Origin: an uncultured Verrucomicrobiae bacterium
GTDB lineage: Bacteria; Verrucomicrobiota; Verrucomicrobiia; Chthoniobacterales; UBA10450
Length of the DNA: 64,000 nucleotides
Direction: 5' to 3'
Assembly (NCBI GenBank): GCA_963756875.1
Contig: CAVWPA010000003.1
Location: 416,001-480,000, forward strand
Shown here: positions 1-64,000 of the stretch, piece after piece
Numbering within the stretch: position 1 is the stretch's first letter
Layout of the letters: each line of letters begins with the position of its first letter
Program-made: the position numbers and the translations under genes
The notes under the pieces: model-generated
Told to the model about the DNA's origin: nothing
The model's database searches: none
The model's input: the letters and a program-made list of their open reading frames with translations, nothing else

Positions 1-61
1 TCACCCACCGATTGGTTTTTTGCAGGGTTGTATCGAAAACTTCCGGTTGATGCGCTTTCAT
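1..61 (-). CDS. DUF2267-family protein, 5' end only (runs off the window)
   Basis: GGAG RBS then MKAHQPEVFDTTLQKTNRWV; resembles the VFDxTLQxTNxW N-terminus of DUF2267 proteins. Confidence 0.6.
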   Translation of the reverse strand, partial: MKAHQPEVFDTTLQKTNRWV

Positions 62-188
62 AATTTTGTTCTCCAGTAATTCATCGATTTTGAGTTGGGA
101 ATTTACATCGCTTCCTCCCGCGGATGCAGAATAATTTCATAATTGTTCGCCTTCCTTAGTCAGACCGAACAGGAGACCGGCCGGGCAC

Positions 189-225
189 GCTCCACCGATC
201 TTGCGAAGAACTGCGCAGTTCTTGC
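189..225 (-). promoter_or_regulatory. 37-bp bipartite operator, copy 1
   Basis: Gene strand GCAAGAACTGCGCAGTTCTTCGCAAGATCGGTGGAGC; fits GCAA-N5-G-N4-G-N5-SS-CAA-N8-GAGC. Confidence 0.75.
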
Positions 226-323
226 CAGGCCCGGCCCGCAACTGCGCATTTTCTGCGAGAAGTTCGCGTGCCGTCGTCGTTAGAAGTTGCAGGAAATTAC
301 GTATATGGACACCGGAGAGGCGC

Positions 324-360
324 GCAAAATCTGAACAGAGTCTCGCAACCCTTGAAGAGC
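324..360 (+). promoter_or_regulatory. 37-bp bipartite operator, copy 2
   Basis: GCAAAATCTGAACAGAGTCTCGCAACCCTTGAAGAGC upstream of the protease. Confidence 0.75.
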
Positions 361-434
361 GGTATTGCCGCCGGCGTTTCATAGTTGACGCACAGAAACA
401 AAGTAATGAAAGCGTTCGCATCGTTCGCTACTTA

Positions 435-1406
435 ATGAACGCCCCGCCGCAATCAGGGAATGCGCGGGGAGTACTGCTGCTGTTCGTGATCGCGGCCGTG
501 CTCAGCGGCTGCGCCGGTTTGGACATGGGGACGGCGTCGGGGCTGACGCCGTCGGAGAAAATGATGTGGTCCACCTATGCCGTCGGCACGCCAAAAGGAA
601 TGGCGACATGTGTCATTATCAACAGGCGCGACCCCACGGCGCCGCACGGGACCGCTCCGGTGCTGGTTACAGCCGGCCATGTTCTGGCCGCGGCCCCACA
701 TGGGCCTTATTTCCTGGCAATCAGAGTGCCGAATCCGAACGGCAATCCCGACGTGGCGATTCTGGAACTTAAGCCGGCATGGTATGGGCAAACCGCTTAC
801 ACCCGGCACCCACAGCACGATATCGCCGCAATCGAATTGCGTATCCCGGACGAACTGGCGGACACAGTCGACTTGCCCTCGTTCATCGATGAGAGCGCAG
901 TTGGCGGCCGCACAGATGAACCGCACCCGGGCGAACCCGTCTCCGTGCTGGGGTTTCCAAAGGTATTTCCGGGGACCGAGGGAGGATTTGCAGTTTTGCG
1001 TGGCGGAAGGATCGCCTCCTACTCGCCAGGCGGCCGGCGAAGTCGCGAAAAATTTCTTGTCAATACATACGCCTATTCGGGAGACAGCGGCGGCCCGGTA
1101 TTTGCCGAAGAGCGTCACGGGGGCAGACCCAAATTGCTCGGGATTTTGACCGAACGGATTGGAAAGAAAGCCGGTGAGGTGCCGCTCGCCGTTGCGGTCA
1201 ACGCAACCGTGATTCGCGAAACGCTGGAACTGCTCGCAATCCGCGAGCACCAGCCGCTGAACAAAAATCCGGCTGGGAACCGATCTGGATCCAAAGCAAA
1301 CACGTCCTCAACCGTGAAGCTCGCTGCTCCGCCCGGCATGTTCGTCAAGATCGCGCACGGCAAACGGCCCGCCGCCCTGCCGATTCCCGTCGCTCCGCGC
1401 GATTGA
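435..1406 (+). CDS. Trypsin-like (S1) serine protease, putative lipoprotein
   Basis: LSGC lipobox; LVTAGHV (His), HDIAAI (Asp), GDSGGP (Ser); start taken at ATG 435 inside ORF 201..1406. Confidence 0.85.
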   Translation: MNAPPQSGNARGVLLLFVIAAVLSGCAGLDMGTASGLTPSEKMMWSTYAVGTPKGMATCVIINRRDPTAPHGTAPVLVTAGHVLAAAPHGPYFLAIRVPNPNGNPDVAILELKPAWYGQTAYTRHPQHDIAAIELRIPDELADTVDLPSFIDESAVGGRTDEPHPGEPVSVLGFPKVFPGTEGGFAVLRGGRIASYSPGGRRSREKFLVNTYAYSGDSGGPVFAEERHGGRPKLLGILTERIGKKAGEVPLAVAVNATVIRETLELLAIREHQPLNKNPAGNRSGSKANTSSTVKLAAPPGMFVKIAHGKRPAALPIPVAPRD

Positions 1407-1445
1407 ATGGTTGAAGCCATTGGCAACCACAACTGCCCTCCGACG

Positions 1446-1482
1446 CCAATTTTTGCATCGGAAATGACAAGCAGAGACAAGT
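1446..1482 (+). promoter_or_regulatory. 37-bp bipartite operator, copy 3 (divergent)
   Basis: CCAATTTTTGCATCGGAAATGACAAGCAGAGACAAGT; CAA boxes 21 bp apart, G10 and G15 kept. Confidence 0.6.
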
Positions 1483-1512
1483 GTTGTTCCGCTTGTCCAC
1501 GTAAGTAGACTT

Positions 1513-1962
1513 ATGAAAGGCAATATCCTCCTGGTGGCGAACGGCGACGCCGATTCAAATGCGATCATCGCCGAGGCAGCAAAACAAACTGGGCGCGGGT
1601 TGACCAAGGCCAACAGCGACCGGCAAGCGTTTGAAGTTCTCAGCATGGCAACGGACGATGTCGACATGGCGATCATCGATCTCGATCCGGGCATTCACAG
1701 TCTTTCCATTCTTGAAGCGATGGGCTGGGCCGAAACCGCTCCGCCGATCATCGTTGTGACGAGCCTGAACGAATCAGAAGCGGCTCCGATCGCGTCGCGC
1801 CACGGTGCTGCCGCTTGTATCGGCAAACCGTTTACCGCTTCACAAATCGTTTCAGCGATCGAGCGGATTTGTTCGTCGTGGAGGCCGCAGACGTTGTCGT
1901 GCGATTTCTGGGGACATCCGCGTTCGTGGCGGGACCGCGCGGCTTTAAATCAGCCGGCATAA
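1513..1962 (+). CDS. Single-domain response regulator (receiver)
   Basis: MAIIDLDP phospho-Asp region, VVTS, IGKPF; acidic pocket atypical (VANGD). Confidence 0.8.
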   Translation: MKGNILLVANGDADSNAIIAEAAKQTGRGLTKANSDRQAFEVLSMATDDVDMAIIDLDPGIHSLSILEAMGWAETAPPIIVVTSLNESEAAPIASRHGAAACIGKPFTASQIVSAIERICSSWRPQTLSCDFWGHPRSWRDRAALNQPA

Positions 1963-2037
1963 ACACCAAGCCCGGAGCGCGTTCGAAGCGGTCGTCTCCT
2001 TACCTTGCGTTTCAATTTCAAGATGACTAACTCGCAA

Positions 2038-2700
2038 CTATTGCGACACAGATTGGCGCCCGGGAGCCTGCGCGAGAATTTCGCGGACTTCATCGTCGGT
2101 TGTTTGTCCGAATTCCTCGTACCATTGGCCCACGGCGTAGAAGTTTTCGGGCACCATCACCGCGGCGACATCGTCGGCTGCCTGCCGAATTTGATAGTAG
2201 GTCGATGCGGCGATCACCGGCGCGGCGACGACAATACGGCCTGCGTTTAATTGCCGCAGCGCGGCGACGGCGGCCATCATGGTCGAGCCCGTGGCGATTC
2301 CGTCATCAACAAGGATGACCGTTTTTCCTTCGATATCCGGCCGCGGACGATCGCCGCGATAAAGTTTTTCGCGCCGCTGGAGTTCGGCCAGCTCTTCCGC
2401 GGTGACGGCTTCGATGACTTCGTCCGGAATCCGCAAAGTGTTTACAACATCGCCATTGAGCACGCGGACACCGCCGGAGGCGATGGCGCCCATGGCCAGT
2501 TCCGGATGGCCGGGCAAACCAAGTTTGCGGACCACAAAGACATCCAGTGGCACGTTTAATTTTTTTGCGACTTCGGCGGCGACCGGCACGCCGCCGCGCG
2601 GCAGCGCAAGGACAAGCACATCGTCCCGGTTTACGTAGTTGCCGAGATTTTCCGCCAGAAACCGGCCGGCTTCAGATCGATTCAGAAATCGTGTTTTCAT
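2038..2700 (-). CDS. Phosphoribosyltransferase-like protein (Rv0571c/Rv2030c N-terminal type)
   Basis: [33 protein letters not shown] loop, AVGQWY. Confidence 0.88.
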
Positions 2701-2743
2701 GCTTGGGCCTCCTGAGGTTACCTTGTTCGTTCCCGTCGGGCGG

Positions 2744-2780
2744 GCTCTGCGAAACTTGGCAAAGGCTGCGCTAATTTTGC
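2744..2780 (-). promoter_or_regulatory. 37-bp bipartite operator, copy 4
   Basis: Gene strand GCAAAATTAGCGCAGCCTTTGCCAAGTTTCGCAGAGC. Confidence 0.75.
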
Positions 2781-2863
2781 GGGGCCCGGAGAGGGGACGC
2801 GTCTGCAGAACCGGACGGGGGAGCGCCCGTTCGTGACTTACGTGCTGTACTCTTTGGGAGGAC

Positions 2864-2900
2864 GCAATATCTGCGCAGGGATTGGCAAGAGATGGTGAGC
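2864..2900 (+). promoter_or_regulatory. 37-bp bipartite operator, copy 5
   Basis: GCAATATCTGCGCAGGGATTGGCAAGAGATGGTGAGC upstream of Hsp20. Confidence 0.75.
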
Positions 2901-2950
2901 GGTGTTCGGATGGCGTGATCTGCTTGTACTCAGGCAAGGAAAGGAAAGTT

Positions 2951-3403
2951 ATGGATACACTCACAACCTGGAACCCGTTCCGGGAGTTGGATGAGGTTCA
3001 AAACCGTCTAAGCACATTCTTCGGCGGTTTCCCCCCTCGTCTCTTCGGGAATGGCAAGAAACTCAAAATGACCGACTGGTCGCCCCTGGTGGACATCATC
3101 GAGGACGACAAGGAGTACCTGGTCAAAGCCGATCTGCCGGAGATGAAGAAAGACGACGTTAAAGTGACAATGGAAAACGGCGTGCTGAGCATCTCAGGCG
3201 AGCGCAAGGTCGAGAAAGAAGAAAAGAACAAAAAGTACCATCGCATCGAACGCTCAATCGGCACCTTTGAGCGCACATTTACCGTGCCCGAGGATGCCGA
3301 TCCAAGTAAGATCGCCGCCGAGTTCAAGGAAGGCGTGTTAACGGTCCACCTGCCGAAGAGCCCGGCAGCAAAACCGAAACCCATCGAGGTCAAAGTACAG
3401 TAG
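2951..3403 (+). CDS. Hsp20/alpha-crystallin small heat-shock protein
   Basis: [56 protein letters not shown]. Confidence 0.95.
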
Positions 3404-3411
3404 TCAAACGG

Positions 3412-3460
3412 AACGGCGGCGTCCTTCGTTCGGACGCCGCCGTTTGCGTCGTTTTGGCTT
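3412..3460. terminator. Hairpin between convergent genes, probable intrinsic terminator
   Basis: AACGGCGGCGTCC-TTCGTTC-GGACGCCGCCGTT stem-loop followed by T-rich tract. Confidence 0.7.
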
Positions 3461-4369
3461 TCAGAAAGCGGCAGTAGGACGAACGTCGACGATGCCCCAG
3501 AGCATTGCGCGGTCTTGGGCCGCATGGTTGGTCTGCATTAAGAGATGAGGTTCGCGGAAGCTCCGCAACACCACCAAAGCCCCGGGCGCAGCTGCGCGTC
3601 GCACCCCGGCGAATAGTCGCCGCTCGTAGGCCGGGTTCGCTCCATCAAGAATGTTGGAAAGAGAAAACCCGGTGAAACTGCCGGCGGGCTGGCGTTCAAG
3701 AAAAGCAGCCGCGTCGGCGCATTCGAGTTGAATCTGCCCGCGCTCCGCGAAATCGTTGGTCGAGGAGGAGATGTCTCCAAGAAGAAGGGCCCGAGCGTAC
3801 GGATTTTTGCGGTTAGGGTGCAGCGTAAAACAGCGCTCCATCCGCCCCCGCATGATGGCTCCGAAATTCGGCGGTAGACGATTAAGAAATGACCGGGAGT
3901 ACATGGCCCGCAGCACGGGCCGCGAGAACAACAAATCAAAGGCCGCGCGGAATCGCAGCGTATCGAGGTGACGGCGCCAGTAAAGGATCTGCTCTTTCGG
4001 ATTGTCGAAATCGAGGAACGCTTGCACCGTTCGCCTCCTCCATCCGGCCAGAGGCCCGAGGGCGCGCAGGAATGCAAGGATGCGATCGGCACTACCGCGT
4101 TGGACTGGTGCCCTCCCCAGGCGCCGTTCGACATAGGCAAGTTGAACGGGATTGATGTCAACGGCCACCACCTTGTGATGAGCGGCAAGCTTCATCGCGG
4201 TGCAGCCGGCGGATGCGATGCAAAAAATGTGTCCGCCAGACGCAAATGCACCGAGCTCAATCGCTGCGTCTTCGTACATGCGCCCGAACAACAACTTGCG
4301 CGGTCCGGCGCGCGCATTGAAGCGCCCGCTCTCCCAGGCCGTTTCTGGGGCGGCGGAACTCACCCCCAT
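3461..4369 (-). CDS. DUF3419 / BtaA-like protein
   Basis: MYEDAAIE, CIASAGCTA, VAVDINPVQL, FSLSNILD motifs. Confidence 0.7.
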   Translation of the reverse strand: MGVSSAAPETAWESGRFNARAGPRKLLFGRMYEDAAIELGAFASGGHIFCIASAGCTAMKLAAHHKVVAVDINPVQLAYVERRLGRAPVQRGSADRILAFLRALGPLAGWRRRTVQAFLDFDNPKEQILYWRRHLDTLRFRAAFDLLFSRPVLRAMYSRSFLNRLPPNFGAIMRGRMERCFTLHPNRKNPYARALLLGDISSSTNDFAERGQIQLECADAAAFLERQPAGSFTGFSLSNILDGANPAYERRLFAGVRRAAAPGALVVLRSFREPHLLMQTNHAAQDRAMLWGIVDVRPTAAF

Positions 4370-4749
4370 GCAGGAAAACTGGCCGAAACCCAGACGAGTA
4401 CGAGGAAAGCAAAATTTTTGAGCACCATCCCGACCGGATCGTGAATGATGCGCCGCGCCCATAGAAGGCCGCAAGCGTTCAACGCAACAAGCAGCGCCGT
4501 TTGAATAAATGCGCAAAGAACCGGGGCGATTCCGGTCAGGACCCAGATCCCAAGAGTAACTTCGACAACTCCCAGCAATTTTAGGAACGCCGCCCCGACA
4601 CGCGGTCCGTAGTGAGGCACAGCTTCGACGACTTGCTTCTGGCGCGGTTCACCGTTGAGCAGCTTGCACCATAAACCTTCATAGAGCCAAACGGCAGCTA
4701 CTGCGGCATGGATCATCCACAATGGCGGCAACAAAAGCGATGCGCTCAT
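4360..4749 (-). CDS. DoxX-like membrane protein
   Basis: VAAVWLYEGLWCKL ... DPVGMVLKN; 4 hydrophobic segments. Confidence 0.75.
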   Translation of the reverse strand: MSASLLLPPLWMIHAAVAAVWLYEGLWCKLLNGEPRQKQVVEAVPHYGPRVGAAFLKLLGVVEVTLGIWVLTGIAPVLCAFIQTALLVALNACGLLWARRIIHDPVGMVLKNFAFLVLVWVSASFPAWG

Positions 4750-5327
4750 TGCTTTTGTTGCGTGGTCGAGCGCGGCCATAGATTACTCCGCATGGCGGCG
4801 AAGATATGGCGGTGAAACGAGTGGCAGACCAATGCTTCAAAACGCCCGCATAACCAGCGGGGATGATAAGGACTTGCATAGCGAGTTGCCAGAGCGACCC
4901 GGGTTTCGTTCTCCGAAAGCTTGCGCAGGGTGTAACCGCCTCCCAGGAGCTTTATCCCTCCGCCGAACGCGAGGTTTTGCTCGATGACTTCGAAGGTATA
5001 ATCGCGCGCCTGAATTATCTGAGTCACTCGCTTTAGCAAATGTCCGCTTACGTAACGACATTTGACCTCGCCGCCCACTTCGATCTTGCAACCTTCGCTC
5101 CCGATCGGAATCGGAACGAGTTGACGCAAAAAAAACGCCGGGCGCGCTGCAATCTCTTCATAAAACATCAGAGCATTCCACACCGCTTCGGGCGGGGCCG
5201 AAAAGTCCTGGAGAGTAACAACTACCGAAGCCGACCGTGGCCTCGTGCCAGACATTGAGGGTTGCGCACCGGCGGTTCGGTTTAATGACGTACCGGTCGT
5301 ATTCACCTGCCGTTGATCACTGAGCAA
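4746..5327 (-). CDS. Hypothetical protein, possible SRPBCC/START-like fold
   Basis: APPEAVWNAL..., overlapping stop/start with neighbours; start uncertain. Confidence 0.55.
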   Translation of the reverse strand: MLSDQRQVNTTGTSLNRTAGAQPSMSGTRPRSASVVVTLQDFSAPPEAVWNALMFYEEIAARPAFFLRQLVPIPIGSEGCKIEVGGEVKCRYVSGHLLKRVTQIIQARDYTFEVIEQNLAFGGGIKLLGGGYTLRKLSENETRVALATRYASPYHPRWLCGRFEALVCHSFHRHIFAAMRSNLWPRSTTQQKQ

Positions 5328-6287
5328 TAAAGCCGAGCGATACCAATAGCGGTTCGTCGATTGCAGAGGTGATCGGCAGCCCGTTATCGCGCTGATAATT
5401 TGCGATGGCCACCCGAGTCAGCGGGCCGATTATGCCATCCACGGCGTCCTGATAATATCCGAGCTGTTGCAACGCGCCCTGCACGTTCGCCACCACCTGG
5501 TCAGGGGGAAGGCTATCGTATCCGTAGATCGGCTCGTTGTAATCATAATAGGAGTAGTACGGATCGTAGCCCCATGCCGGATACCACCAGCCCGCGTCCC
5601 AGGCCCAAAAACCCCAGTCGAAGAAAATGATGGCTGCACAGTGATTTCTCCACCAATCGCGACCGTGATGATGATGATAATGTTCCTCATGTTTCCAGTG
5701 CGCCTGGGCGAAGTTATCGCGCTTGCCATTCCAATTGCGCAACCGTGCCGAAGTTTGCGGATCCAGTCTGCTCCTGCCTCTCCAGTTGCTGTGCGACCAT
5801 TTGCCGGGGTTCGCGGCACTCGCATAATTGTTGGTGGTGGCGCGGTGCCTCGTGTTTCGGCCGTTTTGCGACGAAACCCCGGCATTATTGCGGGCCCCGG
5901 TAGAAGTGCGCACTCGAGCCGTGCGACTTACGCCATTGAGCGTTGAATGATGAACAGTAGTCGAGCCGCGTACCGCCGGGTAGGACAACCTTGGGCTACC
6001 GATGGCACGGGCTCCGTACCCGGTACTTGGGTGATAATATTGCCGTCCGGTCCAGCCGCTGGCGGAATAATGTCGAGGTGCCGAGCTGAAGTGAGCGCCT
6101 CCAGCGGAACCATGCGAAATTCCGCCACTGCCGCTACCACCGCCGCCGCCGCCGCCCCGCTACCACCGCCTCCTCCTCCGCCATTGCCACCGCCACCGCC
6201 ATTGCCACCGCCTTTGGCAAAAGCGACCGGAGTAGTCAAAGTGAGCGACAGCCCGATTAATGCGATTGGGATTCGTGATATTTTCAT
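5317..6287 (-). CDS. Secreted Gly-rich protein with C-terminal peptidoglycan-binding domain (frameshift near 6156)
   Basis: Signal peptide plus poly-Gly (5928..6287) joins 5317..5988 if one base is restored in the GGC run; VQGALQQLGYY..VDGIIGPLTRVAIANYQRDNGL is PG_binding_1-like. Confidence 0.8.
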
Positions 6288-6296
6288 AAAAGTCTT

Positions 6297-7082
6297 TTAG
6301 TCAGCCGGCGAGAGCATGTGATACTTGCTGCGTTCCAAGATTGGCCCCTGAGTGCTTCCACTCAAAAATTGAACGACCACCGGATTCTTTGATTGCTTGA
6401 TTTCTTCGGGCGCGCTTTCCTCGATAATTTCTCCGCGGTGCAACATTGCCATGCGCGTTGCCACATGGAAAGCGCTGTCCATTAAATGGGTAACGATAAT
6501 CGATGTCGTCTGCGTTTTCTTTGTCAGATCGATAATCAATTCGTCGATTAACGCGCCAATTACGGGATCAAGTCCTTGAGTCGGTTCGTCGAAAAGAATT
6601 AATTCCGGTTCCATCACCAGGGCGCGAGCCAGACCGACTCGTTTGCGCATGCCCCCGCTCAGTTCGTACGGCATCAATTTGTCCTCGCCAGCCAGTTCGA
6701 CCATTTCCAGTTTTTCATCGACAATTCTGTCGATCTCCTCCGGGGTTTTGTCGGTCAGCTCCTGTAATGGCAGGGCCAGATTCTCCCGCACCGTGAGCGA
6801 GCTGAGCAGCGCGGCATCCTGATAGACCATGCCAATGCGAGTCCGGACTTGTTCCAGATCGCGGTCGGTCATTTTGGAAATTTCGTGGTCCTTAAAGAAG
6901 ACCGAGCCTTCGTTCGGTTTCAGGATCCCGAGAATCAGGCGAAGGATGGTGGTTTTGCCCGCGCCGCTCTGCCCGATGATTACCAGCCGCTCCTGCGGAG
7001 CGACGGCGAGGGAGACATGGTCGAGCACCCGCTTTTCGCCGAAGCTAAGGCAGACATCATCGAGTTTAACCACGGGTGCCAT
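6297..7082 (-). CDS. ABC transporter ATP-binding protein, MlaF/Mkl-like
   Basis: GQSGAGKT, LSGGMRKRVGLARAL, ILFDEPTQGLDP, VTH; alternative start 7142. Confidence 0.9.
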   Translation of the reverse strand: MAPVVKLDDVCLSFGEKRVLDHVSLAVAPQERLVIIGQSGAGKTTILRLILGILKPNEGSVFFKDHEISKMTDRDLEQVRTRIGMVYQDAALLSSLTVRENLALPLQELTDKTPEEIDRIVDEKLEMVELAGEDKLMPYELSGGMRKRVGLARALVMEPELILFDEPTQGLDPVIGALIDELIIDLTKKTQTTSIIVTHLMDSAFHVATRMAMLHRGEIIEESAPEEIKQSKNPVVVQFLSGSTQGPILERSKYHMLSPAD

Positions 7083-7160
7083 GACGCGTTGAGAAGCTAA
7101 CTCACCGGAACTCGAAAGGACAGGCGTGAGCGATCTTAGCATTGTAATCTCTTAACGCGG

Positions 7161-8285
7161 CTACCTTCTGCCGTGAGGATGCGACTCGCGAAATTTGTTG
7201 GTCTTTCGCCGCTCCGGCGAGGCATGTGCGGAGAGCTTTCGAACCTTGCGCGTCAATATCATTGGTCCGAATGATTTTTCTTTGCCTGCTCCATTGCCTC
7301 CGATTCGGCGTTTTATTGTGCGCCCGCCGGCACGGCGCGCGAGGCTCGATGCTCTTATTTTTGGATGCGATGGCGCAACCAGCACTGAGCAAGGCGCATG
7401 TCGCACCACCTGTTCGGCAGTGCTGCCAATCAGGACATGTTTGAATCCGGTCCGCCCATGCGTCGATGTAATGACGAGGTCGACATGATGACCGCGAGCA
7501 AACGCGCAGATCAGGAATGCCGGCTGTCCCCCGACAATCGCGGTTTCGAATTTTACACGGCCGAACTTTGCCAGACGAACAAAATCGCGCATTTGCCGTT
7601 CGGCGTCCTTTTGAAGTGCCTTTGTCACAACCGAGAGATCGTACAACGCGTAACCGTCGCTGGTATAAGGATAGCCGATCTGGATGACGTGTAACAGGAT
7701 CACCCTGGCCGCGAACTTTTCCGCAAACGAGATCGCATAACGGAGGCCTTGCAGCGAGCAAGCGGAAAAATCCACCGGCACAAGGATTGTGTTAATGGAG
7801 GAGGCCCGTCCGGTTTTCGACCGCCGTTTATCTTGCCGCGCGACAAAGACAGGACATGGCGAATGTTGCACGACCCGCTCGGCGGTGCTGCCGAAGAAGG
7901 CATACTTGAGACCGGTCCGTCCGTGTGTGGGCATGACGATGAGATCGGCGGGAAGTTTGTTGGCTAGCCTGCAAATTTCATCGAAGGCCGGCGCCCCACT
8001 CAAAAGATGGCAGTTCGCCTTGGACAAACCATGTTTATCGGCCAGCGCACGAAGTTCGCGGACTAGTCTCTTTTCCTCGTCTTCCTCATACGTAGCGAGT
8101 GAAAATGGCATCAGTGGCGGCATCGGCGCGGTGAAGCCGGCCGGATAATCGAGCTGGTGAACGTGCGCCAGATGAATGGTGGCATCGTAACGCTGGGCCA
8201 GGCGTTTCGCGGTCTCGATGGCCTGGATCGACATCTTCGAGAAATCGATCGGCACGAGGATGTTCCGAATCGTCATTTTCTTCAT
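7161..8285 (-). CDS. Tandem-domain universal stress protein
   Basis: Two USP domains: ILVPIDFS...THGRTG...GSTAERVV and ILVPVDFS...GSTAEQVV. Confidence 0.93.
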   Translation of the reverse strand: MKKMTIRNILVPIDFSKMSIQAIETAKRLAQRYDATIHLAHVHQLDYPAGFTAPMPPLMPFSLATYEEDEEKRLVRELRALADKHGLSKANCHLLSGAPAFDEICRLANKLPADLIVMPTHGRTGLKYAFFGSTAERVVQHSPCPVFVARQDKRRSKTGRASSINTILVPVDFSACSLQGLRYAISFAEKFAARVILLHVIQIGYPYTSDGYALYDLSVVTKALQKDAERQMRDFVRLAKFGRVKFETAIVGGQPAFLICAFARGHHVDLVITSTHGRTGFKHVLIGSTAEQVVRHAPCSVLVAPSHPKIRASSLARRAGGRTIKRRIGGNGAGKEKSFGPMILTRKVRKLSAHASPERRKTNKFRESHPHGRR

Positions 8286-8315
8286 GCTCCAACATGAATT
8301 AGCCACCGCGAAGAG

Positions 8316-8352
8316 GCTTGCCGTTGCTTGCCAAAAGCGAACCGTTTCTTGC
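8316..8352 (-). promoter_or_regulatory. 37-bp bipartite operator, copy 6
   Basis: Gene strand GCAAGAAACGGTTCGCTTTTGGCAAGCAACGGCAAGC. Confidence 0.75.
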
Positions 8353-8514
8353 GCGCCGCGACCGGTTCGGTCTGTTTCTCAAGCGTAGCGAACGCGGCGC
8401 CGACCAGATACCGTCCATCGGAGGAGCCTCCGGTGGTCTTTGATTACCGGGAACTTCGGCGACGCCGCGCCATCACAACTGCCGTCGCCCCGAGTTAACG
8501 AAGGCGGTTTATTC

Positions 8515-9531
8515 CTATCTCCGGCTGAGCTCTTCCAGTCTCGCGGGGAGGCGCGAACCTTTTATCCCGACGCTCCGTTTGGAGCGTTTGCCCAGATTTG
8601 CCATTCTCGTCTCACGATGCGATGGCGCGACCAGAACGGAACAGGGCGCGTGTCGGACGATCTGTTCCGCGGTGCTGCCCATCAGCACATGTTTGAGCCC
8701 GGTCCATCCATGCGTTGAGGTGACGATCAGATCGATCTTGTGTTCGTCGGCAAATGAGCAAATCTCCGGCACCGGCGCGCCGAGCACGATTTTCGTTTCA
8801 AATTTCACGGTGCCGAATTCCGCCGAGCGCACGAACTCTTGCATTTGCCGCTCGGCATTTTTGCGCGCAGCCTTCTCCAAACCGGAAAGATCATACAAAG
8901 CGAGTCCATCGCTCGTATAAATGTAGCCGGGATAGACAGCGTGAAATACGATCACCTTCGCCCCCACGCGATCGGCAAACGAGACGGCGTAGCTCAGGCC
9001 TTCCTGCGAGCAAGCGGAAAAATCCACCGGCACAACGATCGTGTTGATGGGTGATGCGAACCGGCCTTTCAGGGCGTCCGTATTCTCCCGCGAAACAAAG
9101 ACCGGACAGGGCGAATGCTGCACGACCCGCTCGGCCGTGCCGCCGAGAAAAACGTGTTTGAGCCCGGTGTGACCATGCGTGGGCATGACAATGAGGTCGG
9201 CCGGAAGTTCCTTCGCAAGCTTGCAGATTTCATGAAACGCCGAGGGCCCCTCGATCAAGTGCGTTGCCTCCGTGGGCGACAGGCCGGATTTGCGCGCCAG
9301 CGTTTTCAATTCTTCAGCGAGCGTCTCCCGTCTGTGCTCCTCGAACGACACCGGCCGGTTCCCCGCCGATAACACCGGCCCCATAAAATCGGTTGGATAT
9401 TGCCAGTGATGAACGTGCGCCAGATGAACGCTTGCGCCGAACCGATGGGCCAGCCGCTTCGCAGTGTCGATAGCCTGGATCGACAGCTCGGAAAAATCGA
9501 TTGGCACCAGAATAATGCCTTCTGTTTTCAT
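8515..9531 (-). CDS. Tandem-domain universal stress protein (paralogue of 7161..8285)
   Basis: ILVPIDFS, THGHTGLKHVFLGGTAERVV, second USP domain. Confidence 0.93.
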   Translation of the reverse strand: MKTEGIILVPIDFSELSIQAIDTAKRLAHRFGASVHLAHVHHWQYPTDFMGPVLSAGNRPVSFEEHRRETLAEELKTLARKSGLSPTEATHLIEGPSAFHEICKLAKELPADLIVMPTHGHTGLKHVFLGGTAERVVQHSPCPVFVSRENTDALKGRFASPINTIVVPVDFSACSQEGLSYAVSFADRVGAKVIVFHAVYPGYIYTSDGLALYDLSGLEKAARKNAERQMQEFVRSAEFGTVKFETKIVLGAPVPEICSFADEHKIDLIVTSTHGWTGLKHVLMGSTAEQIVRHAPCSVLVAPSHRETRMANLGKRSKRSVGIKGSRLPARLEELSRR

Positions 9532-9562
9532 GTTGAAAATATGAGTGCACCCGCCGGCAGAG

Positions 9563-9599
9563 GCTCGGCGTCGCTTGCGAAAACCGAAGCGTTTTTTGC
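9563..9599 (-). promoter_or_regulatory. 37-bp bipartite operator, copy 7
   Basis: Gene strand GCAAAAAACGCTTCGGTTTTCGCAAGCGACGCCGAGC. Confidence 0.75.
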
Positions 9600-9639
9600 G
9601 CGCTTTAGCCGGCCCGCTCAGCCGGATGCCGTAGCTTCT

Positions 9640-9777
9640 GGGGAGCACAGGCTGCCAGCCTGTTGATCTCGGCAGCTTGCCGAGACGGGCAATGGGCCAA
9701 CTGTCCCGGAAATCCTGGCGTGCAAAGGTGTTGCCGCCAGGCTGCCGGCAACTACAGGCTGGCAGCCTGTGCTCCCC
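9640..9777. repeat. REPIN/MITE-like element with 24-bp terminal inverted repeats
   Basis: GGGGAGCACAGGCTGCCAGCCTGT ... ACAGGCTGGCAGCCTGTGCTCCCC; each arm is itself palindromic. Confidence 0.8.
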
Positions 9778-9847
9778 GAAAAGAGCTTATGCGCGGCAGT
9801 GATGGGCGTAGCGTGTAAGTTCGCCTGCTAAAATCTTTCGCAATGCA

Positions 9848-10774
9848 CTACGCCGTTTTGGACGGGTGTTTTCCGTTTAGCCGTTCGCGAAATTCGGTGG
9901 GCGATTGGCCGAAGACGCGTTTGAACATGCGATTAAACTGCGTGAGCGATTGGAATCCGACGTCATAAGCCACCTCGCTGATCCGCCGGTTCGGGTTCAG
10001 GAGTTGCGTCCTGGCGTCTTCCAGCCGGACCCGCGCGACATAGTCGGTGAATTTCAAGCCGGTTGATTTTCGGAAGACCTTGCAGAAATGGAAAACGCTG
10101 GCTCCTGCCGCCTTGGCCACAGCCGCCAGCGAGAGCGGCTCCATTTTGTGCTGATCGATGTACTCGCGCGCCTTGTGTACGAGGAGCGGTTCGGCGTTTT
10201 GTTCTTCCAACACAATCTGGTTGGTTAAGCCGGAAAGCTGGTCGGCGAAAAAGCTGAGCAGCCGCACGATGGCGTTGTAGCGGTCCGGCGGAATGAGCGG
10301 ATTTTTCTCCCACACTTTCTTGATTTCCCTGTTGAATTTGACTCCGTGCCGGGCCAGCTCGCGTGTGACCTTTACGGTATCCGACTTGGCCGGCGTATGA
10401 CGCAGCACCTGCCCGATTCTCAGATATCCGATGACCTCGTGTCCAAGTTTTACCGGGATCGCAGTTTCGGTCAGGCCAAAAGGGCAGGTCACCGTATGCG
10501 GAAGCACGCCGGTGTGGTCGATCATGTCCTGGTGTGCCTGCAAACAAACCGCCAATGTGGCGGGCCGCTCGGCGAGCAAAGCGCAGAACGCGTTCTCGTG
10601 CTTTTTCCCGTGATGTGCAAGCTGCCAGAACTCCAGGGGTTGCAGGGCCAGCGGGAGACCGGTTGCCCTGGTAAAGACAGTCTCGTAGTCACGGAACAGC
10701 CGCGACCTCCGCAGCATGTCGATCAACTGCCGATTTCGATTGCTCTTTAATTCTAAGGAGGGGCTTTGGGGCAT
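9848..10774 (-). CDS. AraC-family regulator with N-terminal PocR ligand-binding domain
   Basis: ATGLPL..ENAFCALL..CLQAH..TCPFGLTETAIPV..GYLRIGQ (PocR) plus double HTH ISEVAYDVGFQSLTQFNRMFKR. Confidence 0.92.
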   Translation of the reverse strand: MPQSPSLELKSNRNRQLIDMLRRSRLFRDYETVFTRATGLPLALQPLEFWQLAHHGKKHENAFCALLAERPATLAVCLQAHQDMIDHTGVLPHTVTCPFGLTETAIPVKLGHEVIGYLRIGQVLRHTPAKSDTVKVTRELARHGVKFNREIKKVWEKNPLIPPDRYNAIVRLLSFFADQLSGLTNQIVLEEQNAEPLLVHKAREYIDQHKMEPLSLAAVAKAAGASVFHFCKVFRKSTGLKFTDYVARVRLEDARTQLLNPNRRISEVAYDVGFQSLTQFNRMFKRVFGQSPTEFRERLNGKHPSKTA

Positions 10775-10862
10775 TGCGGCTAGGATGCATAATTTCGGCT
10801 ATTGTGAATTAGCCGTCAACGCGCAACACGACCCCTGTTCTGCGAGGTCAGGATACCTGGTG

Positions 10863-11471
10863 TCAATGTCGCTTTAGCGGGGATGCAAATGGATGGTCTT
10901 TCCATTTGCCGTAGCCGTCCGCTGAATCGAGTTCCTGGTCCATGAACGGCGATTCCAGGACGACCGGCGGGAGCGGCGCGCCGTGCGCGTAAACGGAGAG
11001 CATTTTTTTCCGCGCAGCTTGTAATCGCTTCATCATTACCGGGGTGATCCGTTTGAACAATTCGTAGCCTAACGAATGATCTTTTTCGCAGTATTCACGC
11101 AAAATTGTGCCGTAAAAGAAGATGGCCGAAGTCGGTTCCGCGGCGCGGGCGGTGAAATGCCAGACGTAAGGAGGGAACATCCACGACCAGCCGAGCAAAT
11201 CTCCCGAGCCGATGGTTTCCACGACTACGGGATCGCCAAAGCCTTCGCCTGATTCCAGGATCACGCTGCCGTTTTCGATCAGGTAGAACCGGTTTGCCAG
11301 CTCGCCTTCGCGCAAAATGGTTTGCCCCGTTTTGAAATGGACGGGAATTGCGCAATCGGTAAGGAGCGCGAGATGCGGGCGACTCATTCCAGCCAGGAAA
11401 GGATGGAGCGCCACGCGGGTCGCCATCGATTCGGTTTGTGTTTCGGTTCGTGTTGCGATTTGGGTTTTCAT
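10863..11471 (-). CDS. Cyclic-nucleotide-binding domain protein (Crp-like, no clear HTH)
   Basis: ILREGELANRFYLIENG, GDLLGWSWMFPPYVWHFTARA. Confidence 0.85.
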   Translation of the reverse strand: MKTQIATRTETQTESMATRVALHPFLAGMSRPHLALLTDCAIPVHFKTGQTILREGELANRFYLIENGSVILESGEGFGDPVVVETIGSGDLLGWSWMFPPYVWHFTARAAEPTSAIFFYGTILREYCEKDHSLGYELFKRITPVMMKRLQAARKKMLSVYAHGAPLPPVVLESPFMDQELDSADGYGKWKDHPFASPLKRH

Positions 11472-11669
11472 CAGCCTTTCCTCTCTTTTTGATCTAACGA
11501 TCCGCCAATCACGAGGGCCTCCCGCTCGTTGTAATCGAATGCAAAAGTGCGCGGCCTGGGTGGCACGATTCTCTTCCCCGTTAATCTGGTGACACCGACG
11601 ATTTCAACGCGGCCTTTGTCGTGTCCGTCCCTCTTTCTTCGGTGAAGCGCGCAGGAGAGCCTTTTCATC

Positions 11670-12203
11670 TCACAGGAAGTCGTGCTCCTTTTCGCGCACC
11701 ACCAATACCGGGCAGGGGGCTGCGCGAGCGACGCGTTCCGCCGTGCTGCCGATCGCGAAATACTTCCAGCCCGTGTAACCGTGCGTCGCGATCACGATCA
11801 GATCGACGTCCAAATCTTTAGCCGCCTCGACGATTTCGTGCGTCGCAACTCCGGCGCGCACCATCGATTTTGCATCGGACACGCCAGCCGCTTCAGCCTC
11901 ATCGACCAGCTCGTGCAGGCCCGTCTCCGCATCCACGAATTCCTTTTCGACGATTGCGGCAGGCGCGGGCGGCAGCCCCGCCAGCGTCAACGAAGCTGGC
12001 GGTTCGACCACGTGCAGCAGAGTGATTTTGGACCCCAATCCCTTGGCGAATCGAAGCGCGTAGCAGAAGGATTTCCTCGATGCCGGCGAAAAGTCGGTTG
12101 GCACCAATATCTTCGTAATGGTGATTGGCCGCTGCCCATTGGCTCCTTCGACGACGGACGTCGGTGCTTTGGCCCGCTTGCTGGCAACGCTCTGTGCTTT
12201 CAT
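11670..12203 (-). CDS. Universal stress protein (single domain)
   Basis: ILVPTDFS, DLIVIATHGYTG, IGSTAERVARAAPCPVLVVR. Confidence 0.93.
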   Translation of the reverse strand: MKAQSVASKRAKAPTSVVEGANGQRPITITKILVPTDFSPASRKSFCYALRFAKGLGSKITLLHVVEPPASLTLAGLPPAPAAIVEKEFVDAETGLHELVDEAEAAGVSDAKSMVRAGVATHEIVEAAKDLDVDLIVIATHGYTGWKYFAIGSTAERVARAAPCPVLVVREKEHDFL

Positions 12204-12235
12204 GGGACGAATCCTCGCCCCTTGCGTGGATGTCC

Positions 12236-12272
12236 GCTCCGCGGTAGTTGGCAAATTCTGTGCGTTTCTTGC
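12236..12272 (-). promoter_or_regulatory. 37-bp bipartite operator, copy 8
   Basis: Gene strand GCAAGAAACGCACAGAATTTGCCAACTACCGCGGAGC. Confidence 0.75.
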
Positions 12273-12322
12273 GCCACCAAAATGGAAGGAACACCGCGCC
12301 TGCGGCCGCCGATTCGGCCTGA

Positions 12323-12359
12323 GCAATTTCCGCTCAGCCAAAGCCAAATCGTGGCGAGT
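12323..12359 (+). promoter_or_regulatory. 37-bp bipartite operator, copy 9
   Basis: GCAATTTCCGCTCAGCCAAAGCCAAATCGTGGCGAGT upstream of the ATPase. Confidence 0.7.
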
Positions 12360-12405
12360 CAATGTCCGCGGCCTCGGTACATTTTTACGGAACCATGATC
12401 TAAAA

Positions 12406-14610
12406 ATGAGTGCGACCGACGACATCGATTCGCGAGTGGCGCGGATTCTCGCGAGCGAATCGGACGTGAAGCAGATTCGCATCGACGTTCATGCCCGGCA
12501 GATCGACGTCGGATTTTACAACCCGCCGTCAAAGGAACTTCTGCAGCGGATTCAAGCGCACGCGCACCGGGAATTCGATGGTGAGTGGAAGATTTCCGTA
12601 AAGCCAAGTGAGCCTTCGCCGCTTTTTCATCGCCATCAGATTAACGACCACATCGCGGAATTTCATCGGGCGCATCCGGCCAACGAGCCGCGGTTGATTT
12701 GGAAACGCATTCCTCTGCCGCAATGGCGGAACCGTCCCGTCCCGCCCGCCACCATTCGCAATTACCGAATCATGCTTGCGTTGGTAGCCGCGTGCGGAAT
12801 CAGCGGGTTGACCGGTTTCGCGCTGCAGCGTGCTGCGTTTCCGGCGTGGTCGATCGCCGCGGCGTTTGCGGCCGCATACATCGCCGGAGGTTGGTTCGCG
12901 ACGCAGGACGTATGGATCGGACTCAAAAAACGAAAGATCGACGTCCAGTTTCTGATGATCTTTGTCGCGCTCGGCGCCGCGGCTGTCCGCGCCTGGACAG
13001 AAGGCGCGACGCTGCTGTTTCTGTTTTCGCTCAGCAACGCGCTCGAACAATTTGCCAATCATCGAACAAAGAAAACGATCGAATCATTGTTGAAGGCTGC
13101 TCCCAAACGGGCGCTCCGCCGGGACGGTCAAGCATGGGTCGAGGTTCCGGTCGAAACCATTCAGCCTGACGACGAGGTGCTGGTCAAAGCCGGGGAGCTT
13201 TTTCCCGTCGATGGCGTTGTCATTGAAGGCGCGACATCGGCCGATGAATCGGCGCTCACGGGTGAATCGCTGCCAGTTCCAAAGCGAATTGGCGATTCCG
13301 TCAGCAGCGGCACGCTCAATCTCGACGGCCAGGCCGTCATTCGCGTTTCCCGCGAAGTGCAGGAAAGCGCGCTGCAGCAGATTCTTTCCCTCATCGAAAC
13401 GGCGCAACAGCAGAAGGCGCCCGCCCAGCGATTCACAGATTCATTCAGCCGGTATTACACCTGGGTTGTGCTTATTCTTAGCGTATTGGTTTTTGCGATC
13501 CTGTTGTTGGCAATCCATAAGCCGGTCGCCGAGGCTTTCTATCGCACCATGACTTTGCTGGTGGTCGCGTCGCCTTGCGCGCTGGTCTTGTCGATCCCAT
13601 CCGCCATCCTGGTGGCAATCGCCGCCGGCGCGCGAAATGGCATCCTGTTCCGTGGCGGTGTCGCCATCGAAGATCTGGCCGGGGTGACCCAGTTCGCGTT
13701 CGACAAAACCGGCACGCTGACAAAAGGCGCCCTGGTCGTATCGAAGATCGAGCTCCTCAATGGATGCAGAGAAGATGACGCCCTCTCGATTGCAGCCGCG
13801 GTTGCGCGTTTCTCCACACACCCGCTCGCGCGCGCCATTGTGGAGGAAGCCGATGGGCGTCACTTGCCCGAGGTCCAGGCCGTCGAATTTCAAAACATTC
13901 CCGGTTTCGGAATGGAAGCGTTAGTCAACGGAGAACCGCTCCTGATCGGCAGCCGTACCCTTTTGAGAGATCGTGAGATCGCCGTGCCCAAAATGCCGGC
14001 GGTAAGCGATGCGGAAGTCTGGGTAGCATCGCGAATCCCGATCGCCGTGATCTATTTGCGCGATCAGGTCAGGCCTGAGGCCCGACATGTGATCGATTTT
14101 CTGAGGAGAAACGACATCGGCGTCGCTCTTCTAACCGGCGACCGCGCCGTCGCTGCGGATGCGGTGGCCGCGCAGGTGGGAATCAGGGAGGTTCACGCCG
14201 AGATTACCCCGGACGCGAAGCTGCAATGCGTGCATCGATGGCGGCAACAGGGAAAAAAAGTTGCCATGGTGGGCGACGGGATCAACGATGCGCCGAGCCT
14301 GACGGCGGCGGACGTCGCCATCGGAATGGGCGCGCGCGGATCTGACGCCGCGCTCGAACAGGCCGACGTGATTTTGATGCACGACAAAATAGAGAACGTC
14401 GAGCATGCCGTGGTCTTGAGTCGACGCGCACGTGCGATCATTCGTCAGAACATTGTGATTTCGTTAGGCGTTATTTTGGTGCTCGTGACTTCCGCCCTGG
14501 CTGAGAAAATAAACCTCACCGTGGGCGTGATCGGGCACGAGGGGAGCACAGTGGTGGTGGTGTTAAACGCGTTGCGGCTCCTGCGTTTCCGCGGGAACAA
14601 CGCAGCGTAG
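12406..14610 (+). CDS. Heavy-metal P-type ATPase, P1B-4 subclass
   Basis: TGES, ASPCAL (SPC), DKTGTLT, HP, GDGINDAP, HEGST. Confidence 0.95.
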   Translation: MSATDDIDSRVARILASESDVKQIRIDVHARQIDVGFYNPPSKELLQRIQAHAHREFDGEWKISVKPSEPSPLFHRHQINDHIAEFHRAHPANEPRLIWKRIPLPQWRNRPVPPATIRNYRIMLALVAACGISGLTGFALQRAAFPAWSIAAAFAAAYIAGGWFATQDVWIGLKKRKIDVQFLMIFVALGAAAVRAWTEGATLLFLFSLSNALEQFANHRTKKTIESLLKAAPKRALRRDGQAWVEVPVETIQPDDEVLVKAGELFPVDGVVIEGATSADESALTGESLPVPKRIGDSVSSGTLNLDGQAVIRVSREVQESALQQILSLIETAQQQKAPAQRFTDSFSRYYTWVVLILSVLVFAILLLAIHKPVAEAFYRTMTLLVVASPCALVLSIPSAILVAIAAGARNGILFRGGVAIEDLAGVTQFAFDKTGTLTKGALVVSKIELLNGCREDDALSIAAAVARFSTHPLARAIVEEADGRHLPEVQAVEFQNIPGFGMEALVNGEPLLIGSRTLLRDREIAVPKMPAVSDAEVWVASRIPIAVIYLRDQVRPEARHVIDFLRRNDIGVALLTGDRAVAADAVAAQVGIREVHAEITPDAKLQCVHRWRQQGKKVAMVGDGINDAPSLTAADVAIGMGARGSDAALEQADVILMHDKIENVEHAVVLSRRARAIIRQNIVISLGVILVLVTSALAEKINLTVGVIGHEGSTVVVVLNALRLLRFRGNNAA

Positions 14611-14636
14611 ATCTCGTTTGCCTTATGGGACACGAA

Positions 14637-14690
14637 TGGTAGGGACGCCGCGCTGCGGCGTCCGGTCGGCGCAGCGCGCCGACCCTACCA
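14637..14690. repeat. GTAG-type REP doublet
   Basis: TGGTAGGG-palindrome ... palindrome-CCCTACCA. Confidence 0.7.
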
Positions 14691-14703
14691 ACGGACCGAG
14701 AAA

Positions 14704-17700
14704 TCAGATGGCCGGTTCCGCCGCTTCAGGCGGCGCCGCCGGGCGTGCGCCGGAATGCCGCGATTGGTTCGACATGAAATAGAGCACTGGCACGGCCATG
14801 CGGCTGATGAGGAGCGATGCGATTTCGCCGGCCATTAAGGAGATGGCGAGTCCCTGAAAAATCGGATCGAACAGGATCACACTCGAACCGACCACCACAG
14901 CCATCGCGGTGAGCAGCATGGGACGAAAACGCACCGCGCCCGCATCCACGACCGCTTCGGCCAGCGGCATTCCTTCGCGCAACCGTCGCTCGATAAAATC
15001 GACAAGGATGATCGAGTTACGTACGACGATCCCCGCGCCGGCCATGAACCCGATCATCGAGGTAGCGGTAAAAAACGCGCCGAGCAATCCGTGCGCCGGC
15101 AGGATGCCGACGAGCGAAAACGGAATCGCCGCCATGACGATCAGTGGTGTGAGAAACGAACGAAACCAGCCGACCATCAGGGCGTAGATGAGGATCAGCA
15201 CCGCACCAAACGCGAGGCCGAGGTCGCGGAACACTTCGATGGTGATCTGCCATTCGCCATCCCATTTCAACGCAGGGCGCAGATCGGTGAATGGAAGATG
15301 TGCGTTGTAAATTTCGAGTTTTGACCCCGTGCCGCCGAACTCACGCGTGTCGAGCGCGCGCAGTTTCTTGTTCATTTTTAAAATGGCGTAAACCGGGCTC
15401 TCAATCGGACCGGCGACGTCCCCGATGACATAAGTCACCGGCATCAGATTTTTGTGGTAGATACTTTTGTCGGTGATGGTGTGCTCGACGCTCACCAGTT
15501 CGCGCAATGGCACCAGCGGCGCGGGAGTCGCCGCGCCGGGTTCGGGAAGCGCATTGGCGTCTCCGGAACGGACACGCAGCGCGAGCAATTCTTCCGGCGT
15601 GACGCGCGCGGAACGGGGAAGTTCGAGCAGAATGTTGACGTCCTCCCTCTCGCGCGGCTGATGGAGGAGATCGATGGAGCGACCGCCGACGGCGATTTGC
15701 AGCGTCTCCGAAATCGTTTCGGCGCTGATGCCATGCAGCGCTGCTTTTTCCTTGTCGATCACGAACCGGTCCTTCGGCTGGTCGGCTTCGATGTACCAGT
15801 CGACGTCCACCACGCCCGGCGTACTTTTGAAAATGTCGCGCACGCGTCTCGCCATCTTGAGCCGCCCCTGCTCGGTGGGGCCATAGATTTCGGCGACGAG
15901 TGTTTGTAAAACCGGCGGTCCCGGGGGCACTTCGGCTACGGCCACGCGCGCGTTAAATTTTGCCGCGATGGCCGCAACGCGCGGGCGCACGCGTTTGGCG
16001 ATGTCGTGGCTTTTGGCTTTGCGCCTGTTCTTGGACACGAGGTTGACCTGAATATCGGCGACGTTCGCGCCGTGCCGCATGAAGTAATGGCGGACGAGAC
16101 CATTGAAATTGAACGGCGCGGCGACGCCGGTGTAGATCTGGTAGTTCGTAACTTCCGGCTCGCCGCGGACCGCGGCGGCGATCTCGCGTGCGGCGTGCGC
16201 GGTGCGTTCCAGCGAGCTTCCTTCGGGCATGTTCAAGATGATCTGGAACTCGCTCTTGTTATCGAAAGGGAGCATTTTCACCTTCACCCAGCCGATGGCC
16301 ACCAGTCCCATCGCGCCGAGCAACAGCGCGACGATCGCTCCAAGAAAAATCCAACGTCGCGAACGACGATCGATGAGCGGCCCCATTAATCGCCGGTAGA
16401 TCCGCGTGAAAAAATCTTCGCTGCGTTGAAGATGTTTCGCCGAACTCCCGAGCCGCAACATACGAATGGCGGCCCACGGAGTGACGATGAACGCGATCGC
16501 GAGCGAAAAAGCCATTGCCGCGCTGGAGCCGATCGGAATCGGCCGCATGTAAGGTCCCATCAGCCCGCCCACGAATGCCATCGGCAGCACCGCTGCGATC
16601 ACAGCAAACGTCGCGAGGATCGTCGGGTTGCCGACTTCGTTCACGGCCTCGATTGCGATTTGCGCCCAATCGCGTTCGCGGTTTTGCGGCAGATGAAAAT
16701 GACGTACGATGTTTTCGATTACGACAATCGCGTCATCGACGAGGATGCCGATCGAAAAGATCAGCGCGAAAAGCGTGATGCGATTCAGCGTGTAACCGTA
16801 GAGCAGGAAAACGAGCAGCGTCAGCGCGAGTGTGGATGGAATTGCGAGCGCAACGATGACCGATTCGCGCCAGCCGAGCGTAAGCAGAATGAGCAGCGAC
16901 ACGCCAAGCACGGCCAGTAACATGTGGAACAACAGCTCGTTTGACTTTTCCAAAGCCGTAGCCCCGTAATTGCGCGTGATGGAGACGTGCACATCGGATG
17001 GGATGAGCACGCCGCGTAGCGTGTCGATTTTTTTGAGAACCTGATTTGCAACGGCGATGGCGTTTGCGCCCGGCCGCTTGGCGATGCTTAGCGTGACGGC
17101 GGGCTCTTCGTTGGCAGTCGGAGAGGCGGCGGCGCCAGACCCGAAGAAGACATAGTTCGACGGCTCCTCCGCGCCGTCCACGATGTCGGCGACCTGGCGC
17201 AGATAAACCGGCCGATCGCCGAATACTCCGACGATAACATTGCCGACGTCCTGAGCGTTTTTCAAAAATGCACCGGTCTCAATGACCACCTCGTGATTTT
17301 CGCTGGTGAGTCCGCCTGAGGTGAACTGCCGGTTCGCCTGTTGAAGCATCGGCACGATACCGGCCACACTGAGGTTGCGCGAAGCGAGCCGCGCCGGGTC
17401 GAGAAGTACGCGAATTTGCCGCACCGCGCCGCCGATGATGTTTGTCTCAGCAACGAGCGGCACTTGTTTCACCGCGTCGTCCACCTGGGCGACGAGCCGC
17501 CGCAACGTGAGATGGTCGTATCGGCTGCTGTGAAACGTGAGCGCCAGGATCGGGACGTCGTCAATCGAGCGCTGTTTGATGAGCGGGAACGAGACGCCGT
17601 GCGGGATGCGATCGAAGTTCGACTGAAGTTTTTGGTCTAGCTTAACCAGGCTGCGCTCGACATCTTCGCCGACGCGAAATCGCACGATCACGAGGCTCTG

Positions 17701-17982
17701 GCCCGTGCTCGAAGTCGAATAGATGTATTCGACTCCCGGGATCTCCCATAGCAGCTTTTCCATCGGCCGCGTGGCGCGTTCTTCGATTTCCTTTGCACTT
17801 GCGCCGGGCATCGAAACCATTACGTCGATCATCGGCACTTTGATTTGCGGTTCCTCCTCGCGCGGCAGCAACCAGACCGCGGCAATACCGAGCAGCACCG
17901 ATGTGATAATGATTAGCGGCGTGAGCTTCGAATCGATAAACGCGCGCGCGATTTTGCCCGCGACGCCCAGATTCGCATTCAT
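14704..17982 (-). CDS. RND efflux transporter permease (AcrB/AcrD/AcrF family)
   Basis: 1092 aa; [37 protein letters not shown]. Confidence 0.95.
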
Positions 17983-19025
17983 GGCCTGGCTTTCACGGCC
18001 TGGCCGTCCACGAGCAAAGCCGCGCCATCGGTAACAACCTCTTCGCCGGCGCTGACGCCGGACAGCAGCTCGATTTCGTCGCCGAAGCGCCTGCCCGTCT
18101 TCACCAATCGCAACTGCGCATGATTGTTCGTGACGACGAAAACCAGTTCCATTTGTCCGCGCTCAATCACCGCGCTTGCGGGCGCGCGAAGCACGTTCGT
18201 TTCGCTTACAGGAATTTCGACGCGCCCGAACTGACCCGCGCGCAAATCCGGCGCGGATGGCAGATCGAGCTTTACCAGAAAAGTGCGGCTGCCTGGGTCG
18301 GCCGAGGGAGCAATCTCGCTGACCACTGCTTCACGCTCCTTTGACGCGATGCGGACCGGAAGCTTTGCGCCGAGCGCGACCTTTGCAAGGATCGCCTCTG
18401 GCACGGCGGCTTCGAATTGCAACGTATGCGGGTCTTCCATCTCGATCAGCGGTTTTCCCGGCGTGGCGAGATCGCCGACATCGGCAAGTTTGCGTGTAAC
18501 TACACCGTCGAACGGGGCGGTGATTTTCGCGTAGTCGAGCATCGTCTCCGCTTCAGTTGCCGAAGCGACGGCGACCTGATAACGCGACTGAACGGCCTCA
18601 AACTCGGCGGGGGTAATCACCTGCTGGGCGCGGAGCGTCTGGTAGCGTTTCAATTCGCTCTCAGTTTGTCGGCGGACGGCGAGCGCTTGGTCCAGCTTGG
18701 CCTGGATCTCCCGCACGTCGAGCTGTGCCAGGAACTCGCCCGCCTTCACTTTCTGTCCCGGCGTGGCGAGCATTTTTTCGATACGCCCGCTTACCTTCGC
18801 TTCGATCACTGAGTGAAGCTTCGGACGGACCGTGCCGACAACTTCTTCCGCGGCGACATGAGGCTTTTCCTCGATCTTTTGAACGCGAACGTTCGCCGCG
18901 GGCAGCGCTGTCGGCGGTGGCAGGCGGTGTTTTCCGCAGCCCGCCAACAGAACCAGCCCTAGCGCGACAAGACAAATGCCGCAACACCGGAACACGAGAT
19001 TATCGATCGGCTTTAATAAGTGCAT
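17979..19025 (-). CDS. RND periplasmic adaptor (membrane fusion protein)
   Basis: LAGC lipobox, [23 protein letters not shown] overlap with permease. Confidence 0.93.
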
Positions 19026-19079
19026 CTAACGGAGTAATGACCCGCAGTTCGATGGCGCCGGCGCGAGTTGTTTCGTCGA

Positions 19080-19763
19080 TCAGTGGGCCTTAATGACATA
19101 TTGATAGGGTAACATCCCGCTATCAGCAGAAACGACGGTGAAGCCCGCCGATCTTAACTCCGATTCTGCCTGTTCTTCCGCGACCCGGAGTTCGACGGGT
19201 GGTCCCGGCGGCGTCTTCATCTTCTTGAAGTCGATGATCACGAGCACACCGCCTTTGCGAAGACACTTTTTAAGCTTCTTGAGGTATTCGATTCTGTTTT
19301 CGATGTGATGAAACGTGTCCACGATTAGCACCATATCGGCTTCACGCGTCTTGAGTCCCGATGAATCCGGCGTGGTCAAGCGGGTCTCGATATTGGCGCC
19401 GATCTTTTGCGTCTGTTTCTTGTGGTCGATGTAATCGAGGAACCGCTGGTCGATATCGATGGCGATCACCTTCGCCGCTTTCTTCGCGATCGGGAAAGCA
19501 AAGTAACCGGTGCCGGCGCCGATGTCGGCGACGGTCTTTCCGTCGAGTGGTCCCAGGTTGGCAACGATCTTCTCCGGCTTTTGCCATTTCGCCCGCGAAG
19601 GATCCTCGAAACGAGCCGTCAGTTTGTCGAAATCCGCCTGGTGCATGTATCGGTTGGCCGCGCTTTCCTGCGCAGCCGCGGCAGGTTCGGGATGCAATAA
19701 AGCGCACGCCATAAGGGTCGTCGTGGTGATTGAGAATAATTCCTTGATCATAGATTGCGTCAT
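19080..19763 (-). CDS. Class I SAM-dependent methyltransferase, probably exported
   Basis: WQKPEKIV, VADIGAGTGYF, AIDID, DTFHHI; start uncertain. Confidence 0.85.
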   Translation of the reverse strand: MTQSMIKELFSITTTTLMACALLHPEPAAAAQESAANRYMHQADFDKLTARFEDPSRAKWQKPEKIVANLGPLDGKTVADIGAGTGYFAFPIAKKAAKVIAIDIDQRFLDYIDHKKQTQKIGANIETRLTTPDSSGLKTREADMVLIVDTFHHIENRIEYLKKLKKCLRKGGVLVIIDFKKMKTPPGPPVELRVAEEQAESELRSAGFTVVSADSGMLPYQYVIKAH

Positions 19764-19787
19764 CCTTTGTCGACTTGCAGGCAAAAC

Positions 19788-19920
19788 TCGGACCCAGAGT
19801 GTAAAAGATAAACGTAGAACATGTCCGCCATTAACGCACTTGAGCCGCGTGAGGCGAAGCTATTTACGCGGGCTACCCCGCTTGGATTCGAACCCCGAAA
19901 GCTTTCGAGGCTGTGTTACC
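19788..19920 (-). mobile_element. Truncated second copy of the tRNA-Gln / GIY-YIG element junction
   Basis: Near-copy of 20957..21098: tRNA fragment, one inverted repeat with 2 mismatches, first 11 codons of GIY-YIG; anticodon arm replaced by a palindrome. Confidence 0.85.
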
Positions 19921-20037
19921 TAAGGGCGGCGGTTTCTTTGACAGATAGTTGACGGGTACAGACAGGAAATTATCACGAATTCCTCCGAAGCCACGTCGCT
20001 TTCGGTAGCGGTGCTCTTCTTCACCAGTCAGCCGGCG

Positions 20038-20553
20038 CTATTGATTCTTGGTTTTACCTTCTTCCTTGGACGCGTGATCGCCGTCTTTAGTGGCACGCTG
20101 TTCCCTCCTGTATTTGCCCTTCTTGGTCCTCTCATGCGACTTGGAGCCGTCCTTGTGATAAACACGCTGCCCATGCTGCCCGCGGGTTTTCCTATCGCGC
20201 ACGACCGTTTGCGATCCAGCGCGGGGTTCGGGTGTCGTTTTGGTCACGGGCTCAGTTGCTGAGGGTGTCGTTTTGATCACGGGCTGAGTTGCTGAGCTGG
20301 CAACGGGAGTTGCTGAGCTAGCAACGGGAGCAACCGTCGCCGCAGGGGCGGGCGAAGCCGCTTTCGGGTTGGCCGGGGATGGCGACGCGCCGGCATTCGG
20401 AAGGTTAACGACGCTCGTCCCAACCTGCAGTCCCGGCGCATACCGCACTTGGAATGAATCATTCGGCGGAGCCACTGGCGTCGGCGATTGCGCTGATAGC
20501 GACACCGCAGAAAAGACCACCAATACGATTATCAACCGTGCCGAATTATTCAT
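20038..20553 (-). CDS. Hypothetical secreted Pro/Thr/Ala-rich protein with basic tail
   Basis: Signal peptide; internal repeats (VASSATP x2, VxKTTP x2); Lys-rich C-terminus. Confidence 0.6.
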   Translation of the reverse strand: MNNSARLIIVLVVFSAVSLSAQSPTPVAPPNDSFQVRYAPGLQVGTSVVNLPNAGASPSPANPKAASPAPAATVAPVASSATPVASSATQPVIKTTPSATEPVTKTTPEPRAGSQTVVRDRKTRGQHGQRVYHKDGSKSHERTKKGKYRREQRATKDGDHASKEEGKTKNQ

Positions 20554-20672
20554 GAGAAGGATAATGGTAGGGCAATCGGGCGCATAAGCGAGTGTGATTT
20601 CGTGCGCGAGCTAAAACTCCAACAATTCGTTCGCATGTCGCTCGCAGCGCGAAGAATAGAGGGAATTTAGAT

Positions 20673-20697
20673 TGGCTACGCCGCTTGGATTCGAACC
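20673..20697 (-). repeat. Duplicated tRNA-Gln 3' end carrying CCA
   Basis: GGTTCGAATCCAAGCGGCGTAGCCA versus tRNA GGTTCGAATCCAAGCGGGGTAGCC (1 mismatch). Confidence 0.9.
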
Positions 20698-21042
20698 GCG
20701 TAAAAGGCTTCGCCTCACGCGGCTGATCGACTTGGGAATCTCTTAAGATAATAGGTTAATTGTCGCCGCAGGAAACGCCTGCCGCTGCCGCTCTTTAAAT
20801 ATCGCTCCCGTCCCTCGGCGTCACGTTGATCGGTGTAGGCCTCGTAGTAGATGAGCTTCCATGGCCCCCGGTGTTTTGTGGCCTTCCGAGGCACCTGCTT
20901 TGTGCTGCGACAAGCGTCTTTTAAGGTCCGCAGAATAGCCGATGTAAAAGCCCGCATCGGACCCAGAGTGTAAAAGATAAACGTAGAACATGTCCGCCAA
21001 TTAACGCATTGTGAGCCGCGTGAGGCGAAGCCTTTTACGCGG
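20696..21042 (-). mobile_element. 347-bp putative mobile element: GIY-YIG gene between perfect 29-bp terminal inverted repeats
   Basis: 20696..20724 CCGCGTAAAAGGCTTCGCCTCACGCGGCT is the exact reverse complement of 21014..21042; flanked by direct copies of the tRNA 3' end. Confidence 0.8.
20715..20991 (-). CDS. Small GIY-YIG nuclease (about 91 aa; +1 frameshift near 20886)
   Basis: MFYVYLLHSGSDAGFYIGYSADLKRRLSQHKAGAS / KATKHRGPWKLIYYEAY..DAEGRERYLKSG; stop codon lies inside the inverted repeat. Confidence 0.88.
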
Positions 21043-21043
21043 G

Positions 21044-21114
21044 CTACCCCGCTTGGATTCGAACCAAGAATAACGCCTCCAAAGGGCGCTGTGTTACCGT
21101 TACACCACGGGGTA
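21044..21114 (-). tRNA. tRNA-Gln(TTG)
   Basis: TACCCCG acceptor stem, anticodon arm GCGCC-CTTTGGA-GGCGT, T-loop GTTCGAATC; followed by CCC, not CCA. Confidence 0.95.
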
Positions 21115-21183
21115 TTCCCGATCCGGGATCGTGGATTTCGGACTACCGATTTGCAACCGTAGCGCGCTCGACAGCGCGCGCAA

Positions 21184-22314
21184 TTATTGCCCGGTGGATG
21201 ATTTTGGCAGCCGAATATCGATTGTGGTCCCTTTGCCCGGAACGCTGGCAATGGAAATTGTGCCGCCATGCGCTTCCATGATCGATTTCGCGACGGCCAG
21301 TCCGGCCCCGGTGCGGTGCGATTGGGCATGCGGCTCGAATGGCTCGAATAACCGCGAGACCAGCTCCGGGGGGATTCCGACGCCTGTGTCCGAGATTCGT
21401 AGGGCAACCTGTCCGAGTACCAGGTCGGTCGTGAGTGTGAGCACGCCTCCGTTCGGCATGGCGCCGATGGCGTTATCGATCACGGTTCCGAGCGAACGTG
21501 TCACCCGGCCAAGATCGATGTCGACGTTGCCCTCGTATCGAATGTGTTTTACAAACTCGATTTTCCTCGCCGGCAAGAGATGAAGCGATTGCCGGTTCAA
21601 TTCATCGAGCAAACGCCAGATCGAGACCGGCCGCTTGCTGACCGAAACCGAGCCGCGCGTGTAATCGAGCAGGTCCAGGGTCATGCCAAGGATGCCGTTC
21701 ACCGCTTCGGTAAGCATTTTGCTCAATTCGCGCAGCTGCGGGTCGGTCGATTCGTTTGCGATCACCTCCGAGCAGCAGCGGGCGATACAGACTGGATTTT
21801 TTAGATCCTGGAGCACGGCATTGGCCAGCGCGCCGGCCACTCGCAGGCGTTCTGCGCGCACCGTCTCATGCATGAAATGCGCGTTCACTTTTCGAATGCG
21901 ATCCGTGACGGCGCGAAGAAAGTTCATGTGCAACCGGCTGGGCGCGATCTCAAGAAGCTGCTGGAAGGTTTTCTCTTTGACTGTGCCAATCACTGCAGGT
22001 TCGACCGCGCGCGCCGTGACAGAGCGGGTCTCGCCAGCGAGCAGCGCCGTGGCGCCAAAGAAATTTCCCGGGTCGACATAATCGACAATCTCCTGCTCGC
22101 CGGCGCTGCTGGGCCTCGAAATTTCGATGGAACCTTCTCCCACCAGATAAAGCGAATCGCCGGGGTCGCCCTCGTGAAAAATGATCCCTCCCGGCTCAAC
22201 GTGGAGCACGCCGATCTTGGGCGTGATCCTTTTCAGCGTGGTTGAGCTGATTCCTTCGAAAAGCCGGTTACCGGCGAACCGTTCGGAAACGCGTACTCGC
22301 GGCGCTGAGCTCAT
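21184..22314 (-). CDS. cNMP-binding domain / histidine kinase-like protein (H-box His replaced by Gln)
   Basis: FHEGDPGDSLYLV; LQDLKNP; DNAIGAM, ISDTGVGIP, GAGLAVAK. Confidence 0.88.
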   Translation of the reverse strand: MSSAPRVRVSERFAGNRLFEGISSTTLKRITPKIGVLHVEPGGIIFHEGDPGDSLYLVGEGSIEISRPSSAGEQEIVDYVDPGNFFGATALLAGETRSVTARAVEPAVIGTVKEKTFQQLLEIAPSRLHMNFLRAVTDRIRKVNAHFMHETVRAERLRVAGALANAVLQDLKNPVCIARCCSEVIANESTDPQLRELSKMLTEAVNGILGMTLDLLDYTRGSVSVSKRPVSIWRLLDELNRQSLHLLPARKIEFVKHIRYEGNVDIDLGRVTRSLGTVIDNAIGAMPNGGVLTLTTDLVLGQVALRISDTGVGIPPELVSRLFEPFEPHAQSHRTGAGLAVAKSIMEAHGGTISIASVPGKGTTIDIRLPKSSTGQ

Positions 22315-22324
22315 GGCCCCGGGG

Positions 22325-23059
22325 CTAACTAGCCAGCGAAGAGCCTGTCGGACCTCCCCCGGCGCGCGAATATTTCACGCTTTCCAGGATTGAGCGGACA
22401 TTGCTAACGATTTCATCGGGCGCCAGCGGTTTTCGCAAGAAGCCGCTAAGTCCGGCGCTCATTAACTGGTCGAGGCGTTCCCCTTGAATAAATCCGGTGC
22501 AAAGCACGACGGGAACGTCGGGCCGAATTTCGCGAAGCCGCTGAAACGTTTCTTCACCATCCATAAACGGCATGGTGAGATCGAGAATGACGAGTTCGTA
22601 GGCATGCGGGCGTCGTCGAAATAGATCGAGACATTCAAACCCGGACTGCGCCGTGGTCACATTGTAGCCGGATGTGGAAAGGAGTTGTTTCACCAGCGTC
22701 AACGCCATTTCCTCATCGTCCACTACCAGAATGCCCGGCCTGTGCACCGGCATTTGTGTCACCGCTTTCGGTTTTACGAATCCGGCCAGATCGGGATGCA
22801 TCAGCATCTTGTGCTCGGCTCCGCCGGCTTGCTGCGAAAGCTGGGCTGCAACCGTCTCCGCGCGCTCGATGCTTTCACGCAGCATCTCGAGATATTTTTC
22901 GGCGCCGTCGCTGCCTTCCCACATGTTCTCGATTTCGGAGCTCGTGCCCGAAATGATCTGCAGGAGATTGTTCAGCTCGCTGGCAGCTTTGGAGACCGAT
23001 TTCTTGGAAACCGAATCATCCGGCGGAAGCGGGGTATTGCTCTTCGAATGAGACTTCAT
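22325..23059 (-). CDS. Receiver-domain protein with N-terminal HisKA-like helix lacking His
   Basis: AASELNNLLQII; ILVVDDE, LDLTMP, CTG, RKP. Confidence 0.85.
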   Translation of the reverse strand: MKSHSKSNTPLPPDDSVSKKSVSKAASELNNLLQIISGTSSEIENMWEGSDGAEKYLEMLRESIERAETVAAQLSQQAGGAEHKMLMHPDLAGFVKPKAVTQMPVHRPGILVVDDEEMALTLVKQLLSTSGYNVTTAQSGFECLDLFRRRPHAYELVILDLTMPFMDGEETFQRLREIRPDVPVVLCTGFIQGERLDQLMSAGLSGFLRKPLAPDEIVSNVRSILESVKYSRAGGGPTGSSLAS

Positions 23060-23238
23060 CCGGCTAACTCTAAGCACGCCTGATGCCTCCGAAGGCCCTG
23101 CTCCGAAAAAATATCCCCAGCTTTGGGACAGATTGACGCAGTCAAGCCAGGCTGCGTTACCCTATTTGGAGCCGGCCGGCACACCGGAAATCCGATTCGC
23201 AATCAGGTCAATCCCGCCTATACTTGTTGTTCCCACTT

Positions 23239-24006
23239 ATGAAGGAACTTCGCATTGAAAATCTGCACGCGAACATCGCCGATCGGGAGATTGTTCGCGG
23301 CCTCAGTCTCGCCATCCCGCAGGGGGAAGTGCATGCCATCATGGGGCCGAACGGCTCGGGCAAGAGCACGCTTGCGAAAGTGATGGCCGGCCATCCCGAT
23401 TATCAGGTCACCGGCGGCAGGGTCATGATGGACGGTGAAAATTTGCTCGAACTCGAACCGGACGAGCGTGCGCGTCGCGGACTTTTTCTCGCTTTTCAGT
23501 ACCCGAACGAAGTTCCCGGCGTCACCATCGCGAATTTCTTGCGTGCCGCGGTGCAATCGCGTCTGCCGGAGGGTGAGGAACTCGAGGCCACCGATTACTA
23601 CGCAAAGCTTTACGAAAAAATGGAGCTCCTCGGGATGGAGCGTTCGTTCACCTCGCGTTCGGTCAACGAAGGTTTTTCCGGCGGCGAAAAGAAGCGCGCC
23701 GAGATTTTACAGCTGGCCATGCTGGAACCGAAGTATGCGATCCTCGATGAGACCGACAGCGGTCTCGACATCGATGCGCTCAAAACCGTCGCTCACGGCG
23801 TGAATTCGTTGCGCGGGCCGAATATTGGAATACTTTTAATCACACATTATCAGCGTATCCTGAACTACATCGTTCCCGACCACGTGCATGTGATGGTGCA
23901 GGGCCGGATCGTGCGCAGCGGCGGGAAGGAACTGGCGCTCGAGCTCGAAGAGCGAGGCTATGATTGGGCGCGTGAGACGGCCGGTGAGATGGCGCTGACC
24001 AAATAA
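23239..24006 (+). CDS. sufC: Fe-S cluster assembly ATPase SufC
   Basis: [37 protein letters not shown]. Confidence 0.97.
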
Positions 24007-24031
24007 CAAAACTCGGCAACCACAAATCGAC

Positions 24032-25441
24032 ATGAAAACTGAAACCAAAGCGGTCGATATCAATCGCGGAATCGGCGATTTCGCATATCCGGAAGTGCAC
24101 GTTCGTGATGCGGGCGCCGGTTTGAGCGAAAAGACCATTCATTACATCTCCGACGTCAAGGAAGACCCCGATTGGGTCCGTGAATTCCGGCTGCGCGGGC
24201 TGAAGACATTTCTTGAGAAGCCGCTGCCCACGCATTGGGCCAGCAAGGACCTCGAGGCAATTGATTTCGACAAGATCCGTTATTATCTGTCGCCCGGCAC
24301 CACCACGAAGCGCAGTTGGGACGAAGTGCCGGAGGACATCAAACGCACGTTCGAACGGCTGGGGATTCCCGAGCAGGAGCGAAAATTCCTGGCCGGCGTG
24401 GAAGCGCAGTTCGACAGCGAAGCGGTTTACTCAAACATCAAGAAAGCGGTCGGCGAACAAGGCGTCATTTTCATCGGCTCGACCGAAGGCCTGAAGAATC
24501 ATCCGGACATTTTCCGGAAATGGTTCGGCAAGATCATTCCGATTGGCGATAACAAATTCAGCGCGCTCAACAGCGCGGTCTTCAGCGGCGGTTCGTTCAT
24601 TTATGTTCCGCCCGGCGTGAAGGTGAAACATCCGCTCCAGGCGTACTTCCGGATCAACGCGGAAAACTTCGGGCAGTTCGAACGAACGCTGATCATCGCG
24701 GACGAAGGCTCGGAAGTCACTTACATGGAAGGTTGCACCGCGCCGAAGTTCAACACCGCCACTCTGCACAGCGCGGTGGTGGAGTTGGTGGCGCTCAAGG
24801 GGGCGAAGATCCAATACATCACGGTGCAAAACTGGTCGGCTAACGTTTTCAATCTGGTGACGAAACGCGGCCTGGCGCACGAAGAGGCGGAGGTGAAATG
24901 GATCGATTGCAATATCGGTTCGCGTCTCACCATGAAGTATCCGGGCGTGGTTCTGAAGGGCCGCAAAGCGCGTGGCGAGGTGCTCTCAATCGCGCTTGCC
25001 AACAACGGCCAGCATCAGGACACCGGCGCGAAAATGGTTCATGCCGCCGATGAGACAACCTCGAATATTATTTCGAAATCGATTTCGATCGGCACCGGAC
25101 GCGCAACCTATCGCGGCCTGGTCCACGTGCCGAAACACCTCAAGCATTGCAAAAACAATACCGAGTGCGACGCGTTGCTCATCAACGCAACCAGCCGCAC
25201 CGACACCTATCCCGCGATTACCGTGCGCGGCGTCGGCAACGCCGTGCAGCACGAGGCGAGCGTCAGCCAGGTGAGCGCGGAACAGATTTTTTATATGCAA
25301 CAGCGTGGCCTGACCCAAGCGCAGGCCATGAGCTTGAGCGTAAACGGGTTCGTCAACGATCTCGTCCGCCAGTTTCCGATGGAATACTCGGTCGAGCTCA
25401 AGCGTCTGATCGAGCTGGAAATGGAAGGTTCGGTTGGATAA
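24032..25441 (+). CDS. sufB: Fe-S cluster assembly protein SufB
   Basis: [37 protein letters not shown]. Confidence 0.97.
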
Positions 25442-25464
25442 CCCTCTAGCCTAACAAATTTAAC

Positions 25465-25488
25465 TGTAGCGGCGGTCTATGACCGCCG
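25465..25488. repeat. GTAG-type REP
   Basis: TGTAG-CGGCGGTC-TAT-GACCGCCG. Confidence 0.7.
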
Positions 25489-25503
25489 TTCTTGTCTATA
25501 GAA

Positions 25504-26826
25504 ATGTCCCTGGTCACTCACGATGAAACGACAAAAGCCGGCCGGGTCCTTTCAGGACCGACCGGTTCCGAGGATTTCCCGGACTGGTTCCGCGAACAAC
25601 AGCGCGCGGCATGGAAACAATTCGAATCGCTCCCGTCGCCGACACGGAAAGATCAGCCCTGGCGTTTTTCCAGTGTCGATCTTCTTGATCTCTCCCCTTT
25701 CGTTCGCTCGCAAGCCCTGAACGATGAGGAGCGCGCCGCAATCCTCGAACAATCGCGCGGGCTCGATAAGGTCGCGGGCCGTCTCGTTTTTGCCGGCGAC
25801 GAGCTGATTCACCGCGATGTCATTTCCGATCAACTTCGGAAGCGCGGCGTCATCTTTCAACCGCTCGAGCGTGCCATGGTCGAGCACGCCGATTTGTTTC
25901 GTAAATATTTCATGTCGCAGCCGGCAATCCTTGGCTCGGCCAAATTCGCCGCCTTGCATCAGGCGCTGGTCACGTCGGGAACATTTCTGTTCGTCCCGCG
26001 CGGCGTGGAGATCGAATTGCCGATCGAAATTTTTCACTGGCTGAGCGGCGACAATGCCGCGGTCTTTCCGCATTTGCTCCTGGTCACGGATGAACTTTCC
26101 AAAGTCACGGTGGTCGAGCATTTCGGTTCCGTCGATCGGCAGCAGACCGGCTTCGCGTGCGGAGTGAACGACCTGATCGCAGGCCCCGGCGCAAAAGTCA
26201 CCTACGTTTGCGCGCAGAATTGGGGAACAAACGTCGTCGCGCTGCAGATCAACTCGACAAGAGTCGAACATGACGCCTCGGCCATGAGCTTGAATTTGCA
26301 TCTTGGCGGGAAATATTCGCGCTTCGAAAGCCTGAGCCGCCTAACCAGCGAAGGCGCGCGCAGCGATCTGCTCGCGGTGTCGGTTGCCGACGGGTCCCAG
26401 GAGTTCGACGCGCGCACGCTCCAGGATCACATCTCTCCACACACTACCAGCGATCTCCTTTACAAAAACGCGCTGAGCGATCGCGCCCGGAATATCTTCG
26501 GCGGCCTGATCCGCGTAGAGCCGCACGCGCATTTCACCGACGCCTACCAGAAAGTACGCAACCTTCTCTTGAGCGATGATGCGGAAGCGAACTCGATGCC
26601 CGGTCTCGAAATTATGGCTGATAACGTCCGCTGCACGCACGGTGCAACGTCCGGCCAGATCGATGAAGACGAATTATTTTATCTGCGCTCGCGCGGAATC
26701 TCCATCCCTGTTGCGCAACGCCTCATTGTGGCCGGATTTTTAAATGAAGTCATCAAGCGCCTTGATCAACCGGCGATCGCGGAGCATTTGAATCGGTTGA
26801 TCGAAGAGAAATTTTCCGGCGCATAA
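25504..26826 (+). CDS. sufD: Fe-S cluster assembly protein SufD
   Basis: QKVRNLLLS, PGLEIMADNVRCTHGATSG, LFYLRSRG; follows sufB. Confidence 0.95.
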   Translation: MSLVTHDETTKAGRVLSGPTGSEDFPDWFREQQRAAWKQFESLPSPTRKDQPWRFSSVDLLDLSPFVRSQALNDEERAAILEQSRGLDKVAGRLVFAGDELIHRDVISDQLRKRGVIFQPLERAMVEHADLFRKYFMSQPAILGSAKFAALHQALVTSGTFLFVPRGVEIELPIEIFHWLSGDNAAVFPHLLLVTDELSKVTVVEHFGSVDRQQTGFACGVNDLIAGPGAKVTYVCAQNWGTNVVALQINSTRVEHDASAMSLNLHLGGKYSRFESLSRLTSEGARSDLLAVSVADGSQEFDARTLQDHISPHTTSDLLYKNALSDRARNIFGGLIRVEPHAHFTDAYQKVRNLLLSDDAEANSMPGLEIMADNVRCTHGATSGQIDEDELFYLRSRGISIPVAQRLIVAGFLNEVIKRLDQPAIAEHLNRLIEEKFSGA

Positions 26827-26913
26827 TCGCGTTCCGGCGTTTGAGGCAGAATTTCTTTGCACAAGCTTGTCGGACTGTTGTATTTTTGGATGCTGGGAAA
26901 CGATTCTCGATCC

Positions 26914-27363
26914 ATGGACGTAAGCGGACACATTGGCGCGATCCTGAGCCAAAAGAGCGGTGAGGTCTTCTCGATTTCGCCCGACGCGACCGTCTTCGAA
27001 GCGATCGAGGTCATGGACGCGAAGAACATCGGCGCGCTGCTGGTGATGGAAGGCGATCGTTTGGTGGGGATGCTTTCCGAGCGCGATTACACGCGGAAAG
27101 TGATGCTGCGCGGGAAACGCTCGCGCGAAACGCAAGTCGCCGAAATCATGTCCACGAACGTGACGGTGACGCATCCGCAGGAGGGTGTGCAAAAATGCTT
27201 GCACCTCATGACGGACAAACATATTCGCCACCTGCCGGTGCTTGATGGCGACAAAGTGGTCGGAGTCGTTTCGATCGGCGATCTGGTAAAGTGGATCATC
27301 TCCTGCCAGAGCGCCGCTATCGAGCATCTGGAAAATTACATCAGCGGCGGATACAGCGGGTAA
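26914..27363 (+). CDS. CBS-domain pair protein
   Basis: NIGALLV, LSERDY, IRHLPV, VSIGDLVK. Confidence 0.92.
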   Translation: MDVSGHIGAILSQKSGEVFSISPDATVFEAIEVMDAKNIGALLVMEGDRLVGMLSERDYTRKVMLRGKRSRETQVAEIMSTNVTVTHPQEGVQKCLHLMTDKHIRHLPVLDGDKVVGVVSIGDLVKWIISCQSAAIEHLENYISGGYSG

Positions 27364-27367
27364 TTGT

Positions 27368-27468
27368 AGTAGCGGCGCTCTATGAGCGTCGCATTATTTT
27401 TTCCCAGTATTTTGCGACGGTCATCCACCTTCGCCAGGCTACGGCGTGACAGGTAGACCGCCGCTACA
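27368..27468. repeat. GTAG-type REP doublet with nested 30-bp insert
   Basis: GTAGCGGCGCTCTATGAGCGTCG ... CGACGGTCAT[insert]AGACCGCCGCTACA; supplies the pyrC stop codon. Confidence 0.7.
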
Positions 27469-28747
27469 ACGTCCAGACGGTTTCGCCGCTGACGATCGTC
27501 CTCACTGCGCGGCCTTTTAACTTCCAACCGTCGAAGGGAGAATTGCGCGAGATGGATTGGGAATTCGCGATATCAACCGTCCATTCCAGGTCGGGCGCGA
27601 TCAATGTTACATCGGCCGTTGCGCCCGGTGAGAGAGTCCCGGCGTTGAGCTTCAGCAAACGTGCAGGTTCGGCCGTGTACATTTCGATCAAGCGCACAAT
27701 GTCGATCGTGCGATGTTTGTGAACGAGAAGATCGAGAAAAATCCCAAGTTCGGTTTCGAGCCCGATGATTCCGAATGGCGCCGCGTCGAATTCGACTTCC
27801 TTTTCAAAGTCGGCGTGCGGGGCGTGATCTGAAGCGAGGACCGATAGTGTGGCATCTGCAATTCCTTCGAGCAACGCGTCGATGTCTCTCTGCGCGCGCA
27901 ACGGCGGATTCATTTTGTAGTTGGTATCGAAGTTTTGGACTGCGTCGTCGGTCAACGCGATATGATGTGGACAGACCTCCCCGCTGATTTTGATTCCCCG
28001 TGAGCGCGCCTCGCGAATCAAACGCACGCTGCCGGCCGCGGTGATGTGCTGGCAATGGATGTGATGATCGCAAAGCTCGGCGAGCAAAATGTTGCGCATG
28101 ACGATCACTTCCTCGCCCGCGGCCGGCCAGCCGGGAAGCCCGAGCAACGTGCTCCAGTAGCCTTCGTGCACAACGCCGTTGCCGACCAGATCGTAATCCT
28201 GGCAATGATCGAGCACCGGCAAGCCAACCATGCGCGCGTATTCGACGGCGCGCCGCATCAATTCATGGCTTTGAACACAGCGGCCGTCGTCCGTGATTGC
28301 CACCACGCCTGCCTGGGCCAGCGAACCGATCGGCGCCAGTTCTTCGCCGGCGAGATCTTTCGAGATGGCGCCGCACGGCAAAACATTTACGCAGGCCGCC
28401 TCGGCGGCCCGATCCTTGATCCACGCGATCGTGGCCGGGCTGTCCGCCGCGGGCGATGTGTTCGGCATGCAAACAACAGTGGTGAATCCGCCCGCCGCAG
28501 CCGCCCGTGCGCCGGACTCGATTGTTTCCTTATGGCTAAATCCGGGCTCACGCAGATGCACGTGCATGTCGATCAGCCCGGGAGAGACGATTAAGCCGCT
28601 CGCGTCGATTGTTTCAATTGCGGATTGCGGATCGCGGATTGCGGATCGATTGGCGATGCGTCCGTCGACAATTACCAAGTCGGCGATCTCGTCGCGCCTA
28701 TTTACCGGATCGATAATGCGCCCGCCGCGGATGATGGTCGCACTCAT
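27464..28747 (-). CDS. pyrC: Dihydroorotase (multifunctional complex type)
   Basis: [29 protein letters not shown]. Confidence 0.96.
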
Positions 28748-29676
28748 GTGGCGATTCCTCCGCAGAGATAAAGGACAGCCATGCGCACGGCCAGACCGTT
28801 GGTTACCTGATCGAGAATAACGCTTTGCACGCCATCGGCCACATCGCTATCGATCTCGACGCCGCGATTGATGGGCCCCGGGTGCATGATCAGGCAATCG
28901 GGCTTCAATAATCTTGCGCGCTGTTTGGTCAGTCCGAACAGCGCGCGATACTCGCTGATCCCCGGGAAATATTCCTTGCGCTGACGTTCGTGCTGGATGC
29001 GCAACAAGTTCACCACGTCTGCCGTTGGGAGGACGTCGTCGATTTTATGCGAGACGGCGACGCCCAATTTTTCGAACTCGCGCGGCACCAGCGTGCTGGG
29101 GCCAACCAGAGTCACCCGGGCCCCGAGTTTCGTCAGGCCCAAAATGTTCGAGCGCGCGACGCGGCTGAAGAGAATATCTCCGACGATGACAACATGGAGT
29201 CCGGCGATCTGGCCTCGCTTCTCACGGATGGTATAGAGATCGAGCAGCGCCTGCGTCGGATGTTCGTGCGCTCCATCGCCGGCATTCACGACGCTCGATT
29301 TCAATCTCTCGGCCAAAAACTGCGGAGCGCCCGCCGAGCTGTGGCGCAGGACGAGGATGTCTGCGTGGAGCGCTTCCAAATTGCGCGCGGTATCTTTAAG
29401 GGTTTCGCCCTTGGTAAGGCTCGACGCGCTGGTGGAAATGTTAATCACGTCCGCGCTGAGACGGAACGCGGCGAGCTCGAAAGAAGTCCGGGTGCGCGTG
29501 CTAGGTTCGATGAAGAAGTTGATGAGCGTTTTGCCGCGCAGGGCGGGCACTTTTTTGATCTCCCGGGCGCCGACCTGTTTAAACGCGTCTGCCGTCTCGA
29601 GAATAAAGTTGATCTCCTCCGCAGAGAGCTCACGCAGACCAAGCAGATCTTTTCGTGTCCAGCGCGCAGTGGTCAT
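28744..29676 (-). CDS. pyrB: Aspartate carbamoyltransferase catalytic subunit
   Basis: [29 protein letters not shown]. Confidence 0.97.
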
Positions 29677-29714
29677 AAGCTTTCGCGCGTCTGTCGCGCG
29701 GCTCCGATGGCCCT

Positions 29715-29861
29715 GGTAGCGCACGCGTCTCGCGTGCCGGTTTCGGCGTCACGCCGAAACGATCTTTCCCCGGATATGACTAAGCTGCGCGTTTCGAATG
29801 TTAAGAAAAAGTTCGCGATGGCGAGGACGCCCTCGCCAGCACGCGAGGCGCATGCGCTACC
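29715..29861. repeat. GTAG-type REPIN
   Basis: GGTAGCGCACGCGTCTCGCGTGC ... GCACGCGAGGCGCATGCGCTACC with inner hairpins. Confidence 0.75.
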
Positions 29862-29881
29862 CGGAATGTTCGCGGCGGCGT

Positions 29882-30442
29882 TCATTCTTTTGAGACCCAT
29901 ACTGAATCCGGTTCGCTATCGGTTTGTTCCAGGCGCACGCGCACGCTGTCGTTCGCAGCGCTTGGCAGATTCTTACCCACGTAATCCGGACGGATGGGCA
30001 GCTCGCGGTGTCCGCGGTCGATGAGGGTCGCGAGTTGAATTCGGGCCGGCCGGCCGAATGAGCTGAGCGCGTCCATCGCTGCGCGCACGGTGCGGCCGGT
30101 GAAGAGAACATCATCGACAATAATGACGGTGCGCCCCTCAAGCGGCAGCGGCAGCTTCGATTCGCGTACTACCGGCAACTCGGCGCGTCTTCCCACGTCG
30201 TCGCGATGCATGGCCACATCGATAACTCCGGTTTCGACGCCGGGATGCCCGGTTGCGCTAATCAACTCGGCGAGACGTCGCGCGATCTCGACGCCGCGCG
30301 ACGGAATTCCGGCGAGCACCACCAAGCCGAGATCGGGGTTGCGTTCGATGACCTCGTGCGCGATGCGAACCAGCGCACGACGGATCGCTTCCGCGTCCAT
30401 GGTCGGGACGCCGGCAGGGGGATTCTGTTTTGGGTTTTTCAT
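29882..30442 (-). CDS. pyrR: Bifunctional pyr regulator / uracil phosphoribosyltransferase PyrR
   Basis: RIAHEVIERN, IVDDVLFTGRT, DRGHRELPIRPDYVGKN. Confidence 0.96.
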   Translation of the reverse strand: MKNPKQNPPAGVPTMDAEAIRRALVRIAHEVIERNPDLGLVVLAGIPSRGVEIARRLAELISATGHPGVETGVIDVAMHRDDVGRRAELPVVRESKLPLPLEGRTVIIVDDVLFTGRTVRAAMDALSSFGRPARIQLATLIDRGHRELPIRPDYVGKNLPSAANDSVRVRLEQTDSEPDSVWVSKE

Positions 30443-30447
30443 TGCAT

Positions 30448-30480
30448 TCCTTGGCGACCTCTCCGGATCGCTTTAAAGGA
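30448..30480 (-). promoter_or_regulatory. PyrR-binding RNA element overlapping the pyrR RBS
   Basis: UCCUUUAAAGCGAUCCGGAGAGGUCGCCAAGGA resembles the CUUUAA..UCCNGNGAGG PyrR loop consensus. Confidence 0.85.
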
Positions 30481-30488
30481 ACAAAAAA

Positions 30489-30737
30489 TTAGGAGGCTGC
30501 TTTCGTTTCCGCGCGCGCCTCCTTGATTCGCCTCGCTCGCCAGTTGGATCGATGTTTGACGATCCAATCGAGCAGCGCCTTTTCAAAGCCGATGTCTTTC
30601 CCGGCTTTTTCGCTTTCAATCCACTTATGCTTCAAAATCTCTTCGCGCTCGGCCAGGAACTCTTTGTAAAGGACCGAGTTCTTAACGAACTGGGGGTGGT
30701 CTTGCTCTGCTGTCGGCATGTCCCGAGCTTTTTCCAT
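30489..30737 (-). CDS. Small conserved protein, DUF4032-like
   Basis: EREEILKHKWIESEKAGKDIGFEKALLDW. Confidence 0.75.
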   Translation of the reverse strand: MEKARDMPTAEQDHPQFVKNSVLYKEFLAEREEILKHKWIESEKAGKDIGFEKALLDWIVKHRSNWRARRIKEARAETKAAS

Positions 30738-30804
30738 AAAAACGAGAACCGGTCAATCAAAAGTGAATAAGTTCACATAGGGTATGACGTAGCATCGGTC
30801 ATAC

Positions 30805-31872
30805 CTATTTAATCGAGCCAACCTGATCATGCTGCGATACGGCGTCCCGAATTCGGCCGGCGATCTTCCTAAACTCCTCCGCGACAGGTGATTGCGCATC
30901 CTCAGCGACGATCGGCCTGCCCCGATCGCCCGCCTCGCGTGTTGCGATATCGATCGGAATCTGGCCAACCAACGGGACATGCAACCGTTTGGCTTCCCGC
31001 TCGCCACCGCCGCTTCCAAAAATATCGTAGCGTTTGCCGTCACTCGGGCAAACGAAGTAGCTCATGTTCTCGATCAGCCCGATTACCGGGACGTTGACCT
31101 TGTCGAACATGGTGGCCGCTTTGCGCGCATCGATGAGGGCTACCTCCTGCGGGGTTGTAACAATGATCGCGCCCGAAAGTGCCACGGTCTGCACGATGGT
31201 TAACTGGACGTCGCCGGTGCCCGGCGGAAGATCAAGCACCAGATAATCGAGCTCGCCCCAGTCGACGTTACGCAAAAACTGTTGCGTGTAGCGCGTAACC
31301 ATCGGGCCGCGCAAAATTGCCGGCGACGCATCGTCGAGCAAAAACCCCATCGACATCAGTTTGAGGTTGTACTGTTCGATGGGAACAATTTTGTTCTCCT
31401 CCGTGGCCATCGGGCGTTCGCGCGTGCCGAACATGAGTGAAATACTGGGCCCGTAAATGTCGCAATCGCAAAGGCCGACGCGCGCCCCGGTCTGTTCCAG
31501 CGCAAGGGCGAGATTGGCGGCGATGGTCGATTTCCCGACGCCTCCCTTGCCGCTGGCGACGGCGATCACATGGTTGACACCGGGAATCCGCATTGCGGCG
31601 ATTCCCGTGCCCGCACCTGCCGGTGGCGCCTGGATGTCGATCAACACCTTTGCCCGTTGCACGTCGGGGATCCCGAGGAGAATGGTTTCGGCGTTGTTCT
31701 TGATGGTCGCGGGAATATTCGGATCGTTGGTCGCCAGCGCGAGCTGCACTTTGACTTCGCCATCATCGATCTGGACCGACTTGACCAGGCCAAACGACAC
31801 GATGTCGCGTGTGAAACCGGGATATTTTACCGCTTTCAGCGCGTCTATGACCTGTTCTTGCGAAATCGACAT
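30805..31872 (-). CDS. mrp: Mrp/ApbC (NBP35 family) Fe-S carrier ATPase
   Basis: SGKGGVGKST, DIYGPS, DLPPGTGD, ENMSYFVCP. Confidence 0.95.
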   Translation of the reverse strand: MSISQEQVIDALKAVKYPGFTRDIVSFGLVKSVQIDDGEVKVQLALATNDPNIPATIKNNAETILLGIPDVQRAKVLIDIQAPPAGAGTGIAAMRIPGVNHVIAVASGKGGVGKSTIAANLALALEQTGARVGLCDCDIYGPSISLMFGTRERPMATEENKIVPIEQYNLKLMSMGFLLDDASPAILRGPMVTRYTQQFLRNVDWGELDYLVLDLPPGTGDVQLTIVQTVALSGAIIVTTPQEVALIDARKAATMFDKVNVPVIGLIENMSYFVCPSDGKRYDIFGSGGGEREAKRLHVPLVGQIPIDIATREAGDRGRPIVAEDAQSPVAEEFRKIAGRIRDAVSQHDQVGSIK

Positions 31873-31882
31873 TTTCGTAATG

Positions 31883-31957
31883 TGGCAGGGACGGATCGCT
31901 GGAGGCGTCCATTTTGAAACGCGTTCACCGCGCGCCCCGGCGGTCGCGCCCTACCCA
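31883..31957. repeat. Degenerate GTAG-type REP doublet (related to 14637..14690)
   Basis: TGGCAGGGACG...GGCGTCC ... CGCGCCCTACCCA. Confidence 0.55.
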
Positions 31958-32063
31958 TGGAAACTAGCGAGCATTGAAGATGAGTAAAGATTTGTGAAAG
32001 CCCGAAGCTTACAATTTGCAATAAGACCTTGAATAAAGGGTAGCTGCGCGACACGATGCACGC

Positions 32064-32453
32064 ATGAAGATACAACCTACTTTCCGAATTGTTTTGGCTG
32101 CTATCGCGCTGGCGTCCCTGGGCGCCTGCGCAACTTATCCTAAGACTGGCCAGGCGGCGCTCGCTGGCACCTGGACCAACTCGCTCGGCAGCGTCTGGAC
32201 AATGAGCAATGACGGCACATTCACTGTCGATCTCAATAAGGACGGCAAACCGGACGTTTGGGGCAGGTGCACCGTACAGGGCGACATGGTTACGATTCAT
32301 GAAACGAAGGCCAGCAAAACGCCGAAAGGATGCAAGGGCCCGGGCAGCTATAAATTTAGTCGCCCGGACAAAGACTCGCTCCAGTTCACGCTGGTGAAGG
32401 ACAACTGTAAATTGCGCAAGCAAAACGTTCTCAGCGCCTGGCATCAAAAATAG
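32064..32453 (+). CDS. Hypothetical lipoprotein
   Basis: LGAC lipobox; LAGTW beta-barrel-like start. Confidence 0.75.
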   Translation: MKIQPTFRIVLAAIALASLGACATYPKTGQAALAGTWTNSLGSVWTMSNDGTFTVDLNKDGKPDVWGRCTVQGDMVTIHETKASKTPKGCKGPGSYKFSRPDKDSLQFTLVKDNCKLRKQNVLSAWHQK

Positions 32454-32626
32454 GTCCACTGCGATCGGTTAGAGCGATTTATTGACGGGCCCGGCGATTT
32501 GCCGGCGAAAAAAACGGGCGCCGCCGGAAGCGGAGTGTCAAATGCAGTGTGTGCCGACACCCGCTCTTGAAGCTGCGCCACCGAGAGCGGCCACGCGCTC
32601 GCACAGAAAAGGTTTAAATAAGACCG

Positions 32627-33412
32627 ATGCCGGAGCTGCCTGAAGTCGAGACTTTTAAACGATATCTGGATACCACGTCGCTCTATCAGCGTATCGCGCG
32701 CGTTGAAGTGCAGAGCGCGGATCTGTTAAAAGACGTTTCGGCGCGCGAGCTTTCGCTTCGATTAAAGGGGCACTGCTTCGAATCAACCCGGCGGCATGGG
32801 AAGCATCTGTTTGCGCGTGCGAATGACGCATGGGTGAGATTGCACTTCGGCATGAGCGGGTTCCTGCACTATTTCAATGCCAAGGAAAAGGTCCCGCCGC
32901 ACACGAGGGTCCTGTTCGTTTTCGAGAACGATTACCGCCTGGCCTTTGACGATCAGCGCAAGTTCGGCGAGGTCGGGCTGCTGGATGATGCCGATAAGTT
33001 TCTGGAAAAGCGGGGACTCGGTCCGGACGCACTCGATATCGATTTCTCCGAGTTCACGAGGATGATCGGAAAACGTCCCGGGGCTGTGAAATCGACGCTG
33101 CTGAACCAACGACTTATCGCCGGCATCGGAAACATTTACGCCGACGAAATTCTTTTCCACGCAAGCATTCATCCGGCAACGAAGATCGCGCGGCTCGGCG
33201 ACAAGAGAATGAAGAAGCTTTTCCGGGCGATGCGGCACGTCCTCGAAAAAGCGATCGAGTGTCAATCGGACTGGAGCAAGATGCCAAAGTCATGGCTGCT
33301 GACGCATCGCGGAAAAAGCGGCAAATGTCCGCGCTGTGGACGCGAACTGAAATCAGCAAGGATCGGCGGCCGCACCGCCTGGTTTTGTCCGCGCGATCAA
33401 AGCCGCGGTTGA
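32627..33412 (+). CDS. mutM: Fpg/Nei-family DNA glycosylase
   Basis: MPELPEVE, RHGK, HFGMSG, GIGNIYADEIL, CPRC..CPRD finger. Confidence 0.9.
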   Translation: MPELPEVETFKRYLDTTSLYQRIARVEVQSADLLKDVSARELSLRLKGHCFESTRRHGKHLFARANDAWVRLHFGMSGFLHYFNAKEKVPPHTRVLFVFENDYRLAFDDQRKFGEVGLLDDADKFLEKRGLGPDALDIDFSEFTRMIGKRPGAVKSTLLNQRLIAGIGNIYADEILFHASIHPATKIARLGDKRMKKLFRAMRHVLEKAIECQSDWSKMPKSWLLTHRGKSGKCPRCGRELKSARIGGRTAWFCPRDQSRG

Positions 33413-34056
33413 TGGCTCTTGATTGTGTGAACCAGGAACCAGTCACTCGCCAGTCGCGCGACCTGCTCCAGGGTGCCAGGCTCCTCGAACAAATGCGTGG
33501 CTCCAGGCACGATCTCCAATTTCACTTCGCAACGCATCTGTGCGCGGGCTCGCTCGTTCAAATCGATCACCACATGGTCTTCGCCACCGACGATCAGCAG
33601 GGTCGGCGCCTTTACTTTGGGCAACGCTTCACCCGCCAGATCGGGACGGCCTCCGCGCGAAACCACCGCGTTAACCTCTTGCGGTAACTCCGCCGCTGCG
33701 ACCAACGCGGCGCCGCCCCCCGTGCTCGATCCGAAATACCCGATACGCAGATCGCGCGTTGGCGGTTGCTGCTTTACCCATCTCGTTGCGTAAACAAGTC
33801 GCTCGGCGAGCAGGCCGATGTTGAATCGATGTTCGCGTGTGACTAAATCGATCTCTTCTTCTTCCACCGTCAGCAGATCGAAAAGCAGTGTGGCCAGTCC
33901 GGCTTGGTTCAATGTCCGCGCAACGAATTGATTTCGCCGGCTGTGCCGGCTGCTGCCGCTACCATGAGCAAAAAGGACCAGTGCCGTCGCATTTTCGGGC
34001 ACAGTCAGATTTCCCTGCACAATCACCGGCCCGGCGGGAATGCTTACTCCATCCAT
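33397..34056 (-). CDS. Dienelactone hydrolase-like alpha/beta hydrolase
   Basis: FAHGSGSSRHS, GYFGSSTGG, VSRGGRPDLA, ATHLFEEPG. Confidence 0.9.
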   Translation of the reverse strand: MDGVSIPAGPVIVQGNLTVPENATALVLFAHGSGSSRHSRRNQFVARTLNQAGLATLLFDLLTVEEEEIDLVTREHRFNIGLLAERLVYATRWVKQQPPTRDLRIGYFGSSTGGGAALVAAAELPQEVNAVVSRGGRPDLAGEALPKVKAPTLLIVGGEDHVVIDLNERARAQMRCEVKLEIVPGATHLFEEPGTLEQVARLASDWFLVHTIKSHQPRL

Positions 34057-34129
34057 ATTGCGTTATATAATAAGAATCACTGGCCGCGGATGCCTGGACT
34101 GGCAAGACCGCGCGATTTCACGCACAGAT

Positions 34130-34792
34130 TCAGCGCCCGTCATTGTCGATTTGCGCTGCGCGGGCCAGTAGATCGCGCACTTCCTCGTCGCTTGTCTGTG
34201 AAAAATCGTCGTAATACTGGCCGACCGCCTGAAAATATTTTGACACGGTCGCGCAGACGGTCTCATCCGCCACCTGCTCGATTTCGCGACATGTCTCCCA
34301 TGCACCCACCGGGACCGCGACGACAATCCTTGCCACGTCGCGCTGCCGCAAGGCCTTGACGGCGGCGCGCATGGTCGCACCGGTCGCCAGTCCGTCATCG
34401 ACCAGAATCACCGTGCGATTCCGCAGTTCCGGCGCCGGTCTCCCGTCCCGGTATTCCTGTTCGCGTCGTTCCACCTCCGCTGTTTCCCGCACAGTGATGG
34501 TTTCGATGATCTGGTCCGCGTTCGGAAGCGCCCGCGCGACGTCTTCATTCAGAACACGAATGCCGCCCGAGGCGATCGCGCCAACTGCGAGTTCTTCAAA
34601 ACCGGGCACGCCCAGCTTGCGCACAATAAAAACATCGAGAGGCGCGCCCAAATATTGCGCGACTTCGTAAGCGACGGGGACACCTCCGCGCGGCAGACCG
34701 AGCACGATTACATCGTCACGACCCTTGTAGTTCTGAAGCTTCTCCGCGAGCATTCGGCCCGCTTCCGCGCGATTTAAGAAAGCTCTTTCCAT
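34130..34792 (-). CDS. Phosphoribosyltransferase-like protein (paralogue of 2038..2700)
   Basis: [29 protein letters not shown]. Confidence 0.9.
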   Translation of the reverse strand: MERAFLNRAEAGRMLAEKLQNYKGRDDVIVLGLPRGGVPVAYEVAQYLGAPLDVFIVRKLGVPGFEELAVGAIASGGIRVLNEDVARALPNADQIIETITVRETAEVERREQEYRDGRPAPELRNRTVILVDDGLATGATMRAAVKALRQRDVARIVVAVPVGAWETCREIEQVADETVCATVSKYFQAVGQYYDDFSQTSDEEVRDLLARAAQIDNDGR

Positions 34793-34865
34793 GCGGCCTC
34801 GCCGCGGAAGTTTACGCTCCGGAACCAAACCCGGTAAATGAATGTTGCACGCCGAGACGAAGGAA

Positions 34866-35318
34866 TCATCCGCCAGGTTTCGTCTCTCCAAGAAGGTTGA
34901 TTCTCTCTCCGGTATTCCGAACCTCGACAACAAGGTTAACGTATTCCCACCGGCCGAGCGATTTTTTTGCTTCGACGTAGATCGTACCCTTGCCTTTTGG
35001 GCCGGAGATCGGGATTGCGAGATTCGATTCGCCGGACGCTGCGTTCGTGCTCGTGTTGCCCGAAACGAACATTCCTTCTTCAACCGGTGAGCCGAGAGCT
35101 TCGATCACTGTGGGATTCGCTTTCGCCTTGGCGACTGCATCTTTGTACACGCCGGTCGATTTGATCGCGCCGAACGCAATAAATGCGATCGCTATGACGA
35201 AACCAGCTAGCAAAACGATCATCGTCAGACACCCGGCCGGCACGAACCATTTCCAATTCCGTTTCCACCAGTTGCCGCGCGATTGGGCGGGAATCGGTGG
35301 CGGCTCTTCGGCATTCAT
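34866..35318 (-). CDS. Cytochrome oxidase assembly Coa1-like membrane protein
   Basis: WWKRNWKW, TM helix, VIEALGSP, IPISGPKGKGTIYVEA. Confidence 0.75.
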   Translation of the reverse strand: MNAEEPPPIPAQSRGNWWKRNWKWFVPAGCLTMIVLLAGFVIAIAFIAFGAIKSTGVYKDAVAKAKANPTVIEALGSPVEEGMFVSGNTSTNAASGESNLAIPISGPKGKGTIYVEAKKSLGRWEYVNLVVEVRNTGERINLLGETKPGG

Positions 35319-35401
35319 GGCCTGCCACGTTGTCAGACGGGGCTGAAGTTAGCCAGCCCGAACTGTAGTCGCTGGCATCGAGAGAGTCGCCCGGTCCCTT
35401 T

Positions 35402-36874
35402 TTACCGCGGCAACGGTCGTTCCGCGTTCGCAAGCGCGTAAGCGGTCACCGCGACCACTGCCGCGTTCTCAGCCAATTCTTTCGGGACGATTTTATCGAG
35501 CGTGTCGGCAGCGGTGTGATGATAGTTGAAATAGAACCGGCTATCCTGGATCGGCGCGAACGTCGGCACGCCGGCTTTTTCCATCGGCTCGATGTCGGCT
35601 CCGCAATCTTCGACGAGGCTGAGTATGCCCGCGCCCGATTGCTGCAGAATTGCCGCCACGGGTTCGAACAGTTTTTTCACTTCCGGCTTCGCCTTGATGT
35701 TGATTCCAGTTGGATGCCCCGCGCCCAAATCCGTTTCCATCGCGGCGAAGTGATTCGCCCATTCGTTTTCGTGATCTTTCGCGTACGTCTTCGAACCGGC
35801 CGACCCGTTTTCTTCGTTCATCCAGGCAATCACCCGAATTGTGCGCTCCGGTTTGAGGTGAAGCGCGCGAATCAAGTTCGCGACTTCCATCGACACGGCA
35901 ACGCCGGCGCCATCGTCGATCGCGCCCGTCCCCAGGTCCCATGAATCGAGATGACCGGACACAATGACAATCTGCTCCGGATGTTCGCTGCCTTTGATGT
36001 CGCCAATTACATTCGCGCTTGCAGCATCCGGCAAAGTTTTTGGCGTTAGTAAGAGTTTCATCTTCACCGGACCTTGGCGGACAAGATCTACAATCAGGTC
36101 CGCATCTTCGGCCGTGACCGCGCCCGCCGGAATCTTCGGCGCGTCCTCCGCGTATTTTGTCATTCCAGTGTGTGGGATTCGATAATCGGCGTTTCCAACC
36201 GATCGAATCAAACATGCAACCGCGCCTTTCTGCGCCGCGGCGCTTGGACCGGCCATTCGATAAATAACCGCTTCGTCGTACGCTTCGCCACCGCGGCCCT
36301 CGGCGGCCATTTTCTGGTCGAAGGGATAATTGAAAAGCACGATCTTGCCCGCAACTTTCTCGCGCGGCAGGGCTTTCAATTCGTCGAAGTTACTGACCGC
36401 GATCACGTCGGCCGTGATTCCCTCCAAAGGAGTCGCGACGCTTCCGCCAAGCGCGCACAGGACAATTTTCTGGGTCGTGTTTTCCGCCATGCCGGGAAAT
36501 TGCACCAGCGCCGCGGTCTCTTCGCCGCGCACCCAGTGCGGCACCATCACTTTTTCCAGATGCACCTCGCAGCCGACGGCTTTCAGCTCATTCGCGACGT
36601 ACTCCACCGCTTTTTGCGCCTGCGGCGATCCGGATAGCCGCTGCCCGATGTTGTTCGCCAGATGCGCGACCTCTTTGTAAGCGTAGTCGCTGGTTAATGC
36701 CGCTTGTTGCAGTCGTTTCAGGTCGTTCAGCGTTTGTGGCGAAAAGACGGCCGGCGTTGCCGCCGGTGTCGGGCTCTTATTCGGACCGGCAGCTGATGGC
36801 GACGTTCGCCCGTGCACAGGTTCTCCGGCGTAACTGCTCGCCACACATAGAAAGAAGACGATGAGGGATCGCAT
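35402..36874 (-). CDS. Secreted M28-family metallopeptidase (carboxypeptidase Q-like)
   Basis: GHLDSWDLGTGAIDDGAG, NEENG, YHHTAADT. Confidence 0.92.
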   Translation of the reverse strand: MRSLIVFFLCVASSYAGEPVHGRTSPSAAGPNKSPTPAATPAVFSPQTLNDLKRLQQAALTSDYAYKEVAHLANNIGQRLSGSPQAQKAVEYVANELKAVGCEVHLEKVMVPHWVRGEETAALVQFPGMAENTTQKIVLCALGGSVATPLEGITADVIAVSNFDELKALPREKVAGKIVLFNYPFDQKMAAEGRGGEAYDEAVIYRMAGPSAAAQKGAVACLIRSVGNADYRIPHTGMTKYAEDAPKIPAGAVTAEDADLIVDLVRQGPVKMKLLLTPKTLPDAASANVIGDIKGSEHPEQIVIVSGHLDSWDLGTGAIDDGAGVAVSMEVANLIRALHLKPERTIRVIAWMNEENGSAGSKTYAKDHENEWANHFAAMETDLGAGHPTGINIKAKPEVKKLFEPVAAILQQSGAGILSLVEDCGADIEPMEKAGVPTFAPIQDSRFYFNYHHTAADTLDKIVPKELAENAAVVAVTAYALANAERPLPR

Positions 36875-36967
36875 TTGCGTCATCCGCAATCCTATAGGCT
36901 AAACCTTCTTGACGCGGTCATTTTGCCGGCCCTTCTCCGTACCGGCGGAGCACCGGGACAGTTGCCA

Positions 36968-37393
36968 TCAGCTTTTCCGGCCCTCGTCGAAATCGATCAT
37001 GTCTGGAATGGTGACGATGTCCGCACGGTCGGCGATGCTCATTTTCTGTTTTGCCTCCTCGACCATGGGTGAGGCAAAATCGCGCCAACCCAATTTCGAG
37101 GCGAAGCCGTTCCAAACGATCAGGTCGCCTTCATTCAATTGCCGGCCTTTTTGGAAGCACCACTCCAGAATCTCTTCGTCCGTTCCGCCCTGCAGCACGC
37201 GCTCGCGAAGATCGGCGTAATTGATACGCAGAAAATTGCAGCAAGCGCCATCCGCGCGGTCGGCTTTACCGAGATTGCGATGGTAATCCTCGTGCAGTTC
37301 GCCCCGCGCATGCAACCGGATCTTGTCCAGCATCCGCGGGAAATACATCATCCCGCCTGTTTGATCGGTTGGGCTTTTAGGAAAAGTTGTCAT
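36968..37393 (-). CDS. DUF5069-like protein
   Basis: GGMMYFPRMLDKIRLHARGEL ... IDFDEGR. Confidence 0.8.
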   Translation of the reverse strand: MTTFPKSPTDQTGGMMYFPRMLDKIRLHARGELHEDYHRNLGKADRADGACCNFLRINYADLRERVLQGGTDEEILEWCFQKGRQLNEGDLIVWNGFASKLGWRDFASPMVEEAKQKMSIADRADIVTIPDMIDFDEGRKS

Positions 37394-37418
37394 TCCTCGA
37401 TTCTTCGCGTCTTTGAGT

Positions 37419-37450
37419 CAATCCGCAATCCGCAATCGAAAATCCGAAAT
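37419..37450. repeat. Heptamer tandem repeat (AATCCGC-like)
   Basis: CAATCCGCAATCCGCAATCGAAAATCCGAAAT. Confidence 0.7.
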
Positions 37451-37458
37451 TTCGAGAG

Positions 37459-37531
37459 AGCCGGCAGTCGGATTCGAACCGACGACCTGCTGATTACAAA
37501 TCAGCTGCTCTACCAGCTGAGCTATGCCGGC
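37459..37531 (-). tRNA. tRNA-Thr(TGT)
   Basis: GCCGGCATAGCTCAGCTGGTAGAGCAGCTGATTTGTAATCAGCAGGTCGTCGGTTCGAATCCGACTGCCGGCT cloverleaf. Confidence 0.97.
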
Positions 37532-37601
37532 AACAAGAAACAGAATATTTAGCCACAGATTTACACAGATATCGAGATTTGGCCGGAAAACCTCTGCGAT
37601 T

Positions 37602-38297
37602 CTACGGGCGCGATCGTGTTGTGACGGACAGCGGTTCGGCCGTCTCGAGGTTTTTGATGACCGTGCTGAGGTAGACCGATTCCGGATAAAATGCCTTGTA
37701 CTTCGTGATCTCGGCCCGGTTCAAAACTTTAAATCCGTAACGCTCGAACATTTTCTCACCGCGCCTGCTTTCGAACGTGACGATCTGTCCGTAAACGTAT
37801 TTCTCGCCGCAGCGGTATAGATAACTCAGATACGCGCTCATCAGCGCTCGCGTTGTGGACATTTTTCGCGCTTCAGGCAGGAGATTGATGTGGAAATGCG
37901 GAACGCGGCGCGGCGCGGCTGGCACTTCCCGCCAGCCATGCACCAGTGTCCATCGAATAAATCGGCGCGATCTCGGATTGTAACGAAAGTAACGGGTAAG
38001 CGCTTTAACAAAAAGCGATACATTTTGCCAGAACGAGTAGAGCTGGTTCTGCAGCGGCTTGCGCGAGCCCAGCAGATAGCCGCGGATCTCGCCGCCGATC
38101 TCCACTACGAAAGAGGACTCCGGTTCGTGGTCGGTATAATAGGTGGTGAGGAAATCGGCGAACAGTTGCCGGTCCTCGTAAACAGGGTCTATCGGTTCGC
38201 CAAGAAACCCGGTGTCGCAGCAAAGTTTGCGCACCCCGTCGCGATCTGAGGGACGGTAACTCCGAATGATGAACGGCCGGTGATTTTCAGTCTCCAT
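37602..38297 (-). CDS. GNAT-like acetyltransferase
   Basis: IRSYRPSDR..LCCDTG, YYTDHEPESSFV, HFHINLLPEAR; start overlaps the upstream stop. Confidence 0.75.
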   Translation of the reverse strand: METENHRPFIIRSYRPSDRDGVRKLCCDTGFLGEPIDPVYEDRQLFADFLTTYYTDHEPESSFVVEIGGEIRGYLLGSRKPLQNQLYSFWQNVSLFVKALTRYFRYNPRSRRFIRWTLVHGWREVPAAPRRVPHFHINLLPEARKMSTTRALMSAYLSYLYRCGEKYVYGQIVTFESRRGEKMFERYGFKVLNRAEITKYKAFYPESVYLSTVIKNLETAEPLSVTTRSRP

Positions 38298-39475
38298 CAG
38301 GAACGATGATATTCTGCGCAAATCTCGCGATAAATGCAAAAGAGTCGAGCAAATACGCGCGGCCAGCCGTAGGCCTCGCTCGCCGCTCTCGCCGCGCTCG
38401 TGCCCATGGCGGAGAGCTTTTTTTCGCTCGATCGCTCGATCGCGGCAGCCAGCGCTTGAGCGGTATTCTCCTGCGCCCACGCGTCCTGTTCGTGAAAAAT
38501 AATCCGATCCATGTGGCTTCCACGGATTCCCACCACCGGCGTGCCGCATGCCTGGCTTTCGAGCGCAACGAGGCCGAACGTTTCCTGGACGCCTGGGTGA
38601 ACAAATAGATCGGCCGCGCGATAGTAACGAGCGAGATCGGCGGAGTCGTCGCAATAGCGGACCCATGTAATTGCGCCGTCGGTGCGGGCTTGCGATTGGA
38701 GAAGACGACTTCGTCCGGGTCCGTCGCCGATCACGAGCAAATGGAAATCGCCGGGGCGGCGGCCGTTGAGGAGTTCGAAGGCTTCGAACATTGTCGCGGT
38801 GTTCTTCTCTTTTGCGAGGCGGCCAACGTACAGGAGAAGCTTTTGGTCGCTGGCGATGCCTAGCGAAACTCGAATTCCGCCGCTGTCGTTCGGAACGACG
38901 TTGAAAACATCGGTATTCACGCCGAGCGGCACGACATAAACGCTTCGGACACCCCAATCTCGCAATACGCGTGCAAGATTTTCGGACGGTACGAACGTGG
39001 CTTGAAAACGGTTGTAGAGGTCGCGCACATACCGTCCGGCAAAAGTCATCACACCGCGGGTGACGCGCCGGCCGAAATATTTCGCTGCCCTGCGCAAATA
39101 AGCTTCCGGGAAATGAGAATGATAGAAAGCCACGACTGGGATGCCAAGCGCCCGACCGGAGCTGAGCGCGCGCCAGGCGACCTGGTATGGGTCGCTCGAT
39201 TCAATGATGTCAGGGCGCTCTTGTTCCAGAATTTCTCCGACCATGCGCAGATTCAGCAGGGCGCGATAACGCGACGTGCGAGAGAGCAGCGGCGAATGAA
39301 TCGAATAAATCCGCGAGCGGGCGTTCGAAATGACTTCGGTTTTTGCTCCGGGAACGATCAGGACGTGCTCGTCTTCGGGCGCGTGTTTATCGATGTAGGC
39401 GATTTTTTCGTGAACGTAACGCTTCACCCCGCCACTGAGCGGCGAATAGAACTGAGTGAGATCGCAGATCTTCAA
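38297..39475 (-). CDS. Glycosyltransferase family 4
   Basis: KICDLTQFYSPLSGGVKRY, YVGRLAKEK, ETFGLVALESQACGTPVV; TTG start assumed. Confidence 0.92.
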   Translation of the reverse strand: MKICDLTQFYSPLSGGVKRYVHEKIAYIDKHAPEDEHVLIVPGAKTEVISNARSRIYSIHSPLLSRTSRYRALLNLRMVGEILEQERPDIIESSDPYQVAWRALSSGRALGIPVVAFYHSHFPEAYLRRAAKYFGRRVTRGVMTFAGRYVRDLYNRFQATFVPSENLARVLRDWGVRSVYVVPLGVNTDVFNVVPNDSGGIRVSLGIASDQKLLLYVGRLAKEKNTATMFEAFELLNGRRPGDFHLLVIGDGPGRSRLLQSQARTDGAITWVRYCDDSADLARYYRAADLFVHPGVQETFGLVALESQACGTPVVGIRGSHMDRIIFHEQDAWAQENTAQALAAAIERSSEKKLSAMGTSAARAASEAYGWPRVFARLFCIYREICAEYHRS

Positions 39476-39606
39476 AAGCACCAACCTCCAAGCACCAAGC
39501 CGCAGAGAAGCACCAAATTCCAATATTCAAAATTCATTGCGCGCCGCCTTTTTGGCACTTGGTGATTGGAGCTTCTTTGGAGCTTGGGGCTTGGAATTTG
39601 GTGCTT
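39476..39606. repeat. Inverted cassette of degenerate heptamer repeats
   Basis: AAGCACCAA/CTCCAA arrays facing TTGGAGCTT/TTGGTGCTT arrays. Confidence 0.7.
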
Positions 39607-39615
39607 CCGTGCCGA

Positions 39616-40545
39616 TCAGGCACGCGATTCCATCTCGCTCAAGTACGCTTCCGCCTCCAGCGCGGCCGCGCAGCCGGTGCCGGCGGCGGTGACTGCTTGC
39701 TTGTAAACGCGATCCACCACGTCGCCGGCCACGAACACACCGGGATGTTTGCTCTCGACCAGGTTTTTTGCGATTAAGTAGCCGTCGGGGTCTGTCTCTA
39801 GTTTGCCTCGATACGCCTTGGTATTTGGATCGTGGCCAATCGCAACGAACACGCAGGCCACGGGCAGTTCGCGTTCTTTGTTCGTCTTTACGTCGCGCAA
39901 GCGAACTGCGCGCATCTCGCCTTTTTCGTCCGCGATGTATTTCGTCACTGCCGTGTTCCAAATCGGTTCGATCTTCTTGTTCTCGAAAACCCGGTCGGCC
40001 ATGATTTTTGAGGCGCGCATCTTGTCGCGACGATGAATAAGATAAACTTTCGAAGCGAAGCGCGTGAGGAAAATGGACTCTTCTGCGGCTGAATCGCCGC
40101 CGCCTATCACGCAGACCGGCACATTCTTGTAAAAAGCGCCGTCACAAGTGGCGCAGCTCGTCAGCCCGTGGCCGACCAATTTTTCTTCGTTTTCAAGCCC
40201 GAGCCAGCGCGCGGACGCACCGCTGGCGATGATGAGCGCCTGCGCTTCCAGCCATTCGTCGTCGGCTTTAATGCGCACATGGCTGTTGCATGCCTCAAAG
40301 TCCGTCACTTCGGCATAGGAAAAACGGGCGCCGAATTTCTCCGCTTGTTTGTGCATGTTCAGAATGAGCTGGGGTCCGTCGATTCCATCTGGAAAGCCTG
40401 GATAATTTTCCACCAGCGTCGTGGTGGAAAGCTGGCCGCCGGGCTGGCGGCCCTCCAGGACGAGCGGACTGAGATTCGCGCGCGCCGCATAAATGGCTGC
40501 GGTCAACCCGGCGCAGCCGCTGCCAACGATGATGACTTTCTCCAT
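39616..40545 (-). CDS. trxB: Thioredoxin reductase
   Basis: GSGCAG, PGGQL, CATCDG, GGGDSAAEE, HRRD, AGDV. Confidence 0.96.
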   Translation of the reverse strand: MEKVIIVGSGCAGLTAAIYAARANLSPLVLEGRQPGGQLSTTTLVENYPGFPDGIDGPQLILNMHKQAEKFGARFSYAEVTDFEACNSHVRIKADDEWLEAQALIIASGASARWLGLENEEKLVGHGLTSCATCDGAFYKNVPVCVIGGGDSAAEESIFLTRFASKVYLIHRRDKMRASKIMADRVFENKKIEPIWNTAVTKYIADEKGEMRAVRLRDVKTNKERELPVACVFVAIGHDPNTKAYRGKLETDPDGYLIAKNLVESKHPGVFVAGDVVDRVYKQAVTAAGTGCAAALEAEAYLSEMESRA

Positions 40546-40617
40546 GAGTAAATCTAGCATGAGGCGCAAAGGCGCAAAGCATCGAGAGCTCCTTCCCGGG
40601 CAGAAAAAGGAAGAGTC

Positions 40618-40700
40618 TTTACAGAAGGCAACGAAGACAACGAAGGAGTGACGGGAACAATTGCAGGCCAGGCCTTTGTTATCTTCGTTTCCTTTTGTTG
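40618..40700. repeat. Inverted nonamer-repeat cassette
   Basis: ACAGAAGGCAACGAAGACAACGAAGG ... CCTTTGTTATCTTCGTTTCCTTTTGT. Confidence 0.6.
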
Positions 40701-40763
40701 AAGTTCCAGGATTGCAGCCGGCACGGCTGCCTCTACAATTGGTTTGTGATCAGCGGCGACGAG

Positions 40764-41951
40764 ATGATTTACCTCGATAACAACGCGACGACCCAGCTCG
40801 ATCCGGCCGTGGTCGAAGAGATGCTGCCGTTTCTAACGAACTCGTATGGTAATCCATCGAGTGGATACCAATTTGGCGCAGCCGCGCGCCGTGCGATCGA
40901 CCAGGCCCGCGAGCGATCGGCCGCCTTGCTCGGTTGCGAACCGGGCGAGATCGTCTTCACAAGTTGCGGGACGGAATCGAATAATGCGGCGATCAATTCG
41001 GCGCTGCAATTCGAGCCTCGCGGCAAACATATCGTAACGAGCGTGGTTGAGCACAGCTCGGTCCTGCGGCACTGCCAGGACCTGGCGAAGCGCGGATGTG
41101 AAGTCACGTTCCTCGGCGTCGATCAAAATGGAAACATCGACCTCGGCGAACTGGAACGCGCGATCCGCCCCGAAACAACCGTTGTTTCCCTCATGTGGGC
41201 GAACAACGAAACGGGCGTCTTGTTTCCCGTCGAGAAACTGGCGCAGATTTGCCGTGAGAAGGGCGTGTTTTTTCATACCGATGCCGTTCAAGCAGTAGGG
41301 AAAGTTCCGATTCGCCTGCGCGACTCCGCCGTCAATTTTCTATCGCTTTCCGCCCATAAATTCCATGGCCCGAAAGGCATCGGGGCGCTTTACGTGAATC
41401 GCCGATCGCGTTTTCGCCCGTCAATCATCGGCGGTGGCCAGGAAAACGGGCGGCGCGCGGGAACTGAAAACGTGGCGTCGATCGTCGCCCTGGGGAAAGC
41501 AGCTGAACGCAGTTCAGAATCTCTTTCCGAGGAGCGGACCCGTGTACTGAAGATGCGCGACCGATTCGAAAAGGCGATTCTGGAGAGGGTGAGCGGGGCC
41601 CGGGTCAACGGCGCCGGGGCGGAGCGCCTACCGAACACTTCCAACATTTCTTTTACGGGAATCGAATCGGATGCCGCGTTGATGTTATTGGACCGGCACC
41701 GACTCTGTTGTTCCGCCGGCTCGGCTTGCCGGACCGGTTCACATGAAGGGTCGCACGTCTTGCGCGCAATGAAATTGAACGACGAATTGTTGCGCGGCAG
41801 TTTGCGTTTTTCATTTGGCCGATTCAATTCCGAAAGCGACGTAGATCGAGGAATTGAAATGGTGCCGAACGTCATCGCGAAGTTGCGTGAACTTTCCGAG
41901 GCGTCGGTTGCCGCGACGGTCTCACAATCGCCCGTTAAATTCGTTCAATAA
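40764..41951 (+). CDS. nifS: Cysteine desulfurase, group I (NifS/IscS)
   Basis: YLDNNATT, ANNETG, HTDAVQ, SAHKFHGPKG, SAGSAC. Confidence 0.93.
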   Translation: MIYLDNNATTQLDPAVVEEMLPFLTNSYGNPSSGYQFGAAARRAIDQARERSAALLGCEPGEIVFTSCGTESNNAAINSALQFEPRGKHIVTSVVEHSSVLRHCQDLAKRGCEVTFLGVDQNGNIDLGELERAIRPETTVVSLMWANNETGVLFPVEKLAQICREKGVFFHTDAVQAVGKVPIRLRDSAVNFLSLSAHKFHGPKGIGALYVNRRSRFRPSIIGGGQENGRRAGTENVASIVALGKAAERSSESLSEERTRVLKMRDRFEKAILERVSGARVNGAGAERLPNTSNISFTGIESDAALMLLDRHRLCCSAGSACRTGSHEGSHVLRAMKLNDELLRGSLRFSFGRFNSESDVDRGIEMVPNVIAKLRELSEASVAATVSQSPVKFVQ

Positions 41952-42077
41952 GTGACCGCTTTTGGCTGTGAGCTGCGGCCCCACATTGGCTGCATCGCGT
42001 GAGAATCTGGCCTTGAACGGCTTTTTTTGCTCGATTTTGCATCCTTAGGCAAGGAATCTGCAGCTTTTGAGCTAGCA

Positions 42078-43355
42078 ATGAGCAAATTCCGATTTCTCTC
42101 ATGCATCCTGATTCTCGCCGTGGTGCTCAGCTGGTCGTCGGCCGTGCGTGCAGTTATACTTCTTTCTACAGGCGATCCCACGGTCAATACCAGCGAGCCA
42201 ACGGGTGTTCTGGCGGGCAGCGGTTGGCAGTATGAAGGAAGCTTCGGATGGTTTCTCGGAACTGCCATCGGACCGCACTATTTCATTACAGTGAAGCATA
42301 TCGGCATTGCGTCGAATGTGTTCGTGTATCAAGGAGTGAGTTACACGGTCGTCCAGTGGTTCGATGATCCGATAAGCGAGTTACGCATTTTCGAAGTCGC
42401 AGAAGCGATGCCTACCTATGCGCCGCTATATGCAGGAGTTGACGAACTCAACCGCGATATTGTCGTGATTGGCCGCGGCACACAGCGCGGCAATCCGGTT
42501 TATCTGGGAGGAACCTTGCGTGGCTGGCAGTGGGGTGTAGGTGACGGGGTTCAACGCTGGGGAGAAAATCAAGTCGCTGCAGTGAACGGAAACTCGCTTT
42601 ACGCAATCTTCGACCAAAACGGTGGCTCAAACGAAGCGCAACTTTCTTCCGGTGATTCAGGTGGCGCAACTTTCATGAACGACGCGGGCGTGTGGAAACT
42701 TGCCGGCATCAACTATGCGATTGATGACGCTGTTTCTAGCGCGCCCACAAGCGCCAGTTTCGAGGCCGCATTATTCGACGCTCGTGGATTCTATGATTCG
42801 AGCCAAAAGCTCATTTCTGGCAGTGGACCCATCCCGACAGGATTTTATGCTTTGAGAATATCGCAGAGATTAGCGTGGATACAGGGCGTCATCGCCCCAG
42901 GCACACCTAGTCCGACTCCGGCACCTAGTCCCACGGCAACCCCGAGCGCAACGCCAGCAACGACACCGAGTCCCACGCCCCCTCCGACCGGGGCGGCACA
43001 GATGCTTAGCCCGGGGCCTGGATCCACTTTTGCTTCGTCCACCATGACCTTCGTGTGGAGTCCCGGCAGCGCCAATAAGTACTCAATTTTCGTAGGTAAT
43101 TCGGTCGGGGGATCGGACATTTATAATTCTGGTAATCTCAGTGTTCGTTCTGTCACCGTGAGAAATATTCCTACTAATGGAGAGGTTATCCATGTACGCC
43201 TTCGGTCGCATATTAACCGCAAATGGGAGTCGGTTGATTATGTATACAGCGCTTACAGCTACGATCCCTCGCCAACGCCAACTCCGGCGCCAAGCGCGAC
43301 GCCAGCCCCGACGCCAGCCCCGACGCCAAGCGCGACGCCACCCCGACAAAGGTGA
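42078..43355 (+). CDS. Secreted trypsin-like protease domain, PT linker and C-terminal beta domain
   Basis: Signal peptide, FITVKH, GDSGG; Pro/Thr repeats; tail probably continues to 43440 past indels near 43340. Confidence 0.75.
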   Translation: MSKFRFLSCILILAVVLSWSSAVRAVILLSTGDPTVNTSEPTGVLAGSGWQYEGSFGWFLGTAIGPHYFITVKHIGIASNVFVYQGVSYTVVQWFDDPISELRIFEVAEAMPTYAPLYAGVDELNRDIVVIGRGTQRGNPVYLGGTLRGWQWGVGDGVQRWGENQVAAVNGNSLYAIFDQNGGSNEAQLSSGDSGGATFMNDAGVWKLAGINYAIDDAVSSAPTSASFEAALFDARGFYDSSQKLISGSGPIPTGFYALRISQRLAWIQGVIAPGTPSPTPAPSPTATPSATPATTPSPTPPPTGAAQMLSPGPGSTFASSTMTFVWSPGSANKYSIFVGNSVGGSDIYNSGNLSVRSVTVRNIPTNGEVIHVRLRSHINRKWESVDYVYSAYSYDPSPTPTPAPSATPAPTPAPTPSATPPRQR

Positions 43356-43535
43356 GCCAGCCCCGACACCAAGCGTGACGCCAGCCCCGGTTGTAACGCC
43401 GGCGCCGCGACGAGGGCCTAAGCCACCTATCAATCCGTGATGGGCCTCGGCTGCATTCGACTCCCTCCCTTCTGATTTGCTCGCTCCTGCGGGAATGCGC
43501 CCTAAATGGTACATTTACTGCTCCTCCAAAGGTGA

Positions 43536-44075
43536 TTGAATTACCATCAATTCCATAATATTAGGACGATTAGGAGCCGGGCGGTCGCGTTCACGTTGGT
43601 CGAAACCGTTATTGCAATCGCCGTCCTCGGCATCGGCGTCGCTTCCACCGTGGGCGCCTTGACGCACATCAACAGCATCGCGGCAACGTCCCGCAACCAA
43701 ACAGGCGCTTACGCCGCCCTCATGAGTCAGGTCGATCTTTTCCGGTCAATGAGTCCCTTTAACCCACAGAAGACGAACCAGGATGGCACCCCTCAGATTC
43801 CCAAGGACGCGTTTCATACGTTTCCAACCTACGATATGACGGTTGGAACGCATCAGATGTCGGTTGATGGCGTGAGCCACAATGTCCCTGTCTATGAATA
43901 CCGGGATTCGACCAACAAGGTTCTGGTAGTGGTCAACGGAACGCTCACAGAGACAGTGACCGATCTTTCGGCGTCTCTTCCGAATACCTACCAGGCGGTA
44001 TTCACGATCACTTACAAGTATCGCAATCGCACCTACACCTACTCGATCAGCACTATCCGGACGTCCGATATATGA
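43536..44075 (+). CDS. Type IV pilin/pseudopilin-like protein
   Basis: A-FTLVETVIAIAVLGIG prepilin cleavage/methylation motif. Confidence 0.85.
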   Translation: MNYHQFHNIRTIRSRAVAFTLVETVIAIAVLGIGVASTVGALTHINSIAATSRNQTGAYAALMSQVDLFRSMSPFNPQKTNQDGTPQIPKDAFHTFPTYDMTVGTHQMSVDGVSHNVPVYEYRDSTNKVLVVVNGTLTETVTDLSASLPNTYQAVFTITYKYRNRTYTYSISTIRTSDI

Positions 44076-44922
44076 AATCTTCTTCGCCCCGGGCCGGGTT
44101 CACCCTGGTAGAGTTAATGGTTACTTGCGCGCTGATCGGCGTCGTCGGCTTGGTACCGTGTACTCGCTGCTCAACATCACCATGGTGCTGGGCGCAAAAA
44201 ACACTGCCTTAAATGTTGCGCACCAGCAGGCTCGCATTGCGATGATTGACATGCTTCAAGACATTCACTCCGCGGTGTCGCTGCCAGCGTTGTCCGACTT
44301 GAACGGAAACCCTTATCCGTTGCCGGCGCCGAGTGCTGCGCCGGGAATTTCTTTTCAAGAGTGGTCAAGCGGGCCGCACAAGATCATCAACGACGCAAAC
44401 ATCGGCAATACTCAAATCAGCATCGCGCTCACTCCCAATGCGGGTCCAACTCCCGTAGCCGGGCAGCGCCTGATTATCCCCGCATATCAGATCGAAGCCG
44501 ATATTGCATCGATTGCGAGCTCTAGTCCTTCGAATTTCAAGATCAATCTGACCAACATATCCGGACCGGCCGTTCCGAACGTGACCTATCCGACAAATTC
44601 TCTGCCGGTTGCAATTAAAGGCACAGACAGTAGCGCTGGCGATACCATTTGCTTTGTGACGGACCGCTGTTCGTACACGGTTGTCGGGAGCACGCTCACC
44701 TGGAAATGGAAAGGTAATGTTCGGACGGCAGCGAGTGATATTACTAACTTGACTCCTTTCAGCACGCCGACAACGCCGGCCGGCGCACTTTACTATCGAT
44801 TTGTAGCCGCGATCGACCTTTCAACGTCAGACCACCAATACAGCAATCGTGGCTACAAATCAGCAAACATTCTGCTCAACGGACAGGTTCCATTTAAGGC
44901 GCGGCTTACAACTTATCAATGA
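44072..44922 (+). CDS. Pseudopilin-like protein (frameshift near 44150)
   Basis: ATG 44072 MKSSSPRAG-FTLVELMVTCALIGVV joins ORF 44125..44922 after one indel; ATGA overlaps on both sides. Confidence 0.8.
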
Positions 44923-46784
44923 AAACGAAATACAGTTCTAACAAATCCGGTAGTACTTTAGCGGTTGTGATAGCGACGATGGCAATCCTGATGGTTGTCG
45001 TCGGCATCGCGATTGATTACACGACTACCATTAATCGGAATACGCAGCGCAGTAGCACTCAACAAACGGCGCTCGCGCTGGCTGACGACGCCTTAGAAGT
45101 GCTGTTTAACAATTGGAGATCAACGTGTCGTGGTACACCGACTACGACATTCAAGACAAGCGATTTTTCAGCTATTCCGACGCCGTCGCCGTTCCCAAAT
45201 ATGCCTAGCGCCAATTTCGTGAAACGAGGAACGAACTACGATCCGGCGACCGATGAATACGATTCAGGCTATACCATCTCAAATTACAAGGTGGTTGCAG
45301 TGACTGCGGAATATACCGCGCTCGCGAAAGCGGACGCGACGCCTGAACCGCAACTCGGACAACTGAGCGGCAACGTAAACTCCGACGTTTCGAACACGAC
45401 GACCTCTGCCACTTATAATTATATTGCCTCCGCCGACGTTACCTTGCCGACGTCATTTGGATCCGGCACCGTGGTCGCGAAGGTCCGGCGTGTGTTTTCG
45501 AGGCAGCAGCTTTCGCCATGGCAGTGGGCCATTTTTTATCTCGATCCGTTAGAAATTAATCCAGGGCCACAGTTTACGGTGACAGGCTGGGTCCACACGA
45601 ACTCGGACCTTTATACGGCGCACAACACGCTGACCTTCGCAGACAAGGTTACGTACGGGTCCGACTGGTTCATTAATTTTATGCCTGGCGACGCGCAACA
45701 CCCAGGGGAAACTCCGCAATCGCCAAACTATCCAAACAATCTGCCGCCTGCGCGCGATCAGGAATTACAACCGTTCGGACTCGACGCGAGCTTGGTTTTC
45801 GACACGACGGACAACAACCAGAACAACGACAGCTACGTCGAACTGATTCAGCCGCCTTCCGGTAAGAATGATCCAATGTCCGGTTCACGGTACTGGGATC
45901 AGGCAAGCGTCGTTATCCAAGTGGACAACGATAACAACGTAACGATTGGCAAGCCGAAGGCGAACGGGGGTATCGATACGAAGCACATCTCCTCCGATCT
46001 CCAAGACATGTTCAGCAGCGCGATCACTACGAACCAAACGATCCAGGATAATCGCGAAGGAGCAAGCATTCGCTTGGTGACGCTTGACGTTAGCAAAATT
46101 CTGAGCAGCACAAATCCGCCTACCTATAAGTCATCCAGCTTTAATGGAATTGTTTACATTTATGATAATAGCTACAGCTCCAGCAAGAGACGTGGGGTTC
46201 GCTTGGTGAATGGCTCCAAAATTCCCTCGACCACCGGACTTACCGTTGCCAGCCAGAATCCTGTTTATATCCAGGGTGACTTCAATACCGGCGGAACCGG
46301 TGGCAGCGTTCCGTCGAACGCGGGCGGCGCGTATAACAATAACAATCTGCCTAACCCTCAGGTATCGGGTTACGCACGCGCATCCTGCTCCATCTTGGCC
46401 GATGCCGTGAATATCCTGTCCAATAACTGGGTGGACTCGCACTCGTCTAACGGACTCAGCTCGCGCATAGCCAGCAACACGACCGTCAATGCAGCCATCG
46501 TCTCCGGAATCGTTCCCACCAACGTTTACAACGATGGCGGTTACAGCGGCGGCGCAGAAAACTTCCCGCGCTTCCTGGAGGACTGGTCGAACGCCACCCT
46601 CACCTATTACGGATCGATGGTGGAGCTTTACAAAAGCCAACAGTCCACAGGCGAATGGGGTATGGGCAACGTTTACAATGCGCCGACCCGGAAGTGGTTT
46701 TTCGATAATAACTTTAAGTTGAGCCCTCCGCCTGGCTCGCTAATGGTCTACAGCTACATCAAAGGCAGATGGTACGTTCTTTAA
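44919..46784 (+). CDS. Large PilX-like pilin with HpsA-like C-terminal motif
   Basis: G-STLAVVIATMAILMVVVG; C-terminal SGGAENFPRFLEDW..YGSMV..YNAPTRKWFFD..PPPG. Confidence 0.78.
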   Translation: MKTKYSSNKSGSTLAVVIATMAILMVVVGIAIDYTTTINRNTQRSSTQQTALALADDALEVLFNNWRSTCRGTPTTTFKTSDFSAIPTPSPFPNMPSANFVKRGTNYDPATDEYDSGYTISNYKVVAVTAEYTALAKADATPEPQLGQLSGNVNSDVSNTTTSATYNYIASADVTLPTSFGSGTVVAKVRRVFSRQQLSPWQWAIFYLDPLEINPGPQFTVTGWVHTNSDLYTAHNTLTFADKVTYGSDWFINFMPGDAQHPGETPQSPNYPNNLPPARDQELQPFGLDASLVFDTTDNNQNNDSYVELIQPPSGKNDPMSGSRYWDQASVVIQVDNDNNVTIGKPKANGGIDTKHISSDLQDMFSSAITTNQTIQDNREGASIRLVTLDVSKILSSTNPPTYKSSSFNGIVYIYDNSYSSSKRRGVRLVNGSKIPSTTGLTVASQNPVYIQGDFNTGGTGGSVPSNAGGAYNNNNLPNPQVSGYARASCSILADAVNILSNNWVDSHSSNGLSSRIASNTTVNAAIVSGIVPTNVYNDGGYSGGAENFPRFLEDWSNATLTYYGSMVELYKSQQSTGEWGMGNVYNAPTRKWFFDNNFKLSPPPGSLMVYSYIKGRWYVL

Positions 46785-47344
46785 TTTCAGCCGCCATCAG
46801 CTTGTTCCTGGTCGCAGTCGCGCGCGGGGACCTGCAACTGGTGCCGAAGCCGGTCGAATACGAGCTCGACGGCGTCAAGTTAAAGCAGCTCGCATTTTCC
46901 GACGGAGGGGCAAAGGAGATTACTTACTCGCCGCCGCGAGGTTGGGAATACTCGGGCAGCGCCAACAAGCTGACACTGCACCCTCCGAATAAACCGCAGG
47001 CTGAAGCCACGATCTACTGGATCCCCCTTCCCGAACCGGCTGCGGCCACGTTTGACGATCAAACTGTAAAGAAACTCGTGGAGGAAACGTTGGGCGCGGC
47101 GCCAAGTGGGAGCACCAACGTTCGGCTGGTTTCGCAGGAAAAAGACCCGCTCATGATCGAGCGCAAGGGAACATTCCTCGTTGTCGTAAGTTACGATCTC
47201 TATGGTAACAGTTACACCCGCTCCGTAATGTTTCTAAACCGCGGCAAAGAGCAGGTGCGATTTCAACTTCTCTGCCGTTCTGGCGATTTCAAAGAATTGC
47301 AAAAGGCTTTTCTGGGCAGCCAATATTCCTGGCAAGGTCTCTGA
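46769..47344 (+). CDS. Hypothetical secreted protein
   Basis: Signal peptide; overlaps the end of the pilin cassette. Confidence 0.7.
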   Translation: MVRSLISAAISLFLVAVARGDLQLVPKPVEYELDGVKLKQLAFSDGGAKEITYSPPRGWEYSGSANKLTLHPPNKPQAEATIYWIPLPEPAAATFDDQTVKKLVEETLGAAPSGSTNVRLVSQEKDPLMIERKGTFLVVVSYDLYGNSYTRSVMFLNRGKEQVRFQLLCRSGDFKELQKAFLGSQYSWQGL

Positions 47345-47628
47345 TTCTGAGCCCGGCCGGCGTTCTGTCCTGCGGTTGTGGGCGCGGCTTCCTGAACACG
47401 CCTTGAAGCGAAAAAGGCGGGAGGCATTCTCCAGCCGCAATCGGCTTTCGTAAAGCGAGCGACCTTCGCGCGTTCGAGAGGATGGTGCCGTAAATCTCGG
47501 TCTGTCACCGCGGCGCGACGCAACTTTTAGCGAAGCGGCCGAACCCGTCGGCACCTAGGAATCTGGTGGACGCCTTACGACAATTTGTCTTGACTTGGGA
47601 CGGCTGGCTCCTGTAAAAGAGCCGTCTA

Positions 47629-47675
47629 TTGACGGTGCGATATAAATATGAGAATTATAGAAATCACTATTAAAT
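47629..47675 (+). promoter_or_regulatory. Conserved promoter motif upstream of PEP-CTERM gene 1
   Basis: TTGACG-N9-AAATATGAGAATTATAGAAATCACTATTAAAT; matches 50554..50599. Confidence 0.7.
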
Positions 47676-47753
47676 CGGCAAGCTAAGAAAAAGTTTAGGC
47701 TCACCGAAGGGTATTAAAACGCACTTAAAAAAACAACAGCGACGAACATCCAT

Positions 47754-48440
47754 ATGAGAATAATCAAACCTAATCGCCTCCTCAAAATCACGCTCTTACT
47801 CGCGTGCAGCTTAACATTCCTAACCACCTCCGCTTGGGCCACGCTGGTGACATGGACGCTGAACCCGACTTCCACGAATGCCCCGGTTGGGTCAAGCAGC
47901 GAGGCTTACACCGTATCCGGGTACACGATCACGGCTCGTGGCTACGACAATTCTGGCGGCGTCGGCACAGCCCACGATTTGTTCTTTAAGAATGGCGGCG
48001 GAGACGAGATCGGTCTCGGGCTGGTGAACACCCCCAACAACGAGCTCCAGATCGACAGCCACGGCGATCCGCTTCAGTTCATCCAATTGGATCTCACCTC
48101 GATTCTTTCTCAAGGCTTCACGAATGGACAAATTGAGGTTGGTAGCGTGCAATCCGGCGAATCGTTCTTCCTCTACGGTTCGAATGTACTCGGTTCTCTG
48201 GGGACCAAGTTGAACAATACGCCGTACGGAAGCAGCTCCGACAATCAATTCTTGTCGGTTCCTAACTTCGGAAGCTATCAATTCATCTCGGTCGTCGCCG
48301 CCGCCGCCGATGTGCTTCCTGTCGCATTTCAGGCGTCGATCGTTCCGATTCCCGAGCCAGCGAGCTTGATTCCGGTTGCTTGTCTGGTAGTCGCTGCGAC
48401 GGCTCTTGAAGCCAGACGACGCCGGCGCGTGAGCGTATAG
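47754..48440 (+). CDS. PEP-CTERM-type surface protein
   Basis: Signal peptide; PIPEPASLIPVACLVVAATALEARRRRR. Confidence 0.85.
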   Translation: MRIIKPNRLLKITLLLACSLTFLTTSAWATLVTWTLNPTSTNAPVGSSSEAYTVSGYTITARGYDNSGGVGTAHDLFFKNGGGDEIGLGLVNTPNNELQIDSHGDPLQFIQLDLTSILSQGFTNGQIEVGSVQSGESFFLYGSNVLGSLGTKLNNTPYGSSSDNQFLSVPNFGSYQFISVVAAAADVLPVAFQASIVPIPEPASLIPVACLVVAATALEARRRRRVSV

Positions 48441-48463
48441 TTTTTGCTGATTGTTTAACTGGT

Positions 48464-48495
48464 GGCCGCTCCAACGGGAGCGGCCGCTCTCTTTT
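48464..48495 (+). terminator. Intrinsic terminator
   Basis: GGCCGCTCC-AACG-GGAGCGGCC followed by TCTCTTTT. Confidence 0.7.
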
Positions 48496-48531
48496 AGGCC
48501 GATTCTTTGGGCTTGGTAAAAAGTTGGCAGA

Positions 48532-50236
48532 CTAGCGGAACGACTTCTCCGCTTTGGCCACGAGCCGACTTTCTTCGGGCAAGAGCTTCGCTGCCCGTGC
48601 GAGCTTTAGATACTCCTTCGCCTTTTCGGCTTTGCCCGTCGCCACTAGAACAACACCATAATAAGCTGCTATTGGCGGGTCGTGTAGTTCGCTTTGGCTT
48701 AGACCGTTCATGATCTTAAGCGCGCCTTTGGCGTCACCCTTCGTGTAAAGAGCAAAAGCATAGGTCGACGTATAAGCAGGGTTGGATCCTTCCTTGCGAT
48801 AAAGTTGGGCCGCGACCGCCCGTGCGTGTTTTACGTCGACATTCAGAAGCAGACTTACCTGTGCAAGATTGTTTTGAATTCGGGGATCATCCGGATCCAC
48901 TTTTTCGAGGCGCACGAGCACCCGGTACAGTCCGACGGTATCAGCTGTGTCCGAGTGACCGCTGGTAGAGCTCCTGGAGCGCTTCGAATTGTTTGTCAGG
49001 CTGCTTTGTGAGGAGCCAAAGCAAATCCAACGTTTCTTTCTGCCAGCCCCACTGCGCGGCCGCGCGGGCGAGCGCGGCCAGATACTCTGACTGACCCGAC
49101 GCCTCCTTTTGTGCAAATTCCCATTCGCGGTCGGCAGCGATCGGTTTTCCCTGTTTGCGCGCCGCGAGGGCGAGATATGCGTGCCGCAGAAATTCGAATT
49201 GGTTCCAGTTCGAACCTGTAACCGTCGCCTCTATTCCTTTCCAATCTGCCAGTTTGCCGTGGGCCTCGGCGATCGCTAGCGGCACCGGCCATTTACTCAG
49301 TTTATCTTTCGGCAAGTTATGGGCAAAATCGATGGCGACCAGGCTCATGCCATTGGCCGTCATCCACGAAAGCAGGCTGCCCAAATCGACCGGATTGGAA
49401 GCCGCCTCCTTTTCCATCGCTGTGAGATATCCAGGAAATTTCGCGTCGTCTAGTTGCCGAAGAATTTCCAGATAAAGAATACGATCTTCGAATGTGGCGC
49501 GCGGATAATTTTGCAGGTCCCACGCCCACGCTTTTAGCTCATCTGGATCCCCAAGATGTTTTGTTCCATCTAAAATCAGTGTCCGAGTGGCCAGCGACCG
49601 TTGTTTATCGTCCCCGCGCAATTGTTGTAAGATCGATAAAGCAGTCTTCCGCTTGGCTGGATTGTTCATACGCAAAAGCGCGAGAGCGAACTGCAATTGA
49701 TACGCCTTGTTTCTGGGCGCCGATTCTAACGCTTTTTCCCACTCTTTCTCCGCCTCGGCGGGTCGCTTCTTTGCTTCCGCCAAACGCGCAGTCGCGACGT
49801 GAAAATCGGGTCCTTGTCGGCCTTTTTCGTTGACCTGCCGCAACGCTTGTTCCGCGATCGCAATATCGTTGAACTGCAAAGCGCATGTGGCCAGCGCGAG
49901 GAGATCTTCCACTGAATTCGGCGCGATCTCGGTGGCCTTGCGACGCCAGTCCAGCGCAGTCCGATTGCCGGACGCCTCGGAAATCTGCGCGAGAATCCGC
50001 ACGGCGTTCACATTTTTAGTGTCCAGCTGCAGCGCGCTCTGCGCGCTTAGGGCCGCTTGCCGCAAATCTCCACCACCCAAGTAAGCTGCGGCGCGCCGCG
50101 CCAAGTGACGCGATTGCATCGCGGCATAAAAATGATATCCGCCCCAGCAAAGCAGAATAAAGAGAACAAGCCCGACGAACCCGCCGAATACGAGTTTAAT
50201 ACAGCTTCGTTGCGTTTTTTCGACGGATATTTGCAC
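48532..50236 (-). CDS. Membrane-anchored TPR-like protein 1 (+1 frameshift near 48960)
   Basis: ORFs 48941..50236 and 48532..49116 join and are collinear with the 51396 paralogue (NNLAQVSLLLNVD, STYAFALY). Confidence 0.8.
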
Positions 50237-50553
50237 GTTCGTCTAGAATTAGGGATGCGGCGGGTTTGGCCAATGTCAATTGCTCGTCAAGGGCTGCTCA
50301 CAATTGCACCGTCTGAAACGGCACTTCGCGTACCCGGCGGCGAACAGGATGATCGTGGCGACCGAGAGTGACGATGGAGCCCGGCGGACAACAGAAGGGA
50401 GCAAAACGGGCGGCTGCGGTATCGCTGGCCAGGACGCGTTATGTCGATTCGCCGGCAGTTTCTCTCTTGCCCCAATTTTATGCTTGCCATCGGTGGCGGT
50501 TCTCAGGTAAAAACGGCATCGATTAGGGCAAATCAGCGGCATGAAATTTGTTG

Positions 50554-50599
50554 TTGACGCTGAGACCCAAATATGAGAATTATAGGAATAACGATAAAT
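50554..50599 (+). promoter_or_regulatory. Conserved promoter motif upstream of PEP-CTERM gene 2
   Basis: TTGACG-N9-AAATATGAGAATTATAGGAATAACGATAAAT. Confidence 0.7.
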
Positions 50600-50645
50600 A
50601 CAGTGCTTATTGTCGACTAACACTAACTATTCCTGAACTAATATT

Positions 50646-51326
50646 ATGAATACCAAATCCATCGCCCGCCGTTGTCTGCCAGTTGCCCTGGGTGCGCTGT
50701 CACTTCTCTGCCTGGCTACCACCTCCCGTGCCACGGTTTTGAATTACACGCCGAATCCGGCAGACCTCTACGACCTCGATCACCACTACAGCTATTCGTG
50801 GAGGATCGACAATATTAACCTGCCCAGCAATGCTCTGATCGAGAGCGCGACACTCACCTTCACCAACATTGCCAACTGGGACAGTAATCCGAACATGCTC
50901 TTCGTTTACCTTTTGGACACGGCAACGCATTCAGGGGTCAACTCGTTTCAGGACCATCCCCTCTACGAAGCCCCCGTGGGCGACATCACCGACCACTTTG
51001 CCAACGGTGCCGTTATCCCGTCGCTTGTCAGTGGTACAACCGCGATGACAAAATTGTTCCAGAAGTCGTTTACAACGACGCCCACCACCTACACGTACAC
51101 TTTCACGGCAAGCCAGCTCACGACATTGATGAATTACATCGGTAATGGAAAGAACGTTGCGCTTGGCTTCGACTCGGAGTGTCACTTTTTCAACGATGGC
51201 ATCACTTTTAGTATTAATTACGTCACGCCAATTCCAGAAATGGCGAATGGCATCCCGGTCTTTTGTTTGGTTGCGGTTGCAATAGGCTTCGAACTCTGGC
51301 GTCGCCGCTCCGCAGTCAAAGCCTGA
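50646..51326 (+). CDS. PEP-CTERM-like surface protein (IPEM variant)
   Basis: Signal peptide; PIPEMANGIPVFCLVAVAIGFELWRRR. Confidence 0.8.
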   Translation: MNTKSIARRCLPVALGALSLLCLATTSRATVLNYTPNPADLYDLDHHYSYSWRIDNINLPSNALIESATLTFTNIANWDSNPNMLFVYLLDTATHSGVNSFQDHPLYEAPVGDITDHFANGAVIPSLVSGTTAMTKLFQKSFTTTPTTYTYTFTASQLTTLMNYIGNGKNVALGFDSECHFFNDGITFSINYVTPIPEMANGIPVFCLVAVAIGFELWRRRSAVKA

Positions 51327-51395
51327 AGGCGTTTGGCTAAGGCTCGCATGCGCAGCCGCACTCCAAAAGAGTGCGGCTGCGCTGTTTTCGCGAAA

Positions 51396-53099
51396 TCAAT
51401 GGGAGCCTCCGCTGGCAAGGCAGCGGTCGAGCAAAGCTCTCTCCTCCGGAAGAAGCGGCGCATTTGCACCGCGCTTTAGATAAGGCTGTGCTTCATTCCT
51501 TTGGTTGGCGGCTGTCAGAAAAATTCCAAGATAGGCGCCAGCTGCTGGCTCGTTCAATTGCTCCGGAGAAAGCGATCTCATTATTCTAATCGCTTGCTGG
51601 GCGTTGCCTCTTGAATAAAGAGCAAAAGCGTAAGTCGAGGCAAACGCTGGGTTGGATGGTTGGCGATGGTAGAGTTCCGCCGCCATTTTCTCAGCGTGCT
51701 GAGTGTCGACATTTAAAAGGAGCGAAACTTGGGCGAGGTTATTGCGCACGGTCAGATCATCCGGTGTTGCTGCTGCAAGCTTGGCTAAAACGCGATAAAG
51801 ATCGCGTGTGTCCTTCTGATCGGCGTAATGCTTGTACAGCGTGCGCAAGGCTTCCGTTTGTCTTTCCGGAAACTTCGCCATTTGCCAAAGCAGATCGACC
51901 GCTTCTTTCTTCCAGCCCCAGTCGATCACCGAGCGTTCCAGCATGTCTAGCTCCCGCGGATCCTCTGCTACTTCGCGGGTGGAGGCCGACCATTCGCGAT
52001 CGGACGCTTCAGTTTTCTTTTGCTCACGCAAAGCGCGGGCGAGAAACGCGCGCCGCATGAAATCAAGCCGCGGCCATTGCCCACTTCCCGCAAATCGCTC
52101 CAATCCCTGCCAATCAGCAAGTCGGAGGTACGAGTTCGCGAGCTCAATCGGCACCGGCCATTTTCCAGCCTTCTCTTGACCGAGGCTGCGCGTAAAATTG
52201 AGTGCCAGCAGAGCCATTCCGCGGTTGTTCATCCAGGCAACCAGCTGGGCGAGGTTTAAGGGATGGATGGACGCATTTTTCTCGGTCTCGTCCAGAATGC
52301 GCGCGAATTTTGGATCGTTCGTCGTGCGCAAGATATCGAGATAGAGCAAGCGGTCGGAAAAAAGCGACTCGGGATAATTTTGCAAGTCATGTGCCAGCTC
52401 CTTGAGCCTATCTGTGCTGGCGTGACGAAGAATAGCATCCTCGATCAGCGCCCGGGTTGCAGAGAGCCGCTCTCCTTTGTCTGCACGAAGTTCCTCAAGA
52501 GAAGCGTGGCCGGCTTTCTGAAGCGCTGGCGTGTTCGAGCGAAGATTAGCGAGCGCGAGACCCAACGTATACGATTTATTTCCCGGCTCGATCTCCGCAG
52601 CGCGCGTCCATTCGCGCCGGGCGTCCGCTTGATCCCCCTTCACGTCCGCAATCTGCGCTGCGATTGCGTGAGATGCCCCCGTTTCGCCATTCTTCTTTGC
52701 AGTAACGAGGACCTTTTCGGCTTCTGCCATCTCGTCGAATTGCAAGGCGCAGTTTGCCAAAGCAACCAGGTCGCTCTGCGAATTCGGCGCGAGCTTGACC
52801 GCTTCACGCCTCCATTCCAACGCGGTCGGGTTCTTGGTGCGCTCCGCAATTTGAGCGAGGACCCGGGCGGCTTCCGGCGTGGGTTTGATGTTCCTTGCGC
52901 TTTGTGCGCTGAGCATCGCCTGGCGCAAATCGCCCGCGCTTAAATATGCTGCCGCGCGCCGCGCCAGGTGTTTCGATTCGAAATTACGATAAAGATAAAC
53001 TCCGCCCCAGCAAAGAAAGGCAAGCAACACGCATCCGATAGGTACGCCGAGCGCAAGCCGAATATAGGTTCGCTGAGTTCTTTCGACCAATCTTTCCAC
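51396..53099 (-). CDS. Membrane-anchored TPR-like protein 2
   Basis: N-terminal TM, HLARRAAAYL, ALEWRR, helical repeats; GTG start chosen by alignment to the paralogue. Confidence 0.8.
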   Translation of the reverse strand: MERLVERTQRTYIRLALGVPIGCVLLAFLCWGGVYLYRNFESKHLARRAAAYLSAGDLRQAMLSAQSARNIKPTPEAARVLAQIAERTKNPTALEWRREAVKLAPNSQSDLVALANCALQFDEMAEAEKVLVTAKKNGETGASHAIAAQIADVKGDQADARREWTRAAEIEPGNKSYTLGLALANLRSNTPALQKAGHASLEELRADKGERLSATRALIEDAILRHASTDRLKELAHDLQNYPESLFSDRLLYLDILRTTNDPKFARILDETEKNASIHPLNLAQLVAWMNNRGMALLALNFTRSLGQEKAGKWPVPIELANSYLRLADWQGLERFAGSGQWPRLDFMRRAFLARALREQKKTEASDREWSASTREVAEDPRELDMLERSVIDWGWKKEAVDLLWQMAKFPERQTEALRTLYKHYADQKDTRDLYRVLAKLAAATPDDLTVRNNLAQVSLLLNVDTQHAEKMAAELYHRQPSNPAFASTYAFALYSRGNAQQAIRIMRSLSPEQLNEPAAGAYLGIFLTAANQRNEAQPYLKRGANAPLLPEERALLDRCLASGGSH

Positions 53100-53338
53100 A
53101 ACTTTGAATAAACGATAGGATGCATCCTTCCGGAAAGTCAATCGACCCTTGCCGGACCTGCATCTGCTTTGCAAAGCGCTTGAACTAGCACGTCGCATTC
53201 CAAAACAGAGAGACTGCAGGTCGCTGTCCGCATGCTTAAAGCGGACTCACGATTCGTCGAGGCTGAGAGCTCGAAGAACTTGCCGAACCGAAGCGCCGCC
53301 AACAGAACCCCGCCAACGGGAACGAGCCTTCAGGATTG

Positions 53339-54046
53339 TTATGGGCTTACGACTGAAATAGTGGGAGGGTCGGCTAGCGTTCCAAGCTTGTTGCTAAAGT
53401 CTGGGCCACTCTCGCCAGGGAAATGAAGCGCGGCTTCGGCAAATATCGGCGGCAGTTCGTTTGCGGATACGGCGCTGAACACGCTCACTTCAGCAACGTT
53501 GAAGGGTGACTTGGTTGACTTTAGCCGCGTCCATCGAAACGCAACGTAACGTGCTGGGGTAGGCGCAAAAGTGATCGCAGCTCGGGCCGCATCGGTTTGA
53601 TCGATGGTGCACGCCAAGGGTGTGGCAGCACTAAGATCGCCGGGACGGTTCGGTAAAGCGTTCAACAGATAAACATCGAGTTTCGCATTGCTCCCTGCGT
53701 TAAAGACGGCGCCGACATGGTGGACGGGTTCGCCTCGTGCGAGCTCGAGGATGGCAGTGGGCTGTAGATCAGAGCCGGAAAAACGGAACACCGTTCGCAG
53801 ATCGTCGTCGATCATGCGGACGGTAAAAGCGATTGCGCCCGAACTGAGATAGACGACGCGTGCCCGGGCCTGCCATTTGGCCAGGTCGAACTCAACTTTT
53901 TCATCCGGCCGAACGGTCAGGCTGTTGTAAACGACGGGTTCCGCAGTTTCAGTGGGTTCTGTTCCCAAAACAGGTCGACCAGGCAGGGCGATTGCAATGC
54001 CCATTGCGAGCGAAGCACAGCTCCAAGCTGCGTGGAGAAATCTCAT
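53339..54046 (-). CDS. Hypothetical secreted protein
   Basis: Signal peptide; ARYVAFRW..VAEVSVF resembles a galactose-binding-like fold end. Confidence 0.6.
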   Translation of the reverse strand: MRFLHAAWSCASLAMGIAIALPGRPVLGTEPTETAEPVVYNSLTVRPDEKVEFDLAKWQARARVVYLSSGAIAFTVRMIDDDLRTVFRFSGSDLQPTAILELARGEPVHHVGAVFNAGSNAKLDVYLLNALPNRPGDLSAATPLACTIDQTDAARAAITFAPTPARYVAFRWTRLKSTKSPFNVAEVSVFSAVSANELPPIFAEAALHFPGESGPDFSNKLGTLADPPTISVVSP

Positions 54047-54394
54047 AGGCGCTTCGAGAAAAGCTAGGAGCGTACCACCCATCCGCCCAGCTCCTGTCTT
54101 TAGGGCTGAGGCGTTCTGGGTCGCGAATTCAAATTCGCCAACGCTTTCTCGATTTAGAGCCCAAGACGGGTTAGCACTGTTGAAAAGCTTAGCCGAGCGG
54201 GATTCCTGTGGTGGCAGCCGTGCCGGCTGCGTTACGTTTTGCAGGCGACACGCCTGCCTCTACTGAGTTACGATAAGAGGCTTTTCAACAGAGCTAGACG
54301 GGTTCTAAGCTTTTTCTTGAGCACGGCTTCGCTGTACTCCGTGCATAGAACTGGGGCTGTGGGTGCCTATTCTGAAGCCATCTTGGGACGCGGC

Positions 54395-55628
54395 TTAATG
54401 ACTGCGATCATTGCCCCCAGCACCGTTTGCCGGCTCTGCGACCAGGATTTCCCGTGGGTCGTCCGTCTGCGGCACCAATTCGAGTTTTAAGGCCGACGTC
54501 ATCTCGACTTGAGGTTCGCCGCGTCGCTTCTGCAACGCATCCAGCCCGCGACGCATTCTGCCCTTGTCGCTGCAGTACCAGCAGGGCTGTTTCTTCGGTC
54601 ACTTCCTGGCGTTCCAATGCTTCCAACAAACAATGATCAAAGGTGTGCCAGCCATAGGTTGTGGCGGCCTCGATGATTTCGTGAAACGTTTTGCCTTCCG
54701 ACTCGCCGTAGCGAATCGATTCGCGAGTGCGCAGGCTGTTGCCGATGATCTCGCTGACCAGCAGGCGCGCGCCGTCCACCTTCGGGACCAGCCGCTGGCT
54801 CACAATGTATCGGACGGTGTCGGACAAGCGATAGCGCACCTGTTCCTCTTCGTCCTTTGAGAAGAAACCGATAATCCGGTTAATTGTCTGGCCGGCATTG
54901 ATCGTATGCAGTGTGCTGAAAACCACGTGCCCGGTCTCCGCGGCAGTCAACGCGATTTCCATCGTTTCGCGATCGCGAATTTCTCCCACCAGAATTACTT
55001 TTGGAGCCTGACGCAGGGCCGCCCGCAACCCTTCGGCGAAGCTTCGGAAATCCTTGCCCAGCTCCCGGTGGCTGACCACTGCGCGAAGATGCGAATGGAC
55101 AAATTCAATCGGGTCTTCAAGCGTGACGATGTGAATGTCCTGGGTCTGATTTAACTCGTTTATCAATGCAGCCAGGGTGGTCGTTTTGCCGCTGCCAGCC
55201 GCGCCCGTCACGAGAACGATCCCATTTTTCGTTTTGATGACCTCTTGGAAAACTGGCGGTAATCCGAGTCCTGTCAGTGTGGGGACGCTTGACTCCAGCG
55301 TTCGCATTACAATGGCGCGGCGGCCGTTCTCTTTATAAATATTTGCGCGGAAGCGGGCGACATTATTCACCGCATAACTGCAATCGCACGAACCGGTCGC
55401 ATCGAATTCCGCCTGTAATCGTTCGTTGTCCCCGGTAATGTGGGCGGCCAGTTCCTCGATTAGCTCCGGAGTAAGGAGCGGACCGCTTCCCGTCTCAATT
55501 GCAAATTCTTGCAACCGTCCATGTGTTTCAACCAGCGGCGTTTTTCCAGCAATAAAAAGCAGGTCTGAAACTCCATCTGCGCTTTGGAGCATGCTCGCAA
55601 GCAAGCCATCGACGACTGTTTTATCCAT
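54395..55628 (-). CDS. pilT: PilT/PilU-family pilus retraction ATPase (+1 frameshift near 54578)
   Basis: GAAGSGKTT, TLEDPIE, AALRQAPKVILVGEIRD, ETGHVVFSTLHT; corrected C-terminus ends at TAA 54395. Confidence 0.9.
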
Positions 55629-55860
55629 CTGTGCGCCATCTCACTAAAGCTAGGAGTGTGCCTGCGTCCCGTCCGAAATTTGTTCCTCGCTGCTTGCTTT
55701 TGGCAAGATTAGTTAGGGCACTATCGTGCGCTGACGCATCAAGGCGACTGGATTAACGCAATCTCAAAACATTCCGCCGCTAAGATCGAAGAATACCAAA
55801 AACAGGCGTGTACGCGTGTAAAAACCTTCCGCTTAAGCAGCCGAAGGTGTCGCTGCAGTA

Positions 55861-56721
55861 CTAGCCCCCGTTATGAGCAAAAATCTGGTCCAAATCTGCG
55901 AGCACTCTCTCCGGGTCGGGACCATTTGGCCCGCCGTCATTGTTCGACAGGACGTCGCCGTTGGCATTTACCAGGATTAGCCAAGGAACGCCCCGCACGA
56001 GGTTCTTCATGATCGCTTGTTTACTGGCAATCTTATCGTAAGCGACCGCGGGCCAAGGCATGTTTGTCTCACTTATGTAGGTCTCCATGGCGAATTGAGA
56101 TCGATCGAGACTAAAAAATATCACTTCGAATTCGGGATGTGCGAGCGCAACACGATTGTAGTAATCGATCAGCTGCGAAGTGAATTTGCGGCCCTGCGGG
56201 GAGCCAAACGCTGAAAAGAAGAATAGGTAAAGCTTTTTGTTCTCGAGCGCTTCGTCATCGAAAGGGTTCAGGCTGTCTTCGTGCCAATAGACCAGATCCC
56301 CTTTAAGTAGGCGGTACATCGCGTCGGGTGCTCCACCTTGGGTCGGCTTCCTTGGTCGCTCTTTGCTGTTGCTTTTTGGCGTCTGAGCGTTTCTCGCCTC
56401 TTGAAGGGCCTGTGCTGCGCTCTCTTCCTGGGCTGCCAGCTTTTCCTGGACGGCCGCGATTTCGGAAGGAGACGCTTGATATCGCGCGCTTCGCAGTGCA
56501 TCAATCAGCGATTGGCTCGCGCCCGCCTGAACAAGCTGCTTTTCAATTGCGGGATCGAACGTATCGCCAAAATGGCGCACCGAAAGCTCCTGCAGCGCCG
56601 CTTCACTCGAATAACCGGAACGCAACATCAAACTTACTTCTTTTGCAGTGAGCGGCATCGTGCTGCAAAGCGCGCCGCACGCGCTCGCTAGCGACAAGAA
56701 AGCAATCAAAAGGCGCGACAT
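55861..56721 (-). CDS. Secreted thioredoxin/nucleoredoxin-like protein lacking CxxC
   Basis: LFFFSAFGSPQGRKFT in place of SAxWCxxCRxFT; FEVIFFSLD, MPWPAV, GVPWLILV. Confidence 0.8.
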   Translation of the reverse strand: MSRLLIAFLSLASACGALCSTMPLTAKEVSLMLRSGYSSEAALQELSVRHFGDTFDPAIEKQLVQAGASQSLIDALRSARYQASPSEIAAVQEKLAAQEESAAQALQEARNAQTPKSNSKERPRKPTQGGAPDAMYRLLKGDLVYWHEDSLNPFDDEALENKKLYLFFFSAFGSPQGRKFTSQLIDYYNRVALAHPEFEVIFFSLDRSQFAMETYISETNMPWPAVAYDKIASKQAIMKNLVRGVPWLILVNANGDVLSNNDGGPNGPDPERVLADLDQIFAHNGG

Positions 56722-57031
56722 GCTTATTCTGGTGAGCAAAAAATGGGCCGCCATTGCTTGATCTGACACTGCTCAGTTACGGCCGCCCGCGCGATCCGCC
56801 ACCCTGTGGCTTGGGTCCCATTGTTCGGCGCTTGAACGATAATGGTACCATCGGCTTGCACGCGAATCAGGCGCAGGCCTTGGCTGAGCTCCCGGCACAG
56901 TCCCGTCAGTTCTTCACGCAGTCGCTTGAGTTCGTCTTTCGATCCGCCGGCCATTTCTTGACGTCGGCAGAATGCCTAGGTTGCACCTTTTAAGTAGTAG
57001 CAAGGAACAGCCGCGCAGATAGCAGCCGATG

Positions 57032-57727
57032 CTACGGGGCGTTACGTCGTTTGCGGAACGTGAAGACTCCAATCAGCCCTAGCCCGAATAACACGATTGA
57101 ACCGGGTTCAGGCACCTGATGAAACGATTGACTGACCTGAGAAATCGTTACGAACCCACCATTAACGATCCCAAATCCGAGGTCCTTCGTCACGTCCAGA
57201 ACTTGCTGCGGCGGATTGACGTTAAGATTATCGCCTGCTTCCGAAAACGGATCACTCAGGTCATGAGCATCGAGATGGCCGTTCGCGACAACTGTGCCGC
57301 TCGTATCGCGCGCTGTCTCGTCAATCGAGAGAAATGAGCCAGTTGATGGCTGAGCACTGCCCGTGTACGATTGGTCGATCATATTGATCAAGCCGCTGCT
57401 TGTTGTTATCCTGTAGTTAAGAACAAGATCGGCAGTCGCCGGGCCACTGCTGACCAAACTCATATTCCCCGCCCACGTGAGATAATAGATTCCGTTTGAA
57501 AAAGAGGCCGTGACTCGTATTTGGGACGGATCGAAGTTCGTCAGACCGCTGGCGAAATAGTCAAAGTTACTGAAAGTCTTGTCGCCGATCATTAGCGATT
57601 CCCCGGTGTTCACGAGGTTCTCCAGGGTATCGGTCGTCTGACCATTTGCTCGCGCTGACCACCCAAGCAGGGCTGCTGCAAACAATCCAAGCACAGCCGC
57701 GCGTTTCTTTAACACACGCCGAAACAT
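57032..57727 (-). CDS. PEP-CTERM protein
   Basis: Signal peptide; VPEPGSIVLFGLGLIGVFTFRKRR. Confidence 0.92.
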   Translation of the reverse strand: MFRRVLKKRAAVLGLFAAALLGWSARANGQTTDTLENLVNTGESLMIGDKTFSNFDYFASGLTNFDPSQIRVTASFSNGIYYLTWAGNMSLVSSGPATADLVLNYRITTSSGLINMIDQSYTGSAQPSTGSFLSIDETARDTSGTVVANGHLDAHDLSDPFSEAGDNLNVNPPQQVLDVTKDLGFGIVNGGFVTISQVSQSFHQVPEPGSIVLFGLGLIGVFTFRKRRNAP

Positions 57728-57983
57728 AGGGACTTTTTATGCTTTGGTGGGTCGCGTAAGTCAAGCCTAGATTCTTAAAATTACCGGTTACTCTGGCGAA
57801 TCCTTTAAAGTGCTCTTTTTTGGAAAGCTGAGTCGAGACTTGTCGCGAAAACGAACCCGACCGGTCCGCTCGCAGTGACCGCTCTTGCTGGCGCTGCCCC
57901 AATCGTGCACGACGCAAGAGGCAAATCTGGTCACGTCCGCAGCGACTGACGGTAGCGGCACGAGCGCTGCTCTAGGTCCGAGT

Positions 57984-58787
57984 ATGGTTCTGAGGTCGAT
58001 ATCTCCTTTACGCCTAAGGATGGTTCTCGCCTGGCTCGCAGGCTGCCTCAGCTCTGTGGCCCTTCCATGTCTAGCGCAAGTGACGTTCTCGTTGGTCGAT
58101 AATACGCCGTACGACAAGCAGATGGCCCGCGTTTCCTCAGTTTTAGTTTCCGCGAATTATCACGCCAGCGGAGAACTTTCGCTGGCAAAGATCGACGAAT
58201 GGATGAGCCAATTGCGTGCGATCCCTTACCAATATTCCAAGGAATGGAAGACACCTGAGGAAGTGCAATTCGAGCGAGTTGCCGATTGCAAAGGGAAAGC
58301 AGTGGCGCTTTACGAGAAGATGCGGGTGAATGGCGAGAAAAATGTGCGTCTCATCATTGGGAAACGCTGCGCGGAAGCCCTGGTAACACACGCCTGGCTG
58401 GAGTGGAAAACGGGAGATGGAAACTACATTCTCGATCCAACATTTGATTCGATGGCCACAAGCGAGGTGCAAGACGGTTGGACATATATCCCGTTTTATG
58501 CATACGAAGGCGCGCAAAGATACCAGGCAATTCTTGCTCCCGTAGTCACGCAAACCGTAACGGCGCACAAGTTAGAATCTCCGTCTCAAGGGTTAACGGC
58601 GACGGCCTCAATACATTCCCCCACTTGTTTTGGGGGCGAATCGTCTGATCGCGTCCGTCGGCGCATCGATTACACTTCCCATCGCAGGCAACGCCGAAAT
58701 TGTCGGCTGGTCCAAGGCGTGACCGTGGCAGCGCGTAGAGATTACGTAATGCAACTGGCTCGCATGGAATGGCAATGGACTCCGTAA
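57984..58787 (+). CDS. Transglutaminase-like cysteine peptidase (BTLCP-like)
   Basis: WKTPEE, ADCKGKA (Cys), THAWL (His), YILDPT (Asp); start uncertain. Confidence 0.75.
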   Translation: MVLRSISPLRLRMVLAWLAGCLSSVALPCLAQVTFSLVDNTPYDKQMARVSSVLVSANYHASGELSLAKIDEWMSQLRAIPYQYSKEWKTPEEVQFERVADCKGKAVALYEKMRVNGEKNVRLIIGKRCAEALVTHAWLEWKTGDGNYILDPTFDSMATSEVQDGWTYIPFYAYEGAQRYQAILAPVVTQTVTAHKLESPSQGLTATASIHSPTCFGGESSDRVRRRIDYTSHRRQRRNCRLVQGVTVAARRDYVMQLARMEWQWTP

Positions 58788-58973
58788 AATCACTGAGCTG
58801 TGGCGAGTTTGTCGGTGCCCTGCTGGCCGCAAAAGATTGGCTTCAAGTGAAGACGCCTATTTTGCGGTGATTCGAGATTTCGTCTTTTAACTAGAACCCA
58901 ACCCAACCATAAAGGTCATTTTTTGGGGGCACGTCTCTTGCTAAATTCCTTCTGTTAGCGGTCTGCTCCTAAT

Positions 58974-59789
58974 ATGTTCTCGCTGGCGTTCGTTCCAAAC
59001 AAACGGTTTAAGCACTCAGCAATACTCTGGGGCGTCTCGGGGATGCTTCTGCTTATGCCCGCGGCCGCCCGCGCTACTGTATTCAGCTGGCCGGATTTGG
59101 GCTGGACTTCGGGTGTGCCTGCTCCTGGCCAAACGCTGACCCAAAGCTTCACAAGCGTTACCACTAACGACATCACGGTCAGCATCAATAATAATGGTAT
59201 CTCCAGTCAAGGGGCGACGTGGCAATCCGGCTACCCAGCAATTAACAGTACGAAAGAGACGGGCGGGTTTAGTGGCGTGGACGGAGTACAGCTTTTCGTA
59301 ACCAACCAAAGCAGCGTCTCATCATATATCAAAACAACCGTCACGTTTAACACGCCGGTGATCAATCTGTCCTTTCAGATCTGGGACGTGGATAAGAGCG
59401 CGGGTCAATTCGTCGATAAGATCGCTCAGATCCAAGCCATCGCCCAGGGAGGCGGAACCGTTGGTCCTGACACTGTCACCAGCGCGATGCCTGGGGTTAA
59501 TTCGATTACAGGCTCGGGCTTGAGTACCGTCGTTCTCGGCACCGCCACAGCCGCCGACAACACAAATCAAGGCACGATTAATATCACCTTTCTGGGGCCG
59601 ATAACGCAGTTCTCATTCCAGTGGTCCAACGACGATTCTGGCCTTGGAGCACAGGCGATCGCGTTGGGTCCGCTGACCTATGCAATCGTTCCCGAACCAT
59701 CCCAAGGATGGGGAGTGGCGTTACTTTGCGCAGTTGTGATTGCTGCCTGGACTATCTCTCGACGCAAGGAGACCCGGGCCAGATCGTAA
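58974..59789 (+). CDS. PEP-CTERM protein
   Basis: Signal peptide, Ser/Thr-rich; VPEPSQGWGVALLCAVVIAAWTISRRK. Confidence 0.88.
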   Translation: MFSLAFVPNKRFKHSAILWGVSGMLLLMPAAARATVFSWPDLGWTSGVPAPGQTLTQSFTSVTTNDITVSINNNGISSQGATWQSGYPAINSTKETGGFSGVDGVQLFVTNQSSVSSYIKTTVTFNTPVINLSFQIWDVDKSAGQFVDKIAQIQAIAQGGGTVGPDTVTSAMPGVNSITGSGLSTVVLGTATAADNTNQGTINITFLGPITQFSFQWSNDDSGLGAQAIALGPLTYAIVPEPSQGWGVALLCAVVIAAWTISRRKETRARS

Positions 59790-59945
59790 CGGCTGGATCA
59801 TCACGGCGGCTTGATCGCGCTAGAGGATGGGCCGTTGCAACACAGTGCAGCCCCGCCTCTGGGCGATCCGCGCTTTTTGTAACGGGCGTTCCCGCCGTAT
59901 TCTTAGTTACAACAACAGCGCCAGCGGGCCCTTCACAATCTCCCT

Positions 59946-60293
59946 TTAATTTATAAGCCGCGCTGGAGAAGGTAAACGCCTGCGGCGAAGCGCTGTGGCG
60001 GCTGCCGCGGTAATAAGGCCGGCGATTCCGATTAATACATTGCCTCCCGGAATCGGAGTAATGCCGTTAGCTCCGCTGCTGGTGCCCTTGGCAGCTCTGC
60101 CGCCGGCATTCCTCCTCGCGCCGCCACTGTGCGTAGCGCCCGCGACACCACTGACGCTATCGGCATATGAACTCGAGCCCGATGGCACCGTCGACGCGTC
60201 GCTGGCGTAGGTTGAGGTTCCATAAGCAACACCGGCGAGAGCCAATGCCAACGCGATGACAGGATACGTGAGAAGCTTGCTGGGGGTGATCAT
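59946..60293 (-). CDS. Small low-complexity protein with degenerate PEP-CTERM-like tail
   Basis: Signal peptide; TPIPGGNVLIGIAGLITAAATALRRRR. Confidence 0.6.
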   Translation of the reverse strand: MITPSKLLTYPVIALALALAGVAYGTSTYASDASTVPSGSSSYADSVSGVAGATHSGGARRNAGGRAAKGTSSGANGITPIPGGNVLIGIAGLITAAAATALRRRRLPSPARLIN

Positions 60294-60396
60294 TTCTCTA
60301 ATTTCATTCCGGCATAGCCGACGAGGCTGTCATTGCTAAAATTTCCACAATAAAGAGAGTTTACCAGATTTGCCAAGGGAACGACAAGTACAAAAT

Positions 60397-60639
60397 TCAA
60401 TAACCCGGTTTCATCCGGCTTTTATGCTTAACTCTGACGACAATGCCATCGGCGTGATGATTTATATTAACAATTTTAGGCAGCGCGGGCTGCGAGGAAC
60501 TGTTCGAATCGCTTCCGCCGATCTCGCGGTGGATGTTGTAGGTGAGAAAGCGAACGTCGAAATTGCTGCTCTGCGCCTGAAGGGTGCTCGCGGTCAGTCC
60601 CAACATCAGCACCCACGCGAGCAGGAATTTCCCCATCAC
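60397..60639 (-). pseudogene. Truncated endonuclease/exonuclease/phosphatase (EEP) gene fragment
   Basis: Signal peptide plus VRFLTYNIH first motif, then loss of similarity and an early stop. Confidence 0.6.
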
Positions 60640-60679
60640 TGCACTGCACCATTATAGGTCCTTTGGCTGGACCGCCACT

Positions 60680-62473
60680 TCATTTTTGCTGGGAAGAATG
60701 TCGCCAAGCGTCGATGTGGAATTTGTAAAGGTTGGCGATATTCACGGAGCGCGGATCGCGCGCTCGCGCAAGATCGTACATCCATTCGGCCTCGGAAAAG
60801 CGGCCCATCGCATCATATAAATAGGCCGCGTCCAGAGGATAGGTACCATCGAGGGGGCAGAGACGGTGCGCCGCGTCAAATGCAGCAAGGGCCCCTTCAT
60901 ACCAATGGAAACGATTTCCGGACGAACGTTCCTTATCGCCGAGCGCCGCAAAAGCCCGGCCGAAGTAAAAATAGATATTCGGGTTCCGCTTTTCGTAGGC
61001 AAGGGCTTTGTTCGCCAACGCAACCGCTTCTGCCGGATGTTCGTTCTCCAAAGCGCTGCGCGCGCGGCCGGCGAAATATTCGCCCGGATAAAGACGGATG
61101 CATTGCCAAAGCAGAAACGCGGAGAGCAATACCAGCGCAACACGCAAGGCAGGAGATGTGGCCGGACCCGGGATTTGAGAATCGAAGCGCGTGCCGGGAT
61201 TGGCGAGGATGCCGAAGACGAATGCTATAAGGAGCGCATTGGCGGGGAGATGCATGTTAAAATCGACAAGCGAATGCACGGCGTAGGCGGCAATAACGCA
61301 AAATGCTCCGATGTTCAGAGCAAGCCGATTGCTGCGCGGAAAAGCGCCGGCGCCGAGACGCTTCGGTCCGATACGAAGGAATGTGTTCCATCCCCGGCGC
61401 ATGTGCAGGCCGAAAAACAGCAGGAAGGACAGCGCGCCAACAAGTCCGTAGTCGCAAAGGAGATTGAGATAATCGTTGTGAACGTAAACCGGGTCGGCCT
61501 GCAATCTCTCGGAGCGGAATTGTCGCCCGTAGAAGCGATAGGTGCCGCCTCCTGTACCAATGAGTGGTTGCAATTTCCATTGATCGAGGGCTGCGCGCCA
61601 CATATCGACGCGGCTGGTATCGACGGTGACGATGTTTGTCAGGCGTTCGCGCAACGCCGGGCTTTGGTAAATGAGATATCGCGCGCCGAAGATTGCGACC
61701 ACGACGATGATAAGCGCGATTGCGCCGTAGGTGCGCAGCAGAGATGGTTTACCCGCGCGCAAAACAAGCAAGCTGAGAATGGCGAAGACGACCAGGCTTG
61801 CCGTTGCGCTGAGATAACCGCCGCGACTGGCGGTCAGCGCGAGGCCGATGTAGCAGGTGAGCGCCAGATAGCCGACGACCACTCGCGCCCAGCCCGGCAA
61901 GCGGCTCCAGCACGCGACGCTCACGCCAAGGATCGCGAGTATTTCGAGCAAACCGGCAAGGTGATCCGGGTTGCCATAGAGCCCGCTGGCGCGGCTCGTT
62001 ACGGTTAGCCTTTGCAGGAACGGCGTGATGGCAAGGTTTTCGCCGAGACCGAATTGGGCCAGACCCACGAGAACATGCCAGACCGCGAAGATGAGCAAGC
62101 CGAGTATGAGCGCGATGCGACCGGTGGAACCCGTAAGAATAATTGAGACGAGCATGTAAATCACCGAGGCCGCTAGGACAAGGTAAAGGTCCGCACGCGC
62201 ATTGTACGGGGCGCGCGAAGTCACGCTGCGTACAACAATCCATAACCCGAAGAGAGCGGCGGATGTGAAACAAAGAAAATCGATGCGCGAGTCGAAACGC
62301 AGACTGGCGAAACCCAGGACGCCAGCGATGGCAATTAAACCGTATGCCGGGAGATCGACAAGGAGTCCCTCAGCGGCATTGGAGACCTGGAGGAATAAAA
62401 GCGCCGCGCCGACCAGAAGCAGGAGAAGGCTTTGCCAAAAACGGCCGGGCGACAGAGCCGTCACAGGTGGCAA
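60680..62473 (-). CDS. O-antigen ligase / O-oligosaccharyltransferase-like membrane protein with C-terminal TPR
   Basis: Multiple TM; RASGLYGNPDHLAG, TASRGG, RVDMW, GTGGGTY, VHNDYL..DYG, HSLVDFNMH. Confidence 0.9.
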   Translation of the reverse strand: MPPVTALSPGRFWQSLLLLLVGAALLFLQVSNAAEGLLVDLPAYGLIAIAGVLGFASLRFDSRIDFLCFTSAALFGLWIVVRSVTSRAPYNARADLYLVLAASVIYMLVSIILTGSTGRIALILGLLIFAVWHVLVGLAQFGLGENLAITPFLQRLTVTSRASGLYGNPDHLAGLLEILAILGVSVACWSRLPGWARVVVGYLALTCYIGLALTASRGGYLSATASLVVFAILSLLVLRAGKPSLLRTYGAIALIIVVVAIFGARYLIYQSPALRERLTNIVTVDTSRVDMWRAALDQWKLQPLIGTGGGTYRFYGRQFRSERLQADPVYVHNDYLNLLCDYGLVGALSFLLFFGLHMRRGWNTFLRIGPKRLGAGAFPRSNRLALNIGAFCVIAAYAVHSLVDFNMHLPANALLIAFVFGILANPGTRFDSQIPGPATSPALRVALVLLSAFLLWQCIRLYPGEYFAGRARSALENEHPAEAVALANKALAYEKRNPNIYFYFGRAFAALGDKERSSGNRFHWYEGALAAFDAAHRLCPLDGTYPLDAAYLYDAMGRFSEAEWMYDLARARDPRSVNIANLYKFHIDAWRHSSQQK

Positions 62474-62521
62474 CGAACCGGGCGGAATAGGATAATGCGC
62501 CGATCCTGAAAAAAACGGAAC

Positions 62522-62767
62522 CTACGGGTTGCTGGCAGAGCAGGGGCCGTCAGGGTCTCCATGATCCTTGTGGCGGCGATAATCCGCACTGTCACACGGG
62601 AACGTGAGCGTGACAGATCGCTTGTGACAGACAGTGCAATCTGCGGCCATCACCTTGCGCGGGGTGAGCACAAAACAGAGCATGACAGCAGCCGAAACAA
62701 AGAGCACTAGGACAAGGAGGATCCGCAGAACCGTCCAACGCTGGGGAAAAGCGGGGATTATTTTCAT
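62522..62767 (-). CDS. Small secreted Cys/His-rich protein
   Basis: Hydrophobic N-terminus; CTVCH...C...H..HGD..GPC. Confidence 0.65.
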   Translation of the reverse strand: MKIIPAFPQRWTVLRILLVLVLFVSAAVMLCFVLTPRKVMAADCTVCHKRSVTLTFPCDSADYRRHKDHGDPDGPCSASNP

Positions 62768-62985
62768 GGCAAGAACGTGTTCGGGGATTCTATTCAGGGA
62801 CTGCGTGCAAAGGCAAGCCTTATTTTTCGACTGTAGAGGGAGGGAAGTGAAGAAAGAGAGGCATCCGCACGGCAAAAAAGGGGGCATTTACCAGCAAGGG
62901 TTTCCTTGAAAATCGGGAACTCTTTTTTATCGACATATAAAAAGAAATCTGTCAGGCTGAAAACTAGTTTTAACGGCCCATCTCA

Positions 62986-63597
62986 ATGAAACAATCGCCG
63001 CTCGTAGCTGTTTTCTTCGGCATCGCAGTTTTGCTTTCCTCGGGTCTAACCTGTTCCGCCCAGGAAGTGATTATAAATGGCGGGTTCGAATCTTCTTCGC
63101 CTCCCGCAAACTTCGGTCCAGGCTGGAGCCATTCGGATCCGTCCGATTTTGATTGGATCGGAATTGAATCCGAATTCGCGCATTCCGGTTCGAATTACGC
63201 GAACCTGGGTACTACAGACCCCGATTTTGGAAGTTTGAGTCAAACCTTCGCGACGACCGTCGGGATGTCATACGATCTCTCTTTTTGGCTGGCTCACGAT
63301 GTCACCGATTCACCCTCAAATTCGTTCGAAGTGCTCTTCGGCGGAGTGCCTGTCGTGACCCTGGCGCCCGATGTCGGAGCTTTTGATTACACGCATTTTA
63401 CGATTTCCGGCCTGGTCGCCACGAGCACATCTACAACTCTGGAATTCCGCTACCAGGATAATGACGACTTTTTCCGGCTCGACGATGTTTCAGTGGTGCC
63501 CGAGCCCCCGGCTACGTGGCTGGCACTGGTTGGATTGTCCTTTTTCGGTCTGGCGGCATATCGACGGAGCAGTCGTCGCGGGTCAACCTTGGTTTAA
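62986..63597 (+). CDS. PEP-CTERM protein with DUF642/CBM-like domain
   Basis: IINGGFE, LSQTFATTVG.SYDLSFWL, LDDVSV; VPEPPATWLALVGLSFFGLAAYRR. Confidence 0.9.
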   Translation: MKQSPLVAVFFGIAVLLSSGLTCSAQEVIINGGFESSSPPANFGPGWSHSDPSDFDWIGIESEFAHSGSNYANLGTTDPDFGSLSQTFATTVGMSYDLSFWLAHDVTDSPSNSFEVLFGGVPVVTLAPDVGAFDYTHFTISGLVATSTSTTLEFRYQDNDDFFRLDDVSVVPEPPATWLALVGLSFFGLAAYRRSSRRGSTLV

Positions 63598-63607
63598 CCT
63601 TTAAAGG

Positions 63608-63970
63608 TTATGGCGGACCCGCGTTCCGCAAGTGGCGAGAGTCTTTGCCGACTCCGCTGGGATGCGCCCGCGATCGCTCTCCAAAATAGTCGAGCATACT
63701 GCAGCCGACGTTCATTCGATCGTAACTGCAATCGCACGCGCCTGTCTTTTCAAATTCCTCCGCCAGACGTTCGTTTGCGGCGGTGACCAACTCGGAGAGC
63801 GCTTCGATCAGGGCCACCGTAACCATGGGGTCCCCCTTCTCGAACGGCATCTCTTCCAGCCGTCCATGGTTTTCAACCAGCGGCGGCTTTCCTGCTAAAA
63901 AAAGATCCGAAATACCGTCGCCGCTGCGCAGCATTCTGGTGATCGACCGATCAAGCGCCGTTTTGTGCAT
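63608..63970 (-). pseudogene. Truncated PilT paralogue (N-terminal part only)
   Basis: DGISDLF.AGKPPLVE.HGRL..NERL..EF..TG.CDCSY matches the 55628 gene, then diverges and stops before the Walker A. Confidence 0.8.
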
Positions 63971-64000
63971 TCCGGTGGGTGCTCGATGAGCTAGGATCAT

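Follow-up and report, generated by a model that had tools for sequence, protein, structure and literature searches.

The window, by which we mean the whole stretch of 64,000 nucleotides analysed here, carries on its minus strand a tRNA-Gln(TTG) gene followed by a hairpin repeat, a short leader, the gene of a GIY-YIG nuclease, an inverted copy of the hairpin and a duplicate of the tRNA 3' end. These features are located as follows:

21042..21114, minus strand: intact target gene for tRNA-Gln(TTG), called by ARAGORN and matched by Rfam RF00005 with 62.6 bits at 21044-21114
21014..21042, minus strand: tRNA-proximal hairpin repeat, lying 5' of the nuclease gene, with an outer stem of 6 bp and an inner one of 4 bp
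20715..20991, minus strand: single-domain GIY-YIG nuclease gene, UPF0213/Slx1-like, with its stop codon inside the tRNA-distal repeat
20696..20724, plus strand: tRNA-distal hairpin repeat, a perfect inverted copy of the proximal hairpin
20673..20697, minus strand: duplicated tRNA-Gln 3' end from the T-arm to CCA, with one mismatch

The unit adjoining the tRNA gene is 347 bp long, and its two 29-nt arms (20696-20724 and 21014-21042) are 100% complementary. Both are predicted to fold, with DNA minimum free energies, computed for each, of -8.6 to -10.3 kcal/mol and z-scores of -2.2 to -2.9. A 28-nt piece of the repeat had three matches in the window at ≤3 mismatches and none in 100 shuffles. The tRNA-Gln duplicate comprises 24 nt (20674-20697) with a mismatch at 20680; the next base is A, so that the copy ends in CCA, whereas the 3' end of the intact gene continues into CCC. 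As two of the 24 nt belong to the far repeat and one to the near repeat, 21 nt are duplicated outside the unit, and we read the copy at 20673..20697 as a target-site duplication. All these elements of the arrangement had been described in an earlier note on this DNA, and the measurements agree with that description. No promoter-like site was found inside the 347-bp unit, the Rfam scan returned tRNA only and no family for the hairpin, and the ORFs listed for 15000-27000 include no integrase.

The nuclease gene runs from the ATG at 20991 to the TGA at 20715-20717, and its 277 nt correspond to 91 codons, the stop and one base. The frameshift noticed earlier is explained by one extra base at ~20882-20887, as compared with all 14 homologues aligned, and PF01541 is matched by both halves of the gene. 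The frameshifted copy is either a pseudogene or an assembly error, and the window copy of the element is probably inactive. The protein of 89-91 aa consists of PF01541 only, that is, of the nuclease fold alone, and the residues Y5, Y16, G18, R26, H30 and E62 are conserved. The predicted fold of an intact relative had a mean pLDDT of 85. The best sequence and fold matches were UPF0213 BH0048, At-HIGLE and Slx1 (with 1zg2 and 1ywl among the UPF0213/Slx1-like structures); the search of the ESM Atlas returned generic GIY-YIG clusters only. No NCBIfam family scored above its cut-off for the nuclease, with TIGR01453 far below, and no transposase family matched it. At E≤1e-20, 1322 homologues were present among 1813 candidates.

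A truncated copy of the element at 19788-19920, ~800 bp from the main unit, had been overlooked in the earlier note. It consists of the following parts:

19872..19920, minus strand: tRNA-Gln remnant with part of the D-arm, the T-arm and the acceptor end, its anticodon arm replaced by a second palindrome (19894-19909)
19843..19871, minus strand: third hairpin copy with 2 mismatches, joined to the tRNA end as in the main unit
19788..19842, minus strand: truncated second nuclease gene (leader and first 35 nt), sharing 43 identical nt with the main copy

In the whole genome the hairpin has six copies, namely three in the window, two at a sister element and one standing alone, and five of the six adjoin a GIY-YIG gene or its fragment. 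Hence the hairpin is not a dispersed REP family in this genome; a genome-wide REP family on both sides of the gene was what the earlier note had named as fatal to its proposal. The sister element carries an intact gene and the identical hairpin type (C1:528476-528832; L002 1345-1737 = G000:C1:528442-528834). It is inserted into the final codons of a gene for an M28 peptidase, and a long duplication is absent there. The insertion has swapped C-termini: the peptidase end is now encoded by the hairpin, and the nuclease frame continues across the right hairpin into the old peptidase end. The intact sister nuclease could act in trans. The tRNA-Gln(CTG) gene of the window genome is bare, without a unit. 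The gene at whose end the solo hairpin lies (L014 1505-1531 = G000:C1:419379-419405) resembles, judged by eye, a tRNA adenosine deaminase gene.

Altogether the PF01541 profile has nine matches in the window genome, and small GIY-YIG genes with other repeats stand behind two tRNA-Met(CAT) genes, a tRNA-Ala and a tRNA-Gly gene. At L001 1418-2110 (G000:C1:541142-541834), two tandem 309-bp GIY-YIG units of a different GIY-YIG subfamily follow tRNA-Met, and the end of each is formed by the 3' half of a tRNA in which the second palindrome takes the place of the anticodon arm. Three further genes of this kind were seen at L004 1370-1790, L005 1310-1840 and L008 1374-1846, immediately behind tRNA-Met(CAT), tRNA-Ala and tRNA-Gly; the repeats there are long structured direct repeats of up to 126 nt, 97% alike, for which no Rfam match was obtained. 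The second palindrome (19894-19909) has 41 sites in the genome at ≤1 mismatch and was seen in L001 (1750-1766 and 2059-2075), L041 (~1391-1408), L258 and L261. It replaces the anticodon arm in the tRNA remnants of the window, L001 and L041; in some relatives it is found instead of the first hairpin's inner stem. The genome also has six Y1 (HUH, PF01797) transposase-like genes and four tyrosine recombinase genes (PF00589), none of them near the hairpins.

The surroundings of the window unit show some further peculiarities. An ORF of 171 aa at 20038-20553 (minus strand) lies between the two tRNA-Gln remnants and encodes a product with a signal-like beginning, repeats rich in Pro, Ala and Thr, and a tail of basic character; it has no Pfam or NCBIfam match, and its region was matched in 0 of 354 family genomes. 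In several relatives (L036, L041 and L032, compared with window 21114-23224), sufC directly follows tRNA-Gln and the hairpin unit. In the window, a kinase gene and a regulator gene separate tRNA-Gln from the SUF operon, and the tRNA faces away from the operon; since this arrangement differs from that of the relatives, the region has been rearranged.

The unit had been taken for an insertion in the earlier note, and alleles with empty sites in relatives bear this out. For the search, 12 relatives were chosen since their match stopped at the tRNA. In 3 of the 12 (G108, G043 and G163), a bare tRNA-Gln gene runs into ~110 nt homologous to the DNA past the window duplicate; the homology is that of the downstream side, and no long upstream ORF is present in the regions listed for two of the three. 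A series of alleles was found in genus g35 at one locus with equal upstream and downstream flanks: the site is empty in G226, holds a solo hairpin in G124 and a half-hairpin in G202, and is full in G034, where the cassette is flanked by a perfect 26-nt duplication. As these relatives have tRNA-Gln without the unit, continuing into the DNA that in the window follows the duplicate, we conclude that the window unit is an insertion. It should be noted that the genus of the window genome is represented by one genome only and that the junctions were read by eye throughout.

The junction pattern, composed of the hairpin end and the T-loop with ≤1 mismatch, was found in 37 of 354 family genomes, with one control hit, and in 0 of 249 genomes from the phylum sample that belong to other families. 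One viral contig carries the hairpin as well. A tRNA-Gln gene is present in 19 of the 24 loci excised from relatives, and 18 of these are hairpin units (5 TTG, 13 CTG); the loci set aside are L254, with its different palindrome, and the five in which no tRNA was called. Gene-less doublets of ~85 bp make up 14 of these 18 units and the gene is present in the other 4, and it is absent in all 13 CTG-site units read. In this respect the proposal of a nuclease-bearing, IS-like unit at the tRNA gene is not borne out in the form given, most tRNA-Gln units being gene-less doublets. At the window locus itself, one joint hints at a gene-less doublet (a 20-nt side with 85% likeness) in contigs of four sequencing runs, none spanning the gene. 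Some tRNA-Gln sites contain tandem units.

The duplicate meets the hairpin at the identical base across two isoacceptors and many genomes, with ~40-330 nt between the tRNA copies. In eight relatives (L036, L041, L066, L084/L242, L239, L240, L241 and L256) the nuclease gene is antisense to the tRNA, and the window has the sole sense-oriented copy among the gene-bearing tRNA-Gln loci read. The near hairpin restores CCA in most of the antisense relatives, and a full duplication is absent in L036, L041 and L066. The duplicates track the tRNA variant of each host. G034 and G166 share a near-identical cassette at one site, yet each duplicate fits its own tRNA variant; therefore, gene conversion may contribute and mimic independent insertion. 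These data show that the tRNA-Gln 3' end is a hotspot at which ~20-21 nt are duplicated (24-26 nt with the shared end bases).

Targeting of tRNA-Gln is not exclusive, since the element occurs at many unrelated sites. Only one of the 20 gene loci of GTDB homologues is at tRNA-Gln, with one distant locus at tRNA-Leu; in the family sample the count is one of 29, with one distant locus at tRNA-Val, and the two locus sets overlap. The end of the M28 peptidase gene is the target in L055, L056 and L076, the last of which has a diverged 22-nt duplication (17/22 by eye). In L100 the insertion has hit the beginning of a 5'-3' exonuclease gene and has a perfect 14-nt duplication, in L099 it lies inside an integron integrase gene (with similar flanks in L081 and L094), and in L059 and L062 it falls in the first codons of an older element copy. 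By the repeat search, a flanking duplication was clear in 2 of 16 gene loci, and its length varies (0-1 nt, 14 nt or ~20-22 nt). Hence, what had been claimed of insertion at tRNA 3' ends with a long duplication is valid for tRNA-Gln, where both recur in relatives; this is one hotspot among several, and the long duplication is not constant. In L061 and L088, read by eye, the last bases of the hairpin 3' end seemingly supply the GTG start of a downstream 5'-3' exonuclease gene. The locus L078 was excluded from the reading of loci. The unpublished genomes G002, G007, G014, G135, G155 and G243 are included in the family tallies of hairpins, genes and junctions, and G014 also in the 29-locus gene set; no main claim depends on these genomes alone.

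The hairpin stands beside the homologous genes as well, which had been suggested as a check: it was found 5' of the gene in 12 of the 13 close homologues aligned, and the 13th has a variant. Among 120 family genomes, 46 contain the hairpin in 1-11 copies each and 27 the close gene, a count that leaves out G003 and G078 with 44-46% identity. The hairpin is present in 22 of the 27 genomes with the close gene as against 24 of the 93 without it, a comparison that is partly circular and in which kin are not independent; four of the five close-gene genomes lacking the standard hairpin have variant hairpins. Across 14 hairpin copies, 95% of the cells pair, and 5 of 10 pairs are altered on both sides. 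This covariation was reached in 0 of 500 shuffles and exceeds that of the slid controls, although relatedness can inflate it. Judging from these compensatory changes, the structure of the hairpin is conserved, beyond its sequence. At the loci read, the sole gene between paired hairpins at gene-length spacing is the GIY-YIG nuclease with conserved active-site residues.

The organisation of the element resembles that of REP/RAYT (REPIN) systems, in which a small enzyme gene likewise lies between inverted hairpins and gene-less doublets, solo hairpins and local arrays occur. REP palindromes have a fixed GTAG or CGTC tag at their 5' side. In contrast, the 5' flanks of the present hairpins vary, and the GTAG of the window is the tRNA's own end, which reads GCAG in other genomes. 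Moreover, the enzyme is a GIY-YIG nuclease instead of an HUH Y1 protein, none of the six PF01797 genes lies near the hairpins, and there is a ~20-nt duplication at a tRNA hotspot. With DDE insertion sequences the element shares terminal inverted repeats, but it has neither a DDE transposase nor a fixed short duplication. Integrase-driven tRNA islands, too, leave a displaced tRNA 3' end on the far side of the insertion; unlike these, the element is 347 bp long, lacks a recombinase gene, has hairpin inverted ends, occurs in both orientations and uses non-tRNA targets, and the PF00589 genes are far away. GIY-YIG homing endonucleases differ in that the window protein has no separate DNA-binding domain. 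The UPF0213/Slx1-like proteins are the best match in sequence and fold, but they are host proteins or structure-specific repair nucleases, and mobility is not described for them in the sources covered.

The closest published layout is that of the Ssn/NTS system (cd10448). According to the main text of Chenal et al. (2025, PMC11893778), lone small GIY-YIG genes lie between hairpin repeats, and the NTS-ssnA-NTS arrangement is called IS-like and compared with REP-associated transposases. SsnA cuts ssDNA beside its own hairpin; what is demonstrated there for SsnA is the modulation of transformation and not transposition, and the mobility of hairpin-GIY-YIG-hairpin units is proposed, not demonstrated (PMC11893778). 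The earlier statement that no named class has this layout was therefore overstated, as a hairpin-GIY-YIG-hairpin layout had been published together with an IS-like hypothesis. Common to both systems, as far as that text describes Ssn, are the lone gene for ~90-100 aa and the hairpin repeats on both sides. Meanwhile, the window hairpins do not fit the SRM pattern, and its shortened permissive forms gave 2 and 5 window matches, a number near chance, with none at the hairpins. The NTS-flanked 103-aa protein L141, which served as a proxy for SsnA, aligned over 30 residues with 30% identity overall, and its C-terminal segment is lacking in the window protein. The defining blastp match over 75% of SsnA length was thus not obtained with the window protein, as judged on the L141 proxy. 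Furthermore, genomes of the window family have 1-11 repeats each, as opposed to hundreds in the Ssn genomes described, and tRNA targeting, duplications and empty sites are found here, whereas the word 'tRNA' has no match in the main text of PMC11893778. By the criteria tested, the window element resembles the Ssn/NTS layout and REP/RAYT and is a member of neither. In the literature searched, with most subscription journals outside its coverage, no account of a GIY-YIG hairpin element targeting tRNA genes was found.

In our opinion, the window unit rather probably belongs to a group of tiny mobile elements found in one Chthoniobacterales family, with a REP/RAYT-like organisation and a GIY-YIG nickase; we infer that their mobility is driven by the nuclease. 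Complete units (hairpin, gene and inverted hairpin, ~330-400 bp) would be accompanied by non-autonomous ones, namely hairpin doublets (~85 bp) and solo hairpins. By analogy with SsnA, the nuclease may bind the folded hairpin on single-stranded DNA and nick beside it, after which host polymerase and ligase would copy the unit into a nicked target. This copying could make use of 2-4 shared bases per end, GG at the T-stem and CC/CCA at the acceptor end. Nicking and host repair would also account for the variation of duplication length between targets, which would be harder to reconcile with the constant stagger of a transposase. GIY-YIG domains are hydrolases, and no strand-transfer step is known for them, which is the weak point of the nickase model. 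Also counted against it are the broken window gene, the presence of Y1 and tyrosine recombinase genes which might act in trans, the gene-less units at CTG sites, the small number of gene loci with a flanking duplication and the possible conversion in G034/G166. An IS608-like guide pairing of the inner hairpin arm with the target was considered and rejected; it fits the tRNA-Gln units and L100 and misfits most other junctions.

Some of these points would equally be expected if the hairpin or doublet were a REPIN/MITE-like sequence moved in trans by an HUH Y1 enzyme, an integron integrase or an Xer-type enzyme, with the GIY-YIG gene as a passenger or as an Ssn-like nuclease policing hairpin-bearing ssDNA. 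Most tRNA-Gln units are indeed gene-less, hairpins occur in 24 of 93 genomes without the close gene, the window genome has Y1 and tyrosine recombinase genes, and SsnA is shown to modulate transformation, not to transpose, in the main text of PMC11893778. We nevertheless regard movement in trans as rather unlikely, for all six Y1 genes are more than 100 kb away from each of the six hairpin copies, and at the loci read the only gene between paired hairpins at gene-length spacing is the nuclease, whose active-site residues are conserved.

Islands integrated at tRNA genes classically leave behind a tRNA 3' end duplicated from the T-arm onwards, and a second tRNA-Gln remnant lies 800 bp away, so the duplicate might be a fragment displaced by an integrase-type island that has since been mostly lost, with the hairpins and the gene settling later. 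This origin is already weakened by the fixed base at which duplicate and hairpin abut, shared by two isoacceptors and by many genomes, the distance of only ~40-330 nt between the copies and the tandem repeats; as the ORFs listed for 15000-27000 lack an integrase and duplications flank the unit in a protein gene too, we consider it improbable. Still harder to believe is a host gene for an ordinary repair nuclease, on whose two sides hairpin terminators or REPs have come to lie, even though the nearest solved relatives are UPF0213 and Slx1-type repair nucleases. The gene is patchily present (27 of 120 family genomes) at many differing sites, coding genes are interrupted, copies are tandem and nested, the few repeats per genome are concentrated at the gene, and the series of empty alleles argues against such a history.

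For the preferred explanation, that of a mobile element with a GIY-YIG nickase, a more general formulation is offered tentatively, with slightly less than even confidence: a class of transposable elements in which the sole enzyme, a ~90-aa Slx1/UPF0213-type GIY-YIG nickase, mobilises hairpin-ended DNA (its own gene and the 85-bp doublets) through single-strand nicks and host repair, with the tRNA-Gln T-arm as the preferred site. If true, such an element would be among the smallest autonomous ones, and the large, so far unassigned pool of stand-alone bacterial GIY-YIG genes would gain a selfish function. For a second GIY-YIG clade, the comparative evidence of mobility comprises alleles with and without the unit, insertions in either orientation, a defined target with its duplication, the doublets and the intact genes. 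Whether a lone GIY-YIG nuclease can drive transposition becomes testable, since the protein has 90 aa, the hairpin 29 nt and the target is known; the element family may also yield a further hairpin-specific ssDNA nuclease.
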